In this document: positions 1-11,745 of the stretch, piece by piece | Position numbering within the stretch: the first letter of the stretch is position 1 | How the letters are laid out: each line of letters starts with the position of its first letter | Virus record (IMG/VR): IMGVR_UViG_2778261203_000004 | Direction: 5' to 3' (one strand) | DNA length: 11,745 bases | Origin: a virus | Taxonomy: Duplodnaviria > Heunggongvirae > Uroviricota > Caudoviricetes | Program-made: the position numbers and the translations under genes | The notes under the pieces: generated by a model | Database searches by the model: none | The model's input: the letters and a program-made list of their open reading frames with translations, nothing else | Told to the model about the DNA's origin: nothing

Positions 1-1236
1 CTACGATAACCGCGCATTCAACATGGCTATCTGTTCGTCGTTCATGTCATCAATCCACATACCGTAAATTTCATACACCATCTGCGCAGTTTCATGCCCC
101 ATTTGGCTGGCTATAAATGCCGGGTTCGCTCCTGCCGTCAACAGCCAGCAGGCAAAAGTATGCCGCGTATGGTACGGATTACGGCGGCGAATACCAGCAC
201 GTTTTACTGCTGCATTCCACCTTGCCCCCAAACTGCTTACCGAGTAATAAGGTTTTTGTTTTCCGTTACACACCCTGGGCATGAAAACAAAATGCAGTTT
301 TTGCTTTTCGGTTCTGCCGTACTCCCGATGATAAAAGGTGATTTCGCTTTTGCGATGATGCCCGGTCAGTTTGTATTGCTCCTTCAGTGCTTCAAGAGCA
401 GGCTGCAGTAGTGTTACTGTTCGGATCCCGGCATTTGTTTTTGGGGGGCCGAACATATCAAGTATCGTCAGGTTTCTTCTGACATTCACTATTCCCTTTT
501 CGAGATCCACATCCTCCCACGCCAGAGCTGCCAGTTCCCCGTGACGAAGTCCTGAGTAAACGGCAAATTTCCACAAGTTCTGGCTCTGTCCTTTTTCACT
601 TTCCATTAATGCATTGAATTCTGTTTTAGATAACGGATCAGGCTTTATTCTGTTTCGCTGTAATTTTTTTACTCCTTCAAATGGTTTGGTTGATATAAAT
701 CCCGACTGATACGCAAAACGCAACAGCGAACAGAGCAGGGCGATATAGTTATCAACTGTGCGCACGGTTCTTCCTTTTTTGTTGGATCTTGGATTATCCA
801 GGTAAAGCGTTTCTCCATGCAGCAGTTCATTCCGGTAGTTTAAGATATCGCTATAACGAATATGTGATATCGGGGTACTTTCACAAATTATTATTCTGAG
901 TATTTTTAATTGTGATTTCGTTTTCTTCATTGTGTTTGTTGTTAACTCTGTCTCTTTAATTTTTGTCCAGATATCACAAAGCTCTCCGAACGTTTTTATG
1001 ACTCTCGTTGTCACCATTTTTGCCCCAGTGCTGGACTGGGGAAAACGTCTTAAATACTCAAATTCACCGGAGTTTATTTCATGAACTATCAGCGCTCTTA
1101 AATTTCCGGCCTTTTTAATATTACTGTTTGTAATCTCCCAGCCTTTTAATGTTTCCCGACATCGTTTTCCTCGAAACATGAACCAGATGCGAATGTATCT
1201 ACCTCTAATCTCGACACCTGTTGGTAATTTAGACAT
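1..1236 (-). CDS. intR: Prophage integrase, tyrosine recombinase family (411 aa)
   Basis: Full 411 aa ORF; start ATG at 1234-1236 (complement), stop at 1-3. C-terminal region has the H-x-x-R and catalytic Tyr context typical of tyrosine recombinases (YHTRHTFA ... VYEIYG). N-terminus MSKLPTGVEIRGRYIRIWF recognised from memory as Rac IntR. Confidence 0.9.
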   Translation of the reverse strand: MSKLPTGVEIRGRYIRIWFMFRGKRCRETLKGWEITNSNIKKAGNLRALIVHEINSGEFEYLRRFPQSSTGAKMVTTRVIKTFGELCDIWTKIKETELTTNTMKKTKSQLKILRIIICESTPISHIRYSDILNYRNELLHGETLYLDNPRSNKKGRTVRTVDNYIALLCSLLRFAYQSGFISTKPFEGVKKLQRNRIKPDPLSKTEFNALMESEKGQSQNLWKFAVYSGLRHGELAALAWEDVDLEKGIVNVRRNLTILDMFGPPKTNAGIRTVTLLQPALEALKEQYKLTGHHRKSEITFYHREYGRTEKQKLHFVFMPRVCNGKQKPYYSVSSLGARWNAAVKRAGIRRRNPYHTRHTFACWLLTAGANPAFIASQMGHETAQMVYEIYGMWIDDMNDEQIAMLNARLS

Positions 1237-1237
1237 A

Positions 1238-1453
1238 TCATGAGTCTTTGATAAACTGATTTATCTTTGGATAGTTGTACCAGATAATCCCTCGTTTGCT
1301 GTCTGGCTTACCTAAAGGAGATACTCGTTTGAAGTGGAAGCCCTCCACCCAACAGTTCTGGCGGTATGCTTCAATTTGTCTGGCCCCCAGACCAGTGCGA
1401 AGCATCAGGCCGTATTCAACCATCCACTCTTCATTAAAGATTACTTGTGCCAT
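1238..1453 (-). CDS. xisR: Excisionase-like small DNA-binding protein (71 aa from ATG at 1453; track ORF extends to a TTG at 1477)
   Basis: Small ORF immediately upstream of the integrase; its stop (1238-1240) is 1 nt from the int start. ATG at 1453 is preceded by GAGGTGA at about 5 nt spacing. The track's upstream start is TTG (complement of caa at 1475-1477), which I consider less likely. Confidence 0.7.
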
Positions 1454-1531
1454 CGCATCACCTCTGGCAGGCGCCAATGTTAGACTGAAATTGACGCCCG
1501 ATGTTGATTATTAATAATCAGCTATGAAGTT

Positions 1532-1741
1532 TTAATTTGAATACAATGCAATTCTCGAGGACTGAAGTTTCTCGCAATTAAAATTTATCAGTTTTACTTT
1601 CTGCTCTCTGGAAACGCCTGCTTCTTTTTTACCTGAGAGCATTTTTTCGCATTCTGATTTCGTTAGTTTAGATTTTGAATATCTTGTCCAGTTAGTAGGA
1701 GTGCCACCTTCCTTTTCAATAGTGGCGGTAATTTTATACAT
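1532..1741 (-). CDS. ydaC: Small prophage protein of unknown function (69 aa)
   Basis: The track ORF 1532..1813 would overlap ralR by 80 nt. The internal ATG at 1741 (MYKITATIEKEGG...) is preceded by a strong GGAGGTG Shine-Dalgarno and gives 69 aa, with only an 8 nt overlap with the ralR 3' end. Confidence 0.65.
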   Translation of the reverse strand: MYKITATIEKEGGTPTNWTRYSKSKLTKSECEKMLSGKKEAGVSREQKVKLINFNCEKLQSSRIALYSN

Positions 1742-1928
1742 GAACACCTCCATTATTATTTCCAGTGGTTCGTTTATTCCATCTTTCGAGTGCTTCTTTT
1801 TCACTTCCACCATAACCGGTTCGGGATTCGCATCCGTTACACTTCGCTCGGTAATATCCTGAAATGGCTTTCACCGTTACTGATGGGCAACCACAAAATG
1901 GACATGGTTTAATATTGTCATATCTCAT
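1734..1928 (-). CDS. ralR: RalR/Lar-like restriction-alleviation protein, type I toxin (64 aa)
   Basis: Translation MRYDNIKPCPFCGCPSVTVKAISGYYRAKCNGCESRTGYGGSEKEALERWNKRTTGNNNGGVHV with two CxxC pairs. Start at ATG 1928 chosen over the upstream ATGs at 1940 and 1967, which lack a ribosome-binding site. Recognised from memory as Rac RalR. Confidence 0.75.
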   Translation of the reverse strand: MRYDNIKPCPFCGCPSVTVKAISGYYRAKCNGCESRTGYGGSEKEALERWNKRTTGNNNGGVHV

Positions 1929-1984
1929 AATTTTTCTCATAAAAAATATTTCAAGTTGGCGGTGCATTACACCGCCAGGCTGAA

Positions 1985-2794
1985 TTATTCCTCTGAATTA
2001 TCGATTACACTGTATTCCCCGGTTAATACAGAGGAATCTGCAGGATCGATTGTCAGTGGTTCCTTTTCATCCATTGATACTGCACGCTGGATCTCAATTG
2101 ATACGGGCAAATATTTGAACAGGCGACGAATAGCCGTTTTCTTTGCCATTTCTTCCCAGTGAGTTACCCACGGCCCGTTATTACCAGCTTTACTCAGGCT
2201 GCGCACCAGCTCAATCTGTTTGCGCGTCATAACTTCAAACTGAGTACCTCCGTCTTTCAGTCTTGCGACAGCATAGACGTGGGTAACCGGGGCATCTTCG
2301 TTTTCTCCCGGGCGGTGTATTAACTTTTCATCAAGGCCAAATTCGAAGCTAAACTCGTCACCTTCACGGACAACACGGGCTGACAGGCTGGCGATTTGAC
2401 CAGAACGGCGAGCCAGATCAATCATGCCGCGATAGCCAATGATTAGCTGAACGTTCTTTTTATCGCTCTTTTCGTTTTTATTACCAAAAGGCAGTAAATA
2501 TGCATGACCGAGGGCGCTACCTGGCTCAAGTCCGAGCTGTGAACACTGTACGATCGCACTGACAAAACTCATAGTGTCACAGTTTCCTAACGCCGGAACT
2601 TTACGAATTTCTGTGGTGGCGATACGGATCATACGTTCAGCCGTCATATGGCGTGGAAGAGCTGCTGCCAGTTGCTCTTTCATTGATGGCTGGTTAATAA
2701 AACTAATCACGTCGCTATTTTTAACTGCTGCTGGTGCACGGTTTCCCTGAGTTTTTTGCAGATCGGCTTTTGCGATTGGTGGTTGCTTAGTCAT
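1985..2794 (-). CDS. recT: RecT single-strand annealing protein (269 aa)
   Basis: Protein begins [24 protein letters not shown]. The ATG at 2794 is preceded by AAGGAA at about 9 nt, whereas the track's longer N-terminus (ATG at 2851) has none. The 3' end of recE overlaps it by 8 nt, suggesting translational coupling. Confidence 0.9.
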
Positions 2795-5387
2795 TTGCAT
2801 ATTCCTTAGCCCAGCGGGGCAGTGATAATGTCTTAATAGCTGGCCATTCATCGGTATTCAGGCAGTCAGACAGGGTTCGCAGATTGCGGTGATATTCCTG
2901 TTGACCTGCCAGTTTTGCTTCTTCGCCCATCATGAAAATTTCAACCGGATAACGTCCGCATTCAATAGTTGTGCTGGCAACCAGAAAAACGAAAGTTGGC
3001 TGCACTCCAAACTGTGCTTCATAACCGTCACTGTAGAATGCATCCTGAACGTGATAGCGGTAGTCGTAATAAGCGGTTTTGAATCGTTGAATATCCGCCG
3101 TAGTTTTCACGTCCATGATCCAGTGAAATTCAGGGATAATTTTGTCCGGACGGCACCGACACAAAATTCCTGTTTCAGGATCTTCCCAGTAAATTGATGA
3201 TTCAGCGTGTCCGGCGCTTTCAACAAGCCATTGCCCCAGCGGCAAAGCCATAACGCTTTGATACATGAGTTCAATTTTCCGGCCTTCTTCCGCAGTGATA
3301 ACCGTTTTTCCTGTGCTTGCGCATTCCATCAGAAACGCTTTCTCTTCTTCTTTTCCGGCGTTTGTACGGCGGTTAAATTCAGGTGCTACGATAAAGCGGT
3401 TACTGAATTCTTCCGGTTCAAGTACCCGGCAGTGGAAAGCAGTTCCTAAATCGAGCGTTTTTGTCTTTGTGGTGTCCACGGGGGCATTTTTACGCCACAA
3501 ATATAGTGCCGGAGTATCAGCAATGTCATCGAGCTGAGACTTACTGATACCGGGACCCGCGTGGTAATTCTCATTCGAAATTCCGTAATAAATACCTGGC
3601 TCTATGTCTTCTACGATTACGGGATCTGCGACTTCGCCAGTTTCATCACTGCAATCGCGATGCGGATCGCTGCCAGCATTCTCATTGTGCGGATGTTCAG
3701 CGCCTTCCATTTCCTCCGGATCATTTTCCTTAGCTTCAACCTGACTCTCTTCATCGAATGTTTCCTGGTATGTTGCGTCGCCCATCACCGCACCACAGTC
3801 AGGGCAGTTATCCCCGCCAGTCTGGCCGCAGGCATTGCAGGCTATTTCCGGTTCCTGTTGCACTACTGGCTCAGGTTGATTCATATCCGGGCTGGTTTTT
3901 TCCGTTTCTGGCTGGTTCTGGTACACACAATCGCGAGTCTGGATCCCCTTTACCCATTTCGGATCGTTCGGGTCGCTAATTCCGTCAACAAATTCATCAC
4001 GTGATGCAGCAAGCAATTTATCGGCATCGACAGGATTTTTTGATGGAATGTTTTTCCGGGCTTCATGGAGTTCTGCCCGCAGTTCCTGATATTTCGCATC
4101 AACAGAATTTACCTGTGACTGAGCATCCAGCGGCTGCGTGTCCTGATGATGTTCAGTTGCGTCCGGTTCCATTGTTTCAGCCTCTCCCTGTTCAACTGCC
4201 GTTGTTCCAGATGGTTGCGGTTTTTCTTCATCATCCTGTTTTCCTTCTTCTGTTACTCGCTGCGGCATCGGGGCAGAGGAGCGACCGCAGGCAATATCCA
4301 CGATTTCCGGATCAGGGTTGGCATGATCGGTTTCAGTCAGTACTTTGTTCAGATATTCAGTGACGTGCGCGGGGATGACCTCGATCCCAATTGGTGCTTC
4401 TTTTACGGACGCAACCACGATGGCGCGGGAATAATCCAGCCCGCCAGGCATGGTGATGAATTTGTCGCGGAAAACAGAAAAGGGCGGTTTATTTTCAGCG
4501 ATAATTTCCTCAATGCGTTTAGCGTGTGCCGGATGAAGGTTATAGATGTCCAGATCCATTGAACGGGCCAGTACGCCAGTGGCTACGTCGCGCGCCAGTG
4601 ACGTCAGATCGTGTACGAAACCTTCGCCGCGATCGGTGAGGTTTCCGCCGCCAGCATTAGCACCGGAAGCCGTGCGAGTGATGTGTGAAACACGATTACC
4701 CTTCATCCACTCTTTTGTCAGCAGTCCTCGATCGGTGTAGTCAGCGTTCAGGTATGCTTCGAAAAAAGCAGTTATCAGTCCCAGGTTTGAATTACCAGGA
4801 TTAGGGAAAACTTTGTCAGTGTCACGAACCAGTTTGTGGAGTTCGCGAATTTCCAGCGGGTCGAGCAGGCTGGTTTTGTGGGAAACAGCCAGGGCAGTAA
4901 CAGCCGGTAGTTCTTCAGCCCGAGCAATGTGTAATGCCTGGAGTCCGTCGCGTGAAACGTGCGTTACCGGTTTTTCGCTGCCGTGTTGAGCAAGCCAACG
5001 AATGGGCAGTTCCTGGCCAGAAATTGGGAGTAGCATATTCTCCTCAATCTCAGTCATGTCTTCGCCGTTGACGTTGGTATTGCCTTGATAGTGAGCGTTG
5101 TCTGGTGCTGCTCCCGGTTTTAGTTCCCATGTCATGGAGTCTTTGCTGAGTTGATAGCGTTCACTCCAGGTAAAATCGATCTCACCTTCAGCGGGCAGGT
5201 CATTAACGACAGGAAAATTCGTGGCAACAGCTTTAAAATAGCTGCTCAGTTTTTTACCTGACTTAACGATCAGGTAGTCCAGAGTGGCACAGGTCGATTC
5301 AAAATCGTTGCTTGCCCACAGGACGACGTCAGGTTCACCGGATGATTTTTTCGCTTTCCGTAACAGGAAGAGTGGTTTTGTGCTCAT
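2787..5387 (-). CDS. recE: RecE exonuclease VIII (866 aa)
   Basis: Single 866 aa ORF; GAGG Shine-Dalgarno upstream of ATG at 5387. Long acidic, low-complexity N-terminal and central region, then a C-terminal nuclease region. Directly upstream of recT with an 8 nt overlap. Confidence 0.9.
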
Positions 5388-5458
5388 TGTTTTTTAACCT
5401 CAACTCAGATTAAAATTCGTTTTGTTCAGTGAATGATCTTGCCGGATACACACTGTTC

Positions 5459-5483
5459 ATAGCCTGCGCCATACGCAGGCTAT
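5459..5483. other. Perfect 10 bp stem / 5 nt loop hairpin in the racC-recE intercistronic region
   Basis: ATAGCCTGCG ccata CGCAGGCTAT, every stem position pairs. On the + strand it is followed by TTTCTTTC; on the minus-strand (operon) transcript it sits between the racC stop (5489-5491) and the recE ribosome-binding site. Confidence 0.5.
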
Positions 5484-5488
5484 TTCTT

Positions 5489-5764
5489 TCAGATTTCACC
5501 TTTTAATTTCATTGCAATTAGAGTTGCCAGAAATTCGGCTTTTTTTTCTGCGGGCAGATTCTTTCCGATATGCACCAGGCACATTTTTTTGACACCTTCA
5601 TCAAGTGTTTTTACGTTGCCTGATGGACCATCGATATCAACCACAGTGAATGGGGTTTCTTTATTTTCTGTTTTAATTACGTAGCCAATGCGCTTTCCTT
5701 CCAGATTCACCTCGTGAACAATGTCATCGGTAGTTACAACAGTGGCTTCATAATTGGTAATCAT
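5489..5764 (-). CDS. racC: Small prophage protein RacC, function unknown (91 aa)
   Basis: 91 aa ORF with a perfect AAGGAG Shine-Dalgarno (complement of 5768-5773) upstream of ATG at 5764. Sequence MITNYEATVVTTDDIVHEV recognised from memory. Confidence 0.8.
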   Translation of the reverse strand: MITNYEATVVTTDDIVHEVNLEGKRIGYVIKTENKETPFTVVDIDGPSGNVKTLDEGVKKMCLVHIGKNLPAEKKAEFLATLIAMKLKGEI

Positions 5765-5837
5765 GTTTTTCTCCTTAATTAGGTTGAGCGAATACCTGCC
5801 ATTTCTGGCATAAATTCAGTTTCGAATAGTCAATTAA

Positions 5838-6008
5838 TTAAAGTTCATGTGCCATCTGGTCTTTTTCGGCACAAGCTTCACTGCAATATTTTCTCGGTTC
5901 GTCTTTTGATAAAATCCCGTGCATGAAGTGAAGCATTCTTTCAATAGCTTTGCTTTCTTCAACGTCTTTTTTGCAAAGGTGGTAAGCACATTTTATTTTC
6001 TTAGTCAT
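5838..6008 (-). CDS. ydaE: Small Cys4 putative zinc-binding protein (56 aa)
   Basis: Below the 60 aa cut-off of the ORF track. My hand translation of the complement from 6008 gives [56 protein letters not shown], stop at 5838-5840. Cys at positions 7, 12, 42 and 46. The ATG overlaps the kilR stop as ATGA; GGAG sits about 9 nt upstream. Confidence 0.7.
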   Translation of the reverse strand: MTKKIKCAYHLCKKDVEESKAIERMLHFMHGILSKDEPRKYCSEACAEKDQMAHEL

Positions 6009-6229
6009 CACCATGACTCCGCCTTTACAGGTAAACCATCACGACCGAGGAAGACTTTAATCATGCGGTCAGTAATGCATGTTTTTGTGGTCAGGTTACG
6101 AATATATAGTTTTCGCTTTTTAATATTGTTTGCCGAGGCAATATATGTCCGGCCTTCATGAAGAACATAATCGCCAGGAGTCACACACTGACGTGGTATT
6201 TCATCAGTTCCGAAGTGATGTGCAATCAT
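6008..6229 (-). CDS. kilR: KilR, prophage Kil-type cell-division inhibitor (73 aa)
   Basis: [46 protein letters not shown]...; ATG at 6229 preceded by TGGAGAT. The track ORF starts 4 codons further upstream without a ribosome-binding site. Confidence 0.8.
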
Positions 6230-6404
6230 AATTATCTCCATTTTTACAAATGAACTTTGTTGATGCGGTGCCTGGTGCCTCCAGGTGACTGCAACCAGTT
6301 AACAATTACAGTCGGCTTTCCCACCCAAACCAATAAGGACTAACATGACTTTTAACTGTGCCACGTGCGCTTAGCCGCATTCACCGCATCACAAAATTCA
6401 CTTT

Positions 6405-6452
6405 AAAAAGGGCGGACATCAGCCGAACTTCAAGAAAAAAACTGATGCCGCC
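6405..6452 (-). terminator. Candidate imperfect stem-loop followed by a T5 run on the minus strand, inside the kilR-sieB gap
   Basis: Minus-strand reading: GGCGGCATCAG - about 19 nt loop - CTGATGTCCGCC, then CTTTTTAAAG. The stem has one bulge and the loop is long for an intrinsic terminator, so this is weak. Confidence 0.25.
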
Positions 6453-6670
6453 AGGACTACACACAGCAATGTCGTTATTTACAACCGGAGGCGCACTCCC
6501 ACCATTTAAATTTAACAGACAAGACCGACTCTTTATGGATATCGGAAATGCGCCTTCGTGTTGTGCCCGGTTTTATTTCACCACCTCCGGGCTTCGGTGG
6601 TCTCGGCTATACCCCTACAGCGAGAGCTTGTGTTAACATTTCAATACCCTTACAGTTGAGAGTTATTGAT

Positions 6671-7159
6671 ATGTTGGATGTATTTACTCCATTGTTGAAA
6701 CTTTTTGCTAACGAGCCACTCGAAAGACTTATGTATACGATTATCATTTTTGGTCTCACTCTCTGGCTGATACCGAAAGAGTTTACTGTCGCATTCAATG
6801 CTTATACTGAAATACCTTGGCTCTTTCAGATTATCGTTTTTGCCTTTTCTTTCGTGGTCGCCATTTCCTTCTCAAGATTGCGAGCACATATTCAAAAGCA
6901 TTATTCATTACTGCCAGAGCAACGAGTATTGCTTCGTTTATCTGAGAAAGAAATCGCTGTATTTAAAGATTTCCTTAAAACAGGAAATCTTATTATCACT
7001 TCTCCTTGCCGTAACCCGGTTATGAAAAAATTAGAACGGAAGGGCATCATTCAACATCAGAGTGATAGCGCAAACTGTTCTTATTATCTCGTCACCGAAA
7101 AATACTCCCATTTTATGAAGTTATTCTGGAACAGCAGGAGTAGACGTTTTAATCGTTAG
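6671..7159 (+). CDS. sieB: SieB superinfection-exclusion membrane protein (162 aa)
   Basis: Start taken at ATG 6671 (MLDVFTPLLKLFANEPLERLMYTIIIFGLTLWLIP...), not the track's upstream ATG at 6548. Two hydrophobic helices (TIIIFGLTLWLI; WLFQIIVFAFSFVVAISF). It is the only + strand gene inside the leftward block. Confidence 0.8.
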   Translation: MLDVFTPLLKLFANEPLERLMYTIIIFGLTLWLIPKEFTVAFNAYTEIPWLFQIIVFAFSFVVAISFSRLRAHIQKHYSLLPEQRVLLRLSEKEIAVFKDFLKTGNLIITSPCRNPVMKKLERKGIIQHQSDSANCSYYLVTEKYSHFMKLFWNSRSRRFNR

Positions 7160-7311
7160 CTTACTGTGTGCTTCTCCAACCATCGGCGCGCACCAGTTTC
7201 GGTTTTAAATGTTTTGCTTTTGGTATACGTCATGGCAGTGAACGTTCCATCCTGGTTGGGGAACACGCCGCACACCAGGGATTCGTTGTTGCCGAGGTCG
7301 ATTTTTTGCAT
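7156..7311 (-). CDS. ydaF: Small hypothetical prophage protein (51 aa)
   Basis: Below the track cut-off. My translation of the complement from ATG 7311: MQKIDLGNNESLVCGVFPNQDGTFTAMTYTKSKTFKTETGARRWLEKHTVS, stop at 7156-7158. Converges on sieB with a 4 nt overlap. Weak ribosome-binding site. Confidence 0.55.
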   Translation of the reverse strand: MQKIDLGNNESLVCGVFPNQDGTFTAMTYTKSKTFKTETGARRWLEKHTVS

Positions 7312-7321
7312 TTTGCGAATC

Positions 7322-7456
7322 TCACATCTTGTTGCTACGTATAGCGACTTCTGCCTGCCAGAGATCCCAGTCGTTGCTGCGTAAAGCCTGCACAGCCTGG
7401 TTGTAAGTGATACCGCAACAATCCATCAAATACTGAACTACTTCGTAATGCACCAT
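7322..7456 (-). CDS. ydaG: Small hypothetical prophage protein (44 aa)
   Basis: Below the track cut-off. My translation from ATG 7456: MVHYEVVQYLMDCCGITYNQAVQALRSNDWDLWQAEVAIRSNKM, stop at 7322-7324. AAGGGGA about 12 nt upstream. Sits 10 nt upstream of ydaF. Confidence 0.55.
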   Translation of the reverse strand: MVHYEVVQYLMDCCGITYNQAVQALRSNDWDLWQAEVAIRSNKM

Positions 7457-7619
7457 CTTATCTATCCCCTTAACGCCGGGTGGCGGAACTAACTGCTGCA
7501 CTGCAAAATTTGAATCCCGCCGTCATGTTCATACGCCTCGGGCTGGCTACTTAACCCCTGACCACTGCCTGGTAACTCGAAGTATTGCCCGGCGTTCTGT
7601 GGGGCGGGGTGGGTTGGTA

Positions 7620-7672
7620 GGTATATAATGTACTTTGTGTTCATCATTGTAAAGTACTTTAAGTACATTTTA
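7620..7672. promoter_or_regulatory. AT-rich block with three GTACT-core sites; candidate leftward promoter/operator region
   Basis: ATGTACT at 7628-7634, palindrome AAGTACTT at 7652-7659, AGTACAT (ATGTACT on the minus strand) at 7662-7668; TATAAT at 7623-7628. Lies between the racR 3' end and the ydaG start. The same ATGTACT heptamer occurs twice in the racR-ydaS control region. Confidence 0.35.
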
Positions 7673-7743
7673 TGTATAAAAAAATGAGACGGGATAAAGT
7701 GAAGCACAAACCCGGAGGGGGACGCTACCGGATTTATGCTGGT

Positions 7744-8163
7744 TTAAGAGGCTTTTTGTTTTTTCTTTCGTGCTAACTCTTCGTAAATTGCATTGTACTT
7801 CTGTTTTTTCTCCTCAAGAGTTTTTAAAAGTTCATCTGTCTCACTGTCAGGGAGCTCGTCCAGAAGGTCAATGATGATTTTTTGTCTTGGATTTAACTCC
7901 TGATAGAAACGTATCTGTCCACTTTCTTCTGTATCCTCTCCCAAAAGATAGGTTGGTGTTGTTCCAATGAGTGTTGCTAATTCCCTTAATTTCTCTCGGC
8001 GAGGAATTGTTTCACCATTAAACCATTTGCTAACCGCTTTTGGTGTTAATTTCATTCGACGGGCAATTTCTGCCTGCCTTCCATGTTGTTCATAACCAGC
8101 GTTTTCACAGGCTAGCGCAAGCCTACTGGCGAACTCTTTACGCGCTTTATCTTCATGAACCAT
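7744..8163 (-). CDS. racR: RacR, CI-like prophage repressor with helix-turn-helix (139 aa in this sequence)
   Basis: Helix-turn-helix segment RQAEIARRMKLTPKAVSKWFNGETIP. No ATG, GTG or TTG lies in frame between 8163 and the upstream stop at 8218-8220, so the ATG at 8163 is the only start. No obvious Shine-Dalgarno, so it may be translated from a leaderless or short-leader mRNA. Confidence 0.85.
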   Translation of the reverse strand: MVHEDKARKEFASRLALACENAGYEQHGRQAEIARRMKLTPKAVSKWFNGETIPRREKLRELATLIGTTPTYLLGEDTEESGQIRFYQELNPRQKIIIDLLDELPDSETDELLKTLEEKKQKYNAIYEELARKKKQKAS

Positions 8164-8242
8164 AAGTTCAATGATATTCGCTCTTGAATGTACTGTCAGT
8201 TCTGTTATAGCATGTACTCAAAGTTCACATTGTGAGGGTGAT
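8164..8242. promoter_or_regulatory. Divergent racR / ydaS promoter-operator region (79 bp)
   Basis: ATGTACT at 8188-8194 and 8212-8218; AAGTTCA at 8164-8170 and 8221-8227; inverted repeat TTCAA-N12-TTGAA at 8166-8187. A candidate rightward promoter is TTGAAT (8184-8189), 16 bp spacer, TATAGC (8206-8211); the heptamers overlap its -35 and start region. GAGGGTGAT ribosome-binding site precedes the ydaS ATG at 8243. Confidence 0.5.
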
Positions 8243-8497
8243 ATGAACCAGAAAACACTTGAAGATGTAATCAAAACTGTTCGCGTTTCTGTTGTGGCCG
8301 ACGTTTGTGGTGTCAGCCAAAGAGCAATCTACAAATGGATGGATAACGGAAAATTGCCTCGCACAGAATATACCGGCGAAACAAATTACGCTGAAAAAAT
8401 CGCTCATGCATCAAACGGATTATTTTCTGCCGATGCAATTTTAACTATTGGCAGAAATAAAACTACTACGAAAAAGCTGATGGGAGTTGATTCATGA
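8243..8497 (+). CDS. ydaS: YdaS, Cro-like helix-turn-helix protein (84 aa from ATG 8243; track ORF starts at 8171)
   Basis: Helix-turn-helix VADVCGVSQRAIYKWMDNGKLP. ATG 8243 has a GAGGG Shine-Dalgarno; the ATG at 8171 would leave only 7 bp between divergent genes and has no ribosome-binding site. The stop overlaps the ydaT start as ATGA. Confidence 0.7.
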   Translation: MNQKTLEDVIKTVRVSVVADVCGVSQRAIYKWMDNGKLPRTEYTGETNYAEKIAHASNGLFSADAILTIGRNKTTTKKLMGVDS

Positions 8498-8916
8498 AAA
8501 TCAAGCATGAGCACATCGAATCAGTGTTGTTAGCCCTGGCAGCCGAAAAAGGGCAGGCGTGGGTCGCTAACGCAATTACTGAAGAATATCTGCGCCAGGG
8601 GGGCGGCGAATTGCCCCTGGTACCAGGCAAGGACTGGAACAATCAGCAGAATATCTATCATCGTTGGTTGAAAGGTGAAACGAATGCGCAAAGGGAAAAA
8701 ATTCAGAAACTGATCCCTGCGGTTCTGGCAATTCTTCCTCGCGAGCTGCGTCACCGACTCTGCATCTTCGATACCCTGGAACGCCGTGCATTACTGGCGG
8801 CACAGGATGCACTGAGTACGGCAATTGATGCGCATGATGATGCAGTCCAGGCCGTTTACCGTAAAGCACATTTCAGCGGCGGCGGTTCTCCTAGCGATTC
8901 TGTCGTAGTGCATTGA
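8494..8916 (+). CDS. ydaT: YdaT, CII-like / toxic prophage protein (140 aa)
   Basis: 140 aa ORF, GGGAG Shine-Dalgarno at 8480-8484, start overlapping the ydaS stop. Sequence MKIKHEHIESVLLALAAEKGQAWVANAITEEYL recognised from memory. Confidence 0.8.
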   Translation: MKIKHEHIESVLLALAAEKGQAWVANAITEEYLRQGGGELPLVPGKDWNNQQNIYHRWLKGETNAQREKIQKLIPAVLAILPRELRHRLCIFDTLERRALLAAQDALSTAIDAHDDAVQAVYRKAHFSGGGSPSDSVVVH

Positions 8917-8928
8917 TTGAAATTAATC

Positions 8929-8952
8929 GTACCGAACTGTTTTGTTCGGTAT
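8929..8952 (+). other. Stem-loop immediately downstream of ydaT (8 bp stem, 6 nt loop)
   Basis: TACCGAAC tgtttt GTTCGGTA. No clear U-tract follows, so it is not a convincing intrinsic terminator; it may be a processing or attenuation structure ahead of ydaU. Confidence 0.3.
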
Positions 8953-8960
8953 CAGTTAAA

Positions 8961-8981
8961 TGTAACGCTGCGAGCGTTACA
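8961..8981. repeat. Palindrome TGTAACGCT-gcg-AGCGTTACA, copy 1 (intergenic, 13 bp upstream of the ydaU ATG)
   Basis: Perfect 9 bp inverted arms with a 3 bp centre; it overlaps the ydaU ribosome-binding-site region. Confidence 0.7.
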
Positions 8982-8993
8982 AGGTGAAAACAA

Positions 8994-9782
8994 ATGGCTT
9001 CAAACTGGATAAAGCTCGAAGTTATTACGCCGGATAAGCCGGAAATATTCAGGCTTGCTGAGATTCTGAATATTGATCCAGATGCCGCATTAGGGAAAGT
9101 CATTCGCTTCTGGGCATGGGCGGATCAACAAATGATAGACGGTAACGCAGAGTGTAACGCTCGCGGCGTTACAAAAAGTGCAATAGATCGCATCACTTTT
9201 ATGGCTGGTTTTGCTGATGCGTTAATTCAGGTTGGATGGCTGGTCGAAACTAATGGTGTGTTGTCGCTTCCTAACTTTGAGCGCCATAACGGGAAAAGCT
9301 CTAAAAAACGGGCGGTTACAAACGAGAGAGTAACAAAAATACGAGAACTGAAACGAAAAGGTAACGCTGCCAGCGTTACAAAAACGGATCAAAAAGCGTT
9401 ACCAGAGGAAGAGAAAGAGGAAGATATAAATACTTATCTCCCCCTAAATCCCCCTCGCCAAAAACGAGCGTCTAAAAAATTCGAACCGGAGGCTATCGAG
9501 CTGCCTGACTGGTTGCCGGAAACACTCTGGCATGAGTGGGTTCAGTTCAGGCAGGCATTGCGAAAACCGATTCGAACGGAGCAGGGCGCTAACGGGGCGA
9601 TACGGGAGCTGGAAAAATTCCGCCAGCAGGGTTTTTCACCTGAGCAGGTGATTCGACACAGCATCGCCAACGAATACCAGGGCTTGTTCGCGCCGAAAGG
9701 TGTTCGACCTGAGACGTTACTCCGACAGGTTAACACCGTCTCGTTACCGGATAGTGCGATCCCGCCAGGCTTCAGGGGGTAA
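8994..9782 (+). CDS. ydaU: YdaU, putative replication-initiator (lambda O-like role) protein (262 aa)
   Basis: ATG 8994 preceded by AAGGTGA; an in-frame stop at 8985-8987 excludes a longer N-terminus. Position directly upstream of the DnaC-like loader, and the internal palindromes, support an initiator role. Confidence 0.8.
   Translation: MASNWIKLEVITPDKPEIFRLAEILNIDPDAALGKVIRFWAWADQQMIDGNAECNARGVTKSAIDRITFMAGFADALIQVGWLVETNGVLSLPNFERHNGKSSKKRAVTNERVTKIRELKRKGNAASVTKTDQKALPEEEKEEDINTYLPLNPPRQKRASKKFEPEAIELPDWLPETLWHEWVQFRQALRKPIRTEQGANGAIRELEKFRQQGFSPEQVIRHSIANEYQGLFAPKGVRPETLLRQVNTVSLPDSAIPPGFRG
9153..9173. repeat. Palindrome TGTAACGC-tcgcg-GCGTTACA, copy 2 (inside ydaU)
   Basis: 8 bp inverted arms; an extra half-site GTAACGC lies at 9142-9148. 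Encodes the peptide ECNARGVTK. Confidence 0.7.
9361..9380. repeat. Palindrome GTAACGCTG-c-CAGCGTTAC(A), copy 3 (inside ydaU)
   Basis: Perfect 9 bp arms. Further half-sites at 9313-9320 (CGGTTACA), 9330-9335 (GTAACA) and 9386-9392 (GCGTTAC). Encodes KGNAASVTK. Followed by an A-rich, purine-rich tract at 9400-9480. Confidence 0.7.
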
Positions 9783-9788
9783 CTGACC

Positions 9789-10535
9789 ATGAAAAATATT
9801 GCGACAGGCGACGTTCTTGAACGTATCCGCAGACTGGCCCCGTCACATGTAACCGCGCCATTCAAGACGGTAGCGGAGTGGCGCGAGTGGCAACTTTCCG
9901 AAGGCCAGAAACGTTGTGAGGAGATCAACCGTCAGAATCGTCAGTTGCGGGTGGAAAAAATTCTGAATCGCTCTGGCATCCAGCCATTGCACCGCAAATG
10001 CTCGTTTTCGAATTACCAGGTGCAGAACGAAGGGCAGCGATACGCGTTGAGTCAGGCGAAATCCATCGCTGATGAACTGATGACCGGGTGTACAAATTTT
10101 GCGTTCAGCGGAAAACCTGGTACCGGGAAGAACCACTTAGCGGCAGCTATCGGGAATCGCCTGCTGAAAGACGGTCAGACAGTGATTGTGGTTACCGTGG
10201 CTGATGTTATGAGTGCCCTGCACGCCAGCTATGACGATGGGCAGTCAGGCGAAAAATTTTTGCGGGAACTGTGCGAAGTGGATCTGCTGGTTCTTGATGA
10301 AATTGGCATTCAGCGCGAGACGAAAAACGAGCAGGTGGTACTGCACCAGATTGTTGATCGCCGGACAGCGTCGATGCGCAGCGTGGGGATGCTGACAAAC
10401 CTGAACTATGAGGCCATGAAAACATTGCTCGGCGAGCGGATTATGGATCGCATGACCATGAACGGCGGGCGATGGGTGAATTTTAACTGGGAGAGCTGGC
10501 GTCCGAATGTCGTCCAGCCAGGAATTGCGAAGTAA
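9789..10535 (+). CDS. ydaV: YdaV, DnaC/IstB-like AAA+ helicase-loader ATPase (248 aa)
   Basis: Walker [16 protein letters not shown] and Walker B LLVLDEIG motifs; GGGGG Shine-Dalgarno 6-10 nt upstream of the ATG. Confidence 0.85.
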
Positions 10536-10557
10536 TTTTTACCGGGAGAAAAATTTA

Positions 10558-11319
10558 ATGGAGACTGTTTTTGACGCACTGAAAGCAATGGGAAAAGCCA
10601 CATCCATAGAACTTGCTGCGCGACTTGATATCAGTCGTGAAGAAGTGCTGAACGAACTATGGGAACTGAAAAAGGCTGGTTTTGTTGATAAAAGCGCGTA
10701 CACCTGGCGTGTGGCTGATAACAATGTTCAGCAGGAACAGCCAGCGCAGGCAGAACTGCCGGAAGAAATCACCACAGCAACAGTAGCGAAAATCTCAGAG
10801 TGCGATTTAACCGCGACGATTGAACAACGAGGACCACAAACGGCTGATGAGCTGGCTACATTGTTTGGTACCACATCACGCAAAGTGGCTTCAACGCTGG
10901 CAATGGCAATCAGCAAAGGTCGTCTGATTCGCGTAAATCAGGGCGGTAAATTTCGTTACTGCATACCGGGCGATAATTTACCAGCAGAGCCGAAAGCAGC
11001 ATCGGTAGCGGAAACTGATGGTAAGGCCTTTCCTCAGACCGCAGGTGTTGCGTTACCAGTACAGGAGGCTGCAACACAGGAAGATATTAAAACAGAAACT
11101 GTGGCGGACATTGTGCAGTCGCTGCCATCGTTTACTGAAACGCGAGCGGATGACCTGGTTTTACCATCACTGCATATGGCAAACCGCGAACTGCGTCGGG
11201 CGAAAAATCATGTCCAGAAGTGGGAGCGTGTCTGCGCCGCGCTGCGTGAGTTGAACAAGCACAGGGATATTGTACGACAGATTACTGATTCTTCCCGCCA
11301 TGTTGCATCGGAAAAGTGA
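10558..11319 (+). CDS. ydaW: Hypothetical prophage protein at the ydaW position (253 aa from ATG 10558; track ORF 270 aa from 10507)
   Basis: ATG 10558 is preceded by GGGAGA at about 9 nt, whereas ATG 10507 would overlap ydaV by 29 nt. The symbol is assigned by position after ydaV; from memory the K-12 copy is truncated while this ORF is full length, so the assignment is tentative. Confidence 0.55.
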
Positions 11320-11334
11320 TTGCCGGAGGCACCT

Positions 11335-11745
11335 ATGGCAAAAGTATTTACACCAGAAGAGCGAGAAAAAATTAAAGGACAGGTTGTTGAACTTGTACCT
11401 CTGAGCGGTCGCGAGACGTTACGGGCTCTGGAGGCTAAAACCGGTGCATCAAGGTATTACATAAGCACTCTCGCCAGAGAACTAGTCGCCAGTGGTGATG
11501 TTTACAATTCAGGCTACGGATTATTCCCGTCTGAGCAGGCGCGTAAAGACTGGCAAAACGCCCGCAAAAAACTATCAAGGACAAAGGTGAAGAAACCGGT
11601 TGTGGTTGATCCTGACCTTATTGGTAAGCCCGAAGAACTGGATACTTCGGCACGTAATGCCGGGGCTCTAACCCGCCGCCGCGAAATTCGTGATGCTGCA
11701 ACTCTGCTACGTCTGGGGCTGGCTTACGGCCCCGGGGGGATGTCA
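11335..11745 (+). CDS. Hypothetical protein, 3' partial (runs off the window end; at least 137 aa)
   Basis: ATG 11335 preceded by GGAGG (11324-11328); open to the window end (MAKVFTPEEREKIKGQVVELVPLSGRETLRALEAKTGASRYYISTLAREL...). Absent from the ORF track because no stop is reached. I do not recognise it. Confidence 0.5.
   Translation, partial: MAKVFTPEEREKIKGQVVELVPLSGRETLRALEAKTGASRYYISTLARELVASGDVYNSGYGLFPSEQARKDWQNARKKLSRTKVKKPVVVDPDLIGKPEELDTSARNAGALTRRREIRDAATLLRLGLAYGPGGMS

Follow-up and report, generated by a model that had tools for sequence, protein, structure and literature searches.

The recT-ralR-ydaC segment of a Rac-type prophage: position of the RalA antitoxin RNA, a probable protein-coding function for ydaC (rcbA), and a stem-loop that is likely linked to recT

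The toxin gene ralR of prophage Rac is paired with a small antitoxin RNA, RalA, and a prominent hairpin occupies the spacer between ralR and recT. Where is RalA encoded, and does the hairpin belong to it? The original prediction, made by eye for a viral DNA of 11,745 nucleotides (IMG/VR record IMGVR_UViG_2778261203_000004; hereafter the window), regarded RalA as not placeable from sequence and suggested that the hairpin may be part of a short plus-strand antisense RNA covering the 5' end of ralR (approximately 1900-2200). We have little doubt that the recT-ralR-ydaC(rcbA) segment analysed here comes from the left arm of Rac, a cryptic lambdoid prophage of Escherichia coli, with RalA at 1557-1735 on the plus strand (Table 1). 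Between positions 901 and 2701, the window differs from MG1655 by 4 nucleotides, 2 of which are in ralR, and 1 of these changes RalR from the K-12 protein by I6V. The window stems from a non-K-12 strain background, and its positions 1450-2150 match strain H1, among others, with 100% identity. The gene order is the same as in K-12 prophage Rac, and the RefSeq annotation agrees on ralR. The RalR/RalA type I toxin-antitoxin pair is an already described system, and the present locus is the same as that of K-12 prophage Rac (Guo et al. 2014; RF02694; NF007260), with no difference of substance. As a whole, the segment is probably best explained as the Rac RalR/RalA locus with a coding ydaC and a hairpin linked to recT.

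Table 1. Positions of the features discussed in the text (window coordinates).
Feature	Position	Strand	Description
ydaC = rcbA CDS	1532..1741	-	69 aa, DUF1187
Candidate RalA -10 box TACAAT	1542..1547	+	9 nt upstream of mapped 5' end
RalA sRNA	1557..1735	+	179 nt, antisense to ydaC; overlaps ralR stop codon by only 2 nt
RalA 16-nt pairing segment	1619..1634	+	TGCTTCTTTTTTACCT; 62 nt from RalA 5' end
Proposed RalA terminator	1702..1735	+	6-bp stem (1702-1707/1722-1727), 14-nt loop, tail GUAAUUUU; from Rfam structure line and authors' description
ralR (lar) CDS	1734..1928	-	64-aa Lar-family zinc-ribbon protein, MRYDNIKPCPFCGCPSVTVKAISGYYRAKCNGCESRTGYGGSEKEALERWNKRTTGNNNGGVHV
ydaC start/ralR stop overlap	1734-1741		8 nt, ATGTATAA
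ydaC ribosome-binding site GGAGGTG	1745..1751	-	inside ralR 3' end; context CTGGAAATAATAATGGAGGTGTTC, then ATG
RalA target in ralR mRNA	1791..1806	-	AAGUGAAAAAGAAGCA; codons Ser-Glu-Lys-Glu-Ala
ralR-recT spacer	1929-1984		56 bp
Alternative ralR start, in-frame ATG	1938..1940	-	12 nt upstream of annotated start; would give 68 aa
Extended AU-rich outer helices	1946..1989	-	include recT stop codon; followed by U6 and ralR start region
Core stem-loop (GGCGGTG-catta-CACCGCC, 1958-1976)	1957..1977	-	mRNA: UGGCGGUGU-AAU-GCACCGCCA
recT CDS	1985..2794	-	269 aa; stop codon 1985-1987, 7 nt before stem-loop

As predicted, the translation of ralR contains two CxxC pairs, CPFC at residues 9-12 and CNGC at residues 30-33. 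RalR matched the NCBIfam equivalog NF007260 over its full length (residues 1-64; 165.1 bits, cutoff 113), and this match and the RefSeq annotation support its identification as the toxin partner of RalA in the published type I system. It also matched Pfam PF14354 (53.7 bits, cutoff 28.6). Non-specific DNase activity and toxicity upon overexpression were reported for K-12 RalR (Guo et al. 2014, PMC4041452). A PDB sequence search returned no meaningful solved homologue of RalR or YdaC. The true start of ralR is possibly the upstream ATG in Table 1. An upstream in-frame ATG was present at -12 or -15 in all 23 distinct upstream variants (226 loci), and the annotated ATG was replaced by TTG in 8 of these loci and by ACG in 1. 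We discarded the minus-strand site TTGAAA-16-AATTAT (1954-1927) as a promoter of ralR: its -10 box overlaps the ralR ATG, and RNA made from it would not contain the start codon. No specific account of a promoter or terminator in the interval from recT to ralR emerged from literature searches.

RalA was located with a covariance model. Rfam RF02694 matched 1557-1735 on the plus strand with 225.1 bits (gathering threshold 170, E 2e-54, model positions 1-179), and this interval corresponds to ralA b4714 (NC_000913.3 1413556-1413734). The earlier failure to place RalA was thus due to the method of reading and not to the sequence. Guo et al. (2014, PMC4041452) described RalA as a 179-nt RNA within ydaC on the opposite strand. 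Its 5' end, 62 nt ahead of the repeat, was determined by primer extension, and its 3' end was inferred from a predicted terminator. Transcription of RalA takes place from within and just past the ydaC 3' end, which makes the RNA fully antisense to ydaC. Its terminator is weak and non-canonical, and a terminator scan made no call in that region. TACAAT is a candidate -10 box, and an alignment of upstream regions revealed TATAAT at this position in variant L273; a better promoter-like site, TTGACG-16-AATAAT, lies further upstream (1491-1518). The predicted fold of RalA was no more stable than that of shuffled sequences (MFE z -0.26). Rac-like RalA copies are too similar for covariation, and diverged regions scored 29-38 bits against RF02694.

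Experiments by Guo et al. (2014, PMC4041452) demonstrated that a segment of RalA pairs with ralR mRNA, with Hfq assisting, and blocks RalR synthesis. Positions 63/64 of RalA (T and G) and the sequence of their M1 mutant also locate this repeat. Pairing in the present study refers to the presence and complementarity of the sequences, and the block of RalR synthesis is the finding of Guo et al. Within the 16-nt segment, 14 Watson-Crick pairs and 1 G-U pair were formed with codons 41-46 of ralR, and 11 of these pairs were contiguous. The 11-nt core was retained in nearly all of 81 distinct Rac-like ralR and ydaC pairs; however, this conservation is confounded because both partners sit in coding sequence. 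In a longest-exact-match test, an 11-nt match was reached by 4% of codon shuffles of the window and 2% of those of variant L098, and, thus, the 16-nt match exceeds chance by a small margin only. Diverged Lar-DUF1187 pairs lack a RalA-type pairing, which indicates that it is lineage-specific. Whole-length RNAduplex comparisons of antisense-ydaC with lar mRNAs yielded long duplexes that were no different from shuffles.

ralR and ydaC almost certainly share one mRNA. RalA and the ydaC part of this mRNA would therefore anneal into a perfect duplex of 179 bp, and RalA would act in cis on the bicistronic transcript, besides the 16-nt contact. A stronger version of this idea, that RalA acts mainly as a cis-antisense RNA (through the 179-bp duplex and RNase III) or by read-through into ralR, with the 16-nt contact being secondary, appears doubtful. 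The complementarity to ydaC is perfect by construction, the terminator is weak with a 3' end that was predicted rather than mapped, and the 16-nt match barely exceeds chance. However, RalA supplied in trans neutralised ralR alone, without ydaC, and mutation of the 16-nt repeat affected neutralisation; a paired-mutant construct was also made to test restoration (Guo et al. 2014, PMC4041452).

RalA resembles type I antitoxins that are divergent or act in trans and have short complementarity, namely those of the IstR-1/tisB, OhsC/shoB, and OrzO/zorO pairs: the contact is short (16 nt) and lies within the toxin mRNA, in place of a full antisense overlap, and a dependence on Hfq has been reported. 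RalR differs from those toxins in being a soluble zinc-ribbon protein and not a small hydrophobic peptide, and the RalA gene differs in lying wholly inside a conserved coding gene, ydaC, on the opposite strand. The Lar/Ral restriction-alleviation proteins are reportedly the subject of work by King and Murray in 1995. RalR is the founding Lar protein of this family (PF14354, TIGR03655), and shares with it the small zinc-ribbon, the two CxxC pairs, and a gene position downstream of recT in the early-left operon. In contrast, Guo et al. assigned a DNase toxin activity to RalR, not restriction alleviation.

The second gene of the pair was previously regarded as a gene of unknown function with a strong ribosome-binding site and a start that overlaps the ralR 3' end by 8 nt. 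The overlap and the ribosome-binding site were both confirmed. The coupling-type overlap was kept in all 81 distinct Rac-like variants with full-length ralR, the Shine-Dalgarno sequence was conserved, and the translation of ydaC is probably coupled to that of ralR. However, the description of its function is outdated: the annotated name is now RcbA (double-strand break reduction protein), and the opposite strand of its DNA encodes RalA. YdaC matched Pfam PF06688 (DUF1187) with 131.7 bits (cutoff 20.7) and NF007283 with 141.6 bits.

Comparative data argue that ydaC/rcbA is, with high probability, a genuine protein-coding gene. The ORF was retained at 60-67% amino-acid identity in at least 4 other prophage lineages. 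In comparisons with these homologues, pN/pS was 0.14-0.39, with pN of 0.09-0.27 and a near-saturated pS of 0.65-0.87, and third codon positions varied approximately twice as often as first or second positions (e.g., 18, 14, and 38 changes at the first, second, and third positions). When compared with the RalA model, the antisense strand of the diverged homologues scored no more than 29-38 bits and showed numerous broken or non-canonical pairs, and, therefore, what is conserved is the protein and not the RNA. This coding signature conflicts with the published claim that ydaC has no protein product. Guo et al. (2014, PMC4041452) concluded that the ORF is accidental and untranslated and that only RalA is functional: N-terminally His-tagged YdaC was not detected, and mutants with an altered start codon or a premature stop codon still neutralised RalR. 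The latter result indicates that the YdaC protein is dispensable for neutralisation in their assay. We consider an untranslated ydaC to be highly unlikely in view of the strong signature of purifying selection across lineages, the poor fit of the antisense strand to RalA, and the occurrence of DUF1187 without a Lar gene in one lineage (Klebsiella, L003). Either the protein or the antisense RNA, or both, could contribute to the double-strand-break phenotype of rcbA mutants.

The hairpin in the 56-bp ralR-recT spacer was present where it had been placed (1958-1976), but was slightly larger on the mRNA strand, with a 9-bp stem at 1957-1977 that includes 6 G-C pairs. Segments of 46-62 nt around it folded with approximately -20 kcal/mol, whereas dinucleotide-shuffled sequences gave -7 to -8 kcal/mol and none of 200 was as stable (z -5.2 to -5.9); the extended form (1946-1989) folded with -19.8 kcal/mol (z -5.4). 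The outer helices were not conserved in variants, and the 3' flank changes without compensation in the O157 type.

Diverse RecT modules carry a GC-rich stem-loop 5-9 nt past the stop codon of recT. Two RecT lineages share the same stem with different loops, UAAUG in the 269-aa Rac type and UAGCCU or UAGUCC in the 347-350-aa type. In one group of loci (L005/L220-223), compensatory changes occurred at two stem pairs (U-A to C-G, and G-C to U-A or U-G), and the gene after the hairpin encodes DUF7740, not lar. Distant RecT loci (L278, L279, and L281-283) carry sequence-unrelated 7-bp GC stems 5-9 nt past the stop codon. The covariation score of the hairpin was 0.168; shuffles gave 0.079, and none of 500 attained the observed value. 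This evidence was drawn from other RecT lineages, and the compensatory changes may trace to one evolutionary event. Covariation within Rac-type copies alone is not assessable because the hairpin is nearly invariant among them, with only singleton variants in which the stem is broken and uncompensated (L057/L066, L081, L085, and L048).

These results suggest that the hairpin belongs to the 3' end of recT on the mRNA strand and not to the toxin-antitoxin pair, a reading that we regard as likely. What is conserved here is an element associated with recT. The proposal that it is part of, or the terminator of, a short plus-strand antisense RNA that acts as the antitoxin over the ralR 5' end has some points in its favour: many type I antitoxins overlap the 5' end of the toxin gene, and the palindromic hairpin folds equally well on the plus strand (-20.9 kcal/mol, z -5.9). 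However, Rfam, b4714, and Guo et al. all place RalA elsewhere, opposite ydaC and approximately 220 nt from the hairpin. Furthermore, no plus-strand promoter-like site was found at 1518-2396, sites resembling a plus-strand terminator were likewise absent near 1900-1990, no T-run follows the hairpin on the plus strand, and the same hairpin follows recT where the next gene is not lar. Neutralisation of RalR was also obtained with DNA bounded by the start of ralR and the stop of ydaC, a segment without the hairpin (Guo et al. 2014, PMC4041452). This proposal is already largely refuted and appears extremely improbable.

Another reading retains the minus strand and proposes a separate ralR-ydaC transcript with the hairpin as its 5'-terminal stem-loop. 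This transcript would start at approximately 1990 from a promoter in the recT 3' end, and the stem-loop would stabilise it against RNase E. A TTAACC-18-GATAAT site (2026-1997, 9 of 12 matches) would initiate at approximately 1990, where the extended helix begins, and Guo et al. (2014, PMC4041452) reported ralR transcripts in the wild type, in which recET is under repression. However, the promoter match is weak, with 7 such sites in the region against 3.5 expected. The hairpin also persists in B-type and C-type loci, the recT 3' ends of which are wholly different, and is kept where the downstream gene is unrelated. We consider this reading to be unlikely.

Regarding the hairpin as an element of the recT 3' end, we examined whether it resembles a terminator. 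A U-tract within 0-2 nt of the core stem was absent, with AACUUGAA following instead, and none of the lineages compared had a U-run directly after the core stem; the hairpin is therefore not a canonical terminator. The U6 run in the window adjoins only the extended, non-conserved helix. A scan of 1200-2900 called no intrinsic terminator at the hairpin on either strand. None of the 3' ends listed in the Term-seq supplementary tables of Adams (2021, PMC7815308) falls at this locus; no conclusion follows from this absence, as wild-type cells repress the operon. No record in the phage GenBank collection annotates the hairpin.

Stem-loops that stabilise polycistronic mRNAs or act as leaky terminators include the REP hairpins in malEFG and the lambda tL terminators. 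The recT hairpin resembles these in being a GC-rich stem of 7-9 bp, 5-9 nt past a stop codon, with a conserved position and a drifting sequence. It differs in having no adjacent U-tract and no similarity to REP, and its role is proposed from sequence. We tentatively suggest from its position and conservation that it may act as a 3'-end barrier or a leaky, partial terminator, although the case is slightly less than even. It would then shield the recET message from 3' exonucleases and reduce read-through towards the accessory genes that follow (ralR, ydaC, xis, and int).

Since the locus is annotated at the textbook level, the placement of RalA only closes the question left by the original prediction. 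Modest by-products of the present study are comparative data indicating that ydaC/rcbA really codes for a protein, and a positionally conserved stem-loop that ends recT in many RecET modules. Two wider readings, which we consider unlikely, are that the stem-loop is an undescribed RNA element of RecET/RecT modules with a conserved structure and that Lar and DUF1187 form a conserved two-protein unit. If the former is true, the stem-loop would set the ratio of recombinase to downstream accessory gene expression or, alternatively, mark a module boundary at which these phages swap cassettes. Since recET cassettes are common in recombineering, any element influencing read-through or the stability of recT mRNA could be of practical relevance. 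If the latter is true, RalR would have RcbA/YdaC as its inhibitor or protein partner, with RalA added over the Lar-DUF1187 pair as a recent antisense layer specific to the Rac lineage.

What lies here is the already known RalR/RalA system. Segment 1450-2150 was detected by megablast in 1924 of 5426 complete E. coli genomes, at 100% identity in several of them and 99.7% in K-12 strains. Genome annotation over it reads xisR / rcbA / ralR / recT, and its counterpart in NC_000913.3 sits within "cryptic prophage Rac" (window coordinate = MG1655 coordinate - 1,411,999). Four bases between 901 and 2701 differ from MG1655; ralR holds two of them, one of which causes I6V in RalR. RalR (equivalog), RalA (Rfam), and DUF1187 each passed their membership tests at sequence level; the DNase activity of RalR, the Hfq dependence of RalA, and transcription in vivo are as reported by Guo et al. 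(2014, PMC4041452). The sequence features listed in the original prediction were all found: a 64-aa RalR with two CxxC pairs (CPFC at residues 9-12, CNGC at 30-33), the gene overlap, the ribosome-binding site, the 56-bp ralR-recT spacer, and the hairpin. Its observations were correct, and its interpretation was right in part only.

Coordinates of features in the window
Feature	Position	Strand	Basis or sequence
intR	1-1236	minus	ORF listing and translation
xisR	1238-1453	minus	ORF listing and translation
Sigma-70-like site	1491-1518	plus	TTGACG-16-AATAAT
ydaC (rcbA)	1532-1741	minus	ORF listing and translation
Candidate RalA -10 box	1542-1547		TACAAT
RalA	1557-1735	plus	RF02694
RalA repeat	1619-1634		TGCTTCTTTTTTACCT
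ydaC start/ralR stop overlap	1734-1741		ATGTATAA
ralR	1734-1928	minus	ORF listing and translation
ralR target of RalA	1791-1806		AAGUGAAAAAGAAGCA
Upstream in-frame ATG	1938-1940	minus
Hairpin with outer helices	1946-1989
Hairpin core, 9-bp stem	1957-1977	minus
Hairpin core	1958-1976		GGCGGTG-catta-CACCGCC
recT	1985-2794	minus	ORF listing and translation
Weak promoter-like site	2026-1997
recE	2787-5387	minus	ORF listing and translation
STnc100, sub-threshold	6222-6408	minus	Rfam
DicF, sub-threshold	6410-6465	minus	Rfam

RalA was the sole above-threshold Rfam match in the window (225.1 bits, gathering 170, E 2e-54, 179/179 model positions), and RefSeq ralA (b4714, 1413556-1413734, +) covers the same interval. 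Primer extension by Guo et al. (2014, PMC4041452) put its 5' end 62 nt before a 16-nt repeat; the repeat and its ralR target (codons Ser-Glu-Lys-Glu-Ala) were placed from their mutant descriptions. Based on these intervals and this placement, RalA lies inside the span originally flagged, opposite ydaC and 220 nt from the hairpin, and its contact with the ralR gene is limited to the ralR stop codon.

Repeat and target form 14 Watson-Crick pairs and one G-U, with a contiguous run of 11. An 11-nt exact complement arises in 4% (window) and 2% (the L098 variant) of codon-shuffled ralR sequences and, thus, is only marginally unusual for these A-rich genes. Of 81 distinct Rac-like ralR+ydaC pairs, almost every one retains it, a comparison confounded by both partners being coding. 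Position 16 shows one possible compensatory change in two loci (ralR A to T with RalA T to A). The fold stability of RalA did not exceed that of shuffled sequences (z -0.26), and the proposed terminator, a 6-bp stem with a 14-nt loop, was not flagged by a standard scan. The functional claim for RalA therefore depends on the mutational experiments already published. A full-length RalA match (209-224 bits) was present at every Rac-like locus tested, O157:H7 among them. At diverged Lar-DUF1187 loci, the antisense strand scored 29-38 bits against the RalA model with many broken pairs, and RalA-type complementarity to lar was not above chance. RalA looks like a feature of the Rac lineage.

The candidate RalA -10 box, which in variant L273 is TATAAT, stands 9 nt before the mapped 5' end. 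Of the sigma-70-like matches in the region, the strongest (10/12) points towards RalA and is better than this candidate, but it lies approximately 32 nt upstream of the 5' end; therefore, RalA may be a processing product of a longer primary transcript, or the site may have another purpose. In L273, its TTGACG box is swapped for unrelated sequence and AATAAT is retained. Elsewhere, adjoining sub-threshold matches to STnc100 (35.5 bits, gathering 47) and DicF (39.1 bits, gathering 48, E 1e-5) occupy 6222-6465, the region upstream of kilR on the Rac map. A degenerate DicF-like sRNA, paralogous to the one in the Qin dicF-dicB arrangement, may lie here.

The gene opposite RalA, ydaC, has since been named rcbA (double-strand break reduction protein); the original description gave its function as unknown. 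Guo et al. (2014, PMC4041452) argued that it yields no protein. A codon-aware comparison of four lineages gave pS of 0.65-0.87, pN of 0.09-0.27, and pN/pS of 0.14-0.39; third positions differed approximately twice as often as first or second positions, and the sense frame is the only open frame. This pattern is that of a translated gene under purifying selection, which makes RalA antisense to a genuine coding gene. A protein search reached DUF1187 homologues down to approximately 62% identity; these lie in other prophages, near integrase, excisionase, and RecE/RecT modules. Four diverged loci (L002, L004, L005, and L006) have a Lar homologue directly before DUF1187, and in L013 and L014 the two genes occur within approximately 200 nt. 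GGAGGTG lies 4 nt upstream of the ydaC ATG. Since the 8-nt overlap is retained in every Rac-like variant examined, the suggestion that ralR and ydaC are probably co-translated is reasonable. In a Klebsiella oxytoca-type prophage (L003, 2819-3186), DUF1187 lacks Lar upstream; an unrelated 64-aa ORF precedes and overlaps it and a large DNA methylase gene follows, showing that DUF1187 is not strictly tied to Lar.

YdaC is 69 aa in K-12 and the window and 62 aa in most other variants. Comparison of window 1532-1560 with L096, L097, and L098 traced the shorter form to TCTCGAG -> TCACGAG, an earlier stop (TGA on the minus strand) 2 nt from the RalA 5' end. In O157:H7 F3113 (L096), ralR (575-769) is an annotated pseudogene with an internal stop. 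Beside it, RalA (398-576, 218 bits) is intact, as is the DUF1187 gene in its 62-aa form, a pattern consistent with ydaC/RalA being kept independently of the toxin.

Another ATG in the ralR frame precedes the annotated start by 12 nt. All 23 distinct upstream variants, which cover 226 loci, keep it; its position is -12 where the locus is Rac-type and -15 where it is B-type. Since it persists where the annotated ATG is TTG (8 loci) or ACG (1 locus), RalR translation may begin at 1940, giving 68 aa and a 44-bp spacer.

On both strands, the hairpin folds far more stably than its shuffled counterparts (z -5.2 to -5.9, 0/200 shuffles as stable). Its AU-rich outer helices include the recT stop codon. 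The core is nearly invariant among Rac-type copies, with a few singletons carrying a broken, uncompensated stem; an altered 3' flank in O157-type variants abolishes the outer helices and leaves the core unharmed. A second RecT lineage (347-350 aa, with a distinct C-terminus and ralR as the next gene) shares the stem (UGGCGGUG/CACCGCCA) and differs in the loop, which is UAGCCU or UAGUCC; one sub-variant shows U-A -> U-G. In the L005/L220-223 type, two pairs show compensatory changes (UGGCGGCU(G)/(C)AGCCGCCA), and recT is followed by DUF7740, not lar. More distant RecT loci carry UGGCGGG/CCCGCCA (L278), GGGAGGC/GCCUCCC (L279), or CGGCCCC/GGGGCCG (L281-283). In the non-Rac lineages compared, the stem begins 5-9 nt past the stop codon (z -1.6 to -4.2). 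An alignment of 16 related variants showed double-sided changes at two stem pairs, which may go back to one event; the covariation score was 0.168 versus 0.079 for shuffled alignments, with 0/500 shuffles reaching it and slid controls lower. The exact stem on 80 viral contigs was in recT-ralR context in 45 and unrelated context in 35. In several E. coli genomes (H11-H15), an IS1 has inserted towards the 3' end of recT, shortly before the hairpin and ralR, as in L300 (NZ_CP149449.1; site at approximately window 2040).

Since a post-stop stem occurs across RecT lineages, also where lar does not follow, we assign the hairpin to the recT 3' end on the mRNA strand. In the main rival reading, the hairpin would be the 5' stem-loop of a ralR mRNA initiated at approximately 1990 from the weak promoter-like site; the stem at loci without lar favors the recT assignment. 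The antisense RNA over the ralR 5' end originally proposed is very improbable: the plus strand has no promoter-like site at 1518-2396 and no T-run after the hairpin, and the RalR-neutralising DNA (ralR start to ydaC stop) did not contain the hairpin (Guo et al. 2014, PMC4041452). No lineage compared has a U-run directly after the core stem, so the hairpin is not a canonical terminator. The supplement of a Term-seq study records no 3' end here (operon repressed in wild type). We tentatively favor reading this recT 3' element as a barrier at the 3' end or as a leaky terminator, which would stabilise recET mRNA and attenuate read-through.

For this already known system, the present analysis thus offers two side results of modest weight: purifying selection on ydaC and a conserved stem-loop after recT.

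What the first reader, a model, noticed from the sequence alone, without database searches (positions are those of the whole stretch)
3710..4310. Cys4 motif inside the acidic low-complexity N-terminal part of RecE
Roughly residues 360-560 of RecE are very acidic and rich in E, D, Q and P. Inside this region the sequence [24 protein letters not shown] gives C-x2-C-x7-C-x2-C (nucleotides about 3795-3839), the spacing of a zinc-ribbon or zinc-knuckle. As I recall, recombination activity resides in the C-terminal nuclease region and the large N-terminal part has no assigned function, so a metal-binding module there would be worth checking.
Basis: partly seen in the sequence, partly recalled or inferred. 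Interest (0 to 1): 0.4.

Follow-up and report, generated by a model that had tools for sequence, protein, structure and literature searches.

The report
Portable Cys4 mini-module in RecE linker
The four-cysteine motif in the Rac prophage RecE exonuclease is real and strongly conserved. It belongs to a roughly 30-residue, probably zinc-binding cassette that temperate phages also attach to other DNA enzymes, which gives a concrete handle on the unexplained N-terminal part of RecE.

Summary
The window is the E. coli Rac prophage. recE lies at 2787-5387 on the minus strand and encodes 866 aa. The motif C517-x2-C520-x7-C528-x2-C531 sits exactly at 3795-3839, inside an acidic, Q/P-rich stretch.

It is not a chance motif. 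A broadly defined CxxC-x(2-20)-CxxC appears in only 67 of 100,000 shuffles of RecE.

The conserved unit is longer than the four cysteines: CxxCG-x2-GGG-x-CPDCG-x-VMGD[A/S]TY-x2-M/F. I collected versions using only the cysteine-free VMGDATY part. Of 116 distinct versions, 100 have four or more Cys and 4 have none. The other 12 are mostly frameshifted or deleted fragments. Third codon positions are highly diverged (0.51 differences per site, against 0.04-0.10 at positions 1 and 2).

The cassette is optional in the RecE family. It also occurs in DnaQ-like prophage exonucleases, at the C-terminus of P2-like phage Dam methyltransferases, and in small early-operon proteins of Mu-like and lambdoid prophages.

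No Pfam family or solved structure covers it. AlphaFold2 gave low confidence (pLDDT about 57).

Best reading: a zinc-stabilised docking cassette in RecE's flexible linker, with an unknown partner. It is an undescribed member of the zinc-knuckle kind and of moderate interest.

The parts
2787..5387 (-). recE (exodeoxyribonuclease VIII), 866 aa, the host gene of the feature
   Evidence: ORF list and translation. NCBIfam NF007259 matches aa 1-866. 100% identical to E. coli SE11 recE.
3756..3839 (-). Conserved mini-module, aa 517-544: [28 protein letters not shown]
   Evidence: Coordinates. Conservation. Purifying selection at the codon level.
3825..3839 (-). Knuckle 1, C517-N-A-C520-G (CxxCG)
   Evidence: TGT/TGC synonymous variation is seen at both Cys codons. 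In type-B relatives the second Cys is lost and a new Cys appears three residues before CPDC.
3792..3806 (-). Knuckle 2, C528-P-D-C531-G (CPxCG)
   Evidence: CPDCG is invariant in alignments A3 and A4 of diverse carriers.
3756..3791 (-). Conserved tail after the knuckles, aa 533-544: [12 protein letters not shown]
   Evidence: V, G, T and Y are invariant in A3 and A4. The tail is retained in Cys-less homologues as PDNGPVMGDATY.
3840..3929 (-). Variable Q/E/P-rich spacer, aa 487-516, between the two conserved islands
   Evidence: Length varies by indels among homologues. AF2 pLDDT is below 50 here.
3930..4028 (-). Upstream conserved island, aa 454-486: [33 protein letters not shown]
   Evidence: Nearly invariant in A1 and A2. 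The RGE[FY]VxGISDPxDPKW core is kept in most RecE-family proteins that lack the Cys4 module. AF2 places helices at 455-462 and 476-488.
3594..3755 (-). Acidic tail, aa 545-598, linking the module to the nuclease domain
   Evidence: Sliding 30-aa net charge of -8 to -11. AF2 pLDDT about 46-50.
2790..3575 (-). C-terminal PD-(D/E)XK nuclease domain, aa 605-866. It is the only part with a solved structure.
   Evidence: PDB 3H4R covers aa 605-866. Pfam PF12684 matches aa 615-850.
4854..5384 (-). N-terminal Exonuc_VIII domain, aa 2-178
   Evidence: Pfam PF06630, E = 6e-98.

Best explanation
RecE residues 517-544 form a small autonomous cassette. Two cysteine knuckles (CxxCG and CPDCG, joined by a glycine-rich 7-residue loop) most likely bind one Zn2+. 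The knuckles hold the adjacent invariant peptide G-x-V-M-G-D-A/S-T-Y-x-x-M/F in a defined shape.

In RecE the cassette sits in the flexible, acidic, protease-accessible tether between the N-terminal region and the C-terminal nuclease ring. It is not part of the catalytic or RecT-dependent core. The same cassette is attached to unrelated DNA enzymes (a DnaQ-like 3'-5' exonuclease and a Dam methyltransferase) and to small early-operon proteins of lambdoid, Mu-like and P2-like temperate phages. It is also neutral to acidic rather than basic.

I therefore infer that it is a portable protein-docking module that tethers whatever it is fused to onto one common partner. That partner is probably a host DNA-replication or repair factor of gamma-proteobacteria.

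Shown: the motif, its conservation, purifying selection at the protein level, and its modular distribution. Inferred: zinc binding. Speculative: docking function and partner identity.
For: The motif is at the stated coordinates and rare by chance.

I anchored on the cysteine-free G.VMGDATY part. Of 116 distinct versions, 100 have four or more Cys and 4 have none. The other 12, with 1-3 Cys, are mostly frameshift or deletion fragments or single C->Y/G changes.

One ligand position has migrated. Type A is C-x2-C-x7-C-x2-C and type B is C-x6/7-C-x2-C-x2-C, and both keep four Cys.

Synonymous TGT/TGC variation occurs at all four Cys codons. The Oceanisphaera copy has an identical 13-aa core, and 10 of its codons differ synonymously from the window. 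Mean pairwise differences at codon positions 1, 2 and 3 are 0.10, 0.04 and 0.51.

The same cassette occurs in several architectures:
- RecE PD-(D/E)XK exonucleases of E. coli and Salmonella;
- 812-aa Rv2179c/DnaQ-like exonucleases at the same operon position;
- RecE-N proteins without a nuclease domain;
- the C-terminus of P2-like phage Dam methyltransferases;
- small proteins in Mu-like and lambdoid early regions.

The core (first Cys to Tyr) carries no net positive charge (sequences). The flanks are predicted disordered while the Cys4 block scores slightly higher. [quoted passage not shown]
Against: There is no direct evidence of metal binding. AF2 models are low confidence (mean pLDDT 57) and show no ribbon, and a Foldseek search found nothing. 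No Pfam zinc-ribbon model reaches threshold; the best are DZR at E = 0.07 and TFIIB at 0.075.

A Cys-less lineage keeps the tail, so zinc is not strictly required for whatever the tail does. Many RecE homologues lack the cassette, so it is dispensable for RecE function in general. No partner has been identified.

All identified catalytic fusion partners act on DNA, which fits a DNA-binding role equally well. The apparent 44-aa stand-alone version is probably a frameshifted Dam fusion. Evidence for autonomy therefore rests on small proteins of 60-190 aa.
Confidence: 0.5

Rival explanations
1. The cassette is a nucleic-acid-binding zinc ribbon. It adds DNA or ssDNA affinity, or processivity, to the DNA enzymes it is fused to (RecE, DnaQ-like exonuclease, Dam).
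For: Every catalytic domain found fused to it acts on DNA. The weak profile matches are to generic nucleic-acid-associated zinc ribbons such as the TFIIB and VapC6/Nob1-type ribbons. An invariant Tyr could stack on bases.
Against: The core is neutral to acidic. It has two nearly invariant Asp residues and no conserved Lys or Arg. In RecE it is embedded in a strongly acidic stretch with net charge -8 to -11 per 30 aa. Its tail is conserved even without the Cys.
Confidence: 0.2
2. The cassette is a regulatory handle on potentially toxic early proteins rather than a targeting device. It would act as a degron or adaptor-recognition tag for a host protease, or as an auto-inhibitory element.
For: It is typically C-terminal or in exposed linkers of early-operon proteins next to kil, gam, dam and exonuclease genes. 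It is optional within each family.
Against: No known degron resembles it. Nothing in the data bears on protein stability.
Confidence: 0.1
3. The cysteines bind iron (rubredoxin-like) or form disulfides or a redox switch, rather than a structural zinc site.
For: CxxCG and CPxCG are also the rubredoxin knuckle motifs (established knowledge). Sequence alone cannot discriminate between metals.
Against: The 7-residue spacing and the lack of the aromatic core of rubredoxins. The context is cytoplasmic phage DNA enzymes. There is no rubredoxin Pfam hit.
Confidence: 0.07
4. The motif has no function of its own. It looks conserved only because prophage mosaicism spreads one recent DNA segment, or because a DNA or RNA element overlaps it.
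For: Within E. coli the segment is shared at 80-90% DNA identity among different prophage exonuclease genes. Rac is a defective prophage.
Against: Distant carriers keep the peptide while their synonymous sites have diverged heavily (0.51 differences per site at position 3). The amino-acid context differs completely between carriers. There is no Rfam hit, and promoter- and terminator-like sites are at the level expected by chance in 3400-4600.
Confidence: 0.03

Closest known systems
Zinc ribbon / rubredoxin-type double knuckle (CxxCG ... CPxCG)
   Same: Two CxxC pairs with the canonical Gly after each knuckle and Pro in the second. All four Cys are conserved. The weak best profile hits in the PDB are zinc ribbons: 9qtr_i, the 2lcq ribbon and TFIIB.
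   Different: There are only 7 glycine-rich residues between the knuckles, too short for the usual inter-knuckle beta-hairpin. No Pfam ribbon model reaches threshold. AF2 does not predict a ribbon. The conserved VMGDATY extension has no counterpart.
RanBP2/NZF-type mini zinc fingers (C-x2-C-x10-C-x2-C), about 30-residue protein-docking modules (from memory)
   Same: It would work like them: a tiny Cys4 knuckle that presents a few invariant side chains to a protein partner, and that occurs as a promiscuous add-on in many architectures.
   Different: No sequence relationship was tested or expected. The NZF family is eukaryotic, and the spacing and signature residues differ.
DnaJ cysteine-rich domain (CxxCxGxG repeats, PF00684)
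   Same: Gly-rich CxxC knuckles. A neighbouring gene in one carrier locus (L099 6537-7541) has a true CxxCxGxG pair.
   Different: RecE has CxxCGxxG and CPDCGxV, not CxxCxGxG. It has one site, not two. There is no PF00684 hit.
YacG-type small zinc-ribbon inhibitors (zinc ribbon plus tail that binds GyrB; from memory)
   Same: The concept of a small Cys4 ribbon whose adjoining tail makes the functional protein contact.
   Different: No sequence similarity, and not tested here.
Other Cys4 proteins of the same Rac early-left operon: RalR/Lar (window 1734-1967, minus strand) and YdaE (5838-6008, minus strand)
   Same: Small Cys4 motifs in the same operon.
   Different: Their spacing and flanking sequence differ. 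They were not retrieved by the module profile.

Membership tests
Cys4 zinc ribbon / zinc knuckle | Two CxxC pairs with knuckle signatures (CxxCG, CPxCG) | tested here: met
   C517-NA-C520-G and C528-PD-C531-G. CPDCG is invariant in diverse carriers.
Cys4 zinc ribbon / zinc knuckle | All four ligand cysteines conserved across homologues | tested here: met
   100 of 116 versions anchored on the Cys-free tail have four or more Cys, and 4 have none. The partial losses are mostly fragments or single changes. One ligand has migrated in type B while the count stays at four.
Cys4 zinc ribbon / zinc knuckle | Folded beta-hairpin knuckles with tetrahedral site geometry | tested here: inconclusive
   AF2 pLDDT is about 62 at the motif in the 176-aa model and 57 in the 47-aa model, with no strands predicted. 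Foldseek against the PDB gave no match.
Cys4 zinc ribbon / zinc knuckle | Stoichiometric Zn2+ binding | not testable with these tools
   Needs metal analysis of purified protein.
Cys4 zinc ribbon / zinc knuckle | Significant match to a curated zinc-ribbon profile | tested here: not met
   Pfam finds nothing on RecE aa 180-614. The best hits on other carriers are DZR at E = 0.07 and Zn_Ribbon_TF at E = 0.075, both below their cut-offs. The best PDB profile hit has E = 0.037.
RecE / exodeoxyribonuclease VIII (host protein) | PF06630 N-terminal domain plus PF12684 PD-(D/E)XK nuclease, and the NF007259 equivalog | tested here: met
RecE / exodeoxyribonuclease VIII (host protein) | The Cys4 module as a family-wide feature | tested here: not met
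   Full-length RecE-family proteins P0149, P0150, P0164 and P0165 (PD-(D/E)XK type) and P0140 and P0169 (DnaQ type) keep the GISDP motif but lack the module.
DnaJ-type cysteine-rich domain | CxxCxGxG repeats forming two zinc centres | tested here: not met
   The pattern is CxxCGxxG / CPDCGxV with a single site. There is no PF00684 hit.
Rad50-type intermolecular zinc hook | A single CxxC at the apex of a coiled coil, with zinc shared between two chains | tested here: not met
   Four Cys lie within 15 residues of one chain. The flanks are predicted disordered, not coiled coil.
Beta-clamp-binding motif (QL[SD]LF) | Gln at position 1 and hydrophobic residues at positions 4 and 5, conserved in carriers | tested here: not met
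   The tail is TY-x-x-M-[F/E/A/L/V]. There is no conserved Gln, and position 5 is Glu or Ala in Salmonella and Atlantibacter RecE.

The most novel reading that the evidence does not exclude
The cassette is a previously unrecognised, horizontally shuffled hijacking tag. A zinc-scaffolded peptide lets temperate phages of enterobacteria, Aeromonas and relatives plug different DNA enzymes (RecE 5'-3' exonuclease, DnaQ-like 3'-5' exonuclease, Dam methyltransferase) and small effectors onto one host hub. That hub would be, for example, the SSB/replisome network. It would explain why full-length RecE behaves differently from the nuclease domain alone. The SSB-C-terminus-like tails that follow the cassette in many Dam fusions point the same way.
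Probability: 0.25. Interest if true: 0.65.

Novelty: new member of a known kind. Interest (0 to 1): 0.4.

Why it matters
RecE/RecT is a workhorse of recombineering. Full-length RecE is what makes linear-linear direct cloning efficient, yet two 2023 reviews still describe the N-terminal ~600 residues as having unknown or unclear function.

This analysis turns part of that region into defined, testable pieces. One is a roughly 30-residue conserved Cys4-VMGDATY cassette. The other is an upstream GISDPxDPKW motif. Both lie in an otherwise disordered acidic tether.

The same cassette appears on phage Dam methylases and DnaQ-like exonucleases, which suggests a shared targeting or regulatory principle among temperate-phage early DNA enzymes. 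Identifying its partner could explain full-length RecE behaviour. It could also give a small transferable tag for engineering recombineering or methylation tools.

If instead it is only a structural staple, the result is a new DUF-level domain family and little more.

Tried and rejected
1. AF2 of RecE 425-600 with a 36-sequence alignment, and of the 47-aa module with an 18-sequence alignment. Both gave mean pLDDT of about 57, so no geometry can be claimed.
2. Foldseek of the small model against the PDB gave only E values of 8-9.
3. Pfam, NCBIfam and PHROGs scans found no named family for the module. Only full-length 'exonuclease' PHROGs contain it.
4. The PDB sequence and profile search found only 3H4R for aa 605-866, plus non-significant generic ribbons.
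5. The first literature search was wasted because 'RecE' matched 'receptor'. Whole-word searches found no mention of zinc or a Cys motif in RecE, and no paper contains the peptide strings. Fu et al. 2012 is not held, so the details of the N-terminal truncation series could not be checked.
6. The homologous-protein tool returned only proteins of about query length, so it contributed fragments and tiny ORFs.
7. The multi-stretch hits in the exhaustive search (P0145, P0146, P0162, P0171, P0174, P0177, 600-2300 aa) lack the Cys4 pattern. In P0145 the VVGDATYKATF match lies in a cysteine-free context. I set them aside as probably unrelated repeat proteins.
8. The 44-aa 'stand-alone' module P0197 is rejected as evidence of autonomy. 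It begins with the last strand of Dam (EVIGVL), and the upstream Dam ORF is frameshifted.
9. A DNA- or RNA-level explanation is rejected.
10. The beta-clamp motif, Rad50 hook and DnaJ-repeat readings are rejected on pattern (see the membership tests).

Full report
**What the window is**

The 11.7-kb window is the early-left region of the E. coli Rac prophage. On the minus strand the order is intR, xisR, rcbA, ralR, recT, recE, racC, ydaE and kilR. This follows the ORFs and the annotated MG1655 locus.

recE is 2787-5387 on the minus strand and encodes 866 aa. It is 100% identical to E. coli SE11 and 99.9% to MG1655, and it matches NCBIfam NF007259 end to end. Pfam places Exonuc_VIII on aa 2-178 and the PD-(D/E)XK domain DUF3799 on aa 615-850. 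Nothing is assigned to aa 180-614. The only solved structure, 3H4R, covers aa 605-866.

**The observation**

The peptide [24 protein letters not shown] is present. The cysteines are C517, C520, C528 and C531, encoded at 3795-3839 exactly as reported.

Residues 360-560 are indeed acidic and Q/P-rich: D 10%, E 13%, Q 9%, P 9%, net charge -30. A broadly defined CxxC-x(2-20)-CxxC arises in only 67 of 100,000 shuffles of RecE.

The region is not uniformly low-complexity. It has two conserved islands separated by a variable Q/E/P spacer, followed by an acidic tail:
- aa 454-486, with core RGEFVxGISDPxDPKW;
- aa 517-544, the Cys4 motif plus [11 protein letters not shown].

**Conservation of the module**

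In other E. coli prophages, the gene at the same operon position (dicB, DUF1482, exonuclease, xis, int) is an exonuclease of about 812 aa. Its C-terminus is an Rv2179c/DnaQ-like 3'-5' exonuclease rather than PD-(D/E)XK. It nevertheless shares RecE aa ~455-590, including the Cys4 block.

Of 120 fragments from the first protein search, 98 carry C-x2-C-x7-C-x2-C. The rest are truncated or frameshifted, or carry a single Cys substitution (two cases).

An exhaustive HMM search of 1.84 billion representatives gave 78 hits. These define a mini-module, CxxCG-x2-GGG-x-CPDCG-x-VMGD[A/S]TY-x2-M/F. It occurs in proteins of very different length and context.

To avoid circularity I anchored only on the cysteine-free part, G.VMGDATY:
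- 116 distinct versions were found;
- 100 have four or more Cys (89 have exactly four);
- 4 have none; these are the three Atlantibacter RecE loci and the metagenomic protein P0160, all reading PDNGPVMGDATY;
- 12 have one to three, mostly frameshift or deletion products, plus six single C->Y/G changes.

A second spacing class, C-x6/7-C-x2-CPDC, has lost the second Cys and gained another nearby. Such ligand migration is expected of a metal site.

All four Cys codons show TGT/TGC variation. The Oceanisphaera copy has an identical 13-residue core, and 10 of its codons differ synonymously from the window. Across 60 distinct cores, pairwise differences per site are 0.10, 0.04 and 0.51 at codon positions 1, 2 and 3.

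So conservation reflects long-term selection on the protein in the recE frame. It is not explained by a recently shared DNA segment or an overlapping nucleic-acid element. Rfam finds only RalA at 1557-1735, and promoter- and terminator-like sites in 3400-4600 are at the level expected by chance.

**Distribution of the module**

The cassette is optional in the RecE family. Full-length members with either nuclease type keep the GISDP motif but lack the cassette; examples are P0140, P0149, P0150, P0164, P0165 and P0169.

It is also found well outside RecE:
- Salmonella RecE, P0157.
- RecE-N proteins without a nuclease domain: P0125 and the 690-aa class.
- Dam methyltransferases encoded on about 40 viral contigs of roughly 23-80 kb, and in the P2-like Enterobacter phage phiT5282H. 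Two representatives scanned against Pfam match PF02086 (MethyltransfD12), and the others share the Dam sequence motifs. The cassette is at their C-terminus.
- An Aeromonas phage protein, P0186.
- Small proteins of 60-190 aa ending in the cassette. One is next to kil in a Mu-like early region, with GemA further downstream. One is next to kil and Mu-gam. One lies in a RecT/RdgC/Dam operon.

No Pfam family covers it. No paper in the library contains its peptide strings. Two 2023 reviews call the RecE N-terminal part of unknown or unclear function.

**Structure**

AF2 on aa 425-600 predicts helices at 427-445, 455-462 and 476-488. It gives pLDDT of about 62 over the Cys4 block and below 50 for the spacer and acidic tail.

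The isolated module, with an 18-sequence alignment, scored 57 and showed only a short helix after TY. Foldseek found nothing. The best PDB profile hits are generic zinc ribbons at non-significant E-values.

Zinc binding is therefore an inference from the CxxCG/CPxCG signature and the conservation pattern. It has not been demonstrated.

**Mechanism**

I commit to the following reading. It is a zinc-stabilised knuckle that presents the invariant VMGDATY peptide as a portable docking cassette. In RecE it lies in the flexible acidic tether between the N-terminal region and the nuclease ring.

Arguments for docking over DNA binding:
- the core is neutral to acidic, with two near-invariant Asp residues and no conserved basic residue;
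- the tail persists without the cysteines;
- the cassette is appended to unrelated domains, usually at an exposed end.

The main rival is a DNA-binding ribbon, because every catalytic fusion partner acts on DNA. A degron or regulatory handle, iron or redox chemistry, and 'no function' are less likely. The last is contradicted.

The partner is unknown. [quoted passage not shown] The cassette is thus a candidate contributor to the full-length-specific behaviour, but that link is untested.

**Verdict**

The feature is an undescribed member of the zinc-knuckle kind with an unusual, promiscuous distribution among temperate-phage early proteins. It is of moderate interest.

Noticed in passing
L107-L185 (viral contigs, Dam ORFs ending about 100-130 nt after the match) and L106 4149-5120: Many P2-like phage Dam methyltransferases that carry the cassette end in an acidic tail with a terminal Phe...GAFDDQEAF*...GAFDGAEGF*...GALNAEPF*...CETQEPF*. 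This applies to 23 of 38 distinct ORFs of 295-340 aa. The tail resembles the E. coli SSB C-terminal tip DFDDDIPF* (from memory), so these methylases may mimic the SSB tail to join SSB-partner proteins.
   Followed up: partly
window 3954-4001 (RecE aa 463-478) and P0140-P0189: The RecE-family linker holds other short conserved motifs besides the Cys4 cassette. RGE[FY]VxGISDPxDPKW is kept in most family members retrieved. Subsets carry N[VL]GGG[IV]FSVEGL-like and SNEGEKTEV-like motifs. The linker looks like a string of short linear motifs in acidic disorder.
   Followed up: partly
P0155 and P0129 (E. coli proteins): Two natural rearrangements have endpoints in the cassette. P0155 is an in-frame deletion joining the N-terminal ...GANAGGGN to ...[13 protein letters not shown] through the repeated GGGN. 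P0129 is a RecE(1-526)-RecT fusion broken right after [10 protein letters not shown].
   Followed up: no
window 1734-1967 (-) and 5838-6008 (-): Two other small proteins of the same operon have their own Cys4 patterns. RalR/Lar has CPFCG...CNGC, and YdaE has C-x4-C...C-x3-C. They are unrelated in sequence to the RecE cassette.
   Followed up: no
window 1557-1735 (+): The RalA antitoxin sRNA (Rfam RF02694, 225 bits) lies antisense to the ralR/rcbA region. This is a known feature.
   Followed up: yes
L103 5211-6130, L102 3-907: The 44-aa 'mini-protein' P0197 overlaps the end of a Dam ORF whose C-terminus is out of frame, and it begins with Dam's last strand (EVIGVL). It is probably a frameshifted Dam-cassette fusion, not a stand-alone gene.
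   Followed up: yes
L099 6537-7541: The gene just downstream of the cassette-bearing P0159 encodes a 334-aa protein with a DnaJ-like pair, CSRCKGHG ... CPDCGGRG. This is a different Cys-knuckle module in the same early operon.
   Followed up: no
P0003 (E. coli fragment): In this fragment the cassette is followed by a second copy of the [14 protein letters not shown]...[10 protein letters not shown] segment. This suggests a tandem duplication of the linker unit in some prophages.
   Followed up: no
L006, L011, L016 (genome contigs): Near-identical E. coli Rac/recE sequence turns up on short contigs labelled Roseburia MAG, Veillonella parvula MAG and Nitrolancea hollandica. This is most likely assembly or binning contamination.
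   Followed up: no
Literature: A 2025 paper (PMC12640716), citing earlier work, reports that phage invasion triggers Retron-Sen2 through Dam methyltransferase and RecE exonuclease acting on msDNA. These are the two enzyme classes that carry the cassette in some phages. Whether the trigger proteins themselves have the cassette was not checked, and no Salmonella phage record matched.
   Followed up: no

Follow-up and report, generated by a model that had tools for sequence, protein, structure and literature searches.

Is the zinc finger YdaE of the Escherichia coli Rac prophage a partner of KilR, or does it belong with the RecE region?

The genes kilR and ydaE follow one another in the early leftward operon of the Rac prophage of E. 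coli, the former encoding a growth inhibitor and the latter a 56-residue protein with four cysteines, and the two reading frames overlap. This raises the question of whether YdaE serves KilR or whether its place in the operon has another origin. The pair is already known and annotated, and zinc binding by YdaE is known by report; as both genes are annotated and KilR is well studied, the original finding of the pair adds little. Of modest interest, and not described in the literature searched, are two patterns: ydaE is invariably linked to recE, and YdaE is repeatedly fused to unrelated mini-proteins encoded upstream. Both bear on the answer and are considered below.

The window considered here, namely, the whole stretch of 11,745 nucleotides that was analyzed, comes from the Rac prophage (99.9% identity). 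Positions 5400-6700 share 99.9% identity with many E. coli chromosomes, and the RefSeq names assigned to this region are racC, ydaE, kilR, and sieB. The remainder of the window is read as comprising intR, recT, recE, and the racR and ydaS side of the prophage, as well as the RalA sRNA. Rac-type ydaE DNA is found in 1684 of 5426 complete E. coli genomes (31%), and Rac-type kilR in 1882. Downstream of ydaE on the minus strand lies recE (2787..5387), encoding the 866-residue exonuclease VIII, with racC (5489..5764, minus strand; NF007306 at 206 bits) being found between the two. A crude promoter scan returned no sigma-70-like site within positions 5400-6700, an outcome consistent with transcription reading through from an early promoter further upstream.

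On the minus strand, kilR (6008..6229) begins with the ATG at 6229-6227 and runs for 73 codons to the TGA at 6010-6008. An in-frame ATG is also found at 6241, yet the 73-residue start is favored because a Shine-Dalgarno motif read from the sequence, GGAG at 6239-6236, lies only 6 nt before ATG6229. The predicted product is a member of NCBIfam family NF008465 (“FtsZ inhibitor protein”; 161 bits against a cutoff of 92, model positions 1-73 of 73), matches phrog_294 (“Kil”) at 4.6e-37, belongs to Pfam family PF27398, and is the same gene product, with no difference, as the KilR of earlier studies (PMC5793797; PMC12482147). On the same strand, ydaE (5838..6008) extends from the ATG at 6008-6006 through 56 codons to the stop at 5840-5838. 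Its product is a member of NF041288 (“YdaE family protein”; 86 bits versus the cutoff of 35, spanning model positions 1-50 of 50) and of phrog_1520, precomputed matches to Pfam PF27493 are present on all of its homologs, and the protein is identical to the founding YdaE of E. coli K-12. As curated family cutoffs are exceeded in both cases, kilR and ydaE can be taken from their sequences to be real genes; RefSeq annotates them at the same coordinates, as genes of 73 and 56 residues with a one-base overlap. Two other ORFs overlap positions 5838-6229, one of 80 residues on the plus strand (5919-6161) and one of 51 residues on the minus strand in another frame (5834-5989), with both overlapping the two family-matched genes.

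The sequence-only reading had described the ydaE ATG as overlapping the kilR TGA in an ATGA motif. The overlap is real, although the motif is TGATG (6010-6006, minus strand), such that stop and start have only base 6008 in common, and not the four-base ATGA. The coding-strand junction reads CGGAGTCATGGTGATGACT. A second in-frame ATG, at 6014-6012, would yield a protein of 58 residues and an overlap of 7 nt; the 56-residue start is better because the ydaE Shine-Dalgarno motif, GGAG at 6020-6017, found within the kilR codons for Ala-Glu, is 8 nt from ATG6008 and only 2 nt from ATG6014. The junction, GGAGTCATGGTGATGACT, is identical in 75 of 78 Rac-type loci. In two others, TAATG is found and the one-base overlap is kept, while in the remaining locus ATA replaces the ydaE ATG, meaning that translation must start at an upstream ATG or GTG.

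The same segment is predicted by RNA folding to form an mRNA hairpin, AGUCAU-GGUG-AUGACU (6003..6018, minus strand), the 6-bp stem of which is lengthened by AAAGG/CCUUU. The hairpin spans part of the Shine-Dalgarno motif, both candidate ydaE AUG codons, and the kilR UGA, and its palindrome is conserved in 77 of the 78 Rac-type loci. The RNA between positions 6070 and 5970 folds with an energy of -26 kcal/mol (z = -2.1), with 5 of 200 shuffled sequences folding equally well. In related loci with any of the other junction types, a Shine-Dalgarno motif is found at the same place. The anatomy expected of coupled genes is thus present, with the stop and start overlapping, the downstream Shine-Dalgarno motif lying within the upstream ORF, and the junction being conserved. 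As such, translational coupling of ydaE to kilR is plausible, as judged from these features. Ribosomes terminating at the kilR UGA, within the hairpin loop, would open the ydaE initiation site or re-initiate there, and KilR and YdaE would probably be made together. Independent initiation at ydaE is also possible, since its Shine-Dalgarno motif is well placed. The two genes are induced in parallel in cells expressing a foreign C protein (more than 70-fold for kilR and approximately 40-fold for ydaE), with the gene encoding the RacR repressor being the only Rac gene down-regulated in such cells. Still, overlap of stop and start codons is frequent in phage operons and is, alone, no evidence of functional partnership.

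The sequence-only reading took KilR for an inhibitor of cell division, in agreement with published work, where the protein is described as a growth inhibitor directed at FtsZ and MreB (PMC5793797; PMC12482147). KilR has no sequence relationship with lambda Kil (PMC5793797). The gene is normally silenced by Rho/NusG and is induced in oxidative stress through OxyS (PMC5793797; PMC12482147). The core of Kil is predicted, in a homologous fusion protein, to be a small SH3/KOW/Tudor-like beta-barrel, whereas the active part of KilR has been shown to be its disordered C-terminal tail: toxicity requires the last 12 residues, but not any particular identity of the final three (PMC12482147). The codons for the last residues, A-E-S-W, double as the ydaE Shine-Dalgarno motif and as part of the predicted hairpin, which may explain why they are conserved at the nucleotide level despite the irrelevance of the last three residues.

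The most obvious role for YdaE would be that of a KilR partner, be it a modulator, a chaperone, an antitoxin, or a co-effector, with the overlap fixing the stoichiometry of the two proteins. The one-base overlap and the placement of the ydaE Shine-Dalgarno motif inside kilR are in line with such a role, as is the appearance of ydaE in the low-insertion list of one TraDIS study, together with the antitoxin genes higA, hipB, and relB. The behavior of KilR points the other way. Expression of KilR alone from a plasmid elicits the full phenotype, namely, filamentation, loss of the Z-ring, and death, all suppressed by excess FtsZ (PMC5793797; for toxicity of KilR alone, see also PMC12482147). Moreover, the toxicity of the chromosomal locus, where ydaE is presumably co-transcribed, is lost upon deletion of kilR alone (PMC5793797). 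That this toxicity requires kilR despite the likely co-expression of ydaE argues that YdaE does not neutralize KilR. Likewise, the Keio strain deleted of ydaE was viable enough to be assayed, and transposon insertions in ydaE were enriched under several chemical stresses in Tn-seq experiments.

Beyond such high-throughput screens, no function is assigned to YdaE in the literature searched, as the sequence-only reading had also stated. The Keio ydaE deletion strain showed lower susceptibility to killing by the Agrobacterium type VI secretion system (T6SS), an effect that was only partially complemented, and ydaE was named as a candidate gene for survival of kanamycin, the MIC being three-fold higher.

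What kind of protein, then, is YdaE? Translation of the gene exactly reproduces the four cysteines noted earlier, at positions 7, 12, 42, and 46 (C-x4-C ... C-x3-C). In an alignment spanning genera (alignment A4), these four residues and the helix D50-Q-M-A-H-E55 are invariant; among YdaE alleles, the exceptions to the cysteine ligands are C7W (allele P0015) and C12Y (allele P0016). An AlphaFold2 (AF2) model built from a 13-sequence alignment (pLDDT 81) contains short strands, a long beta-hairpin at residues 22-41, and a C-terminal helix at residues 44-55. YdaE is thus a 56-residue Cys4 zinc finger with a putative site for a single zinc, in which a short zinc knuckle at the N-terminus precedes the hairpin and the helix. 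The small zinc-binding fold that the sequence-only reading had anticipated is therefore borne out by the model, while several sources already name the protein “Rac prophage; zinc-binding protein.” Blindauer et al., in 2002, reportedly described an E. coli protein that binds one zinc via four cysteines and adopts a GATA/SmtA-like fold. In PMC6892955, zinc binding by YdaE is credited to that 2002 study, and the metal analysis earlier proposed for YdaE thus appears to have been published already.

By sequence motif, the closest solved relative of YdaE is the zinc-finger site of cyanobacterial SmtA (PDB 1JJD; PF02069). A profile search of PDB sequences with YdaE returned SmtA weakly (E = 0.15), yet the motifs KCA..C..V..SKAI.R and YCSEACA agree, such that all four cysteines and their flanking motifs align, and structural superposition gives 43% identity over 40 residues. 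YdaE differs from SmtA in lacking the further cysteine and histidine ligands of the Zn4 cluster, in having a hairpin longer by 12 residues and a conserved C-terminal helix, and in being encoded in a prophage operon. The AF2 model resembles not only the SmtA finger but also YacG (PDB 4TMA), a 65-residue zinc-finger inhibitor of DNA gyrase. A Foldseek search against viral structures gave no match at E <= 0.001, returning only uncharacterized small proteins.

Sequence variation in ydaE points to constraint at both ends of the protein. Between Rac-type ydaE alleles, dN/dS is 0.2-0.5, as befits a genuine gene; pN/pS is 0.1-0.2 at the ends, reflecting strong constraint, and approximately 0.7 over the hairpin, reflecting relaxed constraint. 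Diversifying selection was considered for the variable patch (codons 13-40) and rejected, as pS is also high there alongside the pN/pS of approximately 0.7, a pattern suggestive of relaxed constraint or of exchange of a small segment.

The distribution of YdaE was compared with that of Kil. When 1.84 billion representative proteins were searched exhaustively by profile, the YdaE family amounted to only 30 clusters at 50% identity. All fetched loci with a credible host label were of the Enterobacteriaceae type, the hosts being Escherichia, Shigella, Salmonella (Gifsy-1/2), Klebsiella (phages), Kluyvera, Enterobacter, Leclercia, Citrobacter, Siccibacter, Phytobacter, and Atlantibacter. In a comparison set of 48 related loci, the gene upstream of ydaE was tallied for approximately 44 enterobacterial YdaE loci. 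It encoded Kil in only 14 instances, an unrelated protein of 38 residues in 16, and other ORFs of 63-72 residues in 10; in one Klebsiella phage (locus L005), the equivalent upstream gene encodes a DUF1482 protein. In every lineage, the upstream junction is tight (-8, -1, +4 to +11, or +33 nt). Rac-type junctions consist of TGATG or TAATG, while in HK225-type loci the kil stop codon is followed by 10-33 nt that contain GGAGG. The gene encoding the 38-residue protein (MIDFARKPARQQAV...LAQKGDPDV; phrog_22279) overlaps ydaE by 8 nt, as ATGCTTAA or ATGTGTAA, with the ydaE Shine-Dalgarno motif falling in its Q-K-G codons. The idea that this protein is a shortened Kil was rejected, given an hhalign probability of 0.2%, and the two are not homologous.

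KilR-family genes are, moreover, found in 147 phage records as compared to 20 for YdaE, such that most Kil-bearing phages lack YdaE. Phages with a Gam-like gene in their recombination module have other genes after Kil, and YdaE is absent from them. The co-occurrence expected of a toxin-antitoxin pair is thus not seen for KilR and YdaE, be it in phage records (147 versus 20), in YdaE loci (14 of approximately 44), or in complete E. coli genomes (1882 versus 1684).

At the same time, YdaE is found naturally fused to its upstream neighbors. In-frame Kil-YdaE fusions of 124-129 residues, carrying both PF27398 and PF27493, form six clusters (207, 56, 21, 20, 3, and 1 members) that share 56-100% identity. 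These are found in Atlantibacter, Phytobacter, and relatives, with the Atlantibacter fusion gene lying between the gene for a CI-like repressor and recE-recT. Two types of fusion junction were seen, “...GDPMIQG...KC” and “...GNGLSNSLPEGGMQTKKC”, the second of which translates the old spacer and Shine-Dalgarno motif. Fusions of the 38-residue protein to YdaE, 88-100 residues in length and corresponding to phrog_6751, account for about seven of the 30 family clusters; one, in an E. coli prophage, lies upstream of genes encoding “RecE-2,” containing PF06630 only, true Gam, RecT, and YqaJ. The fusions are not sequencing errors, since they are too diverged. Such joining of YdaE to whichever small protein lies upstream, Kil or the 38-residue protein, is unusual for tiny phage proteins and offers a concrete handle on the uncharacterized families phrog_22279 and phrog_6751.

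Six Kil-YdaE fusion clusters, diverged down to 56% identity and using two junctions, argue for some functional tie between YdaE and its neighbor, and it is to the linker of these fusions that the KilR tail essential for toxicity aligns. YdaE is, however, equally joined to the 38-residue protein, which bears no relationship to Kil. In an AF2 model of a naturally occurring Kil-YdaE fusion, the two domains are independent and do not pack against each other (pTM 0.44; linker pLDDT <50), a lack of contact that neither supports nor excludes binding. The suggestion of the sequence-only reading that YdaE modulates Kil accordingly fares poorly: the fusion clusters speak for it, whereas the rarity of YdaE among Kil-bearing phages, the usual presence of a non-Kil gene upstream, the toxicity of KilR on its own, the viability of the ydaE deletion strain, and the inheritance of ydaE with the 5′ end of recE, described next, speak against it. 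A dedicated partnership with KilR is considered unlikely.

If the gene upstream of ydaE varies, that found downstream does not. A RecE homolog is encoded downstream in every intact YdaE locus with sufficient flanking sequence, including both fusion contexts. The RecE start lies 32-496 nt past the YdaE stop in all loci but one (L029), where the longest recE ORF begins earlier. The distance is usually about 140 nt, rising to about 450 nt when a small gene, encoding RacC or phrog_2434, intervenes; racC itself is found in 11 of 49 loci, all of the Escherichia type, with phrog_2434 or nothing being present there in other lineages. When loci with different upstream genes were compared, DNA homology was found to start between -21 and +16 nt from the ydaE start and to extend without a break across ydaE and a few hundred bases into recE. 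Because the homology block begins at the ydaE start, a mosaic boundary must precede ydaE, separating it from the upstream gene, kil included, and ydaE travels with recE. Indeed, the linkage persists even though both the upstream gene and the middle portion of recE have been exchanged. The co-inherited unit, as defined by these sequence comparisons, would thus be ydaE together with the 5′ end of recE. Shigella phage 75/02 Stx encodes Kil and RecE and lacks YdaE, so that YdaE is dispensable for a RecE-bearing phage. No fusion of YdaE to RecE or RacC was found, and the ydaE-recE linkage could reflect inherited gene order and not shared function.

Considering these observations together, the explanation put forward is that the known Rac kilR-ydaE pair is probably coupled in translation, with YdaE not being a dedicated partner or antitoxin of KilR and instead belonging with the RecE-type recombination region; as a whole, this is given an even chance of being correct. 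Comparative genomics suggests that the gene preceding ydaE is interchangeable, with ydaE lying directly upstream of recE in related enterobacterial prophages. The reading committed to here is that YdaE is a protein-binding zinc finger that would act via its invariant helix (CAExDQMAHE), much as YacG acts on gyrase, even though this is the weakest step of the proposed mechanism. The best candidate target would be the non-nuclease N-terminal part of RecE (PF06630) or some other player in the processing of DNA ends. Taken singly, the proposal that YdaE belongs functionally with the RecE region is tentative and is held with low confidence. The more specific proposal, that YdaE is a third component of RecE/RecT-type modules and the zinc-finger partner of the N-terminal non-nuclease region of RecE, is decidedly more doubtful. 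Were it true, the coupling and fusion of YdaE to Kil and to the 38-residue protein would connect arrest of the host physically with the recombination apparatus of the phage. Recombineering routinely employs full-length RecE, yet we know of no function for its large N-terminal region, and a small conserved partner for that region would be directly testable.

About as improbable as the KilR partnership is that YdaE is an independent small host-interference protein, its adjacency to other genes, overlaps, and fusions being by-products of tight packing and of gene order inherited within one lambdoid lineage. Lambdoid phages carry many small, mutually unrelated genes for host interference in their early-left operons, and the YdaE family is tiny and confined to one lineage, with 30 clusters among 1.84 billion proteins and an enteric genus as the source of every fetched locus with a credible host label. 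Moreover, a single-base deletion suffices to convert the 8-nt overlap into a fusion (compare P0052 with Gifsy-2). Yet the fusions are old and have diversified and so are not recent accidents, and the linkage to recE has survived exchange of the upstream gene and of central recE.

Far less probable is that YdaE supplies the RecBCD inhibition otherwise missing from RecET-type modules, as an analogue of lambda Gam found where gam would be, between kil and the recombinase genes. Where Kil is followed by a module with a Gam-like gene, the latter is the first or second gene after Kil, approximately at the place of ydaE in Rac, and modules of the Gifsy-1 type (RecE and RecT) have no recognized anti-RecBCD gene (PMC12315714, Table 1). 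P22 Arf, which aids recombination (PMC12315714), and lambda Gam are, like YdaE, of a similar order of size and encoded between kil and the genes for the recombinases, the resemblance to Arf considered here being that of position and size. However, Chi sites are abundant in 14 of the 21 Gifsy-1-type phages, a feature that the authors connect with absent anti-RecBCD activity and with active RecBCD (PMC12315714). In addition, at one locus (L137) a YdaE fusion and true Gam (PF06064) are encoded in a single module, and no sequence or fold similarity was found between YdaE and Gam, GamL, Abc2, or MuGam. Both the Chi-site statistics and co-occurrence with true Gam thus count against a Gam-like role.

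That YdaE handles zinc, as a metallochaperone or mini-metallothionein, an assumption made in some lists of genes for zinc homeostasis, is least probable of all, its motif-level similarity to SmtA and its listing as a “putative Zn2+ chaperone” (PMC6892955) being set against a score below the Pfam threshold for prokaryotic metallothioneins (PF02069; 20.5 bits versus 33), a ligand set limited to the four cysteines of one structural site, with no counterpart of the C-terminal Cys/His ligands of SmtA, the location of the gene in a normally silent prophage operon (PMC12482147), and the presence of ydaE in only 31% of complete E. coli genomes, with patchy distribution across all three zinc-MIC classes (PMC6892955).

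Finally, assignment of YdaE to the Rtr1/RPAP2 family (PF04181) was likewise rejected. The profile match covers the finger core, with the zinc knuckle alone matching the Rtr1/RPAP2 zinc finger, and its 28.1 bits fall below the gathering score of 33. The label “Rtr1/RPAP2 family protein phosphatase” carried by phage homologs of YdaE is therefore very probably an over-annotation, and the database labels “DNA breaking-rejoining protein” and “Zn chaperone” are likely to be further instances.

Natural in-frame fusions of KilR and YdaE, 124-129 amino acids in length, were found in Atlantibacter, Phytobacter and relatives (P0049 and P0060-P0064). These proteins comprise six clusters, with identity falling to as low as 56%, and present two differing types of junction. 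In the related loci fetched for comparison, the fusion gene lies at 4001-4375 in L134-L135, at 27-401 in L136 and at 4779-5153 in L048, with recE-recT found directly downstream.

In many enterobacterial prophages, the YdaE start is overlapped by 8 nt by a gene encoding a protein of the phrog_22279 family (MIDFARKPARQQAV...LAQKGDPDV), a conserved family of proteins of 38-40 amino acids. This gene, found at 2383-2499 in L004 and 2182-2295 in L005, as well as in L017, L021 and L037-L047, ends some 7 nt past the YdaE start. Homology of the family to Kil was considered and rejected. Proteins of the phrog_22279 type were also found joined to YdaE, corresponding to phrog_6751 (P0026, P0035-P0037, P0046, P0052 and P0053). 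Examination of one E. coli prophage (L137, 4729-8279) revealed the gene order to be such a 38-aa protein-YdaE fusion, a 91-aa gene product, a 664-aa PF06630 protein, Gam, RecT and a YqaJ exonuclease. The 664-aa protein matched PF06630, the non-nuclease N-terminal part of RecE, only, with no match to a nuclease domain being obtained. Given this pairing of a PF06630-only protein with YqaJ, the link of YdaE is with the part of RecE outside the nuclease domain, and it persists where a different nuclease is present.

Comparison of Rac-type ydaE alleles revealed a hypervariable patch within the gene (window 5889-5948, approximately codons 21-40), in which identity was 62%, as compared to 95-100% in the flanking DNA. 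Synonymous and non-synonymous changes were both high in the patch (pN/pS of approximately 0.7), suggesting either that a short stretch of DNA has been exchanged or that constraint on the hairpin is relaxed. In some E. coli and Shigella alleles, a zinc ligand of YdaE has been lost: the cluster with the C7W replacement (P0015) has 220 member sequences, and that with C12Y (P0016) has 19. In L014 and L015, a 28-aa ydaE remnant adjoins a racC remnant. Together, the ligand-loss alleles and these remnants indicate that ydaE decays in some cryptic prophages.

ydaE has been listed among low-insertion genes in a TraDIS screen, together with the antitoxin genes higA, hipB and relB and the Rac gene ydaS (PMC5821084, Table 2). 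This listing conflicts, however, with the viability of the Keio ydaE deletion strain and with another Tn-seq study, in which ydaE insertions were enriched under stress. The discrepancy could stem from the small size of ydaE as a target, or from inserted cassettes that activate recET through a polar, sbcA-like effect.

DNA resembling that of enterobacterial prophages was found in several records labelled as unrelated organisms (L008, L046, L007 and phage PP818812.1 (H19)). Two MAG contigs, one labelled 'Candidatus Nanosynbacter' and the other 'Proteobacteria', contained the E. coli Rac YdaE region at 100% protein identity. A YdaE nearly identical to the Enterobacter/Citrobacter type was encoded on a contig of 517 bp labelled 'Geodermatophilus sabuli', and an 'Actinobacillus phage' record contained YdaE at 98%. 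These occurrences probably reflect contamination or mis-binning. Some records (among L002, L005 and P0010) annotate the YdaE homolog as 'Rtr1/RPAP2 family protein (phosphatase)', a label resting on a match that is below threshold and confined to the zinc knuckle, or as 'DNA breaking-rejoining protein', for which no basis was found.

Elsewhere in the window, the RalA sRNA, antitoxin of the RalR type I toxin-antitoxin system, was detected at 1557-1735 on the plus strand (Rfam score of 225 bits; gathering score of 170). The recE gene of the window (2787-5387) is intact, encoding 866 amino acids; in E. coli BLR(DE3), a B strain (L001, 4889-5988), recE is annotated as a pseudogene fragment, together with a short 'RecE family' ORF. 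Finally, window RecE includes a C-x2-C-x8-C-x2-C motif (residues 517-531; window 3795-3839, minus strand), a possible zinc knuckle, in an acidic linker ahead of the nuclease domain.

Follow-up and report, generated by a model that had tools for sequence, protein, structure and literature searches.

A candidate regulatory module between kilR and sieB of the Rac prophage: the small RNA KilS, a structured kilR leader and their relation to dicF-dicB

Described small RNAs and the kilR-sieB interval

Among the described systems closest to the locus studied here is dicF-dicB of prophage Qin. DicF (RF00039) and KilS are both Hfq-dependent small RNAs that carry a site for RNase E on the 5′ side of the seed, and each is encoded directly upstream of a prophage gene for a cell-division inhibitor, dicB for DicF and kilR for KilS. 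They differ in that the 5′ end of DicF results from processing whereas that of KilS is a mapped transcription start site (TSS) of its own, and in that the 5′ single-stranded part of DicF is the ftsZ-pairing UUUCUGGUGACG while KilS has the unrelated AUUGCUGUGUGUAGUC. A 72-nt form of DicF is made by RNase III, whose cut lies 19 nt beyond the 53-nt end (PMC5069750). KilS was recovered by Hfq RIL-seq, gave an Hfq-dependent northern signal in a comparison of wild type with an hfq deletion, and accumulates in stationary phase (Bar et al. 2021, PMC8175672). The same paper describes it solely as an sRNA derived from the kilR 5′ UTR with yncL as its target, and mentions neither DicF nor STnc100 nor RprA. 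Since KilS had only three RIL-seq interactions and a low sRNA score of 0.15 (PMC8175672), its role in trans may be minor. Experiments by others have shown that KilS exists and depends on Hfq, have mapped its ends, TSS and RNase E site, and have identified yncL as a partner.

A further relevant RNA is RprA (RF00034), whose processed form consists of its last 47 nt (PMC9262595) and which commonly has yncL as its partner in RIL-seq and TRIC-seq (bioRxiv 10.1101/2025.09.11.675593). In the literature that we searched there was no mention of a DicF chassis or an RprA seed in KilS, and the literature on Rac transcription factors and on OxyS/kilR held no transcript map of the kilR-sieB interval. A dicF-like sequence in Rac may already have been noted by Faubladier and Bouche in 1994.

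The DNA analysed here (the window) is a stretch of 11,745 nt from the Caudoviricetes record IMGVR_UViG_2778261203_000004 and represents the E. coli Rac prophage; a window coordinate equals the MG1655 coordinate minus 1,412,000. The interval between kilR and sieB measures 441 nt (6230-6670). A first-pass annotation had singled it out as the longest stretch of the window that lacks a convincing coding sequence, and RefSeq indeed has nothing annotated at 6230-6670 in identical or 99.8%-identical genomes, the runner-up being an unannotated stretch of ~240 nt at 7502-7743. All three hairpins previously placed in the interval were found again where they had been reported. Its contents are real but largely known, as their core, KilS, has already been described. 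We read the minus strand of the interval, with a probability of about 85%, as a compact regulatory unit in the early-left region of Rac that comprises KilS and a read-through leader and is paralogous to DicF-DicB. The borders of the interval, KilS and its signals are as follows.

6008-6229, minus strand: kilR coding sequence, 73 aa, start codon at 6229 (RefSeq, identical and 99.8%-identical genomes)
6236-6239, minus strand: kilR Shine-Dalgarno sequence GGAG, read from the sequence, 6 nt before the ATG at 6229
6405-6502, minus strand: KilS sRNA (kilS, b4833), 98 nt (NC_000913.3 annotation 1418405-1418502, minus)
6410-6405, minus strand: U-tail of KilS
6452-6411, minus strand: terminator of KilS
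6470-6455, minus strand: seed of KilS, AUUGCUGUGUGUAGUC
6471, minus strand: RNase E site inside KilS (Clarke 2014 site 1418471, Supplementary Table 6 of PMC8175672)
6500-6487 (approximately), minus strand: 5′ hairpin of KilS
6509-6517, minus strand: putative KilS promoter, extended -10 TGtTAAATT at -15 to -7 from the TSS at 6502 (from the sequence; conserved in KilS-type loci)
6671-7159, plus strand: sieB coding sequence, 162 aa, right border of the interval (RefSeq)

The interval might instead encode an unannotated small protein. The mechanical list of ORFs does contain two candidates, a 92-aa ORF with a GTG start (6358-6636, plus strand) and a 203-aa form of SieB whose in-frame extension starts at 6548 (plus strand), so the first-pass statement, which named only ORFs of under 25 codons found by hand, needs correction. 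Nevertheless, we consider a protein product here to be most improbable. Pfam lent no support to the 92-aa ORF, to an antisense 63-aa ORF or to the 41-aa SieB extension, and in the 203-aa form the Pfam SieB domain is not reached until residue 62 (residue 21 of the 162-aa form, 20 residues past the annotated start), which fits initiation of the 162-aa protein at 6671. Furthermore, the 92-aa ORF runs antisense to KilS and the leader, where conservation tracks RNA pairing (G-U pairs are tolerated and compensatory pairs occur), and relatives have the region right of 6625 replaced.

KilS, its terminator and the expression of kilR

The KilS gene of the window is that of K-12, in the same Rac setting between kilR and sieB and without any difference in the sRNA. 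Its 98 nt are 100% identical in K-12 derivatives and are present at a coverage of at least 80% in 1760 of 5426 complete E. coli genomes. The stem followed by T5 on the minus strand at about 6405-6452, one of the elements recorded at first pass, is the intrinsic terminator of KilS, which also bears out the accompanying suggestion of a small RNA. The stem is formed by GGCGGCAUCAG (6452-6442) and CUGAUGUCCGCC (6422-6411), with CUUUUU directly after it (6410-6405); the hairpin by itself folds at -19.5 kcal/mol, and the z-score is -3.7 for the 101-nt fold in which it lies.

Transcription of KilS starts at 1418502, window position 6502 (Thomason 2015, via Table S6 of PMC8175672). The TGtTAAATT motif, which is not accompanied by a good -35, is probably the corresponding promoter. 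The RNase E cut at 6471 yields a processed KilS of ~66-67 nt with the RprA-like seed at its start. The end of the KilS terminator lies 176 nt upstream of kilR. Because a simple promoter scan found no promoter-like site on the minus strand between 6404 and 6230, kilR transcripts most likely read through the KilS terminator; a weak kilR promoter may be invisible to such a scan. The suggestion of an attenuation site for leftward transcription agrees with the TSS at 6502, the terminator upstream of kilR and the lack of a promoter-like site between that terminator and kilR, and is plausible.

We propose that the extended -10 element (about 6517-6509) would fire at 6502 and that most transcripts would end at the intrinsic terminator, at 6405, to give the 98-nt KilS. 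Cleavage by RNase E at 6471 would lay bare a single-stranded 5′ seed through which KilS could pair with mRNAs, yncL being the recorded partner. Transcripts that pass the terminator, whether initiated at the KilS promoter or farther upstream, would continue through a multi-helix leader of ~160 nt into the kilR mRNA, with a closing helix of 21 bp tying the sequence just past the terminator to that immediately in front of the kilR ribosome-binding site. RNase III may cut this closing helix, as the analogy with dicF-dicB suggests, and release a longer form of KilS together with a kilR mRNA bearing a short 5′ end; the RNase III point of DicF maps to the 5′ arm of the helix (column 25 of alignment A3, about window position 6391). 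The KilS terminator would then be an attenuator guarding the toxic kilR. In this scheme, we infer the attenuation, the RNase III cleavage and the use of the shared seed.

The interval was originally compared to the one in lambda that carries nut and terminator elements of the pL operon. In such a scheme it would be a lambda-type nutL/tL1 whose boxA and boxB, once transcribed, bring in an N-like protein and Nus factors so that leftward transcription passes terminators and reaches kilR-recET. The interval does occupy a comparable place, between the immunity region and the early-left genes, and a terminator and small conserved hairpins exist, but the specific elements of a nut site were not found. 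A scan for boxA (YGCTCTTWA with at most one mismatch, a CGCUCUUA-like pattern) gave no match on the minus strand of 6230-7744, from the racR-like repressor gene (7744-8163) to kilR, and matches over the whole window occurred at chance frequency. The AGGCA loop of the leader is neither GNRA-like nor a G...A pentaloop of the boxB type, the small ORFs upstream are YdaF (DUF1391) and a YdaG-like ORF and include no arginine-rich N-like ORF, and the terminator is that of a mapped sRNA with its own TSS. The lambda-type reading is thus largely refuted, and we assign it next to no weight.

The KilS-kilR module is homologous to dicF-dicB. Pairwise alignment of the Rac and Qin loci revealed conservation of the terminator arms (GGCGG.AUCAG / CCGCCC plus U5 in both DicF and KilS) and of the next ~170 nt, as far as the start codon of the division-inhibitor gene. 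This ~170-nt leader is nearly identical in the two, the Rac leader and the Qin spacer sharing about 85-90% identity across their conserved parts. In contrast, the ftsZ-pairing region of DicF is absent from Rac, where the alignment has CAUUGCUGUGUGUAGUCC instead. The Rfam DicF model aligned over its full length to 6465-6410 with a sub-threshold score of 39.1 bits (gathering score 48, E = 2.5e-6). As this score and that of the STnc100 model (see below) are both under the gathering thresholds, kinship with either RNA was judged by synteny and pairwise homology. In IMG/VR loci, the same leader is joined to one of three sRNA heads, those of DicF, of KilS and of a third type, and to DicB, KilR or a third gene; of the nine possible combinations of head and gene, most were seen. 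The Rac module would be a paralogue of the Qin DicF-DicB module in which the original seed has given way to that of processed RprA, with which it is identical.

The structured leader of kilR

Between the KilS terminator and kilR, the minus strand carries a structured leader of the STnc100 type, with the following parts.

6242-6404, minus strand: kilR 5′ leader, STnc100-type, ~160 nt (Rfam match, Qin homology, fold and covariation)
6402-6382 with 6270-6249, minus strand: closing helix
6378-6374/6368-6363, minus strand: small hairpin
6362-6360/6316-6314, minus strand: three-pair helix around a hypervariable insert
6313-6304/6296-6287, minus strand: stem I
6285-6281/6275-6271, minus strand: stem II, CCUGG-AGGCA-CCAGG

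The kilR Shine-Dalgarno sequence sits immediately 3′ of the closing helix. Stem II corresponds to the short CCTGG/CCAGG hairpin seen at first pass (about 6271-6285); it is real and is the most conserved stem of the leader. The 188-nt fold that contains it has a z-score of -5.7. Conservation of structure among homologues had been put forward as a check on the hairpins, and the fold of the leader is indeed kept: in 30 distinct homologous sequences, 98.8% of cells were paired over the 44 consensus pairs, compared to 33-42% with the partner slid, and the pairing of the stem II hairpin was retained in 98.7% of cells. Double-change cells numbered 12 in these 30 homologues against 2.3 ± 1.3 in shuffles, the homologues being closely related, most helix positions invariant and the double changes confined to 4 of the 44 pairs; the compensatory changes are located in stem I and the closing helix.

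The AGGCA loop was constant in all instances of a phage-locus search in which AGGCA was itself required, and among leaders collected independently only one (L024) deviates, with AAGCA. Stem II occurs in the phage loci as CCUGG/CCAGG (n = 121), CCGGG/CCCGG (n = 39) and GGUGG/CCACC (n = 6); these pairs of the two-stem element were counted by direct enumeration, a MAFFT alignment (A2) that mis-registered the GGUGG-type stems having been set aside.

The same AGGCA hairpin is present in a bona fide STnc100 (L154, 61.8 bits), and the Rfam STnc100 model matched the Rac leader at a sub-threshold 35.5 bits (gathering score 47, E = 2e-5). STnc100, or PasD (RF02076; bioRxiv 10.64898/2026.05.13.724894), has in common with the leader a closing helix GGUG...CACC, a longer stem and then CCNGG-AGGCA-CCNGG. 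The two nonetheless differ in what follows and in where they lie: the Rac/Qin domain leads to a ribosome-binding site and a gene in the early-left region, while that of STnc100 leads to a seed and its own terminator near Q or stx. No STnc100-like 3′ terminator that would give an sRNA of ~200 nt was found after the Rac leader, which runs into the kilR ribosome-binding site.

Could this domain act in cis as an antiterminator of the kind of HK022 put, with stems I and II binding RNA polymerase and blocking Rho-dependent and intrinsic termination over kilR-ydaE-racC-recET? Like HK022 put, the Rac leader has two stem-loops separated by a single unpaired nucleotide (here an A) and lies near the start of the leftward operon in a lambdoid phage devoid of an N-dependent system; a constant loop on covarying stems is what a shape-specific ligand would call for, the domain heads the early-left operon in many lambdoid prophages, such as SfV, Rac has no N homologue, and kilR expression depends on Rho/NusG status (PMC5793797). 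However, the Rac element follows an sRNA terminator whereas put follows pL directly. Inspection by eye showed no sequence similarity to putL or putR of HK022, and the STnc100 model had no match in HK022 at E ≤ 10. The domain is also found directly upstream of terminators that evidently work, ending predicted sRNAs, and in late regions near Q and stx2, a poor fit for an early-operon antiterminator. We therefore rejected membership in the put class and retain antitermination by this domain as an improbable functional analogy.

The upstream block and the seed shared with RprA

Upstream of the KilS promoter lies a block that contains the remaining hairpin reported earlier.

6518-6625, minus strand: conserved block upstream of the KilS promoter, kept in relatives
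6581-6585 / 6596-6600: S1, CCACC / GGTGG, the hairpin of the first-pass annotation
6565-6570 / 6587-6592: S2, GCCCGG / CCGGGC, overlapping S1

The sequence does contain the CCACC/GGTGG pairing (6581-6600), yet local folding gave no gain in stability over shuffles (z = -0.96 on the minus strand and -0.32 on the plus strand). It is S2, and not S1, that changes on both sides in homologues (variant CCUG/CAGG). The interleaved S1 and S2 have a possible H-type pseudoknot topology.

A sieB promoter had also been suggested for the interval. On this reading, 6503-6670 would mainly be the promoter and 5′ UTR of sieB, and the CCACC/GGTGG hairpin a regulatory element of sieB on the plus strand, an arrangement compatible with the module that we favour at 6230-6517. 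Indeed, sieB needs a promoter, 6503-6670 is the sole non-coding DNA upstream of it, and the S1/S2 repeats are able to pair on the plus strand as well. Such a promoter could not be located, however, as no σ70 consensus match of at least 9/12 occurs on the plus strand of 6503-6670. In addition, the block up to about 6625 stays with the KilS promoter when unrelated sequence replaces sieB (loci L049, L050, L102, L026, L064 and L055), only 6626-6670 co-varies with sieB, and in other phages the element belongs to the sRNA strand, where 10-15 nt separate it from the seed and terminator downstream. A mainly sieB-directed function of this segment hence appears unlikely.

The seed of KilS is identical to a segment of RprA. 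The two RNAs agree in 24 of 25 aligned bases, including an exact run of 16 nt (AUUGCUGUGUGUAGUC), and their local alignment score of 40 was reached by none of 2000 shuffles (14.1 ± 2.1). In both RNAs this run lies directly 5′ of the terminator and is where the processed species begins; because processed RprA is the last 47 nt, it starts at the same AUUGCUG as the KilS seed. The likeness stops there, as the two RNAs have unrelated terminators and share nothing in their 5′ two-thirds: no alignment with RprA was obtained for the upstream and 5′ portions of KilS, and the RprA covariance model scored 28.1 bits on KilS (gathering score 70, E = 2). RprA is moreover core-genome-encoded and Rcs-controlled, while KilS is prophage-encoded with another promoter and, unlike RprA, has no evident rpoS-activating region.

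Both RNAs have yncL as an Hfq-dependent partner. Predicted sites for the shared seed in yncL lie in the 5′ UTR (-37 to -15) and the 3′ UTR (+106 to +119), with 6 of 1000 shuffled seeds pairing equally well; the predicted pairing is only modestly better than that of shuffled seeds. These values come from seed-restricted folding with shuffled-seed controls, the duplexes of full-length sRNAs with yncL being long and meaningless. RprA has validated pairings with hdeD and narP, which are made by nt 30-70 in the centre of the molecule, and this region overlaps the segment shared with KilS only in part.

Tentatively, and at somewhat short of even odds, the prophage-borne KilS may mimic processed RprA in function or be related to it by descent, with an RprA 3′ seed on a DicF-type chassis, and may be the K-12 member of a large family of modular RNAs from Enterobacterales prophages. 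Within such a family, recombination would reshuffle interchangeable heads, the seed GCUGUGUGUAGUC, terminators of the GGCGG type and domains of the STnc100 type, and the 3′ module of the core-genome RprA may have been derived from, or copied by, these phages. ATG-bearing variants of the seed module were considered as leaders with a small ORF (MFCRG...) and rejected, as folding placed the ATG inside an extended terminator hairpin ending CCGCCCUUU.

About a third of the 5426 complete E. coli genomes carry KilS, yet kilS is annotated in one reference record only, and the RefSeq pipeline leaves it blank in all ~60 listed E. coli carriers because both related Rfam models score just under threshold. 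Leakage of kilR, which encodes a toxic inhibitor of division, matters both for the essentiality of Rho/NusG and for recovery from oxidative stress. The placement of kilR behind an sRNA terminator and a conserved leader that, by analogy, is of the RNase III type would offer a concrete place to seek its control. If KilS does mimic RprA, Rac could feed or compete with the RprA envelope-stress/biofilm regulon (yncL and possibly csgD, dgcM and others). Should the shared seed prove functional, a cryptic prophage would be connected directly to a core envelope-stress regulon, and the locus would exemplify the evolution of phage sRNAs by the swapping of seeds on a fixed scaffold.

The kilR-sieB interval and the small RNA KilS

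The window corresponds to the left half of an E. coli Rac prophage, in the gene order intR, recT/recE, racC, ydaE, kilR, sieB, ydaF, racR-like repressor gene and ydaS/ydaT-like genes. The interval between kilR, which codes for a toxic inhibitor of cell division, and sieB (6230-6670) matches many E. coli chromosomes at 100% identity and K-12 at 99.8%, and the RefSeq annotation of these records places no feature inside it, only the two flanking genes:

6008-6229, minus strand: kilR
6671-7159, plus strand: sieB

As the first-pass annotation had claimed for coding sequences, no other unannotated stretch in the window is as long as this gap, and the three hairpins described in it are all present. 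In contrast, its claim that only ORFs under 25 codons occur did not hold, as a mechanical list contains a GTG ORF of 92 aa and a sieB frame extended to 203 aa, with 41 open codons ahead of the annotated ATG (6548-6670, plus strand). Neither the GTG ORF nor the sieB extension has the support of a Pfam family, which leaves hidden small proteins unsupported. The SieB Pfam domain starts 20 residues past the annotated 162-aa start. Since the profile begins only at residue 62 of the 203-aa form, and since the extension overlaps a conserved minus-strand block, the annotated short start is the better one.

In the curated MG1655 record, positions 1418405-1418502 (minus) carry an annotated ncRNA, kilS (b4833, "small RNA KilS"). 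The offset between MG1655 and the window is exactly 1,412,000, which places KilS at 6405-6502 (minus) and identifies the "imperfect stem followed by T5" as the KilS terminator; a small RNA, one of the options first listed for the gap, was thus the correct one. The fold of 6500-6400 (minus), which contains this terminator, is clearly more stable than shuffled sequence (z-score −3.7). Bar et al. 2021 (PMC8175672) predicted KilS, labelled "sieB.kilR.IGR", from Hfq RIL-seq; they detected it by northern blot in the wild type and not in an hfq deletion strain, reported that it builds up in stationary phase, listed a transcription start site (TSS) at 1418502 (window 6502) and an internal RNase E site at 1418471 (window 6471), and named yncL as its target. 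As an earlier description and a reference-genome annotation of KilS exist, the core finding is not new. MG1655 is the only annotated record that we saw, and none of the approximately 60 records listed carries a kilS annotation. We found KilS in 1760 of 5426 complete E. coli genomes. An extended −10 element, TGtTAAATT, lies at −15 to −7 relative to the TSS and is kept in all KilS-type relatives.

Between about 6625 and the KilS promoter, the minus strand carries a block that is kept even where unrelated sequence replaces sieB, which associates it with KilS and not with sieB; since the mapped TSS lies downstream, the block is not part of KilS. A promoter scan did not locate a sieB promoter. The CCACC/GGTGG repeat S1 (6581-6600) interleaves with a second repeat, S2, GCCCGG/CCGGGC (6565-6570 / 6587-6592), in an H-type pseudoknot topology. 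S1 never varies, whereas S2 is altered on both sides in the variant form CCUG/CAGG. In nested folding the CCACC/GGTGG fold is not unusual on either strand (z-scores −0.96 and −0.32), and the pseudoknot-topology element matches no Rfam family. The element (window 6565-6600; fetched loci L026, L064, L154, L164, L176, L193 and L254) has an A-rich third loop and is conserved upstream of KilS; in other phages it lies on the same strand as seed and terminator, 10-15 nt upstream of them.

The immunity region of the window strain is unlike that of K-12, with a 139-aa HTH repressor (7744-8163, minus) versus the 158-aa RacR, and a 59-aa ORF (7322-7501, minus) at the position of the 44-aa YdaG of K-12. 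Nevertheless, its kilS-kilR module is essentially identical to that of K-12, indicating that it has been exchanged independently of the immunity genes.

DicF scaffold and kilR leader

An Rfam scan of the window at relaxed threshold returned two sub-threshold, highly non-random minus-strand matches:

6465-6410, minus strand: DicF, 39.1 bits (gathering score 48), E 2.5e-6, full model
6408-6222, minus strand: STnc100, 35.5 bits (gathering score 47), E 2e-5

We compared the minus strand of Rac and the dicF-dicB region of the K-12 prophage Qin by pairwise alignment. The DicF terminator arms GGCGG.AUCAG ... CCGCCC with U5 are nearly identical in KilS, as are the ~170 nt from the terminator to the start codon of the division inhibitor. 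In contrast, the single-stranded 5′ parts are unrelated, DicF having the ftsZ-pairing UUUCUGGUGACG and KilS CAUUGCUGUGUGUAGUCC. Judged from this alignment, KilS is built on a DicF scaffold. A survey of IMG/VR phage contigs sharing the terminator 3′ arm revealed three sRNA heads, i.e. 5′ parts bearing the seed (DicF-type, KilS-type and a third type with seed CAUGUUGAUUACC), and three downstream genes (DicB, KilR and a third ORF, MLNVAIENQNGW...). Most of the nine combinations were observed in these contigs, that of the third head with the third ORF not being confirmed, and the heads share one terminator 3′ arm and one leader (loci L007-L126, e.g. L035, L037, L054, L107 and L118). The DicF family is a recombining modular family of which the Rac gap is one member.

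The leader, a folded RNA of ~160 nt between the KilS terminator and kilR (6242-6404, minus), lies within a fold (6412-6225, minus) that contains the CCTGG/CCAGG hairpin and is clearly more stable than shuffled sequence (z-score −5.7). The RNAalifold consensus of 30 distinct leaders (the window plus 29 phage loci) comprises five helices:

6402-6382 with 6270-6249, minus strand: closing helix, 21 bp
within the leader, minus strand: small hairpin
within the leader, minus strand: three-pair helix around a hypervariable insert
6313-6304 / 6296-6287, minus strand: stem I
6285-6281 / 6275-6271, minus strand: stem II, the CCTGG/CCAGG hairpin

Pairing is kept in 98.8% of cells, compared to 33-42% with partners slid by 1-3 columns, and 12 cells show double changes versus 2.3 ± 1.3 in shuffles (0/500 reach 12). 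Compensatory changes fall mainly in stem I (GGCGUUAA/UUAACGUC, GACUGUAA/UUGCAGUC and GGCAUUAA/UUAAUGUC); because the 30 sequences are closely related, this covariation is supportive rather than conclusive. Locus L058 is a recombinant whose stem I combines a Rac-type 5′ arm with a Qin-type 3′ arm, with two mismatches. The short hairpin singled out by the first-pass annotation, whose conservation among relatives was at issue, is retained as stem II in the 30 leaders. Over all fetched loci its variants are CCUGG/CCAGG, CCGGG/CCCGG and GGUGG/CCACC, and its loop is AGGCA in every instance of a search that itself required AGGCA; an independently collected leader, L024, has AAGCA. The stem II hairpin and the closing helix also occur in a bona fide STnc100 (61.8 bits). 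STnc100 and PasD have been described as prophage sRNAs found mainly in late regions close to Q or stx, whereas in Rac and Qin the STnc100-type domain is the 5′ leader of a gene.

Part of the leader (6388-6264) is found in unannotated DNA of the P1-like phages P7 and D6 (matches H64-H67). The leader also occurs at 80-85% identity in Actinobacillus phage vB_Apl-pPE4 (H39) and Aeromonas phage AP1 (H50), one of which carries kil too; these hosts, named after the record labels, are unexpected for an E. coli lambdoid module.

The analogy with lambda initially drawn for the gap proved wrong: boxA, a boxB-type loop and an N-like ORF are all absent, and a lambda-type nut site was rejected. By analogy, the two-stem element formed by stems I and II could have a put-like function, but this has a low probability, and membership in the HK022 put family failed on sequence comparison and was rejected. 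In the most likely mode of action, KilS is transcribed from its own promoter and terminates mostly at 6405, and RNase E cleavage at 6471 releases a ~67-nt form with a free 5′ seed. Since a promoter scan found no promoter-like site between the KilS terminator and kilR, we infer that kilR mRNA arises by read-through, making the KilS terminator a plausible attenuator before a toxic gene. As relayed in PMC5069750, citing Faubladier 1990, the 72-nt DicF is made by RNase III, 19 nt past the 53-nt form; this end maps into the 5′ arm of the closing helix and gives the leader its single experimental anchor. An equivalent cleavage in Rac would by analogy fall at ~6391, separating sRNA from mRNA, so that the trimmed kilR mRNA would begin shortly before its GGAG. 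Upon the lowering of NusG by OxyS, kilR mRNA rises (PMC5793797), a response that fits termination control upstream of kilR but does not locate the control site.

RprA-like seed and its spread

The weak Rfam match of the window to RprA is due to a 16-nt exact match, AUUGCUGUGUGUAGUC, within a 24/25 match between KilS and RprA, AAAUAACGAcAUUGCUGUGUGUAGUC, the local alignment scoring 40 versus 14.1 ± 2.1 for shuffles. We found no mention of this relationship in the papers searched, and the KilS paper (PMC8175672) mentions neither DicF nor RprA. The shared segment lies directly 5′ of the terminator in both sRNAs. In its processed form RprA consists of the 3′-terminal 47 nt of the sRNA (PMC9262595) and therefore begins exactly at the shared AUUGCUG, a position equivalent to that of the KilS RNase E site. 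Furthermore, yncL, which Bar et al. named as a partner of KilS, is among the RprA partners common to RIL-seq and TRIC-seq (bioRxiv 10.1101/2025.09.11.675593). The shared seed has predicted pairing sites in the 5′ and 3′ UTRs of yncL, with better pairing than 99.4% of shuffled seeds. At the yncL locus (L006 12040-12390, minus), the predicted sites lie at −37 to −15, just upstream of the ribosome-binding site, and at +106 to +119, just before the yncL terminator; in RIL-seq data, yncL and yncL.EST3UTR are distinct entries. Two caveats apply: where RprA pairing has been validated for hdeD and narP, it involves the central region of RprA, and KilS has few recorded interactions.

At least 15 Enterobacterales genera have the motif GCUGUGUGUAGUC-N-UGGCGG, followed by a terminator, in their prophage regions (loci L227-L260 from GTDB genomes and L127-L222 from IMG/VR). 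Three structures can precede the motif:

Type 1: KilS-type promoter with 5′ hairpin
Type 2: STnc100-type two-stem element ending in CACCACAAC
Type 3: pseudoknot-like element ACCACC..CCUG..GUGG..CAGG

RprA itself has ...GAAACAACGAAUUGCUGUGUGUAGUCUUUGCCC, and may share ancestry with the phage seed modules. Among the loci, the stems of the terminators vary strongly (GGCGGUACC.., GGCGGUCGGCAG.., long extended hairpins); variants seemingly running into an ORF were rejected as such, being long terminator hairpins. A few matches in non-enteric MAGs or genomes (Chryseobacterium, Nanosynbacter and other MAGs) are apparently contaminants, as their flanks are entirely enterobacterial and prophage-like, while those in Donghicola, Thermomonas and Burkholderiaceae have unrelated flanks and are probably due to chance. 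On one contig, L127, which also carries an STnc100-like domain with an RprA-like seed, C4 antisense RNA (80.7 bits) and isrK (61.2 bits) lie side by side (4878-5066, minus), so that P1/P7-type immunity RNAs adjoin an Hfq-binding prophage sRNA.

The residual interest of the gap lies in three relationships, the DicF chassis, the STnc100-type leader and the RprA seed, which together render KilS a case in which seed exchange between a prophage sRNA scaffold and a core regulon can be tested.

What the first reader, a model, noticed from the sequence alone, without database searches (positions are those of the whole stretch)
6671..7456. sieB embedded antiparallel in the leftward block and converging on two tiny ORFs, ydaF and ydaG
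sieB is on the + strand while its neighbours (kilR to the left, ydaF and ydaG to the right) are on the - strand, and its stop overlaps the ydaF stop by 4 nt. Convergent overlapping transcription implies mutual interference or antisense regulation. ydaF (51 aa) and ydaG (44 aa) have no known function to my knowledge; ydaG contains a CC pair. Small genes next to an exclusion gene and the repressor are typical positions for accessory anti-phage or regulatory factors, which is speculation here.
Basis: partly seen in the sequence, partly recalled or inferred. Interest (0 to 1): 0.45.

Follow-up and report, generated by a model that had tools for sequence, protein, structure and literature searches.

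The report
Rac prophage sieB exclusion cassette
This is the standard lambdoid-phage layout in which the exclusion gene sieB sits backwards inside the repressor-controlled early-left operon, here of an E. coli Rac-type prophage; it is largely known, but it carries an uncatalogued conserved antisense-RNA element.

Summary
sieB (6671-7159, +) converges on ydaF (7156-7311, -) with a 4-nt overlap, and ydaG (7322-7456, -) lies upstream of ydaF. The window is a Rac-type E. coli prophage.

The layout is not peculiar. Lambda and P22 also have sieB antiparallel in the pL operon, tail-to-tail with the first early gene (N or gene 24). In 60 related loci the stop-to-stop gap is mostly -8 to +21 nt.

ydaG and ydaF are real genes (pN/pS 0.20 and 0.11). 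They are the first genes of a repressor-controlled pL-like operon. DUF1391 also occurs without sieB, in Qin, in phages Tritos and OS31, and in sieB-less Rac alleles. It is therefore tied to the repressor and pL position, not to sieB.

sieB is a discrete 554-bp cassette (6626-7179). Its upstream region matches the P22/lambda PsieB promoter and sas antisense-RNA region. That region has two ACCCYTACAG repeats and, on the leftward transcript, a hairpin plus an H-type pseudoknot with compensatory changes. An internal Met at the P22 Esc position is kept in all 32 family variants.

Likely mechanism: a P22-type antisense switch. Antisense control is plausible, but it acts at the sieB 5' end, not at the stop overlap. 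Novelty is low to moderate.

The parts
7620..7673 (-). Putative early-left (pL-type) promoter with two operator sites (OL). The -35 is TTTACA at 7653-7648 and the -10 is CATTAT at 7630-7625. The operators are at 7628-7642 and 7652-7668.
   Evidence: The promoter scan found this site. The motif AWGTACTNNNNGTWC occurs at 4 sites in the window, against 0.01 expected: a pair here and a pair at 8188-8226 next to the repressor/cro divergent promoters, each pair 24 bp apart. Identity to K-12, which has a different immunity region, stops at 7619, just downstream of this promoter.
7457..7617 (-). Leader of about 160 nt for the early-left transcript. The Shine-Dalgarno sequence AAGGGGA lies 9 nt before the ydaG ATG.
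   Evidence: Read from the sequence. No boxA-like site was found in the leader. In-frame stop codons occur in the stretch between GTG 7501 and ATG 7456 in several alleles.
7322..7456 (-). ydaG, 44 aa, predicted three-helix bundle. First gene of the early-left operon.
   Evidence: pN/pS is 0.20 and the annotated frame is the best of six. It matches PHROG phrog_14709 over 44 of 44 positions. The Pfam UBA_4 score is 24.1 bits against a cut-off of 21.8. The AlphaFold2 model has three helices at pLDDT 74. Homologues were found only in Escherichia.
7156..7311 (-). ydaF, 51 aa, DUF1391, predicted beta-beta-beta-alpha fold. Second gene of the early-left operon.
   Evidence: Pfam PF07151 E=1.9e-28. pN/pS is 0.11. 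It is 87.5% identical in DNA to Qin ydfA. The AlphaFold2 model has pLDDT 80. The family sits immediately downstream of the repressor in Qin, Tritos and OS31.
6671..7159 (+). sieB, superinfection exclusion protein B, 162 aa.
   Evidence: Pfam PF14163 E=1.5e-31 and PHROG phrog_6399 E=5e-70. It is 28% identical to lambda SieB and 19% identical to P22 SieB. pN/pS is 0.18.
6731..6733 (+). In-frame internal ATG (Met21) at the position of the P22 Esc start.
   Evidence: The P22 esc CDS starts at codon 25 of sieB. Rac M21 aligns within 2 residues of it. All 32 unique SieB-family proteins keep a Met within 3 columns of this position.
6610..6670 (+). PsieB-like promoter and 5' UTR. Repeat 1 is ACCCCTACAG at 6611-6620. 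An extended -10, TGTTAACAT, is at 6631-6639. Repeat 2, ACCCTTACAG at 6646-6655, starts at the inferred transcription start (A6646). The Shine-Dalgarno sequence is GAGAG.
   Evidence: The region aligns to the annotated P22 sieB promoter and RNA start site. The two repeats are found against 0.04 expected.
6549..6675 (-). Inferred sas-like antisense RNA, a segment of the leftward transcript. It is complementary to the sieB start codon, Shine-Dalgarno sequence, 5' UTR and promoter.
   Evidence: The 127-nt P22 sas RNA maps to the equivalent interval of P22. Rac, P22 and lambda align across this region. The existence of this RNA in Rac is inferred, not shown.
6565..6624 (-). Structured core of the antisense RNA. 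Hairpin S0 (6602-6624) carries CUGUAGGGGUA in its loop. The H-type pseudoknot spans 6565-6601: [ACCACC]gaa(GCCCGG)a[GGUGGU]gaaauaaaa(CCGGGC).
   Evidence: The topology is kept in 16 of 17 sequence variants, and 0 of 200 shuffles reach the observed score in four of the five variants tested, Rac and lambda among them (4/200 for L112). On a hand-registered alignment, 85% of cells pair against 30-37% when the partners are slid. Four pairs change on both sides, for example U-A, C-G and G-C at one position. The covariation score is 0.145 against 0.068, with 0 of 500 shuffles reaching it. G-U wobbles appear only when the - strand is read. No Rfam family covers the element.
6626..7179 (.). The sieB cassette as a presence/absence unit. 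It holds the -10 element, repeat 2, sieB and the last 8 codons of ydaF.
   Evidence: In five sieB-less Rac-type prophages, homology to the window ends exactly at 6625 and resumes at 7180. An unrelated 46-nt segment stands in place of these 554 nt.
6405..6502 (-). KilS sRNA (K-12 b4833), here recognised as a DicF paralogue. It lies downstream of the sas-like element on the same leftward transcript and upstream of kilR (6008-6229).
   Evidence: K-12 annotation. Verified by northern blot in PMC8175672. The Rfam DicF hit at 6410-6465 scores 39.1 bits, E=1e-5, below the gathering score of 48. The interval 6415-6249 is 80% identical to the Qin dicF-dicB interval.

Best explanation
The interval is the promoter-proximal part of the early-left (pL-type) operon of a Rac-family lambdoid prophage. 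A separately transcribed, lysogen-expressed superinfection-exclusion cassette (sieB) is embedded in it in the opposite orientation. This is the same architecture as in lambda (N / sieB) and P22 (gene 24 / sieB-esc-sas).

The leftward unit starts at a promoter that overlaps two operator sites (7620-7673). It then runs through ydaG, ydaF, the antisense of sieB, a conserved structured RNA element, the KilS (DicF-like) sRNA, and kilR with the genes beyond it.

sieB has its own P22-like promoter. The inferred transcription start is at A6646.

Proposed mechanism, by homology with P22. In the lysogen the immunity repressor keeps the leftward promoter off. SieB is then made and aborts heterologous phages. 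When the leftward promoter fires, either on induction or from an incoming phage with the same cassette, the transcript contains a sas-like antisense segment (about 6675 to 6549). This segment covers the sieB start codon, Shine-Dalgarno sequence and 5' UTR. It ends in a hairpin plus an H-type pseudoknot that probably stabilise it or define its 3' end. The antisense blocks initiation at Met1 but leaves the internal Met21 (Esc-like) start available, so the phage neutralises its own exclusion protein. Full-length convergent transcription across 489 bp adds transcriptional interference.

Shown here: the gene order, the homology of the leader to the P22/lambda sas region, the repeats, covariation favouring the leftward strand, the conserved internal Met, the cassette boundaries, the operator sites, and purifying selection on all three ORFs.

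Inferred: that the Rac antisense RNA is actually made and processed, that Met21 is used as a start, and the switch itself.

YdaG and YdaF are genuine small early proteins that occupy the slot N has in lambda. Their function remains unassigned. YdaF has a small beta3-alpha fold and YdaG is a UBA-like three-helix bundle.
For: Lambda and P22 have sieB on the opposite strand to pL and abutting N or gene 24. P22 annotates esc, PsieB and the sieB RNA start.

Among 60 loci that share the leader motif, the gene converging on the cargo is N-family in 29 and YdaF in 18.

The Rac leader aligns to the P22/lambda PsieB/sas region. P22 sas maps to the antisense of the sieB start codon, UTR and promoter.

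The two repeats occur against 0.04 expected.

The pseudoknot and hairpin are conserved with compensatory changes, and wobble pairs appear only on the - strand.

The internal Met is kept in 32 of 32 variants.

The operator motif occurs at 4 sites against 0.01 expected, at OL and OR. A promoter-like site overlaps OL.

No intrinsic terminator-like site was found anywhere in 6200-8300 on either strand.

In K-12, ydaF and ydaG are co-induced with kilR, ydaE and racC when RacR is antagonised. sieB-ydaF is a core excludon.

The Qin dicBF operon is a documented homologous transcription unit that starts at a PL-like promoter upstream of ydfA.
Against: There is no direct RNA evidence for a sas-like species in Rac.

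Nested-only folding of 6540-6680 (-) is no more stable than shuffled sequence (z = -0.65).

The structural alignment was registered by hand to fit the structure. The variants represent only about 6-8 independent lineages, all selected with an exact 16-mer. One arm of S0 therefore could not vary.

Repeat 1 and the pseudoknot persist in alleles that have lost sieB. The element may therefore have a role unrelated to sieB, or it may be a relic.

KilS was reported to have its own promoter, so induction of kilR does not strictly prove read-through across sieB.

Met21 has no obvious Shine-Dalgarno sequence.

The original P22 paper could not be read. Details of the sas mechanism rest on reviews and on memory.
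Confidence: 0.7

Rival explanations
1. sieB, ydaF and ydaG form one functional anti-phage module, in which the two small proteins are accessory exclusion or regulatory factors for SieB.
For: The three genes are adjacent and sieB overlaps ydaF by 4 nt. The three co-occur in about 1,238 E. coli genomes. The small proteins are real and under purifying selection. Their functions are unknown.
Against: DUF1391 occurs without sieB in Qin, Tritos, OS31 and sieB-less Rac alleles. SieB-family genes occur with N rather than ydaF in lambda, P22 and 29 other loci. ydaF and ydaG are on the other strand, under the operator-controlled promoter, and are co-induced with kilR rather than sieB. Neither matches a PADLOC model. 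The last 8 codons of ydaF differ between alleles with and without sieB, which shows the overlap is a recombination joint.
Confidence: 0.08
2. The arrangement has no regulatory meaning. The conserved leader is only a promoter plus a short homology 'linker' that lets lambdoid phages swap cargo genes, and the convergent overlap is an incidental product of mosaic recombination.
For: Sequence conservation stops abruptly on both sides of the roughly 100-nt head. The cargo behind it varies: three SieB subtypes and two unrelated families. The deletion/insertion junction lies exactly at the end of the 16-nt motif. The head survives without cargo.
Against: Compensatory base changes occur in two interleaved stems. 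Wobble pairs work only on the leftward strand. This points to selection on an RNA made from the strand opposite to the promoter's own transcript. P22 sas is an experimentally described RNA from this very region.
Confidence: 0.15
3. YdaG and/or YdaF replace N. They would be early regulators, for example antiterminators or nucleic-acid-binding factors, needed for the leftward transcript to read through antisense sieB into kilS, kilR and recET.
For: They occupy the N slot, as the first genes after the operators and converging on the sieB cassette. No N homologue is visible in this early-left region. The YdaF model is a beta3-alpha fold whose best, non-significant matches include AP2-type DNA-binding domains and dsRNA-binding domains. 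Silencing of kilR in K-12 depends on Rho and NusG (PMC4150792 and PMC5793797).
Confidence: 0.07

Closest known systems
Phage P22 sieB-esc-sas system (Ranade and Poteete 1993, cited from reviews and from memory)
   Same: SieB-family protein. Antiparallel position in the pL operon, converging on the first early gene. Homologous promoter and leader with the two ACCCYTACAG repeats. Homologous antisense region. Internal in-frame Met at the Esc position.
   Different: Rac SieB is only 19% identical to P22 SieB. The convergent partner is ydaF (DUF1391), not the antiterminator gene 24. The stops overlap by 4 nt instead of being 20 nt apart. The pseudoknot stems differ by compensatory changes. No experimental data exist for Rac.
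Phage lambda N / sieB (git) arrangement
   Same: sieB is on the + strand and ends exactly where N ends (35036/35037). The leader is nearly identical to that of P22 and recognisably homologous to that of Rac.
   Different: Lambda has N, nutL and ral around sieB. Rac has ydaG and ydaF upstream and KilS-kilR downstream.
Qin prophage dicBF operon (dicBp-ydfA-ydfB-ydfC-dicF-dicB)
   Same: A repressor-controlled PL-like promoter. A DUF1391 gene near the start of the operon (ydfA is 87.5% identical in DNA to ydaF). A DicF-type sRNA processed from the transcript upstream of a cell-division inhibitor. The sRNA-to-inhibitor interval is 80% identical.
   Different: Qin has ydfB and ydfC where Rac has the antiparallel sieB cassette. 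Qin lacks ydaG. The division inhibitor is DicB, not KilR.
Excludons (convergent overlapping transcription units)
   Same: sieB-ydaF is listed in the E. coli MG1655 core excludome from RNA-seq.
   Different: Here the overlap is not just between 3' UTRs. The leftward unit is expected to cover the whole sieB gene, and a dedicated structured antisense element lies at the sieB 5' end.

Membership tests
SieB superinfection exclusion family (Pfam PF14163 / phrog_6399) | Sequence match to the family profile above the curated threshold | tested here: met
   PF14163 scores 109.4 bits against a cut-off of 26. phrog_6399 E=5e-70.
SieB superinfection exclusion family (Pfam PF14163 / phrog_6399) | Abortive exclusion of superinfecting heterologous phage | not testable with these tools
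   This needs plating assays.
P22-type sieB-esc-sas antisense switch | sieB antiparallel within the early-left operon, converging on the first early gene(s) | tested here: met
P22-type sieB-esc-sas antisense switch | Leader, promoter and antisense region homologous to P22 sas | tested here: met
   Alignment. Mapping of sas. The repeats. Conserved structure with covariation.
P22-type sieB-esc-sas antisense switch | In-frame internal start giving a truncated Esc polypeptide | tested here: inconclusive
   A Met is conserved at the equivalent position in 32 of 32 variants. Its use as a start codon was not shown, and no clear Shine-Dalgarno sequence precedes it.
P22-type sieB-esc-sas antisense switch | The antisense RNA is actually produced from the leftward transcript and switches translation | not testable with these tools
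   Only indirect evidence exists: the excludon listing in K-12 and the co-induction of genes on both sides of sieB.
DUF1391 (Pfam PF07151), YdaF/YdfA | Profile match above the threshold | tested here: met
   98.3 bits against a cut-off of 27.3.
UBA-like domain (Pfam PF14555), for YdaG | Profile match above the threshold and a three-helix bundle fold | tested here: inconclusive
   The score of 24.1 bits only just exceeds the cut-off of 21.8. The model is a three-helix bundle at pLDDT 74. The top Foldseek hits are UBA domains, but E is at or above 2.
Lambda N-type antitermination system | An arginine-rich RNA-binding protein in the first pL gene, and nut (boxA/boxB) sites in the leader | tested here: not met
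   There is no N-family match for YdaG or YdaF, no arginine-rich motif and no boxA-like sequence in 7457-7617.
DicF sRNA (Rfam RF00039), for KilS | Covariance-model score at or above the gathering threshold | tested here: inconclusive
   The score is 39.1 bits against a gathering score of 48, E=1e-5, with the full model length matched. The 3' half and the downstream flank are conserved with Qin.
Excludon | Overlapping transcripts from convergent neighbouring genes seen by RNA-seq | tested here: met
   From the literature only: sieB-ydaF is in the MG1655 core excludome (PMC12288877). RNase III dependence was not tested.

The most novel reading that the evidence does not exclude
The roughly 100-nt head of the cassette comprises two CUGUAGGGGU motifs, a hairpin that presents one of them, and an A-rich-loop H-type pseudoknot, all on the leftward transcript. 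It may be a portable, uncatalogued structured-RNA module. It would mark a cargo hot spot in lambdoid early-left operons and have a function of its own, for example kissing-loop nucleation on the 5' end of the cargo mRNA, or processing or stabilisation of the pL transcript upstream of KilS-kilR. It serves at least three unrelated cargo families and persists where the cargo has been lost.
Probability: 0.3. Interest if true: 0.6.

Novelty: new member of a known kind. Interest (0 to 1): 0.33.

Why it matters
The finding as stated is ordinary. The genes are annotated in E. coli K-12. The antiparallel sieB layout is the lambdoid norm. The convergent transcripts are already listed as an excludon.

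What the analysis adds is an explanation for why the layout is conserved. The exclusion gene sits where the phage's own early-left transcript automatically produces an antisense RNA against it. That gives a simple self/non-self switch.

The analysis also yields testable items:
- a structured RNA element with covariation that has no Rfam family;
- a precise definition of sieB as a 554-bp swappable cassette;
- recognition that KilS is a DicF paralogue, so that the Rac and Qin early-left operons are homologous;
- the placement of DUF1391 and YdaG as the first early-left genes in lambdoid phages that lack N, which is a reasonable place to look for a new early regulator.

Tried and rejected
1. No intrinsic terminator lies between or around the convergent genes: none was found in 6200-8300.
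2. Rho loading on the antisense-sieB RNA is not supported. No C-rich, G-poor 78-nt window exists and C/G is 0.86. The idea was dropped. In K-12 the described Rho terminator, trac, lies inside racR.
3. A nut/boxA site in the leader was not found.
4. MFE folding of the sas-like region gives z = -0.65, which is not informative because the structure is a pseudoknot.
5. Rfam hits nothing in the sas region of the window, lambda or P22.
6. PADLOC gives no hit for SieB, YdaF, YdaG or the alternative cargo proteins.
7. Searches of PDB sequences gave only a 20-residue, E=0.033 similarity of YdaF to phage head decoration proteins. This explains a spurious 'head-DNA stabilization protein D' label in some phage records. 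YdaG gave nothing.
8. Fold searches gave no significant match for either small protein.
10. The original P22 sas paper is not held.
11. No ribosome-profiling or proteomic evidence for YdaF or YdaG turned up in the searchable literature.
12. The MAFFT alignment of the head put the 5-bp and 6-bp versions of one stem out of register. A hand-registered, N-padded alignment was used instead.
Full report
**Observation.**
The coordinates are right.
- sieB is 6671-7159 (+), 162 aa.
- ydaF is 7156-7311 (-), 51 aa.
- ydaG is 7322-7456 (-), 44 aa.
- The two stop codons share the sequence TTAG, which gives a 4-nt overlap.

Pfam identifies SieB (PF14163, E=1.5e-31) and DUF1391 (PF07151, E=1.9e-28). YdaG just passes the UBA_4 threshold, at 24.1 bits against 21.8.

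The window is a Rac-type prophage of E. coli. It is 99.8% identical to K-12 MG1655 Rac over positions 1-7619 and 99.7% identical to strain M18 over 1-11625. Its immunity region differs from that of K-12 from 7620 onward.

All three ORFs behave as coding sequences. Across 20-25 nucleotide alleles, pN/pS is 0.18 (sieB), 0.11 (ydaF) and 0.20 (ydaG). In each case the annotated frame is the best of the six.

The 59-aa version of ydaG that starts at GTG 7501 is used by PGAP in some genomes. It is an over-extension. Several alleles carry in-frame stops between that GTG and the ATG, while the Shine-Dalgarno sequence and the ATG stay conserved.

**The layout is canonical.**
- In lambda, sieB (34482-35036, +) ends exactly where N (35037-35438, -) ends.
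- In P22, sieB (+) ends 20 nt from gene 24 (-). The record annotates the internal esc start at codon 25, the sieB promoter and the sieB RNA start.
- Sixty loci share the sieB leader motif. In 29 of them the gene converging on the cargo is an N-family antiterminator. In 18 it is YdaF, and 17 of those have the same -4 overlap. In the N and YdaF groups stop-to-stop distances run from -8 to +21 nt, with one at +56.

The 4-nt overlap is therefore one value within an ordinary range.

**ydaG and ydaF belong to the repressor-controlled early-left operon, not to sieB.**

A promoter-like site lies 160 nt upstream of ydaG, with -35 at 7653-7648 and -10 at 7630-7625 on the - strand. Two copies of AWGTACTNNNNGTWC overlap it. 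Two further copies, with the same 24-bp spacing, lie between the repressor gene (7744-8163, -) and the cro-like gene. That makes 4 sites against 0.01 expected. The motif was derived from these same sites, so the count is supportive rather than independent.

Identity with K-12, which has a different immunity type, ends at 7619, immediately downstream of this promoter.

DUF1391 is the first gene after the repressor in three elements that lack sieB:
- Qin (dicA, then ydfA-ydfB-ydfC-dicF-dicB);
- phage Tritos;
- Serratia phage OS31.

For Qin, the literature shows a PL-like promoter upstream of ydfA and a polycistronic transcript from which DicF is processed (PMC10448788).

In K-12, antagonising RacR induces ydaF, ydaG, kilR, ydaE, racC and ydaC 40- to 70-fold. 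sieB is not listed among the induced genes (PMC6765115 and PMC11014345).

**sieB is a discrete cassette.**
Five Rac-type prophages lack sieB. Two of them have the same immunity region as this window. In all five, homology runs up to exactly 6625 and resumes at 7180, and 46 unrelated nucleotides replace 554.
- The left junction is the last base of the 16-mer TACCCCTACAGCGAGA.
- The right junction is 8 codons before the end of ydaF.

This explains why Rac-type YdaF ends in EKHTVS while Qin-type proteins end in ERNSGE or ARNTD. The stop overlap is thus a by-product of the cassette's right end.

Comparison with Qin agrees with this. ydaF matches ydfA at 87.5% DNA identity, and 6415-6249 matches the dicF-to-dicB interval at 80%. 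The segment between them is unrelated.

**The conserved element is at the 5' end of sieB.**

The region upstream of Rac sieB aligns with the nearly identical P22 and lambda sieB upstream regions. It contains two direct repeats:
- ACCCCTACAG at 6611-6620;
- ACCCTTACAG at 6646-6655.

Two matches were found against 0.04 expected.

By alignment with the annotated P22 promoter and RNA start, the Rac features are placed as follows:
- repeat 1 overlaps the -35 region;
- TGTTAACAT (6631-6639) is an extended -10;
- A6646, the first base of repeat 2, is the inferred transcription start.

The P22 sas RNA is reported as 127 nt in PMC13397905. It maps to the - strand from the sieB start codon back through the UTR and promoter. 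The equivalent Rac interval is about 6675 to 6549.

**A structured RNA on the leftward strand.**
An IMG/VR scan with the 16-mer returned 80 loci. They yielded 51 distinct sequences over a 200-nt interval; 17 distinct variants of the ~64-nt core were searched for the pseudoknot, and 20 rows were used in the pair count. Read on the - strand, the motif is followed by two structures.
- Hairpin S0 (CUCG...CGAG) presents CUGUAGGGGUA in its loop.
- An H-type pseudoknot follows it.
  - Rac: [ACCACC]gaa(GCCCGG)a[GGUGGU]gaaauaaaa(CCGGGC).
  - Lambda and P22: [AACCAC]cga(GCCUG)au[GUGGUU]aaaaga(CAGGC).
  - Other variants use GCCGGG/CCCGGC, CGCCUG/CAGGCG, CCACG/CGUGG and UCACG/CGUGA.

Sixteen of 17 variants keep this topology. 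In four of the five variants tested, Rac and lambda among them, 0 of 200 shuffles reach the observed score (4/200 for L112).

A pair count was made on a hand-registered alignment.
- 85% of cells pair, against 30-37% when the 3' partners are slid.
- Four pairs change on both sides. One position shows U-A in 11 sequences, C-G in 6 and G-C in 3.
- The covariation score is 0.145 against 0.068, and 0 of 500 shuffles reach it.

In seven variants one position of a stem pairs only as a G-U wobble, and only when the - strand is read (three variants in the pseudoknot stems, four in S0). On the + strand those positions would be A-C mismatches. The selected RNA is therefore the leftward transcript, which is the sas orientation.

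Three caveats apply.
- The alignment was fitted to the structure.
- The variants come from perhaps 6-8 lineages.
- All were selected with an exact 16-mer.

Rfam has no family for this element in the window, in lambda or in P22. No paper in the searchable library mentions the motif.

**The Esc-like start.**
Rac SieB has an in-frame Met21 (6731-6733), just before the first hydrophobic stretch. It aligns within two residues of the P22 Esc start. All 32 distinct SieB-family cargo proteins retrieved keep a Met within three columns of this position. This is positional evidence only.

**Mechanism proposed.**
- In the lysogen the leftward promoter is repressed and sieB is transcribed from its own promoter. 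With no terminator-like site nearby, the transcript reads into the antisense of ydaF and ydaG. This fits the K-12 excludon listing.
- When the leftward promoter fires, its transcript crosses sieB in antisense and includes the sas-like segment, which covers the sieB ribosome-binding site.
- By analogy with P22, this shuts off full-length SieB while leaving the Esc-like product. The P22 mechanism is taken from reviews (PMC12197685, PMC7067206) and from memory of Ranade and Poteete 1993.
- The pseudoknot probably protects or defines the 3' end of the antisense RNA.
- One speculative detail concerns the duplication of the motif. The repeat-1 copy, held in the S0 loop, is complementary to the first 10 nt of the sieB mRNA (repeat 2). 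In Rac this pairing includes one wobble. It could nucleate the pairing between the two RNAs.

**What the small proteins are.**
- YdaG homologues were found only in Escherichia. The AlphaFold2 model is a three-helix bundle at pLDDT 74. Its best Foldseek hits are UBA domains, but none is significant.
- Neither protein has an arginine-rich motif and the leader has no boxA. They are therefore not N-type antiterminators by the tested criteria.
- Their position, in the slot that N occupies in lambda, makes an early regulatory role the most reasonable guess.

**Verdict.**
- The general idea of antisense control is supported by homology. The control point is the sieB 5' end, and the mechanism is the known P22 type.
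- The idea of a sieB-ydaF-ydaG anti-phage module is not supported.
- The locus is best filed as a new, uncharacterised member of the sieB/sas kind.
- The conserved pseudoknotted head and its variable cargo are the only part with real discovery potential.

Noticed in passing
window 6405-6502 (-), Rfam hit 6410-6465: The K-12 sRNA KilS, in the kilR 5' UTR, looks like a paralogue of DicF. The Rfam RF00039 hit scores 39.1 bits, below the gathering score of 48, with E=1e-5. The terminator hairpin and the downstream flank are conserved with Qin dicF-dicB, and 6415-6249 is 80% identical. The Rac and Qin early-left operons are therefore homologous: a DUF1391 gene, then an sRNA, then a division inhibitor.
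   Followed up: partly
window 6626-7179; loci L102, L126, L140, L154, L167: sieB shows a presence/absence polymorphism among Rac-type prophages. The left junction is precise, at the end of the 16-nt motif. The right junction is inside the last 8 codons of ydaF. In the sieB-less alleles 46 nt replace 554 nt.
   Followed up: yes
loci L107, L108, L122, L125, L162; L089, L106: Two other cargo families sit behind the same conserved head, in place of sieB. One is a 163-169 aa protein (phrog_1244, unknown function; a coiled-coil region plus a Cys-rich C-terminus). The other is an 80-83 aa protein with no match in Pfam, PHROGs or PADLOC. They may be alternative exclusion genes.
   Followed up: partly
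window 7628-7668 and 8188-8226: There are two pairs of operator-like sites, AWGTACTNNNNGTWC, each pair 24 bp apart. One pair is at the putative early-left promoter and the other is between the repressor and cro-like genes. The immunity region at 7620-9525 differs from that of K-12 Rac: the repressor here is a 139-aa HTH protein, not the 158-aa RacR.
   Followed up: partly
window 7457-7501 (-): RefSeq/PGAP calls ydaG as 59 aa from GTG 7501 in strain M18 and others. In-frame stop codons in several alleles show that the 44-aa form starting at the ATG is correct.
   Followed up: yes
window 7156-7311 (-); phage records ON470614, ON470616, ON470595 and others: ydaF homologues are labelled 'head-DNA stabilization protein D' in several deposited phage genomes. 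The only basis found is a 20-residue similarity, E=0.033, to head decoration proteins (PDB 1td0). The label is almost certainly wrong.
   Followed up: yes
window 6222-6408 (-): There is a weak Rfam match to STnc100 (RF02076): 35.5 bits against a gathering score of 47, E=8.6e-5. It covers the interval between KilS and the kilR start.
   Followed up: no
window 1557-1735 (+): The RalA antitoxin sRNA (RF02694, 225 bits) is present opposite rcbA/ralR, as in K-12.
   Followed up: no
window 6720-6747 (+): A promoter-like match (TCGAAA-16-TATCAT) lies inside sieB, just upstream of and overlapping the Met21 codon. It might give a transcript that encodes only a shorter product, or it may be a chance match.
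   Followed up: no
locus L001 12061-14401 (strain M18, beyond the window end): In the closest complete genome, the anti-phage genes iteA and iteS follow the replication genes of the same prophage. This shows that the element carries other defence cargo elsewhere.
   Followed up: no

Follow-up and report, generated by a model that had tools for sequence, protein, structure and literature searches.

Candidate operators of an HK022-type immunity cassette with a short repressor in a Rac-like prophage

In phage HK022 the CI repressor binds cooperatively to adjacent OL and OR operators and the two sets are brought together by looping, according to the passage of PMC8053113 that cites Carlson & Little 1993. 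HK022 also possesses a third OL operator, 53 bp away from OL2, and CI has one more binding site ∼300 bp downstream of OR (PMC8053113). The annotated HK022 operators (GenBank X16093) comprise three oR sites, TGAACTTATGGTTCA, GGAACTGATAGTACA and again TGAACTTATGGTTCA, spaced by 24 and 33 bp, the third of which (487–501) overlaps the cI ATG, and two oL sites, TGTACTATTGGTACT and TGAACTTTAAGTACA, 24 bp apart. This architecture has been known since the HK022 work of 1989–1993 and is of textbook level. Two Rac-related systems have also been described. In the Rac prophage of Escherichia coli K-12, the RacR operators were defined in 2022 by DNase footprinting as (T/A)TAGGC-n3-GCCTA(T/A) (PMC9638921), and lowering of RacR raises the expression of ydaG, ydaF, kilR, ydaE and racC 40- to 70-fold (PMC6765115, PMC11014345). 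In CP-933P of E. coli O157:H7, repression of PL, PR and PRM is experimental, PL933P with its OL sites being repressed ∼100-fold by either PaaR2 or YdaS (PMC8630535).

The DNA considered here, referred to as the window, is the whole stretch of 11,745 nucleotides from the IMG/VR virus record IMGVR_UViG_2778261203_000004. An earlier note, made from the letters of this stretch, had pointed to copies of the heptamer ATGTACT on both sides of a repressor gene. The copies are located where that note placed them, at 7628–7634, 8188–8194 and 8212–8218 on the plus strand and at 7662–7668 on the minus strand, and the heptamer occurs nowhere else in the window. The palindrome AAGTACTT at 7652–7659 and the gap of 79 bp between the repressor ATG (8163) and the ATG of the rightward gene (8243) were likewise described correctly. 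In shuffles of the whole window 0.85 copies were expected against the 4 observed, and 4 were reached in 3 of 200. When each of the two AT-rich blocks (both 35–37% GC) was subjected to dinucleotide shuffling, ∼0.03 copies were expected against 2 observed (p ∼2–4e-4), and for the region 7620–8242 ∼0.07 against 4. Since none of 5000 local dinucleotide shuffles of that region reached 4, the heptamer is enriched over its AT-rich background, and the test by which the earlier note had proposed to refute its claim did not do so. The core chromosome of the same strain contains 3 copies in 50 kb.

Each ATGTACT proved to form half of an inverted repeat of 15 bp, TGWACT-N3-RGTWCA. It is this repeat that forms the actual unit, and not the heptamer accompanied by a separate 8-bp palindrome, as had been thought; AAGTACTT was rejected as an independent palindromic site because it is made up of the left OL2 half-site and a single flanking base on either side. 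Allowing for at most one mismatch to TGWACT-N3-AGTWCA, a consensus that was refined after the sites had been seen, the window contains 5 matches against 0.08 expected, and 5 were reached in 0 of 200 shuffles. The HK022 annotation and a survey of viral contigs (see below) are independent of the window. In the core chromosome there was 1 such 15-bp site in 50 kb.

Two of the sites are found over a predicted leftward promoter, PL, at a spacing of 24 bp. OL1 (7629–7643; TGTACTTTGTGTTCA, or TGAACACAAAGTACA in the PL direction), which has one mismatch to TGWACT-N3-AGTWCA, falls within the PL spacer and reaches into the −10 element, while OL2 (7653–7667; AGTACTTTAAGTACA) abuts and overlaps the −35 element and includes both AAGTACTT and the minus-strand heptamer. 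The remaining three form a triplet over predicted divergent promoters, with 24 bp between OR1 and OR2 and 33 bp between OR2 and OR3. OR1 (8213–8227; TGTACTCAAAGTTCA) matches the consensus perfectly and covers the predicted start of the rightward promoter, PR, whereas OR2 (8189–8203; TGTACTGTCAGTTCT) lies within the PR spacer. OR3 (8156–8170; TGAACCATAAGTTCA, or TGAACTTATGGTTCA in the direction of the repressor gene) overlaps the repressor ATG (8161–8163); it had escaped the earlier note, in which the right-hand set consisted of two sites.

All five sites align column for column with the annotated operators of HK022, OR1 with oR 430–444, OR2 with oR 454–468 and OL1 and OL2 with oL 1286–1300 and 1262–1276, respectively; OR3 is identical to HK022 oR3. 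The operator type, which had been regarded as undefined, is that of phage HK022. The window and HK022 share the operator consensus TGWACT-N3-RGTWCA, three OR sites at 24 and 33 bp of which OR3 overlaps the start codon of the repressor gene, and OL1 and OL2 placed 24 bp apart just downstream of the repressor gene, where they straddle a TTTACA −35 and a CATNAT −10 element. In both, a nearly identical recognition helix is present in the repressor, and the cro gene, whose products are 62% identical, is divergent from the repressor gene. The two loci differ in the distance between OL and OR, which is 560 bp in the window and ∼830 bp in HK022 when measured between the annotated counterparts of these sites (∼700 bp according to PMC8053113), and in the flanking genes, which are Rac-like in the window (ydaG/ydaF/recET, ydaT) but nun/putL in HK022. 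Neither an HK022-style OL3 nor the site downstream of OR was found in the window at ≤2 mismatches at either position. Furthermore, the window repressor, the DNA-binding domain of which is 46% identical overall to that of HK022 CI, ends in two helices where HK022 CI has the S24 domain of autocleavage and oligomerisation. In terms of its operators, the window represents another case of a known type of switch.

As in lambda, the repressor gene stands between two sets of operators that overlap divergent early promoters, with ∼24 bp from one operator to the next and a third OR site that would control the promoter of the repressor itself. The lambda operators are 17 bp long and differ in sequence from the sites in the window. 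Lambda also possesses three OL sites, as well as a C-terminal CI domain for cooperativity and looping that is absent from the window repressor, and its OL and OR are separated by 2.3 kb (PMC8053113), compared with 560 bp. The resemblance to lambda OL/OR suggested in the earlier note, with dual operator clusters flanking the repressor gene over predicted divergent promoters, is supported, given that 95 of 111 non-identical viral contigs have this layout.

The predicted PL (7625–7653, minus strand) consists of a −35 element TTTACA (7653–7648), a 17-nt spacer and a −10 element CATTAT (7630–7625). It was recovered in a promoter scan, and transcription from its predicted start at ∼7618 would read into the ydaG-like (7322–7456) and ydaF (7156–7311) genes. 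Both its position and its hexamers, which are invariant in the alignment (A2), match the annotated HK022 pL (TTTACA/17/CATCAT). A putative PRM-like promoter for repressor maintenance (8171–8199, minus strand; 10 of 12 matches in the scan) has its −35 element CTGACA (8199–8194) inside OR2 and its −10 element TATCAT at 8176–8171; with this placement, occupancy of OR2 may either activate or repress the synthesis of the repressor. From its predicted start at ∼8164 a leaderless or near-leaderless repressor mRNA would be produced; such mRNAs have been reported for lambda cI and paaR2 (PMC8630535). The predicted PR (8184–8211, plus strand) combines the −35 element TTGAAT (8184–8189), a 16-nt spacer and the −10 element TATAGC (8206–8211), preceded by TG at 8203–8204, and transcription from it would begin near 8218. 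This −10 element is weak and has no conserved final T, and PR fell below the threshold of the consensus promoter scan; it was therefore assigned by homology only. The −35 element, which the earlier note had proposed for the rightward promoter, is aligned with that of the annotated HK022 pR (TTGACT/16/CATAAT). An Rfam scan of 7000–8600 (E ≤ 1) gave no relevant match. Folding of the conserved PL leader (7457–7622, minus strand) was not significant (z = −1.5), and the putL region of HK022 was likewise unremarkable by the same test. A 72-aa ORF on the minus strand (7489–7707), which spans OL and PL and is unannotated in the identical RefSeq record, was taken as spurious.

The window is identical to the sequence of E. 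coli strain 7/2, whereas K-12 matches only its flanks. Between ∼7615 and ∼8487 there is no homology to K-12 Rac, the flanks being nearly identical up to ∼7614 and from ∼8488. The segment so delimited contains PL/OL, the repressor gene (7744–8163, minus strand), OR/PRM/PR and a cro-like gene (8243–8497, plus strand); its boundaries are positioned just outside the operator sets, and the operators at both ends differ together with the repressor. The region 7465–8517 is carried in different contexts by other E. coli prophages, and at least 516 of 5426 complete genomes match ≥80% of a 2-kb query that includes the cassette (window positions 7000–9000). The 84-aa product of the cro-like gene is a homologue of HK022 Cro (62% identity, E 1e-34) without a Pfam match to YdaS_toxin, for which K-12 YdaS scores 2.6e-31. 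The names racR and ydaS used in the earlier note thus do not apply to the two genes. The K-12 module resembles that of the window in its chromosomal position and flanks, in the 6-n3-6 form of its inverted repeats, in the three sites in the divergent gap, one of them over the repressor ATG, in the pair of sites upstream of ydaG, and in that RacR is also devoid of the S24 domain. It differs in its unrelated operator (TTAGGC-n3-GCCTAA), in its repressor of 158 aa and in YdaS, which belongs to a different Pfam family. CP-933P likewise resembles the window: the context is Rac-like and lambdoid, ydaT lies downstream, a small repressor without an S24 domain is encoded divergently from a cro-like gene, and there are operator sets at OR and OL/PL. 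Its repeat consensus, GTTTAGTAA, in four inverted repeats is different, however, and CP-933P carries a toxin-antitoxin pair between the repressor gene and PL and DNA-binding domains that are not closely related to those of the window (PMC8630535).

We compared four independent modules, those of the window, HK022, Klebsiella phage 2b and Salmonella locus L008. The half-site columns were 92% identical, with 52 of 60 invariant, and G2, A4 and C5 were invariant in 40 of 40 half-sites; the N3 spacers were only 39–72% identical. HK022, Klebsiella 2b and the Salmonella loci L008 and L011 share the OR spacing of 24 and 33 bp, and the 33 bp between OR2 and OR3 were kept in every module examined. A survey of 111 non-identical IMG/VR loci, anchored on OL2 and the −35 element only, revealed OL1 at +24 from OL2 in 108 loci and an upstream triplet at exactly 24 + 33 bp in 95. 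In 94 of these 95 the third site of the triplet overlies the start codon of a gene for a repressor with the same recognition helix. Altogether, 1.14 Mb of viral contigs contained 557 sites, 522 of them at these positions. The sites are thus non-random and homologous to HK022 oR and oL, with conserved half-sites and an exact spacing that recurs in ∼100 independent phage contigs.

The repressor of the window is a protein of 139 aa with a Pfam HTH_3 match, and tblastn, alignments (A3 and A4) and an AlphaFold model were used to characterise it. A CI/Xre-type HTH domain is followed by a C-terminal tail of two helices. In tblastn searches residues 4–102 were 46% identical to HK022 CI and residues 1–102 were 63% identical to the CI protein of Klebsiella phage 2b; the recognition helix, TPKAVSKWFNGE, is one residue apart from that of HK022 CI, TPKAISKWFNGE. 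No Peptidase_S24 Pfam match was obtained for the protein, and its alignment with HK022 CI stops before the Ala-Gly/GDSM region. Two confidently modelled helices stand in place of the peptidase domain in the AlphaFold monomer. A Foldseek search of the PDB retrieved generic Xre/CI HTH matches only, with none to the tail, and a sequence search of the PDB yielded only weak matches to the P22 C2 and 434 repressors. By analogy with lambda CI, the dimerisation, pairwise cooperativity and looping of HK022 CI are probably functions of the S24 domain. A search of genome contigs with the single repressor protein returned one near-identical Shigella locus only. In the literature searched we found no experimental work on the 139-aa repressor; a full-text search for TGTACT operators of prophage repressors gave no relevant paper, and that on sbcA, recE and the repressor nothing usable.

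Taken together, the motif copies are very probably the operators of an HK022-type lambdoid immunity cassette (∼7615–8487) that replaces racR-ydaS in a Rac-like prophage. The earlier note had instead considered the GTACT core a candidate recognition element of RacR, and the genes do occupy the racR and ydaS positions between flanks that are ∼97–100% identical to K-12 Rac. Yet the repressor is only 25% identical to RacR (four-sequence alignment A3) and 139 rather than 158 aa long, the TGWACT motif matches HK022, and the footprinted RacR motif (PMC9638921) has 0 matches in the window at ≤2 mismatches, against five copies in K-12 Rac, three between racR and ydaS and two upstream of ydaG; that the sites are K-12 RacR operators is extremely improbable. 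Equally hard to credit is that they are repeats which arose by chance in AT-rich intergenic DNA of promoter-like character and bind nothing specifically. The low GC content of the blocks and the merely moderate rarity of the heptamer in whole-window shuffles would agree with it, but the local dinucleotide shuffles, the excess of the 15-mer, the identical spacings of 24, 24 and 33 bp, and a conservation of half-sites around variable spacers that extends from the E. coli, Klebsiella, Salmonella and HK022 modules to ∼100 viral contigs all speak against it.

A further alternative regards the operators as fossils. The 139-aa protein would be what is left, in truncated and inactive form, of an HK022-like CI after loss of the C-terminal domain, and the sites would be bound to no useful effect or by Cro only. 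All 52 long-form relatives in the survey carry the S24 domain that this protein lacks, Rac-like prophages are often defective, and the OL3 of HK022 is missing from the window. On the other hand, the short form (139–142 aa) constitutes a conserved family, with 7 distinct proteins in 43 of the 95 modules and the OL–OR distance fixed at 558–561 bp; OL3 is present in 0 of these 43 loci and in 12 of the 52 long-form loci. The tail motif LDELPxSExDELLKTLEEKK is kept in E. coli variants (87–89% identical) and Salmonella relatives (62–65%), and the same short repressor is encoded by sequences that were submitted as complete phage genomes (Tritos, vB_EcoS-673R7, -613R10 and -666R9). Moreover, the five operators are all within one mismatch of the consensus, and the tail, modelled as confident helices, weakly resembles (22% identity, E 3e-5) the C-terminus of PaaR2, a functional non-S24 repressor that octamerises (PMC8630535). 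We therefore consider a fossil switch very unlikely. That the short repressor is a functional and widespread variant of HK022 immunity, in which a PaaR2-like two-helix tail has replaced the SOS-cleavable S24 domain, is a proposal to which we give about even chances.

Under the reading as an HK022-type cassette, dimers of the 139-aa CI-like repressor would recognise the 15-bp inverted repeats TGWACT-N3-RGTWCA. Occupancy of OL1 and OL2, which overlap the −10, spacer and −35 of PL, would control the ydaG-ydaF-kilR-racC-recET genes, and that of OR1 and OR2, which overlap PR, the promoter for cro-ydaT and the replication genes. Binding to OR3, over the start codon and predicted transcription start of the repressor gene, would result in negative autoregulation. 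Like its counterparts in other lambdoid switches, the HK022 Cro homologue most likely occupies these operators too. Pairwise cooperativity and bridging of OL and OR across the 560-bp gap may be envisaged.

Rac-like prophages carry interchangeable immunity cassettes, and what stands in the place of racR and ydaS therefore need not encode RacR and YdaS, a tempting mislabel that is corrected here. Conclusions on the operator, toxicity and essentiality of RacR are consequently not transferable between strains. The map of operators and predicted promoters covers the cassette of hundreds of E. coli genomes, in which it would control the recET/kilR and replication operons, and cross-immunity with HK022 is predicted. 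The one element that is not routine is the replaced C-terminal domain of the repressor, which bears on both prophage induction and the evolution of cooperativity. If the short repressor is indeed functional, these prophages would have immunity against phages of the HK022 type, yet RecA-mediated autocleavage would not induce them, and an antirepressor or another trigger would be needed. Dimerisation, pairwise cooperativity at 24 bp and any bridging between OL and OR across the constant 560 bp would then have to come from the helical tail instead of an S24 domain.

The heptamer ATGTACT occurs at 7628-7634 (+), 7662-7668 (-), 8188-8194 (+) and 8212-8218 (+), exactly where the earlier note had placed it, and nowhere else in the window. 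Whole-window shuffles gave an expectation of 0.85 copies, with four or more reached in 3 of 200, and three copies were counted in 50 kb of core chromosome of the same strain. In dinucleotide-preserving shuffles restricted to the local blocks, ~0.03 copies were expected per block, against two observed (p ~2-4e-4), and four copies within 7620-8242 were reached in 0 of 5000 local shuffles. The heptamer is therefore enriched, rather than no commoner than in AT-rich background, which the earlier note had named as the outcome that would count against it, and its clustering is confirmed not to be due to chance.

Each copy corresponds to one arm in an inverted repeat of 15 bp, so that the heptamer alone defines the motif incompletely. 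The pattern TGWACT-N3-AGTWCA (at most one mismatch) has five sites in 11.7 kb versus 0.08 expected, and five were reached in 0 of 200 shuffles. Read on the + strand, these are OL1 (7629-7643, TGTACTTTGTGTTCA) and OL2 (7653-7667, AGTACTTTAAGTACA), the left operator pair, and OR3 (8156-8170, TGAACCATAAGTTCA), OR2 (8189-8203, TGTACTGTCAGTTCT) and OR1 (8213-8227, TGTACTCAAAGTTCA), the right triplet. The spacing is 24 bp in the OL1/OL2 pair and likewise in the OR1/OR2 pair; OR3, overlooked in the right-hand set first proposed, lies 33 bp from OR2 and overlaps the ATG (8161-8163) of the leftward repressor gene (7744-8163). The right-hand heptamers resemble direct repeats because OR1 and OR2 each combine a TGTACT arm with a weaker AGTTC(A/T) arm in like orientation. 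The sequence AAGTACTT, present at 7652-7659 exactly as described, was considered as an element of its own and discarded, being the left arm of OL2 plus one base on each side.

The immunity region of the lambdoid phage HK022 (GenBank X16093) is annotated with three oR sites of 15 bp each, at intervals of 24 and 33 bp, the third of which lies on the cI ATG. Directly downstream of cI come two oL sites with a spacing of 24 bp; the annotated promoters are a pL with -35 TTTACA and -10 CATCAT and a pR consisting of TTGACT, a 16-nt spacer and CATAAT. The oR sequences are, in order, TGAACTTATGGTTCA, GGAACTGATAGTACA and TGAACTTATGGTTCA, and the oL sequences TGTACTATTGGTACT and TGAACTTTAAGTACA; operator consensus, number, spacing and position are alike in HK022 and the window. 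In multiple alignments that compare the window with phage Tritos, HK022 and Klebsiella phage 2b, the OR and OL operator sets show essentially no gaps, and the half-sites and promoter hexamers do not vary. According to tblastn, repressor residues 1-102 form a CI-type DNA-binding domain, 46% identical to HK022 CI, ~51% to 933W/phi24B cI and 63% to Klebsiella phage 2b CI. The window repressor has the recognition helix TPKAVSKWFNGE and HK022 has TPKAISKWFNGE, and the 84-aa product of the rightward, cro-like gene (8243-8497, +) shares 62% identity with HK022 Cro. Together, the annotated HK022 sites, the alignments, the recognition helix and the Cro identity identify the motif, on sequence grounds, as the HK022 operator. 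The whole repressor is found, at 99-100% identity, in phages Tritos, vB_EcoS-673R7, -613R10 and -666R9.

E. coli strain 7/2 matches the 2-kb region (7000-9000) at 100% identity; in K-12 derivatives only 52% of it is matched, in two pieces. In RefSeq the leftward gene is annotated as encoding an HTH protein of 139 aa and the rightward gene an HTH regulator of 84 aa; in K-12 the corresponding proteins are RacR (158 aa) and YdaS (98 aa), with 123 bp between their genes. Given the 25% identity between the window repressor and RacR (four-sequence alignment A3), the lack of a YdaS_toxin Pfam match in the rightward protein and the two-piece K-12 matches, the names racR and ydaS were misapplied. In the alignments, homology to K-12 Rac breaks at ~7614 (left, just outside OL1) and ~8488 (right, at the ydaT start), which delimits 7615-8487, with the left operators, repressor, right operators and cro, as a swapped immunity cassette. 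The element belongs to the HK022 immunity type and sits in a Rac-like prophage; of the OL/OR reading, the architecture is supported, the gene and protein identities are wrong, and the motif needed completing. An exact YdaT box (TTGATTCATGAAAATCAA, 8487-8504), matching the site defined for CP-933P and K-12 YdaT (PMC9986795, PMC11879457), overlaps the ydaT ATG (8494) and marks the right boundary of the cassette, and a second box with one mismatch (TTGATTGAAATTAATCGT, 8913-8930) is found at the ydaT stop.

Predicted PL (promoter scan and HK022 homology) lies on the - strand, with -35 TTTACA at 7653-7648 and -10 CATTAT at 7630-7625; OL2 adjoins its -35, and OL1 occupies the spacer and reaches into the -10. 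Predicted PR (+, HK022 homology) comprises -35 TTGAAT at 8184-8189, a 16-nt spacer and -10 TATAGC at 8206-8211 with an upstream TG; OR2 lies within the spacer and OR1 over the start. The scan also predicts a PRM-like promoter on the - strand (-35 CTGACA, 8199-8194; -10 TATCAT, 8176-8171); OR3 covers its start at ~8164, from which the repressor mRNA would be leaderless, a feature reported for the lambda cI and paaR2 transcripts (PMC8630535). Repressor dimers on the 24-bp pairs would shut off PL and PR, OR3 would provide negative autoregulation of the repressor, and Cro would act at the same operators. Cooperative binding at adjacent operators and OL-OR looping have been reported for HK022 CI (PMC8053113); their transfer to the 139-aa repressor is uncertain because the latter is devoid of the S24 domain.

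K-12 Rac offers a comparison in which the repressor differs. Footprinted RacR operators follow (T/A)TAGGC-n3-GCCTA(T/A); the racR-ydaS gap contains three, and one lies over the ATG (PMC9638921). This motif is absent from the window; in the K-12 Rac locus of E. coli NEB10-beta (L002) it occurs in the gap at 4271, 4296 and 4322. RacR-type operators are also present there between racR and the ydaG-like gene, 25 bp apart, at 3630-3644 and 3655-3669, a position equivalent to that of the OL pair in the window. Their sequences are ATAGGTAATGCCTAA and ATAGGCTATGCCTAA, the second being a perfect match to the published consensus. Two unrelated repressors are thus found in one and the same prophage backbone, and with each goes a motif of its own at both cassette ends; this argues strongly for the left-hand sites being operators. 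This reading agrees with the ~100-fold repression of CP-933P PL933P, which carries OL sites, by PaaR2 or YdaS (PMC8630535), and with the 40- to 70-fold increase of ydaG, ydaF, kilR, ydaE and racC when RacR is lowered in K-12 (PMC6765115, PMC11014345). Despite such derepression of ydaG, ydaF, kilR and racC, the RacR papers surveyed put operators in the racR-ydaS gap only; the pair at 3630-3669 would seem to be the OL/PL of K-12 Rac, perhaps one not yet reported.

The arrangement recurs in other modules. Tritos combines the repressor of the window with dicF/dicB-type left-arm genes, and a search for the strict palindrome TGTACT-N3-AGTACA (up to two mismatches) found exactly four sites in 8.4 kb, forming two 24-bp pairs 560 bp apart. 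In Klebsiella phage 2b the OR sites are at 2937, 2961 and 2994 (spacing 24 and 33), and a second cluster lies ~2.8 kb away at 5688, 5741 and 5765 (spacing 53 and 24), the 53-bp step equalling the HK022 OL2-OL3 distance quoted in PMC8053113. A Salmonella enterica module (GCA_028156025.1) with a short repressor, 65% identical to that of the window, has OR sites at 2437, 2461 and 2494 and OL sites at 3813 and 3837; a HigB/HigA-like toxin-antitoxin pair (higBA, 3053-3720) lies between its repressor gene and OL/PL, in the slot of paaA2-parE2 in CP-933P and rexAB in lambda. A metagenomic module whose repressor is 89% identical again has exactly five sites. Across four independent modules (window, HK022, Klebsiella phage 2b and Salmonella), half-site columns are 92% identical (52/60 invariant), with G2, A4 and C5 invariant in 40/40 half-sites, versus 39-72% for the N3 spacers. 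Scanning IMG/VR with OL2 plus the -35 (TGTACTNNNRGTACTTTACA) yielded at least 120 loci, of which 111 are non-identical; OL1 is at exactly +24 in 108 of the 111, and in 95 a triplet lies upstream at intervals of exactly 24 and 33 bp, its third site falling on the repressor ATG. Expected positions account for 522/557 consensus-like sites in 1.14 Mb, and the recognition-helix motif is present in 94/95 repressors of triplet-bearing loci.

Ahead of the ydaG-like gene, within the predicted PL leader, ~150 bp of GC-rich sequence (~7465-7614, -) bear no annotation; this segment is shared with K-12 Rac and occupies the position of putL in HK022. Some part of the 2-kb query was matched in 3846/5426 genomes, and ~7465-7619 (query positions ~466-620) has stand-alone matches at 86-89% in many E. 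coli genomes; among phage records, 13 match the segment, one of them an Actinobacillus phage (76%). It gave no Rfam match, and the stability of its fold is not significant (z = -1.5). It holds a 14-codon ORF (MNMTAGFKFCSAAV) with GAGG just upstream, and its Tritos counterpart overlaps the 5' end of a 79-aa ORF. An inverted repeat at 7708-7735 (AAACCCGG-(12 nt)-CCGGATTT), immediately beyond the repressor stop codon, keeps its stem, with a different loop, in a diverged module (L011). It has no T-run and was not called by the terminator scan; it may be a barrier between repressor transcription and PL.

In Pfam searches the 139-aa repressor matched HTH_3 only, with the S24 domain missing, and its alignment with HK022 and Klebsiella CI stops just short of the cleavage-site/GDSM region. 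AlphaFold (mean pLDDT 83) predicts five helices in the HTH domain (2-74), then a linker of low confidence (77-86) and two helices (92-103 and 106-138); Foldseek returned generic Xre/CI domain matches only. The tail, with the conserved motif LDELPxSExDELLKTLEEKK, is kept in E. coli variants (87-89% identity) and Salmonella relatives (62-65%), and bears a weak likeness to the PaaR2 C-terminus. Among the viral contigs (IMG/VR loci L013-L132), the short form (139-142 aa; 43 loci, 7 distinct proteins) has no GDSM motif, an OR1-to-OL2 distance of 558-561 bp and no OL3, whereas the long form (233-236 aa; 52 loci, 44 distinct proteins) has GDSM in 52/52, a distance of 832-2832 bp and OL3 in 12/52. These consistent differences show that the short-form repressor is a genuine variant, and a common one, rather than an isolated truncation. 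HK022-type modules come in two discrete forms, short non-S24 and long S24, and the recognition helix and operators common to both imply domain replacement without a change of DNA specificity. The operator architecture is that of the already known HK022 immunity type, and the non-S24 repressor is one moderately interesting twist on it.

Follow-up and report, generated by a model that had tools for sequence, protein, structure and literature searches.

In a Rac-type prophage at ttcA, an HK022-type immunity cassette very probably replaces racR-ydaS in the lysis/lysogeny switch

The window (the whole stretch of 11,745 nucleotides analysed here) carries three regulatory genes in a divergent arrangement. 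A CI-type repressor gene (7744..8163, minus strand, 139 aa) faces a cro-type gene (8243..8497, plus strand, 84 aa), which is followed by ydaT (8494..8916, plus strand, 140 aa), encoding a CII-analogue DNA-binding regulator. The initial annotation had described a divergent switch made of a repressor, a Cro-like protein and YdaT. This layout was supported, as were the helix-turn-helix (HTH) nature of the protein encoded at the racR position (Pfam HTH_3 match), the gap of 79 bp between the divergent genes (8164-8242, measured to the ATG at 8243) and the ATGA overlap of the two rightward genes, in which the cro TGA (8495-8497) overlaps the ydaT ATG (8494-8496). This overlap had also been read as a sign that the two genes form a coupled pair; the two may be translationally coupled but need not be, ydaT having its own Shine-Dalgarno sequence (GGGAG, 8482-8486). 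Directly 3' of the repressor stop codon, RNA folding predicted a stable hairpin on the minus strand (7703..7740, -19.4 kcal/mol, z = -5). The T-run comes only after another 20 nt, so this hairpin does not count as a canonical terminator.

The rightward gene had been given two candidate starts, 8171 and 8243, and both are indeed in-frame ATGs. The preference expressed for 8243 proved well founded: every Cro homologue starts at the aligned methionine, and the PGAP start is identical. In HK022 and in phages of Klebsiella and Citrobacter, stop codons interrupt the frame 5' of the position equivalent to 8243. The anti-Shine-Dalgarno duplex reaches -6.1 kcal/mol at 8243 (GAGGG, 8234-8238) compared to -1.0 kcal/mol at the ATG at 8171, which is the reverse complement of the predicted PRM -10 and lies upstream of PR. 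By these sequence comparisons the cro start is 8243. The 108-aa long cro of the Tritos annotation was rejected on the homologue starts, the upstream in-frame stops and the weak anti-Shine-Dalgarno duplex. The 84-aa protein is 59% identical to HK022 Cro, 44% to the 933W-type Cro and 61% to a Salmonella homologue; a sequence search of solved structures with Cro gave no match.

Alignment of the window to K-12 DNA showed about 99% identity up to 7615 and about 95% identity from 8488 on, and no alignment was possible for 7616-8487. This unalignable segment (7616..8487) is a whole replacement immunity module, comprising PL/OL, the repressor gene, OR with PRM and PR, and cro. Its left boundary (7615/7616) coincides with the predicted PL start, and its right junction is the YdaT box described below.

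A search for the 15-bp operator motif TGWAC-N5-GTWCA returned four exact matches (0.01 expected), confined to two clusters. Five operators, predicted from sequence, align with annotated HK022 oL/oR features and are their positional homologues; as a set they overlap the predicted PR, PRM and PL. In the left cluster, OL1 (TGTACTTTGTGTTCA, 7629..7643) and OL2 (AGTACTTTAAGTACA, 7653..7667) were found by the motif search as homologues of the HK022 oL sites TGTACTTAAAGTTCA and AGTACCAATAGTACA, respectively, with a centre spacing of 24 bp. The right cluster was found by the same search. Its OR3 (TGAACCATAAGTTCA, 8156..8170) is identical to annotated HK022 oR3; its centre is the A of the repressor ATG, so that OR3 also codes for Met-Val-His. 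OR2 (TGTACTGTCAGTTCT, 8189..8203), the homologue of HK022 oR2 (TGTACTATCAGTTCC), overlaps the PRM -35 hexamer and the beginning of the PR spacer, and OR1 (TGTACTCAAAGTTCA, 8213..8227), the homologue of HK022 oR1, lies 24 bp from OR2 (centre to centre) and overlaps the predicted PR start (near 8218-8221). No additional operator 3' of cro comparable to the HK022 OFR site was found by the motif search.

Promoter predictions agree with this arrangement. The predicted PR (8184..8213, plus strand; 8/12 in the promoter scan) has a -35 hexamer TTGAAT (8184-8189), whose TTG is invariant across six aligned OR regions, and two options for the -10: TATAGC (8206-8211, 16-bp spacer, preceded by TG) or TAGCAT (8208-8213, 18-bp spacer). 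It aligns with annotated HK022 pR (TTGACT / CATAAT), the -10 reading CATAAT in HK022 and TATAGC in the window; TATAGC lacks the usual -7 T. The predicted PL (7625..7653, minus strand; 9/12), with -35 TTTACA (7653..7648), a 17-bp spacer and -10 CATTAT (7630..7625), would start near 7618 and aligns with annotated HK022 pL. Likeness to HK022 thus covers a cI-cro gap of 79 bp, an identical OR3 on the cI start codon, OR2, OR1, OL1 and OL2 at homologous positions and alignable PR and PL hexamers. It extends to the repressor itself, which by tblastn is 46.5% identical to HK022 CI over residues 4-102 and 50.7% identical to 933W-type CI over residues 1-73. The aligned recognition helices, TPKAVSKWFNGE in the window repressor and TPKAISKWFNGE in HK022 CI, are one conservative residue apart. 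A homologous DNA-binding domain, Cro, a tripartite OR and an OL are all found, as in HK022/933W-type CI-Cro immunity systems, the S24 autocleavage domain of their repressors being absent. Judged by sequence, 933W is a more distant relative than HK022 in operators, Cro and DNA-binding domain. HK022 further differs in having a cII of its own as well as nun/put elements and an OFR site; in the window, cro abuts ydaT.

In the opposite direction to PR we predict a PRM (8171..8199, minus strand) formed by -35 CTGACA (8199..8194), a 17-bp spacer and -10 TATCAT (8176..8171), which scored 10/12 as a sigma-70 promoter in the scan and looks intrinsically strong. TATCAT ends 7 nt before the ATG at 8163. 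When six diverged OR regions are aligned, no column between OR3 and the PR -35 is invariant except T-12, A-11 and T-7 of this -10; a seventh locus, from Salmonella, has the three as well, in a -10 that reads TATAAT. The absence of a Shine-Dalgarno sequence before the repressor gene, noted earlier, was confirmed: the best anti-Shine-Dalgarno duplex reaches -2.2 kcal/mol, 13 nt from the ATG, compared to -6.1 kcal/mol for cro at 8243 and -6.8 kcal/mol for ydaT. That the gene has a single possible start also held, the next in-frame start being codon 37, inside the HTH, and the ATG start is kept in all homologues. The promoter score, the invariance of the -10 and its 7-nt distance to the ATG lend support to the earlier idea of a leaderless repressor. 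The features expected of a leaderless gene are present (an AUG, no Shine-Dalgarno sequence, and a predicted -10 that places the transcription start at the AUG), and the repressor mRNA most likely has no leader. Among the papers accessible to the search, none gave transcript-mapping data for the cassette, and searches on leaderless transcripts returned nothing specific to the HK022/933W PRM. The arrangement resembles that of lambda cI and PRM in its lack of a Shine-Dalgarno sequence, in its -10 directly 5' of the AUG and in a tripartite OR common with a divergent PR. In lambda the OR3 and OR2 centres lie near -20 and -42, whereas in the window, counted from the predicted PRM start, they fall at +1 and -33. 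Activation of PRM by OR2-bound repressor in the lambda style does not fit because OR2, at -33, overlaps the -35, and positive control by OR2-bound repressor is unlikely.

The position of OR2 is awkward for a maintenance promoter, and one may ask if the repressor is translated from leadered mRNAs only, starting inside or beyond cro, with ribosomes that load on an AU-rich leader in the absence of a Shine-Dalgarno sequence and with PRM-like hexamers that are incidental. K-12 PracR4 and lambda PRE lead one to expect a CII-type establishment promoter, which would yield such a leadered transcript, and K-12 racR has a leader and three mapped upstream promoters. We consider this explanation unlikely. 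Hexamers matching at 10 of 12 positions around a 17-bp spacer, three critical -10 positions that stay invariant at seven loci where their neighbours vary, an ATG start in all homologues and the lack of a Shine-Dalgarno sequence within 13 nt all argue against it. Furthermore, since PR and YdaT would be off in a lysogen, a YdaT-independent promoter next to the gene would be needed. A search for a strong reverse, PRE-like promoter inside cro found none; we propose no such promoter there because the best candidates (8447..8419 and 8395..8367) reach 8/12 only.

YdaT matches PF06254 with 43.1 bits (cutoff 21) and is identical to K-12 YdaT at 132 of its 140 residues, including the conserved H56, R57 and W58; its PHROG label is 'CII-like activator', and it is related to the solved structures 8BT1 and 3C4R. 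A perfect inverted repeat, the YdaT box (TTGATTCATGAAAATCAA, 8487..8504), spans the cro stop and the ydaT start and fits TTGATT-N6-AATCAA with 0 mismatches in a pattern search of the window. The ydaT gene product thus has the PF06254 domain, the HRW residues and a box at its own start codon, as expected for the family. The window, Tritos and K-12 have the box and the first ydaT codons in common despite different flanking modules, and cro overlaps ydaT because its frame runs into this conserved box. YdaT protects the corresponding K-12 box (ATGATTCATGAAAATCAA) in footprinting, and this box activates a reverse promoter (PMC11879457). In CP-933P of O157:H7, paaR2/ydaS/ydaT form a CI/Cro/CII-analogue switch whose YdaT binds TTGATT-N6-AATCAA (PMC9986795, PMC8630535). 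The window box matches this CP-933P consensus exactly; its YdaT is of the Rac type and aligns over its full length to CP-933P YdaT (8BT1) with only E = 1.7e-6. The YdaT-family protein of Tritos, to which it is 32% identical, resembles the CP-933P type. CP-933P differs further by its paaA2-parE2 toxin-antitoxin pair, absent 3' of the window repressor.

Pfam and PGAP nonetheless name YdaT a 'toxin', and depletion of racR is reported to be lethal in K-12 (PMC5700373, PMC5700377). The initial annotation had presented ydaS and ydaT as a toxic pair, and the module could be seen as an atypical toxin-repressor or toxin-antitoxin system in which loss of the repressor lets the rightward genes kill the host or stop its growth. 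This is highly improbable: the rightward genes are homologues of a bona fide Cro and of a CII-analogue DNA-binding protein, the repressor is flanked by matched OL and OR operator sets in lambdoid style, and the cassette works in a plaque-forming temperate phage. Nor is the locus a type II toxin-antitoxin module, in which a toxin is co-transcribed with a protein that neutralises it by direct binding: the repressor gene is divergent, and its rightward partners encode a DNA-binding Cro and a CII analogue. The critique by Jobling (PMC5917428) and the work on YdaT (PMC11879457) favour a regulatory role, which makes the toxin pair a weaker framing than CI/Cro/CII, and a CII-like role of YdaT is favoured in PMC11879457 and PMC9986795.

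The names racR and ydaS, used in the initial annotation for the first two genes, did not survive comparison with K-12. BLASTP of the leftward protein (139 aa) against K-12 RacR (158 aa) gave 12/33 identities, in the HTH only, with 25.8 bits, and the rightward protein gave 6/18 identities with K-12 YdaS (E = 0.028). The Pfam YdaS_toxin model (PF15943) scores 107.7 bits with K-12 YdaS and does not match the Cro-like protein. K-12 Rac and the window are alike in prophage type, attachment site and layout, the repressor gene diverging from that of a Cro analogue and ydaT lying behind the latter. They differ in their operators, in a repressor and a Cro analogue that are unrelated beyond the HTH, and in spacing, with a divergent gap of 123 bp and a ydaS-ydaT gap of 22 bp in K-12 against 79 bp and an overlap in the window. 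Judged by eye, the K-12 region has other repeats (GCCTAA/TTAGGC). That the genes are a K-12-type racR-ydaS-ydaT, to which K-12 genetics, mapped promoters and operators apply directly, is already refuted at the sequence level, and we leave this reading almost no chance. The common backbone and integration site, the 94% identity of ydaT and the shared gene order and divergent layout speak for it. Against it stand the HTH-only similarity to RacR and YdaS, the unmatched YdaS_toxin model, the unalignable DNA of 7616-8487, the differences in gap, overlap and repeats, and the plaque that a cassette-bearing phage formed on MG1655. On sequence grounds ydaT is the sole K-12 orthologue among the switch genes. 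Since the repressor and Cro-like genes are non-orthologous replacements, K-12 results on RacR essentiality and YdaS toxicity, which had been cited as background to this locus, are not transferable; only the YdaT findings are. On this basis, we propose that the locus is very probably the lysis/lysogeny switch of a Rac-type lambdoid prophage at ttcA, in which an HK022-type cassette replaces the K-12 racR-ydaS.

Beyond its DNA-binding domain, the repressor departs from HK022 CI, which has 235 aa and an S24 autocleavage domain. The window repressor is composed of an HK022/933W-like HTH (residues ~1-75), a disordered linker and a DicA-like helical C-terminal hairpin (~88-138). BLASTP with DicA gave 28% identity over residues 30-137, i.e. 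over both domains (E = 8e-15), and the NCBIfam DicA model covered positions 20-132 of 135 with 56 bits, below its cutoff of 101. The AlphaFold2 model (mean pLDDT 82.8) shows an all-helical C-terminal hairpin. A Peptidase_S24 domain is absent from the Pfam matches, from the alignment and from this all-helical model. A search of solved structures with the repressor sequence gave generic HTH matches only (P22 C2, 434), and Foldseek with the model gave generic XRE-HTH folds only; SinR/SinI and an arbitrium-phage repressor align with the model over its full length with a high rmsd. DicA of the DicA-DicC system (prophage Qin) and the Gifsy repressors GfoR and GtgR are similarly short (~135-150 aa), with HTH_3 and a helical tail. 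Like the window repressor, they have no Ala-Gly/Ser-Lys cleavage apparatus. Length, HTH_3 and a DicA-homologous tail place the window repressor with these short repressors, with the NCBIfam score below cutoff; with respect to DicA it differs in its HK022-type DNA-binding domain and operators and in a Cro unrelated to DicC. By its sequence the repressor is probably uncleavable. That it is a decayed, truncated, non-functional remnant of a full-length S24-type CI, as its closest relatives in the N-terminal domain (S24 repressors of 235-251 aa) might suggest, is barely conceivable: its C-terminal 50 residues are homologous to the DicA C-terminus and not a frameshifted S24, the tail is modelled as a confident helical hairpin and kept in Salmonella short-form homologues (138-151 aa, 62-65% identity over full length), and the gene is expressed in an LF82 lysogen and present in 19% of E. 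coli genomes.

Of 5426 complete E. coli genomes, 1049 (19%) have the cassette, taken alone, and 1089 have the K-12 cassette. The same three proteins are encoded in the ttcA prophage of O157:H7 strain Wll001. In phage Tritos of LF82 the cassette is present at 97.4% identity in a different backbone. Tritos gave a plaque on MG1655, a strain with K-12 Rac; its CI was expressed 24-fold over background in the lysogen, and the phage was not among the LF82 prophages reported as induced by ciprofloxacin (PMC9928086), an indirect observation that is in line with inactivation by an antirepressor instead of RecA-stimulated cleavage. Entries of the vB_EcoS-666R9 type were left out of the viability evidence because they are prophage predictions from clinical genomes. 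DicA/Gifsy-type repressors are under antirepressor control (PMC3121763, PMC10448788). No Rem homologue was found in the window, L001 or the Tritos segment, and no LexA box (CTGT-N8-ACAG) in 19 kb of prophage; the window prophage thus differs from the DicA and Gifsy systems in that neither a Rem/GfoA-like antirepressor nor a LexA box was found nearby.

The switch is of the ordinary lambda-style prophage on/off type, and its working can be proposed as follows. A dimer of the 139-aa repressor, held together by the C-terminal helical hairpin, would bind TGWAC-N5-GTWCA. At OR1 and OR2 it would shut off PR and keep cro, ydaT and the replication genes silent, and at OL1 and OL2 it would shut off PL, silencing ydaG, ydaF, kilR, recET and xis-int. 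The PRM transcript would begin at the repressor AUG or 1 nt before and so would be translated without a leader, as for lambda cI; OR3, lying on the start point and the first codons, would limit repressor self-synthesis. Cro, made from 8243, would bind the same operators and counteract the repressor. YdaT would act like CII: by analogy with K-12, the bound box would activate a leftward establishment promoter inside cro and yield a leadered repressor transcript. Since the repressor lacks a LexA-like cleavage domain, RecA should not trigger induction directly; induction would need either stochastic switching or an antirepressor of the kind that acts in the DicA/Rem and Gifsy systems. On loss of the repressor, damage to the host would be expected from ydaT, kilR and replication, not from a dedicated toxin.

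The cassette joins a known type of switch, as an HK022-like cassette in a Rac-type prophage with a short repressor. Among E. coli genomes with either cassette (1089 vs 1049), only about one in two is of the kind to which the racR and ydaS names, and the K-12 results that go with them, apply; 'RacR essentiality' or a 'YdaS toxin' would be wrongly transferred to strains like O157:H7 or LF82. A broader reading, which we regard as possible rather than probable, is that about one fifth of complete E. coli genomes combine HK022 operator specificity with an SOS-blind DicA-type repressor and an OR3 that would serve as autoregulatory operator, transcription start and first three codons of a leaderless mRNA; the strains examined, one of them O157:H7, have this switch in a ttcA-integrated Rac-type prophage, and LF82/Tritos has it in another backbone. 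If so, lysogens would be immune to phages of HK022 immunity, and would switch only through some antirepressor or noise. The YdaT box would be both a CII-type control site and a recombination joint that reassorts cassettes and ydaT alleles, and YdaT would be linked to integration by a second box (1504-1521) located upstream of xisR. A leaderless PRM transcript from 8163, cross-immunity with HK022 and no RecA-dependent cleavage are the predictions that follow. With the well-studied operator system of HK022 beside a probably non-cleavable tail, the cassette is a convenient natural experiment for asking how a switch can change its induction logic and retain its DNA specificity.

The window was 100% identical to many E. 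coli chromosomes, and in one of these, strain 7/2, a Rac-type prophage adjoins ttcA and has the window as its left arm, with the gene order intR, xisR, ralR, recT, recE, kilR, sieB, ydaF and then the switch region. The RalA antitoxin sRNA (Rfam, 225 bits) lies at 1557-1735 on the plus strand, antisense to the ralR region, and the annotation of the identical strain shows a DUF1187 gene in place of K-12 rcbA. The start of sieB is ambiguous: 203 residues can be read from an upstream ATG (6548-7159, plus strand) and the RefSeq product has 162 (6671-7159). In the switch region, the ORF listing and sequence reading gave a leftward gene for a 139-residue HTH_3 repressor (7744-8163), a divergent gap of 79 bp (8164-8242), a rightward ORF that ends with TGA at 8495-8497 and has two in-frame ATGs, 8171 and 8243, and ydaT (8494-8916, plus strand), whose start overlaps the preceding stop as ATGA. 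The initial annotation was right in reading this arrangement as a divergent switch, and the gap and overlap that it described were both seen. Its gene names fared less well. That of ydaT holds, the product being identical to K-12 MG1655 YdaT at 132 of 140 residues. The presumed RacR shared 12 of 33 residues with its K-12 namesake, all confined to the HTH, and the presumed YdaS 6 of 18; K-12 YdaS scored 107.7 bits with the Pfam YdaS_toxin model, which did not match the Cro-like protein of the window. Pairwise DNA alignment with K-12 ran at ~99% identity as far as 7615, failed over 7616-8487, picked up again at 8488 (~95%), 6 nt ahead of the ydaT ATG, and was lost once more at the ydaT stop codon. 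The names racR and ydaS are therefore wrong, and K-12 results cannot be carried over to these two genes, here called repressor and cro. As the lack of orthology and the alignment break show, the prophage keeps its Rac backbone but has had its immunity cassette replaced.

Searches of phage genomes by tblastn related the N-terminal 75-100 residues of the repressor to HK022 CI (46.5% identity) and its N-terminal part to the CI of 933W and phi24B (50.7%); for Cro, identity was 59% with the HK022 counterpart and 44% with 933W-type Cro. The cI-cro gap measures 79 bp in HK022 as well, and the window OR and OL matched the annotated HK022 record column by column. The predicted OR3 (8156-8170, TGAACCATAAGTTCA), which covers the repressor ATG, is identical to its HK022 counterpart. 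OR2 (8189-8203) reads TGTACTGTCAGTTCT for TGTACTATCAGTTCC in HK022 oR2, OR1 (8213-8227) TGTACTCAAAGTTCA for TGAACCATAAGTTCA in oR1, and OL1 (7629-7643) and OL2 (7653-7667) read TGTACTTTGTGTTCA and AGTACTTTAAGTACA for the HK022 oL sites TGTACTTAAAGTTCA and AGTACCAATAGTACA, respectively. The operator motif was first drawn up by eye from two sites within the 79-bp gap; elsewhere it occurred only in the OL cluster (4 exact hits versus 0.01 expected), and its symmetric form recovered all five sites. Centre-to-centre spacing was 24 bp for both OR1-OR2 and OL1-OL2. The near-equal recognition helices of the repressor (TPKAVSKWFNGE) and HK022 CI (TPKAISKWFNGE) make a common operator specificity plausible. 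A promoter scan placed PL (TTTACA-17-CATTAT, score 9/12) in alignment with HK022 pL. The left cassette boundary (7615/7616) coincides with this predicted PL start; the swapped unit is thus exactly PL/OL, repressor, OR and cro, a complete immunity module.

The nearest relatives of the repressor N-terminal domain, from Klebsiella, Citrobacter and Raoultella phages and HK022, have 235-251 residues with an S24 peptidase domain, which the window repressor lacks. In place of this domain, residues 88-137 show homology to the C-terminal part of the Qin prophage repressor, DicA. By BLASTP, both domains were matched to DicA (residues 30-137, 28% identity, E = 8e-15), and the NCBIfam DicA model spanned the whole architecture with a score under its cutoff. 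Salmonella short-form homologues (138-151 residues, 62-65% overall identity) keep the tail, so the protein was not truncated recently. In the AlphaFold2 model (mean pLDDT 82.8), five helices make up the HTH domain, residues 77-86 are a disordered linker, and 92-103 and 106-138 form a helical hairpin; a fold search with the model returned nothing specific. The repressor is thus a hybrid of an HK022-like N-terminal domain and a DicA-like tail. DicA and Gifsy repressors are not cleaved but inactivated by small antirepressors (PMC3121763, PMC10448788). No antirepressor gene was found when a Rem homologue was sought in the window, in L001 and in the segment of Tritos, an LF82 phage carrying the cassette, and no LexA box was found nearby in a scan of 19 kb of prophage. 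Directly after the repressor stop codon lies a stable hairpin (7703-7740, minus strand, -19.4 kcal/mol, z = -5). With 20 nt between it and the T-run, it is no textbook terminator; its role may be to terminate or stabilise the repressor transcript ahead of OL/PL.

A leaderless repressor transcript had also been proposed. The gene indeed lacks a Shine-Dalgarno, the strongest anti-SD duplex, 13 nt upstream, reaching -2.2 kcal/mol, versus -6.1 for cro at 8243 and -6.8 for ydaT, and it has a single usable start, the only other in-frame start being codon 37, within the HTH. The scan predicted PRM at 8199..8171 on the minus strand (CTGACA-17-TATCAT, 10/12). Seven nucleotides (TGAACTT) part its -10 hexamer from the ATG, which makes the A of the AUG, at the eighth base past the hexamer, the sole purine at a typical start position. 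We aligned OR from six loci (the window, Tritos, HK022, phi24B, one Klebsiella phage and one Citrobacter phage). From OR3 to the PR -35, the sole invariant columns were T-12, A-11 and T-7 of the PRM -10; the adjoining TTG of the PR -35 was likewise invariant. The Salmonella short-form locus has TATAAT at the PRM -10 place, and the repressor ATG is kept there and in all six loci. This comparison gives good support to a PRM that would start at the AUG or 1 nt ahead, as in lambda; the invariant -10 columns, and a 10/12 promoter ending 7 nt from the ATG, strengthen the leaderless proposal. Relative to this predicted start, the operators are centred at +1 (OR3), -33 (OR2) and -57 (OR1), those of lambda at roughly -20, -42 and -65. 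Unlike in the lambda model, OR2 overlaps the PRM -35 hexamer, and its occupation would be expected to impede PRM, not to activate it. Mutual exclusion of PR and PRM is also expected, since their -35 regions cross. The PR -10 reads TATAGC in the window versus CATAAT in relatives.

PGAP starts cro at 8243, the Tritos annotation at the equivalent of 8171. The Met aligned with 8243 is the first residue of all homologous Cro proteins, the in-frame stretch upstream is interrupted by stop codons in the Klebsiella, Citrobacter and HK022 phages, and the upstream ATG occurs only in the window and Tritos. ATG 8171 is merely the reverse complement of the PRM -10, lacks a Shine-Dalgarno and precedes the PR -35. 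Position 8243, as had been preferred, is the start of cro.

The ATGA overlap is enclosed by a perfect inverted repeat (8487-8504, TTGATTCATGAAAATCAA) that matches the consensus bound by CP-933P YdaT (PMC9986795) and has a single base difference from the K-12 YdaT box, which K-12 YdaT footprints and through which it activates a leftward promoter, raising racR expression (PMC11879457). The box and the first eight ydaT codons are conserved in the window, K-12 and Tritos; kept while the neighbouring genes differ, the box marks the right-hand module junction and would also be a regulatory site. The overlap results from the cro frame extending into the box. Co-transcription of cro and ydaT is likely, and translational coupling would be optional, ydaT having its own GGGAG Shine-Dalgarno. 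Leftward promoter candidates inside cro were weak (8/12). A second YdaT-box-like inverted repeat (1504-1521, or 2504-2521 in the L002 coordinates; TTGATTATTAATAATCAG) matched 11 of 12 specified bases, with 0.10 matches of at most one mismatch expected per window. Located 51 bp upstream of the xisR ATG (1453, minus strand) and also present in K-12 Rac, it may serve xis-int as a CII-type control site resembling lambda PI; xisR, integrase and excisionase go unmentioned in the main text of the 2025 YdaT paper. A half match to the YdaT box with 2 mismatches (8913-8930, TTGATTGAAATTAATCGT) spans the ydaT stop codon and is directly followed by a hairpin with an 8-bp stem (8930-8951, TACCGAACTGTTTTGTTCGGTA). 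Three perfect 19-bp palindromes, GTAACGC-N5-GCGTTAC, were found ~200 bp apart (8962-8980, 9154-9172 and 9361-9379), with none expected by chance. A ydaU-like replication-initiator gene (8994-9782) contains two of them and is closely preceded by the other. The N-terminal half of its product is unrelated to K-12 YdaU, and the region looks like a second swapped module with its own origin or initiator sites.

Tritos, a plaque-forming prophage of LF82, has a cassette 97.4% identical to that of the window, set in a different backbone and with another ydaT allele (YdaT only 32% identical). Its CI is expressed in the lysogen, it formed a plaque on MG1655, which carries the K-12 Rac, and it was not reported among the prophages induced by ciprofloxacin (PMC9928086). 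In a Salmonella prophage (L013, contig ABKIOY010000006.1, 3229-4417), a short-form repressor (65% identical) and Cro (61%) flank the same OR layout; the downstream gene (133 aa) is unrelated, and a HigB-type toxin gene adjoins the repressor. The window cassette alone was present in 1049 of 5426 complete E. coli genomes, the K-12 cassette in 1089, and the same three proteins occur in the ttcA prophage of an O157:H7 strain. This lambdoid immunity region, which joins the HK022 operator type to a DicA-type repressor tail, is common in E. coli.

Which of YdaS and YdaT is the toxic protein in K-12 has been disputed (PMC5700373, PMC5700377, PMC5917428). YdaS toxicity, as applied to the rightward gene, is not transferable, since the Cro-type protein belongs to another family. 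YdaT is conserved, including H56, R57 and W58, and the dispute bears here on YdaT alone. Derepression would also release PL, with kilR and other genes, and loss of the repressor is expected to be harmful to the host with no dedicated toxin needed.

Follow-up and report, generated by a model that had tools for sequence, protein, structure and literature searches.

The segment 8961-9454 of the window, that is of the whole stretch of 11,745 nucleotides that was analysed, is probably the replication origin of a Rac-like prophage and lies within, and just ahead of, the gene for the prophage's own initiator. Its core is a tight cluster of half-sites set against a purine tract (9312-9439), to which the palindromes at 9153 and 8961 add auxiliary clusters. 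The initial annotation had proposed a candidate lambda-like origin inside the initiator gene, and codon tests, a non-coding copy of the palindrome and co-varying site clusters support that proposal at the level of sequence. It had also remarked on a repeat spacing of about 200 bp as unusually wide next to that of lambda; the core geometry is instead one of half-sites phased at 11-12 bp. An origin inside an initiator gene is of a known kind (lambda, SPP1), while this initiator family, the half-site geometry and the conserved polypurine element appear to be undescribed.

The prophage and its initiator gene

By gene order and alignment, the window is a Rac-like prophage distinct from K-12 Rac. 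The genes follow the Rac layout: intR, xisR, ralR, recT, recE, kilR, sieB, a repressor/cro pair, ydaT, a 262-aa 'hypothetical protein' and ydaV. The 1.2 kb around the initiator gene is 100% identical to the ttcA-adjacent prophage of E. coli strain 7/2 and approximately 99% identical to prophages of O157:H7 strains. With the same query K-12 gave a match for two end pieces only, together 49% of the query. The 1.2-kb region has matches in 1533 of 5426 complete E. coli genomes, covering at least 80% of its length in 679, O157:H7 included.

The initiator gene (8994-9782, plus strand) encodes 262 amino acids (WP_001396581, annotated as 'hypothetical'), in which a disordered linker (aa 97-160) joins a winged-helix-like N-domain (aa 11-96) to a C-domain similar to the C-terminal domain of DnaT (aa 170-262). 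The name ydaU, given to it earlier, is apt for the C-terminal part, the only part in common with K-12 YdaU; the N-domain is different and is not a DUF1376 domain, and identity with K-12 ydaU was rejected on these grounds. The DNA is about 95% identical to K-12 ydaU over the 3' part, with similarity starting only at about 9436-9525, and the C-terminal 22 amino acids are identical. The K-12 protein (285 aa) matches DUF1376 (PF07120) with E=3e-26, whereas the window protein matches no Pfam family at E<=0.01; there was no match to the lambda O family (Phage_rep_O, PF04492) or to PF09681 and related models. Nor did the N-domain match any sequence family in Pfam, NCBIfam or PDB, Foldseek of the structure against PDB gave no significant match, and hhalign against DUF1376 gave a probability of 0.2, that is no detectable relation. 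The window protein did match PHROG 2509, 'replication initiation protein' (E=5e-88), and with its C-terminal part only PHROG 678, 'O-like'. On these comparisons the "ydaU" of the window is a chimera of a winged-helix-like N-domain without a Pfam family and a YdaU/DnaT-like C-terminal domain. At E<=1e-5, 1201 database proteins belong to the initiator family, and hundreds of IMG/VR contigs carry it.

The AlphaFold2 model, built from 31 homologs, has a mean pLDDT of 66. The N-domain (aa 11-96) is modelled confidently as four helices and a beta hairpin; its predicted 'recognition' helix (aa 73-80) is hydrophobic, which counts against an N-domain that reads DNA. Disorder is predicted for aa 97-160 (pLDDT<50), and three helices are predicted in the C-domain (176-188, 196-211 and 216-225; pLDDT 81-91). 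The C-domain resembles the C-terminal domain of E. coli DnaT, primosomal protein I (2ru8_A, E=1.6e-4; 9zbt_D, E=5.9e-4), with which it shares these three predicted helices and an identical end, ...VNTVS.PDS.IPPGFRG. The two proteins differ in that DnaT is recruited to forks by PriA/PriB with no sequence basis, while the window protein has a putative sequence-specific N-domain in place of that of DnaT. No statement on a role for the DnaT C-terminal tail was found in PMC13377028.

The next gene, ydaV (9789-10535, plus strand), encodes a DnaC/IstB-like helicase loader, as had been recognised before; it matches Pfam IstB_IS21 (E=9e-20) and PHROG 50, 'DnaC-like helicase loader' (E=2e-85).

Repeats and purine tract in the window

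The palindrome GTAACGC-N5-GCGTTAC is found exactly at 8962-8980, 9154-9172 and 9361-9379, in agreement with the three palindromes of 19-21 bp reported initially at these places. Three matches compare with 0.04 expected, and none of 200 shuffles contained three. The 7-mer GCGTTAC is present ten times in the window (1.18 expected), with eight of the ten inside the 441 bp of 8962-9402. A scan of the identical prophage and of homologs, which had been suggested as a check, gave no further copies of the palindrome in the 19 kb of the former and a recurring layout in homologous loci. Plasmid-type iterons, which are tandem direct repeats of 17-22 bp, are not the pattern; the units are half-sites of 7-8 bp in mixed orientation, 11-12 bp apart.

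The upstream intergenic palindrome, TGTAACGCT-GCG-AGCGTTACA (8961-8981), is an exact match and a candidate auxiliary site for initiator binding, possibly an operator or a roadblock. It does not overlie the ribosome-binding site, as had been thought: it ends at 8981 and abuts the Shine-Dalgarno sequence AGGTGA (8982-8987). Cluster A (9142-9173) is made up of a half-site GTAACGC (9142-9148) and the palindrome TGTAACGC-TCGCG-GCGTTACA (9153-9173) and falls in codons of the N-domain loop between helices 2 and 3, a surface loop of aa 49-60. Cluster B begins with two degenerate half-sites (9312-9335), GCGGTTACA at 9312-9320 and GAGAGTAACA at 9326-9335, followed by the central palindrome GGTAACGCT-GCC-AGCGTTACA (9360-9380), an exact match located in DNA for the disordered linker, and by the terminal half-site AGCGTTACC (9395-9403), which encodes a conserved A-L-P and abuts the purine tract. 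Among the extra half-sites listed earlier, the one at 9142 is present, the one given as 9386 is really at 9396-9402, and those at 9313 and 9330 keep the GTTAC/GTAAC core only. These cores recur at +322 and +337 of the gene in most enterobacterial relatives, where the orientation at +337 flips from one relative to another. The in-frame repeats do encode the recurring peptides CNARGVTK, AVTNERVTK and GNAASVTK.

The polypurine tract AGAGGAAGAGAAAGAGGAAGA (9404-9424, plus strand) is a pure-purine run of 21 nt. It has the form (AGAGGA)n, a local version of a family-wide (GAAGA)n, and is proposed to be an unwinding or helicase-loading element. The 15 bases of the AT-rich segment TATAAATACTTATCT (9425-9439) prolong the region of low stability, and the C-tract motif CCCCCTAAATCCCCC (9440-9454), which recurs in about 10 of 56 diverse homologs, stands approximately where the similarity to K-12 ydaU starts. 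A single A-rich, purine-rich tract had been described at 9400-9480; the purine richness holds, as 9391-9430 is the most purine-rich 40-mer of all 11.7 kb, while the region is in fact composed of these three parts. The least stable 30-step duplex of the gene is 9409-9439 (-32.9 kcal/mol; window mean -41.4, sd 3.5). Cluster B, the tract and the AT-rich segment (9312-9439) together encode approximately aa 107-149, within the predicted disordered linker. In most homologs the tract is followed by TATAAA/TAAAGA. In most of them the tract itself is not AT-rich, unlike a classical unwinding element, and this counts against the reading as an origin.

Layout and codon usage among homologues

When 50,697 phage records were searched by tblastn with the window protein, its first 145 residues had counterparts in phages of Escherichia, Salmonella (epsilon15, SPN1S), Xanthomonas (CP2), Pseudomonas, Ralstonia, Vibrio, Klebsiella and Bordetella. 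Eight phages compared side by side have one architecture: a palindrome at codons ~49-57 (peptide DGNAxxVTK), a second cluster at codons ~115-133 with half-sites in the order > > < <, and a last half-site, GCGTTACC (peptide A-L-P), that touches a polypurine repeat (GAAGA)3-5. The elements have identical positions in homologs of only 28-65% identity from Escherichia, Salmonella, Xanthomonas, Pseudomonas, Ralstonia and Vibrio phages. The cluster A palindrome is at gene position +149/+162 in E. coli, Xanthomonas, Pseudomonas and Ralstonia phages. A Vibrio phage has at the same position a compensated GTCAC/GTGAC variant, in which the dyad is kept by the paired changes GTAAC>GTCAC (N to H) and GTTAC>GTGAC (GTT>GTG, silent).

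From IMG/VR 214 distinct homologous loci were gathered; the taxonomic spread is that of the phage collection and IMG/VR combined. In nearly all 214 the tract falls between gene positions +370 and +440, immediately preceded by half-sites. Of 62 non-redundant sequences (<80% identity), 54 have three or more half-sites ahead of the tract and were used for measuring the geometry. Neighbours of the same orientation are 11-12 bp apart, one helical turn, in 86 of 107 cases and mostly 22-24 bp apart in the remainder, and >><< and >>><< are the commonest orders. In 40 of the 54, the tract begins 1-4 nt after the end of the last half-site. Enterobacterial members have a third cluster in the upstream intergenic DNA, while many subfamilies are without an upstream copy. 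Where present, the upstream palindrome keeps its arms with a variable spacer at -31/-18, -42/-29 or -43/-30 from the start codon, amid intergenic flanks that are unrelated among relatives, and the only relatives to lack it are those whose upstream gene runs right up to the start codon.

Synonymous codon usage in the homologs, which had been named as the check for conservation beyond the protein, departs from expectation with p values from 6e-7 to 2e-75. The conserved Gly of the half-site is encoded by GGT in 46 of 62 sequences, compared with 63 of 276 at other conserved Gly columns (p=5e-14); the half-site Ala prefers GCT (p=8e-9) and the half-site Val GTT (p=6e-7). Inside the peptide motif [REK]E[EK][KR][RK][RK]E encoded by the tract, all 107 Arg codons are AGA, as opposed to 43 of 674 elsewhere in the same genes (p=2e-75), and this bias holds even for the high-GC phages of Xanthomonas and Ralstonia. 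A 5-nt repeat unit within a coding frame, together with exclusive use of a rare codon even in high-GC phages, points to direct selection on the DNA. By these measures the DNA motifs are kept well beyond the needs of the protein.

The half-site itself differs between subfamilies (GTAACG, GTCACG, GTCCGC, GTCCGG, TGTCCG, GTAGAT/C, GTTGCG or GTGGCG), with one type per phage in both clusters. A phage's own cluster-B 6-mer is present in its cluster-A region 2.09 times on average, against 0.11 for dissimilar motifs of other phages. Because the iterons are physically within the DNA for the N-domain and linker, their co-variation with the N-domain is in part linkage and does not prove that the N-domain is the binder.

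Scanning IMG/VR for the exact 23-mer AGAGAAGAGAAGAGAAGAGAAGA gave 80 loci, in 60 of which the tract lies within an ORF of the window's N-domain family. Of the other 20, seven are truncated at the 5' end. Eight uncut loci were compared with Pfam: two matched Lin1244_N, one matched Phage_rep_org_N and four had no match, while a sub-threshold DUF1376 match only was seen in two of the eight, one of which is also a Lin1244_N protein. In ten other-family loci inspected the tract is 310-580 nt into the ORF, and most of the other-family loci have their own 11- or 22-bp repeats directly before it, several of them purely direct. Across these loci the tract is the sole constant between two variable protein modules and variable iterons. 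The open-access literature returned the literal tract sequence only in connection with a Drosophila satellite and in unrelated papers, which is no proof of novelty, and on iterons of epsilon15 or of replisome organizers it returned nothing concerning the window's initiator family.

It is possible, though less likely than not, that the (GAAGA)n tract is an undescribed origin element common to proteobacterial and other phages and used with N-domain families of the window type, Lin1244_N, Phage_rep_org_N and a DUF1376-like type. It would then be a fixed, strand-asymmetric site of opening or helicase loading, placed 1-4 nt after variable, phage-specific iterons and read either as periodic single-stranded DNA in the manner of DnaA-trios or via a triplex-prone mirror repeat. 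Candidates for the cause of its invariance are periodic recognition of the single strand, the triplex-prone mirror repeat and a host factor.

Proposed function and related systems

Three other explanations of the repeats were weighed. The palindromes could be operators only, bound by the initiator or another phage regulator for control of transcription or of the initiator's own synthesis, with the origin elsewhere in the prophage. Dyad-symmetric sites of 19-21 bp are typical of repressor operators, and the upstream copy abuts the ribosome-binding site and is kept in non-coding DNA. Such a role is nevertheless unlikely, because no promoter-like site is near any of the three palindromes (a promoter/terminator scan gave nothing above shuffle expectation near them) and because the relation to the tract is fixed across families. 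Most sites are within the ORF, at a fixed position relative to the conserved purine, low-stability tract; the upstream copy is absent in many subfamilies; and the architecture tracks initiator genes of several N-domain families.

Hairpins in single-stranded nucleic acid, either mRNA structures for translation or stability or ssDNA hairpins of the primosome-assembly-site type, would make the repeats something other than duplex binding sites. The order > > < < could fold as an interrupted hairpin, the RNA of 8920-9010 folds at -28.2 kcal/mol (z=-3.7), the paired GTCAC/GTGAC change of the Vibrio phage would also keep a stem, and the C-domain resembles a primosomal protein, DnaT. A stem does not require that separate clusters of one phage carry an identical half-site, however, nor does it fit half-sites phased at one helical turn or the repeats of 11 or 22 bp, all in direct orientation, that precede this tract in initiator genes with other N-domains. 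No covariance model of Rfam 15 matched 8700-9900 at E<=1, and hairpins are considered very unlikely. The smallest chance of all is given to the view that there is no direct role in replication, the repeats being a by-product of a repeated GNA..VTK / REEKRRE peptide or the tract a short homology patch for recombination of phage modules. The by-product is refuted by the codon tests and the non-coding copy, even though the motifs are in frame and give recurring peptides; synonymous positions are fixed, dyad symmetry is meaningless for a peptide, and neither the 5-nt unit nor the uniform AGA follows from the protein. The tract does lie exactly at the junction of the variable N- and C-modules and is common to otherwise unrelated genes, as a recombination patch would be.

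Under the preferred reading as an origin, dimers or oligomers of the initiator's winged-helix-like N-domain would bind the half-sites on one face of the helix, and the clusters at 9142-9173 and 8961-8981 would extend the complex or make it more stable, or else titrate the initiator or control it. An O-some-like complex would strain the neighbouring purine/AT tract (9404-9439) and so force it open. The DnaT-like C-domain might coat the exposed single strand and, with the DnaC-like YdaV, bring in host DnaB, and the intergenic palindrome beside the ribosome-binding site may let the initiator damp its own expression, as the initial annotation had suggested. A small jackhmmer search of low sensitivity recognised a DnaT-like C-domain in just 9 of the 70 full-length proteins of the family; binding of the tract by the C-domain therefore cannot explain a universal tract and was rejected as its general reason.

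One of the closest parallels is lambda ori with O and P, and its Stx-phage variants. Lambda has its origin, and the window its proposed one, midway through the initiator gene, where the inter-domain linker is encoded. Several dyad-symmetric initiator sites, putative ones in the window, are succeeded along the gene by a region that opens easily, and the next gene delivers the host DnaB helicase, or would do so in the window. The window initiator is not an O homolog, however, as there is no PF04492 match, its C-domain is DnaT-like and its partner DnaC-like instead of P-like. Lambda has four 19-bp iterons, in contrast to half-sites of 7-8 bp phased at 11-12 bp in the order > > < <, and the window has extra clusters approximately 200 bp and 400 bp upstream. 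The opened region of lambda is AT-rich, while that of the window would be a strict polypurine repeat of pentamers or hexamers.

The Bacillus phage SPP1 has oriL inside gene 38, which encodes the 'replisome organiser' G38P (Pfam Phage_rep_org_N, PF09681). The gene containing the origin encodes an origin-binding N-domain and the repeats adjoin a melt-prone region, as proposed for the window, and the same (GAAGA)n tract is found in an IMG/VR initiator gene matching PF09681. The window protein differs in having no PF09681 match, and host range and partner proteins differ as well. In bacterial oriC, DnaA boxes stand beside a 3-nt repeat, the DnaA-trio, which is presumed to be where opening and single-strand binding start. 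By analogy, the putative duplex initiator sites of the window directly adjoin a repeat of short period on one strand; its unit measures 5 nt rather than 3 nt, the initiator is unrelated, and single-strand binding to the tract of the window family is hypothetical.

K-12 Rac is of the same prophage type, with the ttcA insertion site and flanking ydaT and ydaV in common. Its YdaU has a nearly identical C-terminal domain, including the DnaT-like tail, and differs in its DUF1376 N-domain and in its repeats. At the equivalent place K-12 ydaU has a cluster of three ATGTTCAAAC-like repeats inside 70 bp, then a purine/A-rich tract and then C-tracts with the C-tract motif of the window. These repeats are suggestive but statistically weak (a 10-mer with two mismatches was found 10 times, with 5.2 expected). 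The Rac origin, oriJ, was reportedly mapped by Diaz and Pritchard in 1979 and by Potrykus et al. in 2000. It is described as an active origin of Rac (PMC3945230). The open-access literature searched mentions oriJ in passing only, and no sequence-level position was found in it. Among lambda and related phages, the N-terminal module that sets specificity is traded along with its sites (PMC7466680). K-12 Rac and the window offer what looks like a natural swap of this kind, of N-domain and repeat set, with flanks and C-domain in common.

The results give a concrete candidate origin for a very common, unannotated initiator family and suggest that Rac-like prophages, like lambdoid phages, exchange initiator and iterons as one module. 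The DnaT-like C-domain points to a possible link between phage initiation and the replication-restart machinery of the host. If true, the reading of the tract as an origin element would account for a tract that is letter-perfect amid proteins diverged beyond recognition. A near-invariant tract beside varying iterons would give a handle on DNA opening and DnaB loading, and it would serve as a simple sequence signature for phage origins in metagenomes.

The polypurine tract and its coding context

The (GAAGA)n polypurine tract, found in the window at 9404-9424, is nearly letter-perfect in hundreds of phage contigs (the homologous or tract-bearing loci L252-L331 and L003-L251), with its position in the individual initiator ORFs ranging from about +310 to +460. 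It is also carried by initiator genes with other N-terminal domains (Lin1244_N, Phage_rep_org_N and DUF1376-like), and in every case the DNA upstream of it contains 11- or 22-bp repeats that are particular to the phage. The 5-nt unit of the tract gives the peptide REEKR in all three coding frames.

In the enterobacterial members the tract is a repeat of the hexamer (AGAGGA)n, as seen when window 9404-9424 is compared with L011-L090. Its length is 15, 21, 27 or 33 nt, all in-frame differences, among prophages that are otherwise 93-100% identical, a variation that resembles that of a microsatellite. The initiator ORF is frameshifted or truncated to 112-167 amino acids in several prophage copies (L034, L063, L067-L069, L071 and L075), which reflects either recent decay or assembly errors. 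All half-sites are retained in these copies and the tract is retained in most of them.

Of 56 diverse homologs, about 10 have a motif of two C5-7 runs separated by 3-4 nt that lies 10-25 nt 3' of the purine tract (window 9440-9454; also L007, L070, L195, L200, L209, L210, L240 and L245), and K-12 ydaU has this motif as well. It encodes PPxxPP using rare CCC codons and is often followed by a G-run.

Repeats in K-12 ydaU and DNA near the half-sites

The repeat of the E. coli K-12 ydaU locus (L001) is ATGTTCAAAC, found at 2121, 2154 and 2179 (minus strand) together with weaker copies. The repeat set is followed by a purine/A-rich stretch of the GATAAAGAT type and then by CCCCCCCTAAATCCCCCCC, the same order of elements as in the window. 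The repeats are statistically weak, with 10 observed against 5.2 expected when two mismatches are allowed. The region comprising them (L001 2082-2260) is a candidate for the sequence-level position of oriJ, the Rac origin.

A perfect 8-9 bp hairpin, TACCGAAC...GTTCGGTA (window 8929-8952), is located just 3' of the ydaT stop codon and 8 nt before the upstream palindrome. RNA comprising both elements folds at -28.2 kcal/mol (z=-3.7). The hairpin has no T-run and is therefore not a classical terminator. Two copies of the 11-mer CGGATCAA(C/A)AA, at 9121-9131 and 9385-9395, each include a GATC Dam site and are each about 10 nt from a half-site.

Immunity region and C-terminal tail of the initiator

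The immunity region of the window (7744-8497) is unlike that of K-12 Rac: where the latter has racR/ydaS, the window carries a cro-like gene and, on the minus strand at 7744-8163, another helix-turn-helix repressor. The flanking genes ydaT and sieB are common to both prophages, and the region is another module swap within the same prophage.

The C-terminal tail of the initiator, VNTVSLPDSAIPPGFRG (window 9703-9782, last 22 codons), is nearly identical to that of the host protein DnaT, VNTVSEPDSQIPPGFRG. A possible implication is that the initiator acts as a DnaT mimic when it contacts DnaB/DnaC or the restart primosome.

Follow-up and report, generated by a model that had tools for sequence, protein, structure and literature searches.

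In phage lambda, the Ren protein is needed for escape from Rex. The Rex proteins are reported to interact with O and Ren in a two-hybrid assay (bioRxiv 10.1101/2021.04.19.439022). In the Rac prophage of Escherichia coli K-12, the gene that follows the helicase-loader gene ydaV is ydaW (b1361), which has been listed among the prophage-gene blockers of RcaT, the toxin of retron-Sen2 (bioRxiv 10.1101/2020.06.22.160242); the length difference of YdaW between K-12 and other strains is already in print (PMC9308461). For the DUF977 family, a winged helix was predicted earlier (PMC2686095).

This study analysed the two open reading frames behind ydaV (ORF A and ORF B) in a stretch of viral DNA of 11,745 nucleotides (IMGVR_UViG_2778261203_000004, the window), which had previously been described by a sequence-only reading made without database searches. 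The window covers the left arm of a prophage of the Rac type, 11.7 kb from the intR stop codon onward, with the gene order recT, recE, kilR, sieB, immunity region, ydaT, ydaU (8994-9782), and ydaV (Table 1). According to blastn, similarity to the Rac prophage of K-12 MG1655 is patchy across the window: positions 1-7619 are 99.8% identical, 7620-8487 (repressor/cro) are unrelated, 8488-8914 (ydaT) are 92.8% identical, 8915-9524 (the 5' half of ydaU) are again unrelated, and 9525-11007 are 99.4% identical, with no K-12 similarity beyond 11007. The ydaV gene, the last replication gene upstream of ORF A, is itself 99.4% identical to K-12. From ydaV onward, the window holds the last part of the early-right (replication) operon of a lambdoid prophage of the Rac type. 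Both ORFs belong to already-known and very abundant families of Rac-type prophages, to which a strain-specific rearrangement is added; nothing is unusual except a non-canonical junction between DUF977 and IS421 that is specific to the strain.

Table 1. Features of the ydaV to IS421 region, in window coordinates
Feature	Position	Strand	Basis
ydaV, DnaC/IstB-like helicase-loader gene	9789..10535	+	Pfam IstB_IS21 E 9e-20, Bac_DnaA E 9e-9
ORF A ribosome-binding site GGGAGA, 8 nt 5' of ATG 10558	10544..10549	+	read from sequence
ORF A, full-length YdaW-family / DUF1627, 253 aa	10558..11319	+	Pfam PF07789, phrog_630, RefSeq
ORF A residues 1-49, predicted first winged-helix/HTH, containing the 19-residue segment of the sequence-only reading	10558..10704	+	Pfam, AlphaFold2
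ORF A residues 50-76, acidic Q-rich linker, predicted disordered	10705..10785	+	pLDDT <50 (AlphaFold2)
ORF A residues 78-137, predicted second winged-helix, three helices and beta-hairpin wing	10789..10968	+	AlphaFold2 pLDDT 83-87
Final base of collinearity with the Rac prophage of K-12 MG1655 (NC_000913.3 position 1423201)	11007	+	blastn, junction translations
ORF A residues 203-252, predicted long C-terminal helix	11164..11313	+	AlphaFold2 pLDDT 68-83
ORF B ribosome-binding site GGAGG, 5 nt 5' of ATG 11335	11325..11329	+	read from sequence
ORF B, first 96 codons of DUF977 / LygF / Ren-like gene	11335..11621	+	Pfam PF06163, phrog_142
TAT microhomology at the DUF977/IS421 junction	11619..11621	+	window vs intact DUF977 (L001) vs IS421 (L003)
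IS421/IS186 (IS4 family) interior, IS nucleotides 97-223	11619..11745	+	exact match to IS421 copies

The DUF1627 gene and its K-12 counterpart

The open frame of ORF A extends over 10507-11319 and would encode 270 amino acids from the first in-frame ATG at 10507; this start is disfavoured because it falls within the last part of ydaV and outside the coverage of the family profiles. ATG 10558 is the start that fits the DUF1627 family, giving a predicted protein of 253 amino acids. The sequence-only reading had proposed a complete ORF of 253-270 amino acids after ydaV, and completeness is borne out for the shorter form: phrog_630 aligns with residues 1-249 over profile positions 1-252 of 253 (E 1.4e-131), and Pfam DUF1627 is matched over its whole length (positions 1-155 of 155) with 328 bits (E 9.8e-99) against a curated gathering cut-off of 28.1. 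Judged by these profile scores, the match of the predicted protein to DUF1627 is far beyond chance. In relatives, RefSeq annotates the same 762-nt CDS as 'DUF1627 domain-containing protein'. Public assemblies contain the exact ORF A protein in 5691 indexed blocks, and thousands of E. coli assemblies carry it in identical form; 2533 clusters at 90% identity are related to it. Counted in clusters at 50% identity, this is a small family, with 186 of 1.84 billion representatives at E <= 1e-3.

K-12 YdaW occupies the same position after ydaV as ORF A and is 186 amino acids long; its residues 1-150 are identical to ORF A and are followed by 36 unrelated residues. The K-12 joint falls after codon 150, and the 36-codon tail is read from an Rz-like lysis gene. 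Both sides of the joint can be placed on a more intact Rac prophage, that of E. coli MIN6 (L014): the last base common to K-12 and the window maps to 12608, and the K-12 sequence past the joint maps to 21799 onward, inside the Rz-like lysis gene, and therefore about 9.2 kb was lost in K-12. As read from these alignments, the comparison shows K-12 ydaW to be the same gene as ORF A, cut after codon 150 by a deletion of about 9.2 kb. Past 11007, the window does not carry the K-12-type truncated allele but keeps DUF1627 family sequence to the full 253 amino acids. K-12 YdaW is without the predicted second disordered linker and C-terminal helix that ORF A has and, unlike K-12 YdaW, the full 253-residue form is found in most E. 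coli. The sequence-only reading was thus correct in calling the K-12 Rac copy truncated, and the alignment to K-12 Rac that it proposed places the end of collinearity at 11007, with the window not identical to K-12 in this region. Its suggestion of a more intact Rac-like prophage holds only locally: the window goes on for about 620 nt past the point of the K-12 deletion, and the gene that follows is itself broken at codon 96 by the junction with IS421.

The AlphaFold2 model of ORF A (mean pLDDT 63) predicts three ordered modules with moderate confidence, namely two winged helices and a C-terminal helix. Within the first module, helices are predicted at residues 4-11, 16-23, and 27-40 (pLDDT 76-84), and residues 4-46 give sub-threshold Pfam matches to HTH_20, HTH_Crp_2, TrmB, and MarR; NCBIfam and PADLOC returned weak generic HTH matches only. 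A Foldseek search of the PDB with the ORF A model likewise returned generic winged-helix proteins only (ArsR, MarR, FeoC, ScpB, and AspA; E >= 3.7e-3). The Pfam matches, the three predicted helices, and the Foldseek matches agree with the N-terminal helix-turn-helix-like segment that the earlier reading had predicted, and the acidic, Q-rich linker that it had described is also present, at residues ~50-76; it is predicted to be disordered and varies in length and sequence across the DUF1627 family.

The predicted second winged-helix domain of ORF A has a weak Pfam match to FeoC (residues 84-130) and a weak match to the Ren-like family phrog_142 (residues 84-132). It is followed by a second predicted disordered linker at residues 140-200 (pLDDT <50) and by the C-terminal helix, which the model suggests is a probable coiled coil or oligomerisation element. 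This layout is kept in an alignment of 44 full-length relatives down to 21% identity, with the N-terminal HTH and the segment EIRRTK..L..LE..R in the C-terminal helix being the best conserved blocks among distant relatives. Sequence searches of the PDB gave no significant match for ORF A or for DUF977 proteins.

The DUF977 gene and its similarity to lambda Ren

The ORF that begins at 11335 behind a GGAGG site had been noted in the sequence-only reading; the ATG and the GGAGG are both present, but its description as unrecognised does not stand. Pfam DUF977 matches ORF B with 44.2 bits, above the curated cut-off of 22.1, over profile positions 1-86 of 134 only, and phrog_142 ('Ren-like exclusion protein') matches with E 6.7e-24 over positions 1-90 of 116; intact 125-residue relatives score 78 bits against Pfam DUF977. 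Intact DUF977 alleles are 125-143 amino acids long. Residues 1-96 of ORF B are identical to the intact alleles P0001, P0002, and P0007, and the window DNA equals that of intact alleles up to 11621. Similarity of ORF B to its family stops at residue 96, so that a complete DUF977 protein with the C-terminal Ren motif is absent from the window. The earlier reading would have been refuted by well-characterised homologues of both ORFs, and this applies by half: homologues are extremely abundant and belong to named families, but none has a biochemically defined function.

Relatives of ORF B are named 'DUF977 family protein' in RefSeq and 'LygF' or 'Ren-like exclusion protein' in phage records. The name LygF goes back to Salmonella difference region I, for which such genes are listed alongside ydaO (PMC4490851). 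A literature search under LygF gave almost exclusively unrelated papers on lysozyme. The Rac attachment gene, ttcA, was formerly called ydaO. Proteins called LygF in phage records are 85-97% identical and belong to the ORF B family, as does the LygF from region Sdr I in Salmonella Enteritidis; the name LygF is a bare label without functional information; the LygF-family copy in the window is truncated, unlike the named LygF proteins.

Lambda Ren (NP_040633, 96 aa) and DUF977 both match phrog_142, with E 1.6e-41 and E 1.5e-34, respectively. In a BLASTP comparison of lambda Ren with a 143-residue DUF977 allele (E 1e-6), the similarity is a 20-residue C-terminal motif (NLVFKECRQSAAMKRVLAVY / NIICRECRKSEVMQRVLAFY), whereas the same search against a 125-residue DUF977 allele and against ORF A gave results near noise; the Ren-DUF977 link is visible only with the 143-residue allele and the PHROG profile. 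The motif common to both proteins can be written as N-[LI]-[VI]-x-[KR]-E-C-R-x-S-x-x-M-x-R-V-L-A-x-Y, and in intact DUF977 alleles it reads N-I-I-C-R-E-C-R-K-S-E-V-M-Q-R-V-L-A-F-Y at residues 112-131. Based on the profile, the motif, and the position of the gene after the replication genes, DUF977 is a homologue of lambda Ren. The two proteins differ in that DUF977 is longer (125-143 aa) with an extra basic linker, and there is no BLASTP-detectable pairwise similarity outside the C-terminal motif; this motif of lambda Ren is missing from ORF B in the window.

The structure model of DUF977 is weak (mean pLDDT 61.5). A fold search with this model gave nothing significant (E >= 0.06), and PADLOC and NCBIfam gave no match for DUF977. 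The idea that ORF A arose as a tandem duplication of the Ren-like module was dropped because the hhalign comparison of DUF1627 with DUF977 was not significant (E 0.015, probability 3%).

The junction between DUF977 and IS421

The frame from ATG 11335 is open to 11745 and comprises 137 codons, of which only codons 1-96 are DUF977. The sequence-only reading held that ORF B continues past the end of the window, which is true of the open frame, but the continuation is IS421 transposase; ORF B seems to run past the window end because it is joined in frame to this transposase. DUF977 residues 1-96 are followed by the transposase from about residue 15 (GKPEELDTSARNAG...), and phrog_26653 aligns with ORF B residues 96-137 on profile positions 15-56. 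Where the intact alleles L001, L005, L011, and L014 read ...GACCTTATCTGGTCATTACC..., the window reads ...GACCTTATTGGTAAGCCCG.... The 127-nt tail of the window is identical to the IS421 copies in the loci L003, L005, and L009 and matches 2773 E. coli records annotated as 'IS4-like element IS421 family transposase'. The possibility that the junction lies at a natural module boundary of the variable region downstream was rejected because the intact alleles are mutually identical for at least 100 nt beyond the junction point.

The window is identical to IS186/IS421 over this tail, yet it does not contain an insertion end. The first matching IS nucleotide is number 97, which lies 96 nt inside the left inverted repeat (IR) and 41 nt inside the transposase ORF, so that the first 14 transposase codons are missing and codons ~15-56 are present. 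L003, L005, and L009 carry the 23-bp IR CATAAGCGCTAACTTAAGGGTTG, which is absent at the window junction; in L003 and L009, the point at which the match starts is 96 nt downstream of the left IR. With 8509 places in 2197 genomes, IS421 is an abundant, mobile element of E. coli, which would speak for its ordinary transposition into ORF B; however, a simple insertion always retains the IS end, and the window lacks both the left IR and the transposase start. An ordinary insertion is excluded because the IS end is missing, a canonical IS421 insertion was rejected on the absence of the IR, and we regard transposition into ORF B as scarcely credible.

More probably, a deletion mediated by microhomology joined the DUF977 gene to an IS421 that lay a few kb downstream in the same orientation, as in CP150019.1. 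In the Rac prophage of that record (L009), a same-orientation IS421 sits 3.7 kb downstream of DUF977, and we infer that a deletion of about 3.9 kb in an L009-like ancestor would produce exactly the junction of the window. The TAT microhomology at the junction, with imperfect flanking similarity (CCTTAT-TGGT vs CCATATTGGT), is typical of real illegitimate deletions.

These features, along with relatives that have a downstream IS421 in the right orientation, argue against the junction being an assembly or library chimera, in which case ORF B would really be intact at 125-143 amino acids and the IS421 would lie elsewhere. In favour of a chimera, an exact search with the junction 48-mer gave 0 matches in genome_contigs and metagenome_contigs, no complete E. 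coli genome spans the DUF977/IS421 junction, and the IS part, exactly 127 nt long, takes up the extreme end of the window, the place at which an assembly graph can be trusted least. The junction rests on this one window because it is absent from all collections searched. A de Bruijn contig, however, requires reads across the junction, and an intact path at normal coverage would be expected to carry the contig; on balance, we regard a chimera as improbable. The final 127 nt are pure IS repeat, and the window therefore probably stops at the end of an assembly contig; the circumstantial evidence suggests a short-read contig that ends at the repeat, with 127 nt being equal to an assembler k-mer size. 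The IS part is a deleted, immobile IS421 remnant or a mere contig-end overlap with one.

A microhomology-mediated deletion would have removed the conserved C-terminal Ren-like motif from ORF B. The truncation takes this motif, and ORF B is therefore most likely non-functional, that is, most likely a pseudogene in the window as judged from its sequence. A functional chimera, such as a retargeted or domesticated transposase made of Ren-like residues 1-96 and transposase from residue 15, would be in keeping with the frame being kept over the junction and open to the window end; yet an in-frame join arises by chance in one of three cases, the element is immobile because the left IS end is missing, the junction is unique in all searches and hence shows no sign of selection, and only transposase codons ~15-56 lie in the window. 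We consider such a chimera very improbable indeed. Overall, we consider the account of known prophage genes with a microhomology deletion into IS421 to be likely; the anti-exclusion reading that goes with it, discussed below, is weaker by itself.

Gene neighbourhood and possible function

The gaps between ydaV and ORF A (22 nt) and between ORF A and ORF B (15 nt) are short, and no promoter- or terminator-like sites were found on the plus strand from ydaV to ORF B; from this arrangement, ORF A and ORF B are probably co-transcribed with the replication genes. DUF1627 lies downstream of the replication module in the window and in 11 related loci, and the order ydaU-ydaV-DUF1627-DUF977 is constant in these 11. 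DUF1627 also follows replication genes of other types, in the Shigella phage 75/02 Stx and an Actinobacillus phage, and a gene of the Ren/DUF977 type immediately follows the replication genes both in lambda and in replication modules of unrelated kinds; lambda Ren and DUF977 are alike in each being the first gene after replication genes. The DNA directly 3' of DUF977 varies among the 11 related loci. Among the cargo found at this place are TetR with adenosine deaminase, Ham1, and SIR2; GmrSD; IteA/IteS; KilA-N/BstA; and a Q-like gene with unknown genes. The site after DUF977 is apparently a prophage hot spot with interchangeable defence cargo in the relatives.

Going by the role of Ren in Rex escape, the two-hybrid interaction of Rex proteins with Ren, and the listing of K-12 ydaW among the RcaT blockers, both proteins may be early-operon winged-helix accessory factors that counter exclusion or abortive-infection systems. 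ORF A and DUF977 would be made with the replication genes and would help the phage to escape exclusion by the host or by prophages, rather than act as classical repressors. We offer this reading tentatively and hold it to be somewhat unlikely. The main rival is that DUF1627 and DUF977 are conventional DNA-binding regulators or origin/replisome accessory factors without a counter-defence role. The predicted winged-helix domains in both resemble the ArsR, MarR, DtxR, ScpB, and AspA classes, both genes invariably adjoin replication genes of whatever type, and the Thomason preprint has ren as 'likely involved in DNA replication'. Against this rival stand the lack of any identified operator or iteron partner and the scoring of the YdaW fragment of K-12 as a blocker of the retron toxin. 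Escape from Rex is, to our knowledge, the sole genetic phenotype of Ren, which also counts against a regulatory role. Weighing these points, we see a regulatory or replisome role as plausible, although short of probable.

A more specific form of the anti-exclusion reading would have DUF1627 and the Ren-like DUF977 act as a conserved counter-defence pair against Rex or retron toxins, which we regard as doubtful. Such a pair would sit at the entrance to the defence-cargo hot spot. The K-12 YdaW fragment, an RcaT blocker when overexpressed, retains both predicted winged helices; the blocking part could also be the foreign 36-residue tail, because the screen overexpressed the truncated K-12 chimera. 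If the counter-defence pair were true, the natural blocker of retron or abortive-infection systems would be YdaW in its full-length form rather than the K-12 stump.

From these findings, ORF B is assigned and the end of the window is explained by the boundary of an IS421 repeat. That K-12 ydaW is a DUF1627'-'Rz deletion chimera matters for the reading of K-12 ydaW phenotypes, such as that of the retron-toxin blocker. Additionally, the sequence link between DUF977/LygF and Ren, with their common C-terminal motif, offers a starting point for functional tests on two families whose role is unknown.

Left end, immunity region and ydaU

The start of the window coincides exactly with the intR stop codon (positions 1-3, minus strand), and its last base, 11745, lies 127 nt inside IS421 and exactly on a codon boundary of the 137-codon reading frame that begins as the DUF977/LygF/Ren-like gene. 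Gene-call coordinates probably set the limits of the window, on a contig ending in the IS421 repeat. The RalA antitoxin sRNA, which lies opposite the ralR toxin region, was the sole Rfam match within the window.

The immunity region (7620-8487) is unlike that of the K-12 (MG1655) Rac prophage, with racR/ydaS of K-12 replaced by a different repressor and cro-like pair that is also present in three related Rac prophage loci (L012, L013 and L014). Further downstream, the ydaU gene was observed to be a mosaic: the 5' half, up to 9524, has no relation to K-12 ydaU, whereas the 3' half is 99% K-12-like. The 262-aa product had no Pfam match and thus lacks a DUF1376 domain; its RefSeq label is either 'hypothetical protein' or 'phage replication initiator YdaU family protein'.

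Coordinates of features in the window and in related Rac prophage loci
Feature	Locus	Position	Strand	Remark
RalA antitoxin sRNA	window	1557-1735	+	intact; Rfam RF02694, 225 bits
HTH_3-type repressor, 139 aa	window	7744-8163	-	at the racR/ydaS place of K-12
cro-like gene	window	ends 8497		other than that of K-12
ydaT	window	8494-8916		only 92.8% identity to K-12
ydaU	window	8994-9782		mosaic
Deletion	L001	572-2596		region in which recE is fused directly to ydaU
DUF977 codon 126	L001	5311-5313		TGA
Deletion	L011	5652-5978		region in which a truncated ydaV adjoins ydaG

Allelic variation and the segment downstream of DUF977

Codon 126 of DUF977 is TGA in the 125-aa alleles (as in L001) vs. CGA in the 140-143 aa alleles (as in L014, E. 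coli MIN6); therefore, RVLAFY, which belongs to the Ren-like motif, is already missing from the 125-aa allele. Separately, a DUF1627 variant from an ENA contig (P0122, 296 aa) carries a 43-residue insertion in which, judging by a 12-residue stretch that occurs twice, the first winged-helix region seems to be partly duplicated.

The segment directly 3' of the DUF977 gene, equivalent to positions beyond 11745 of the window, is highly variable among the related Rac prophages (L001, L004, L005, L007-L009 and L011-L014). Defence-type cargo is frequent there, and the cargo found includes TetR with adenosine deaminase, Ham1 and SIR2; GmrSD; IteA/IteS; KilA-N/BstA; and hok/gef. The interval between DUF977 and the DUF1367/YbcO/Q-like genes in these relatives resembles a prophage hot spot for defence cargo.

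Deletions across Rac prophages

Several relatives carry other internal Rac deletions, including those in L001 and L011. Rac prophage decay is a matter of many independent deletions, of which the ydaW'-'rzpR joint of K-12 is one example.
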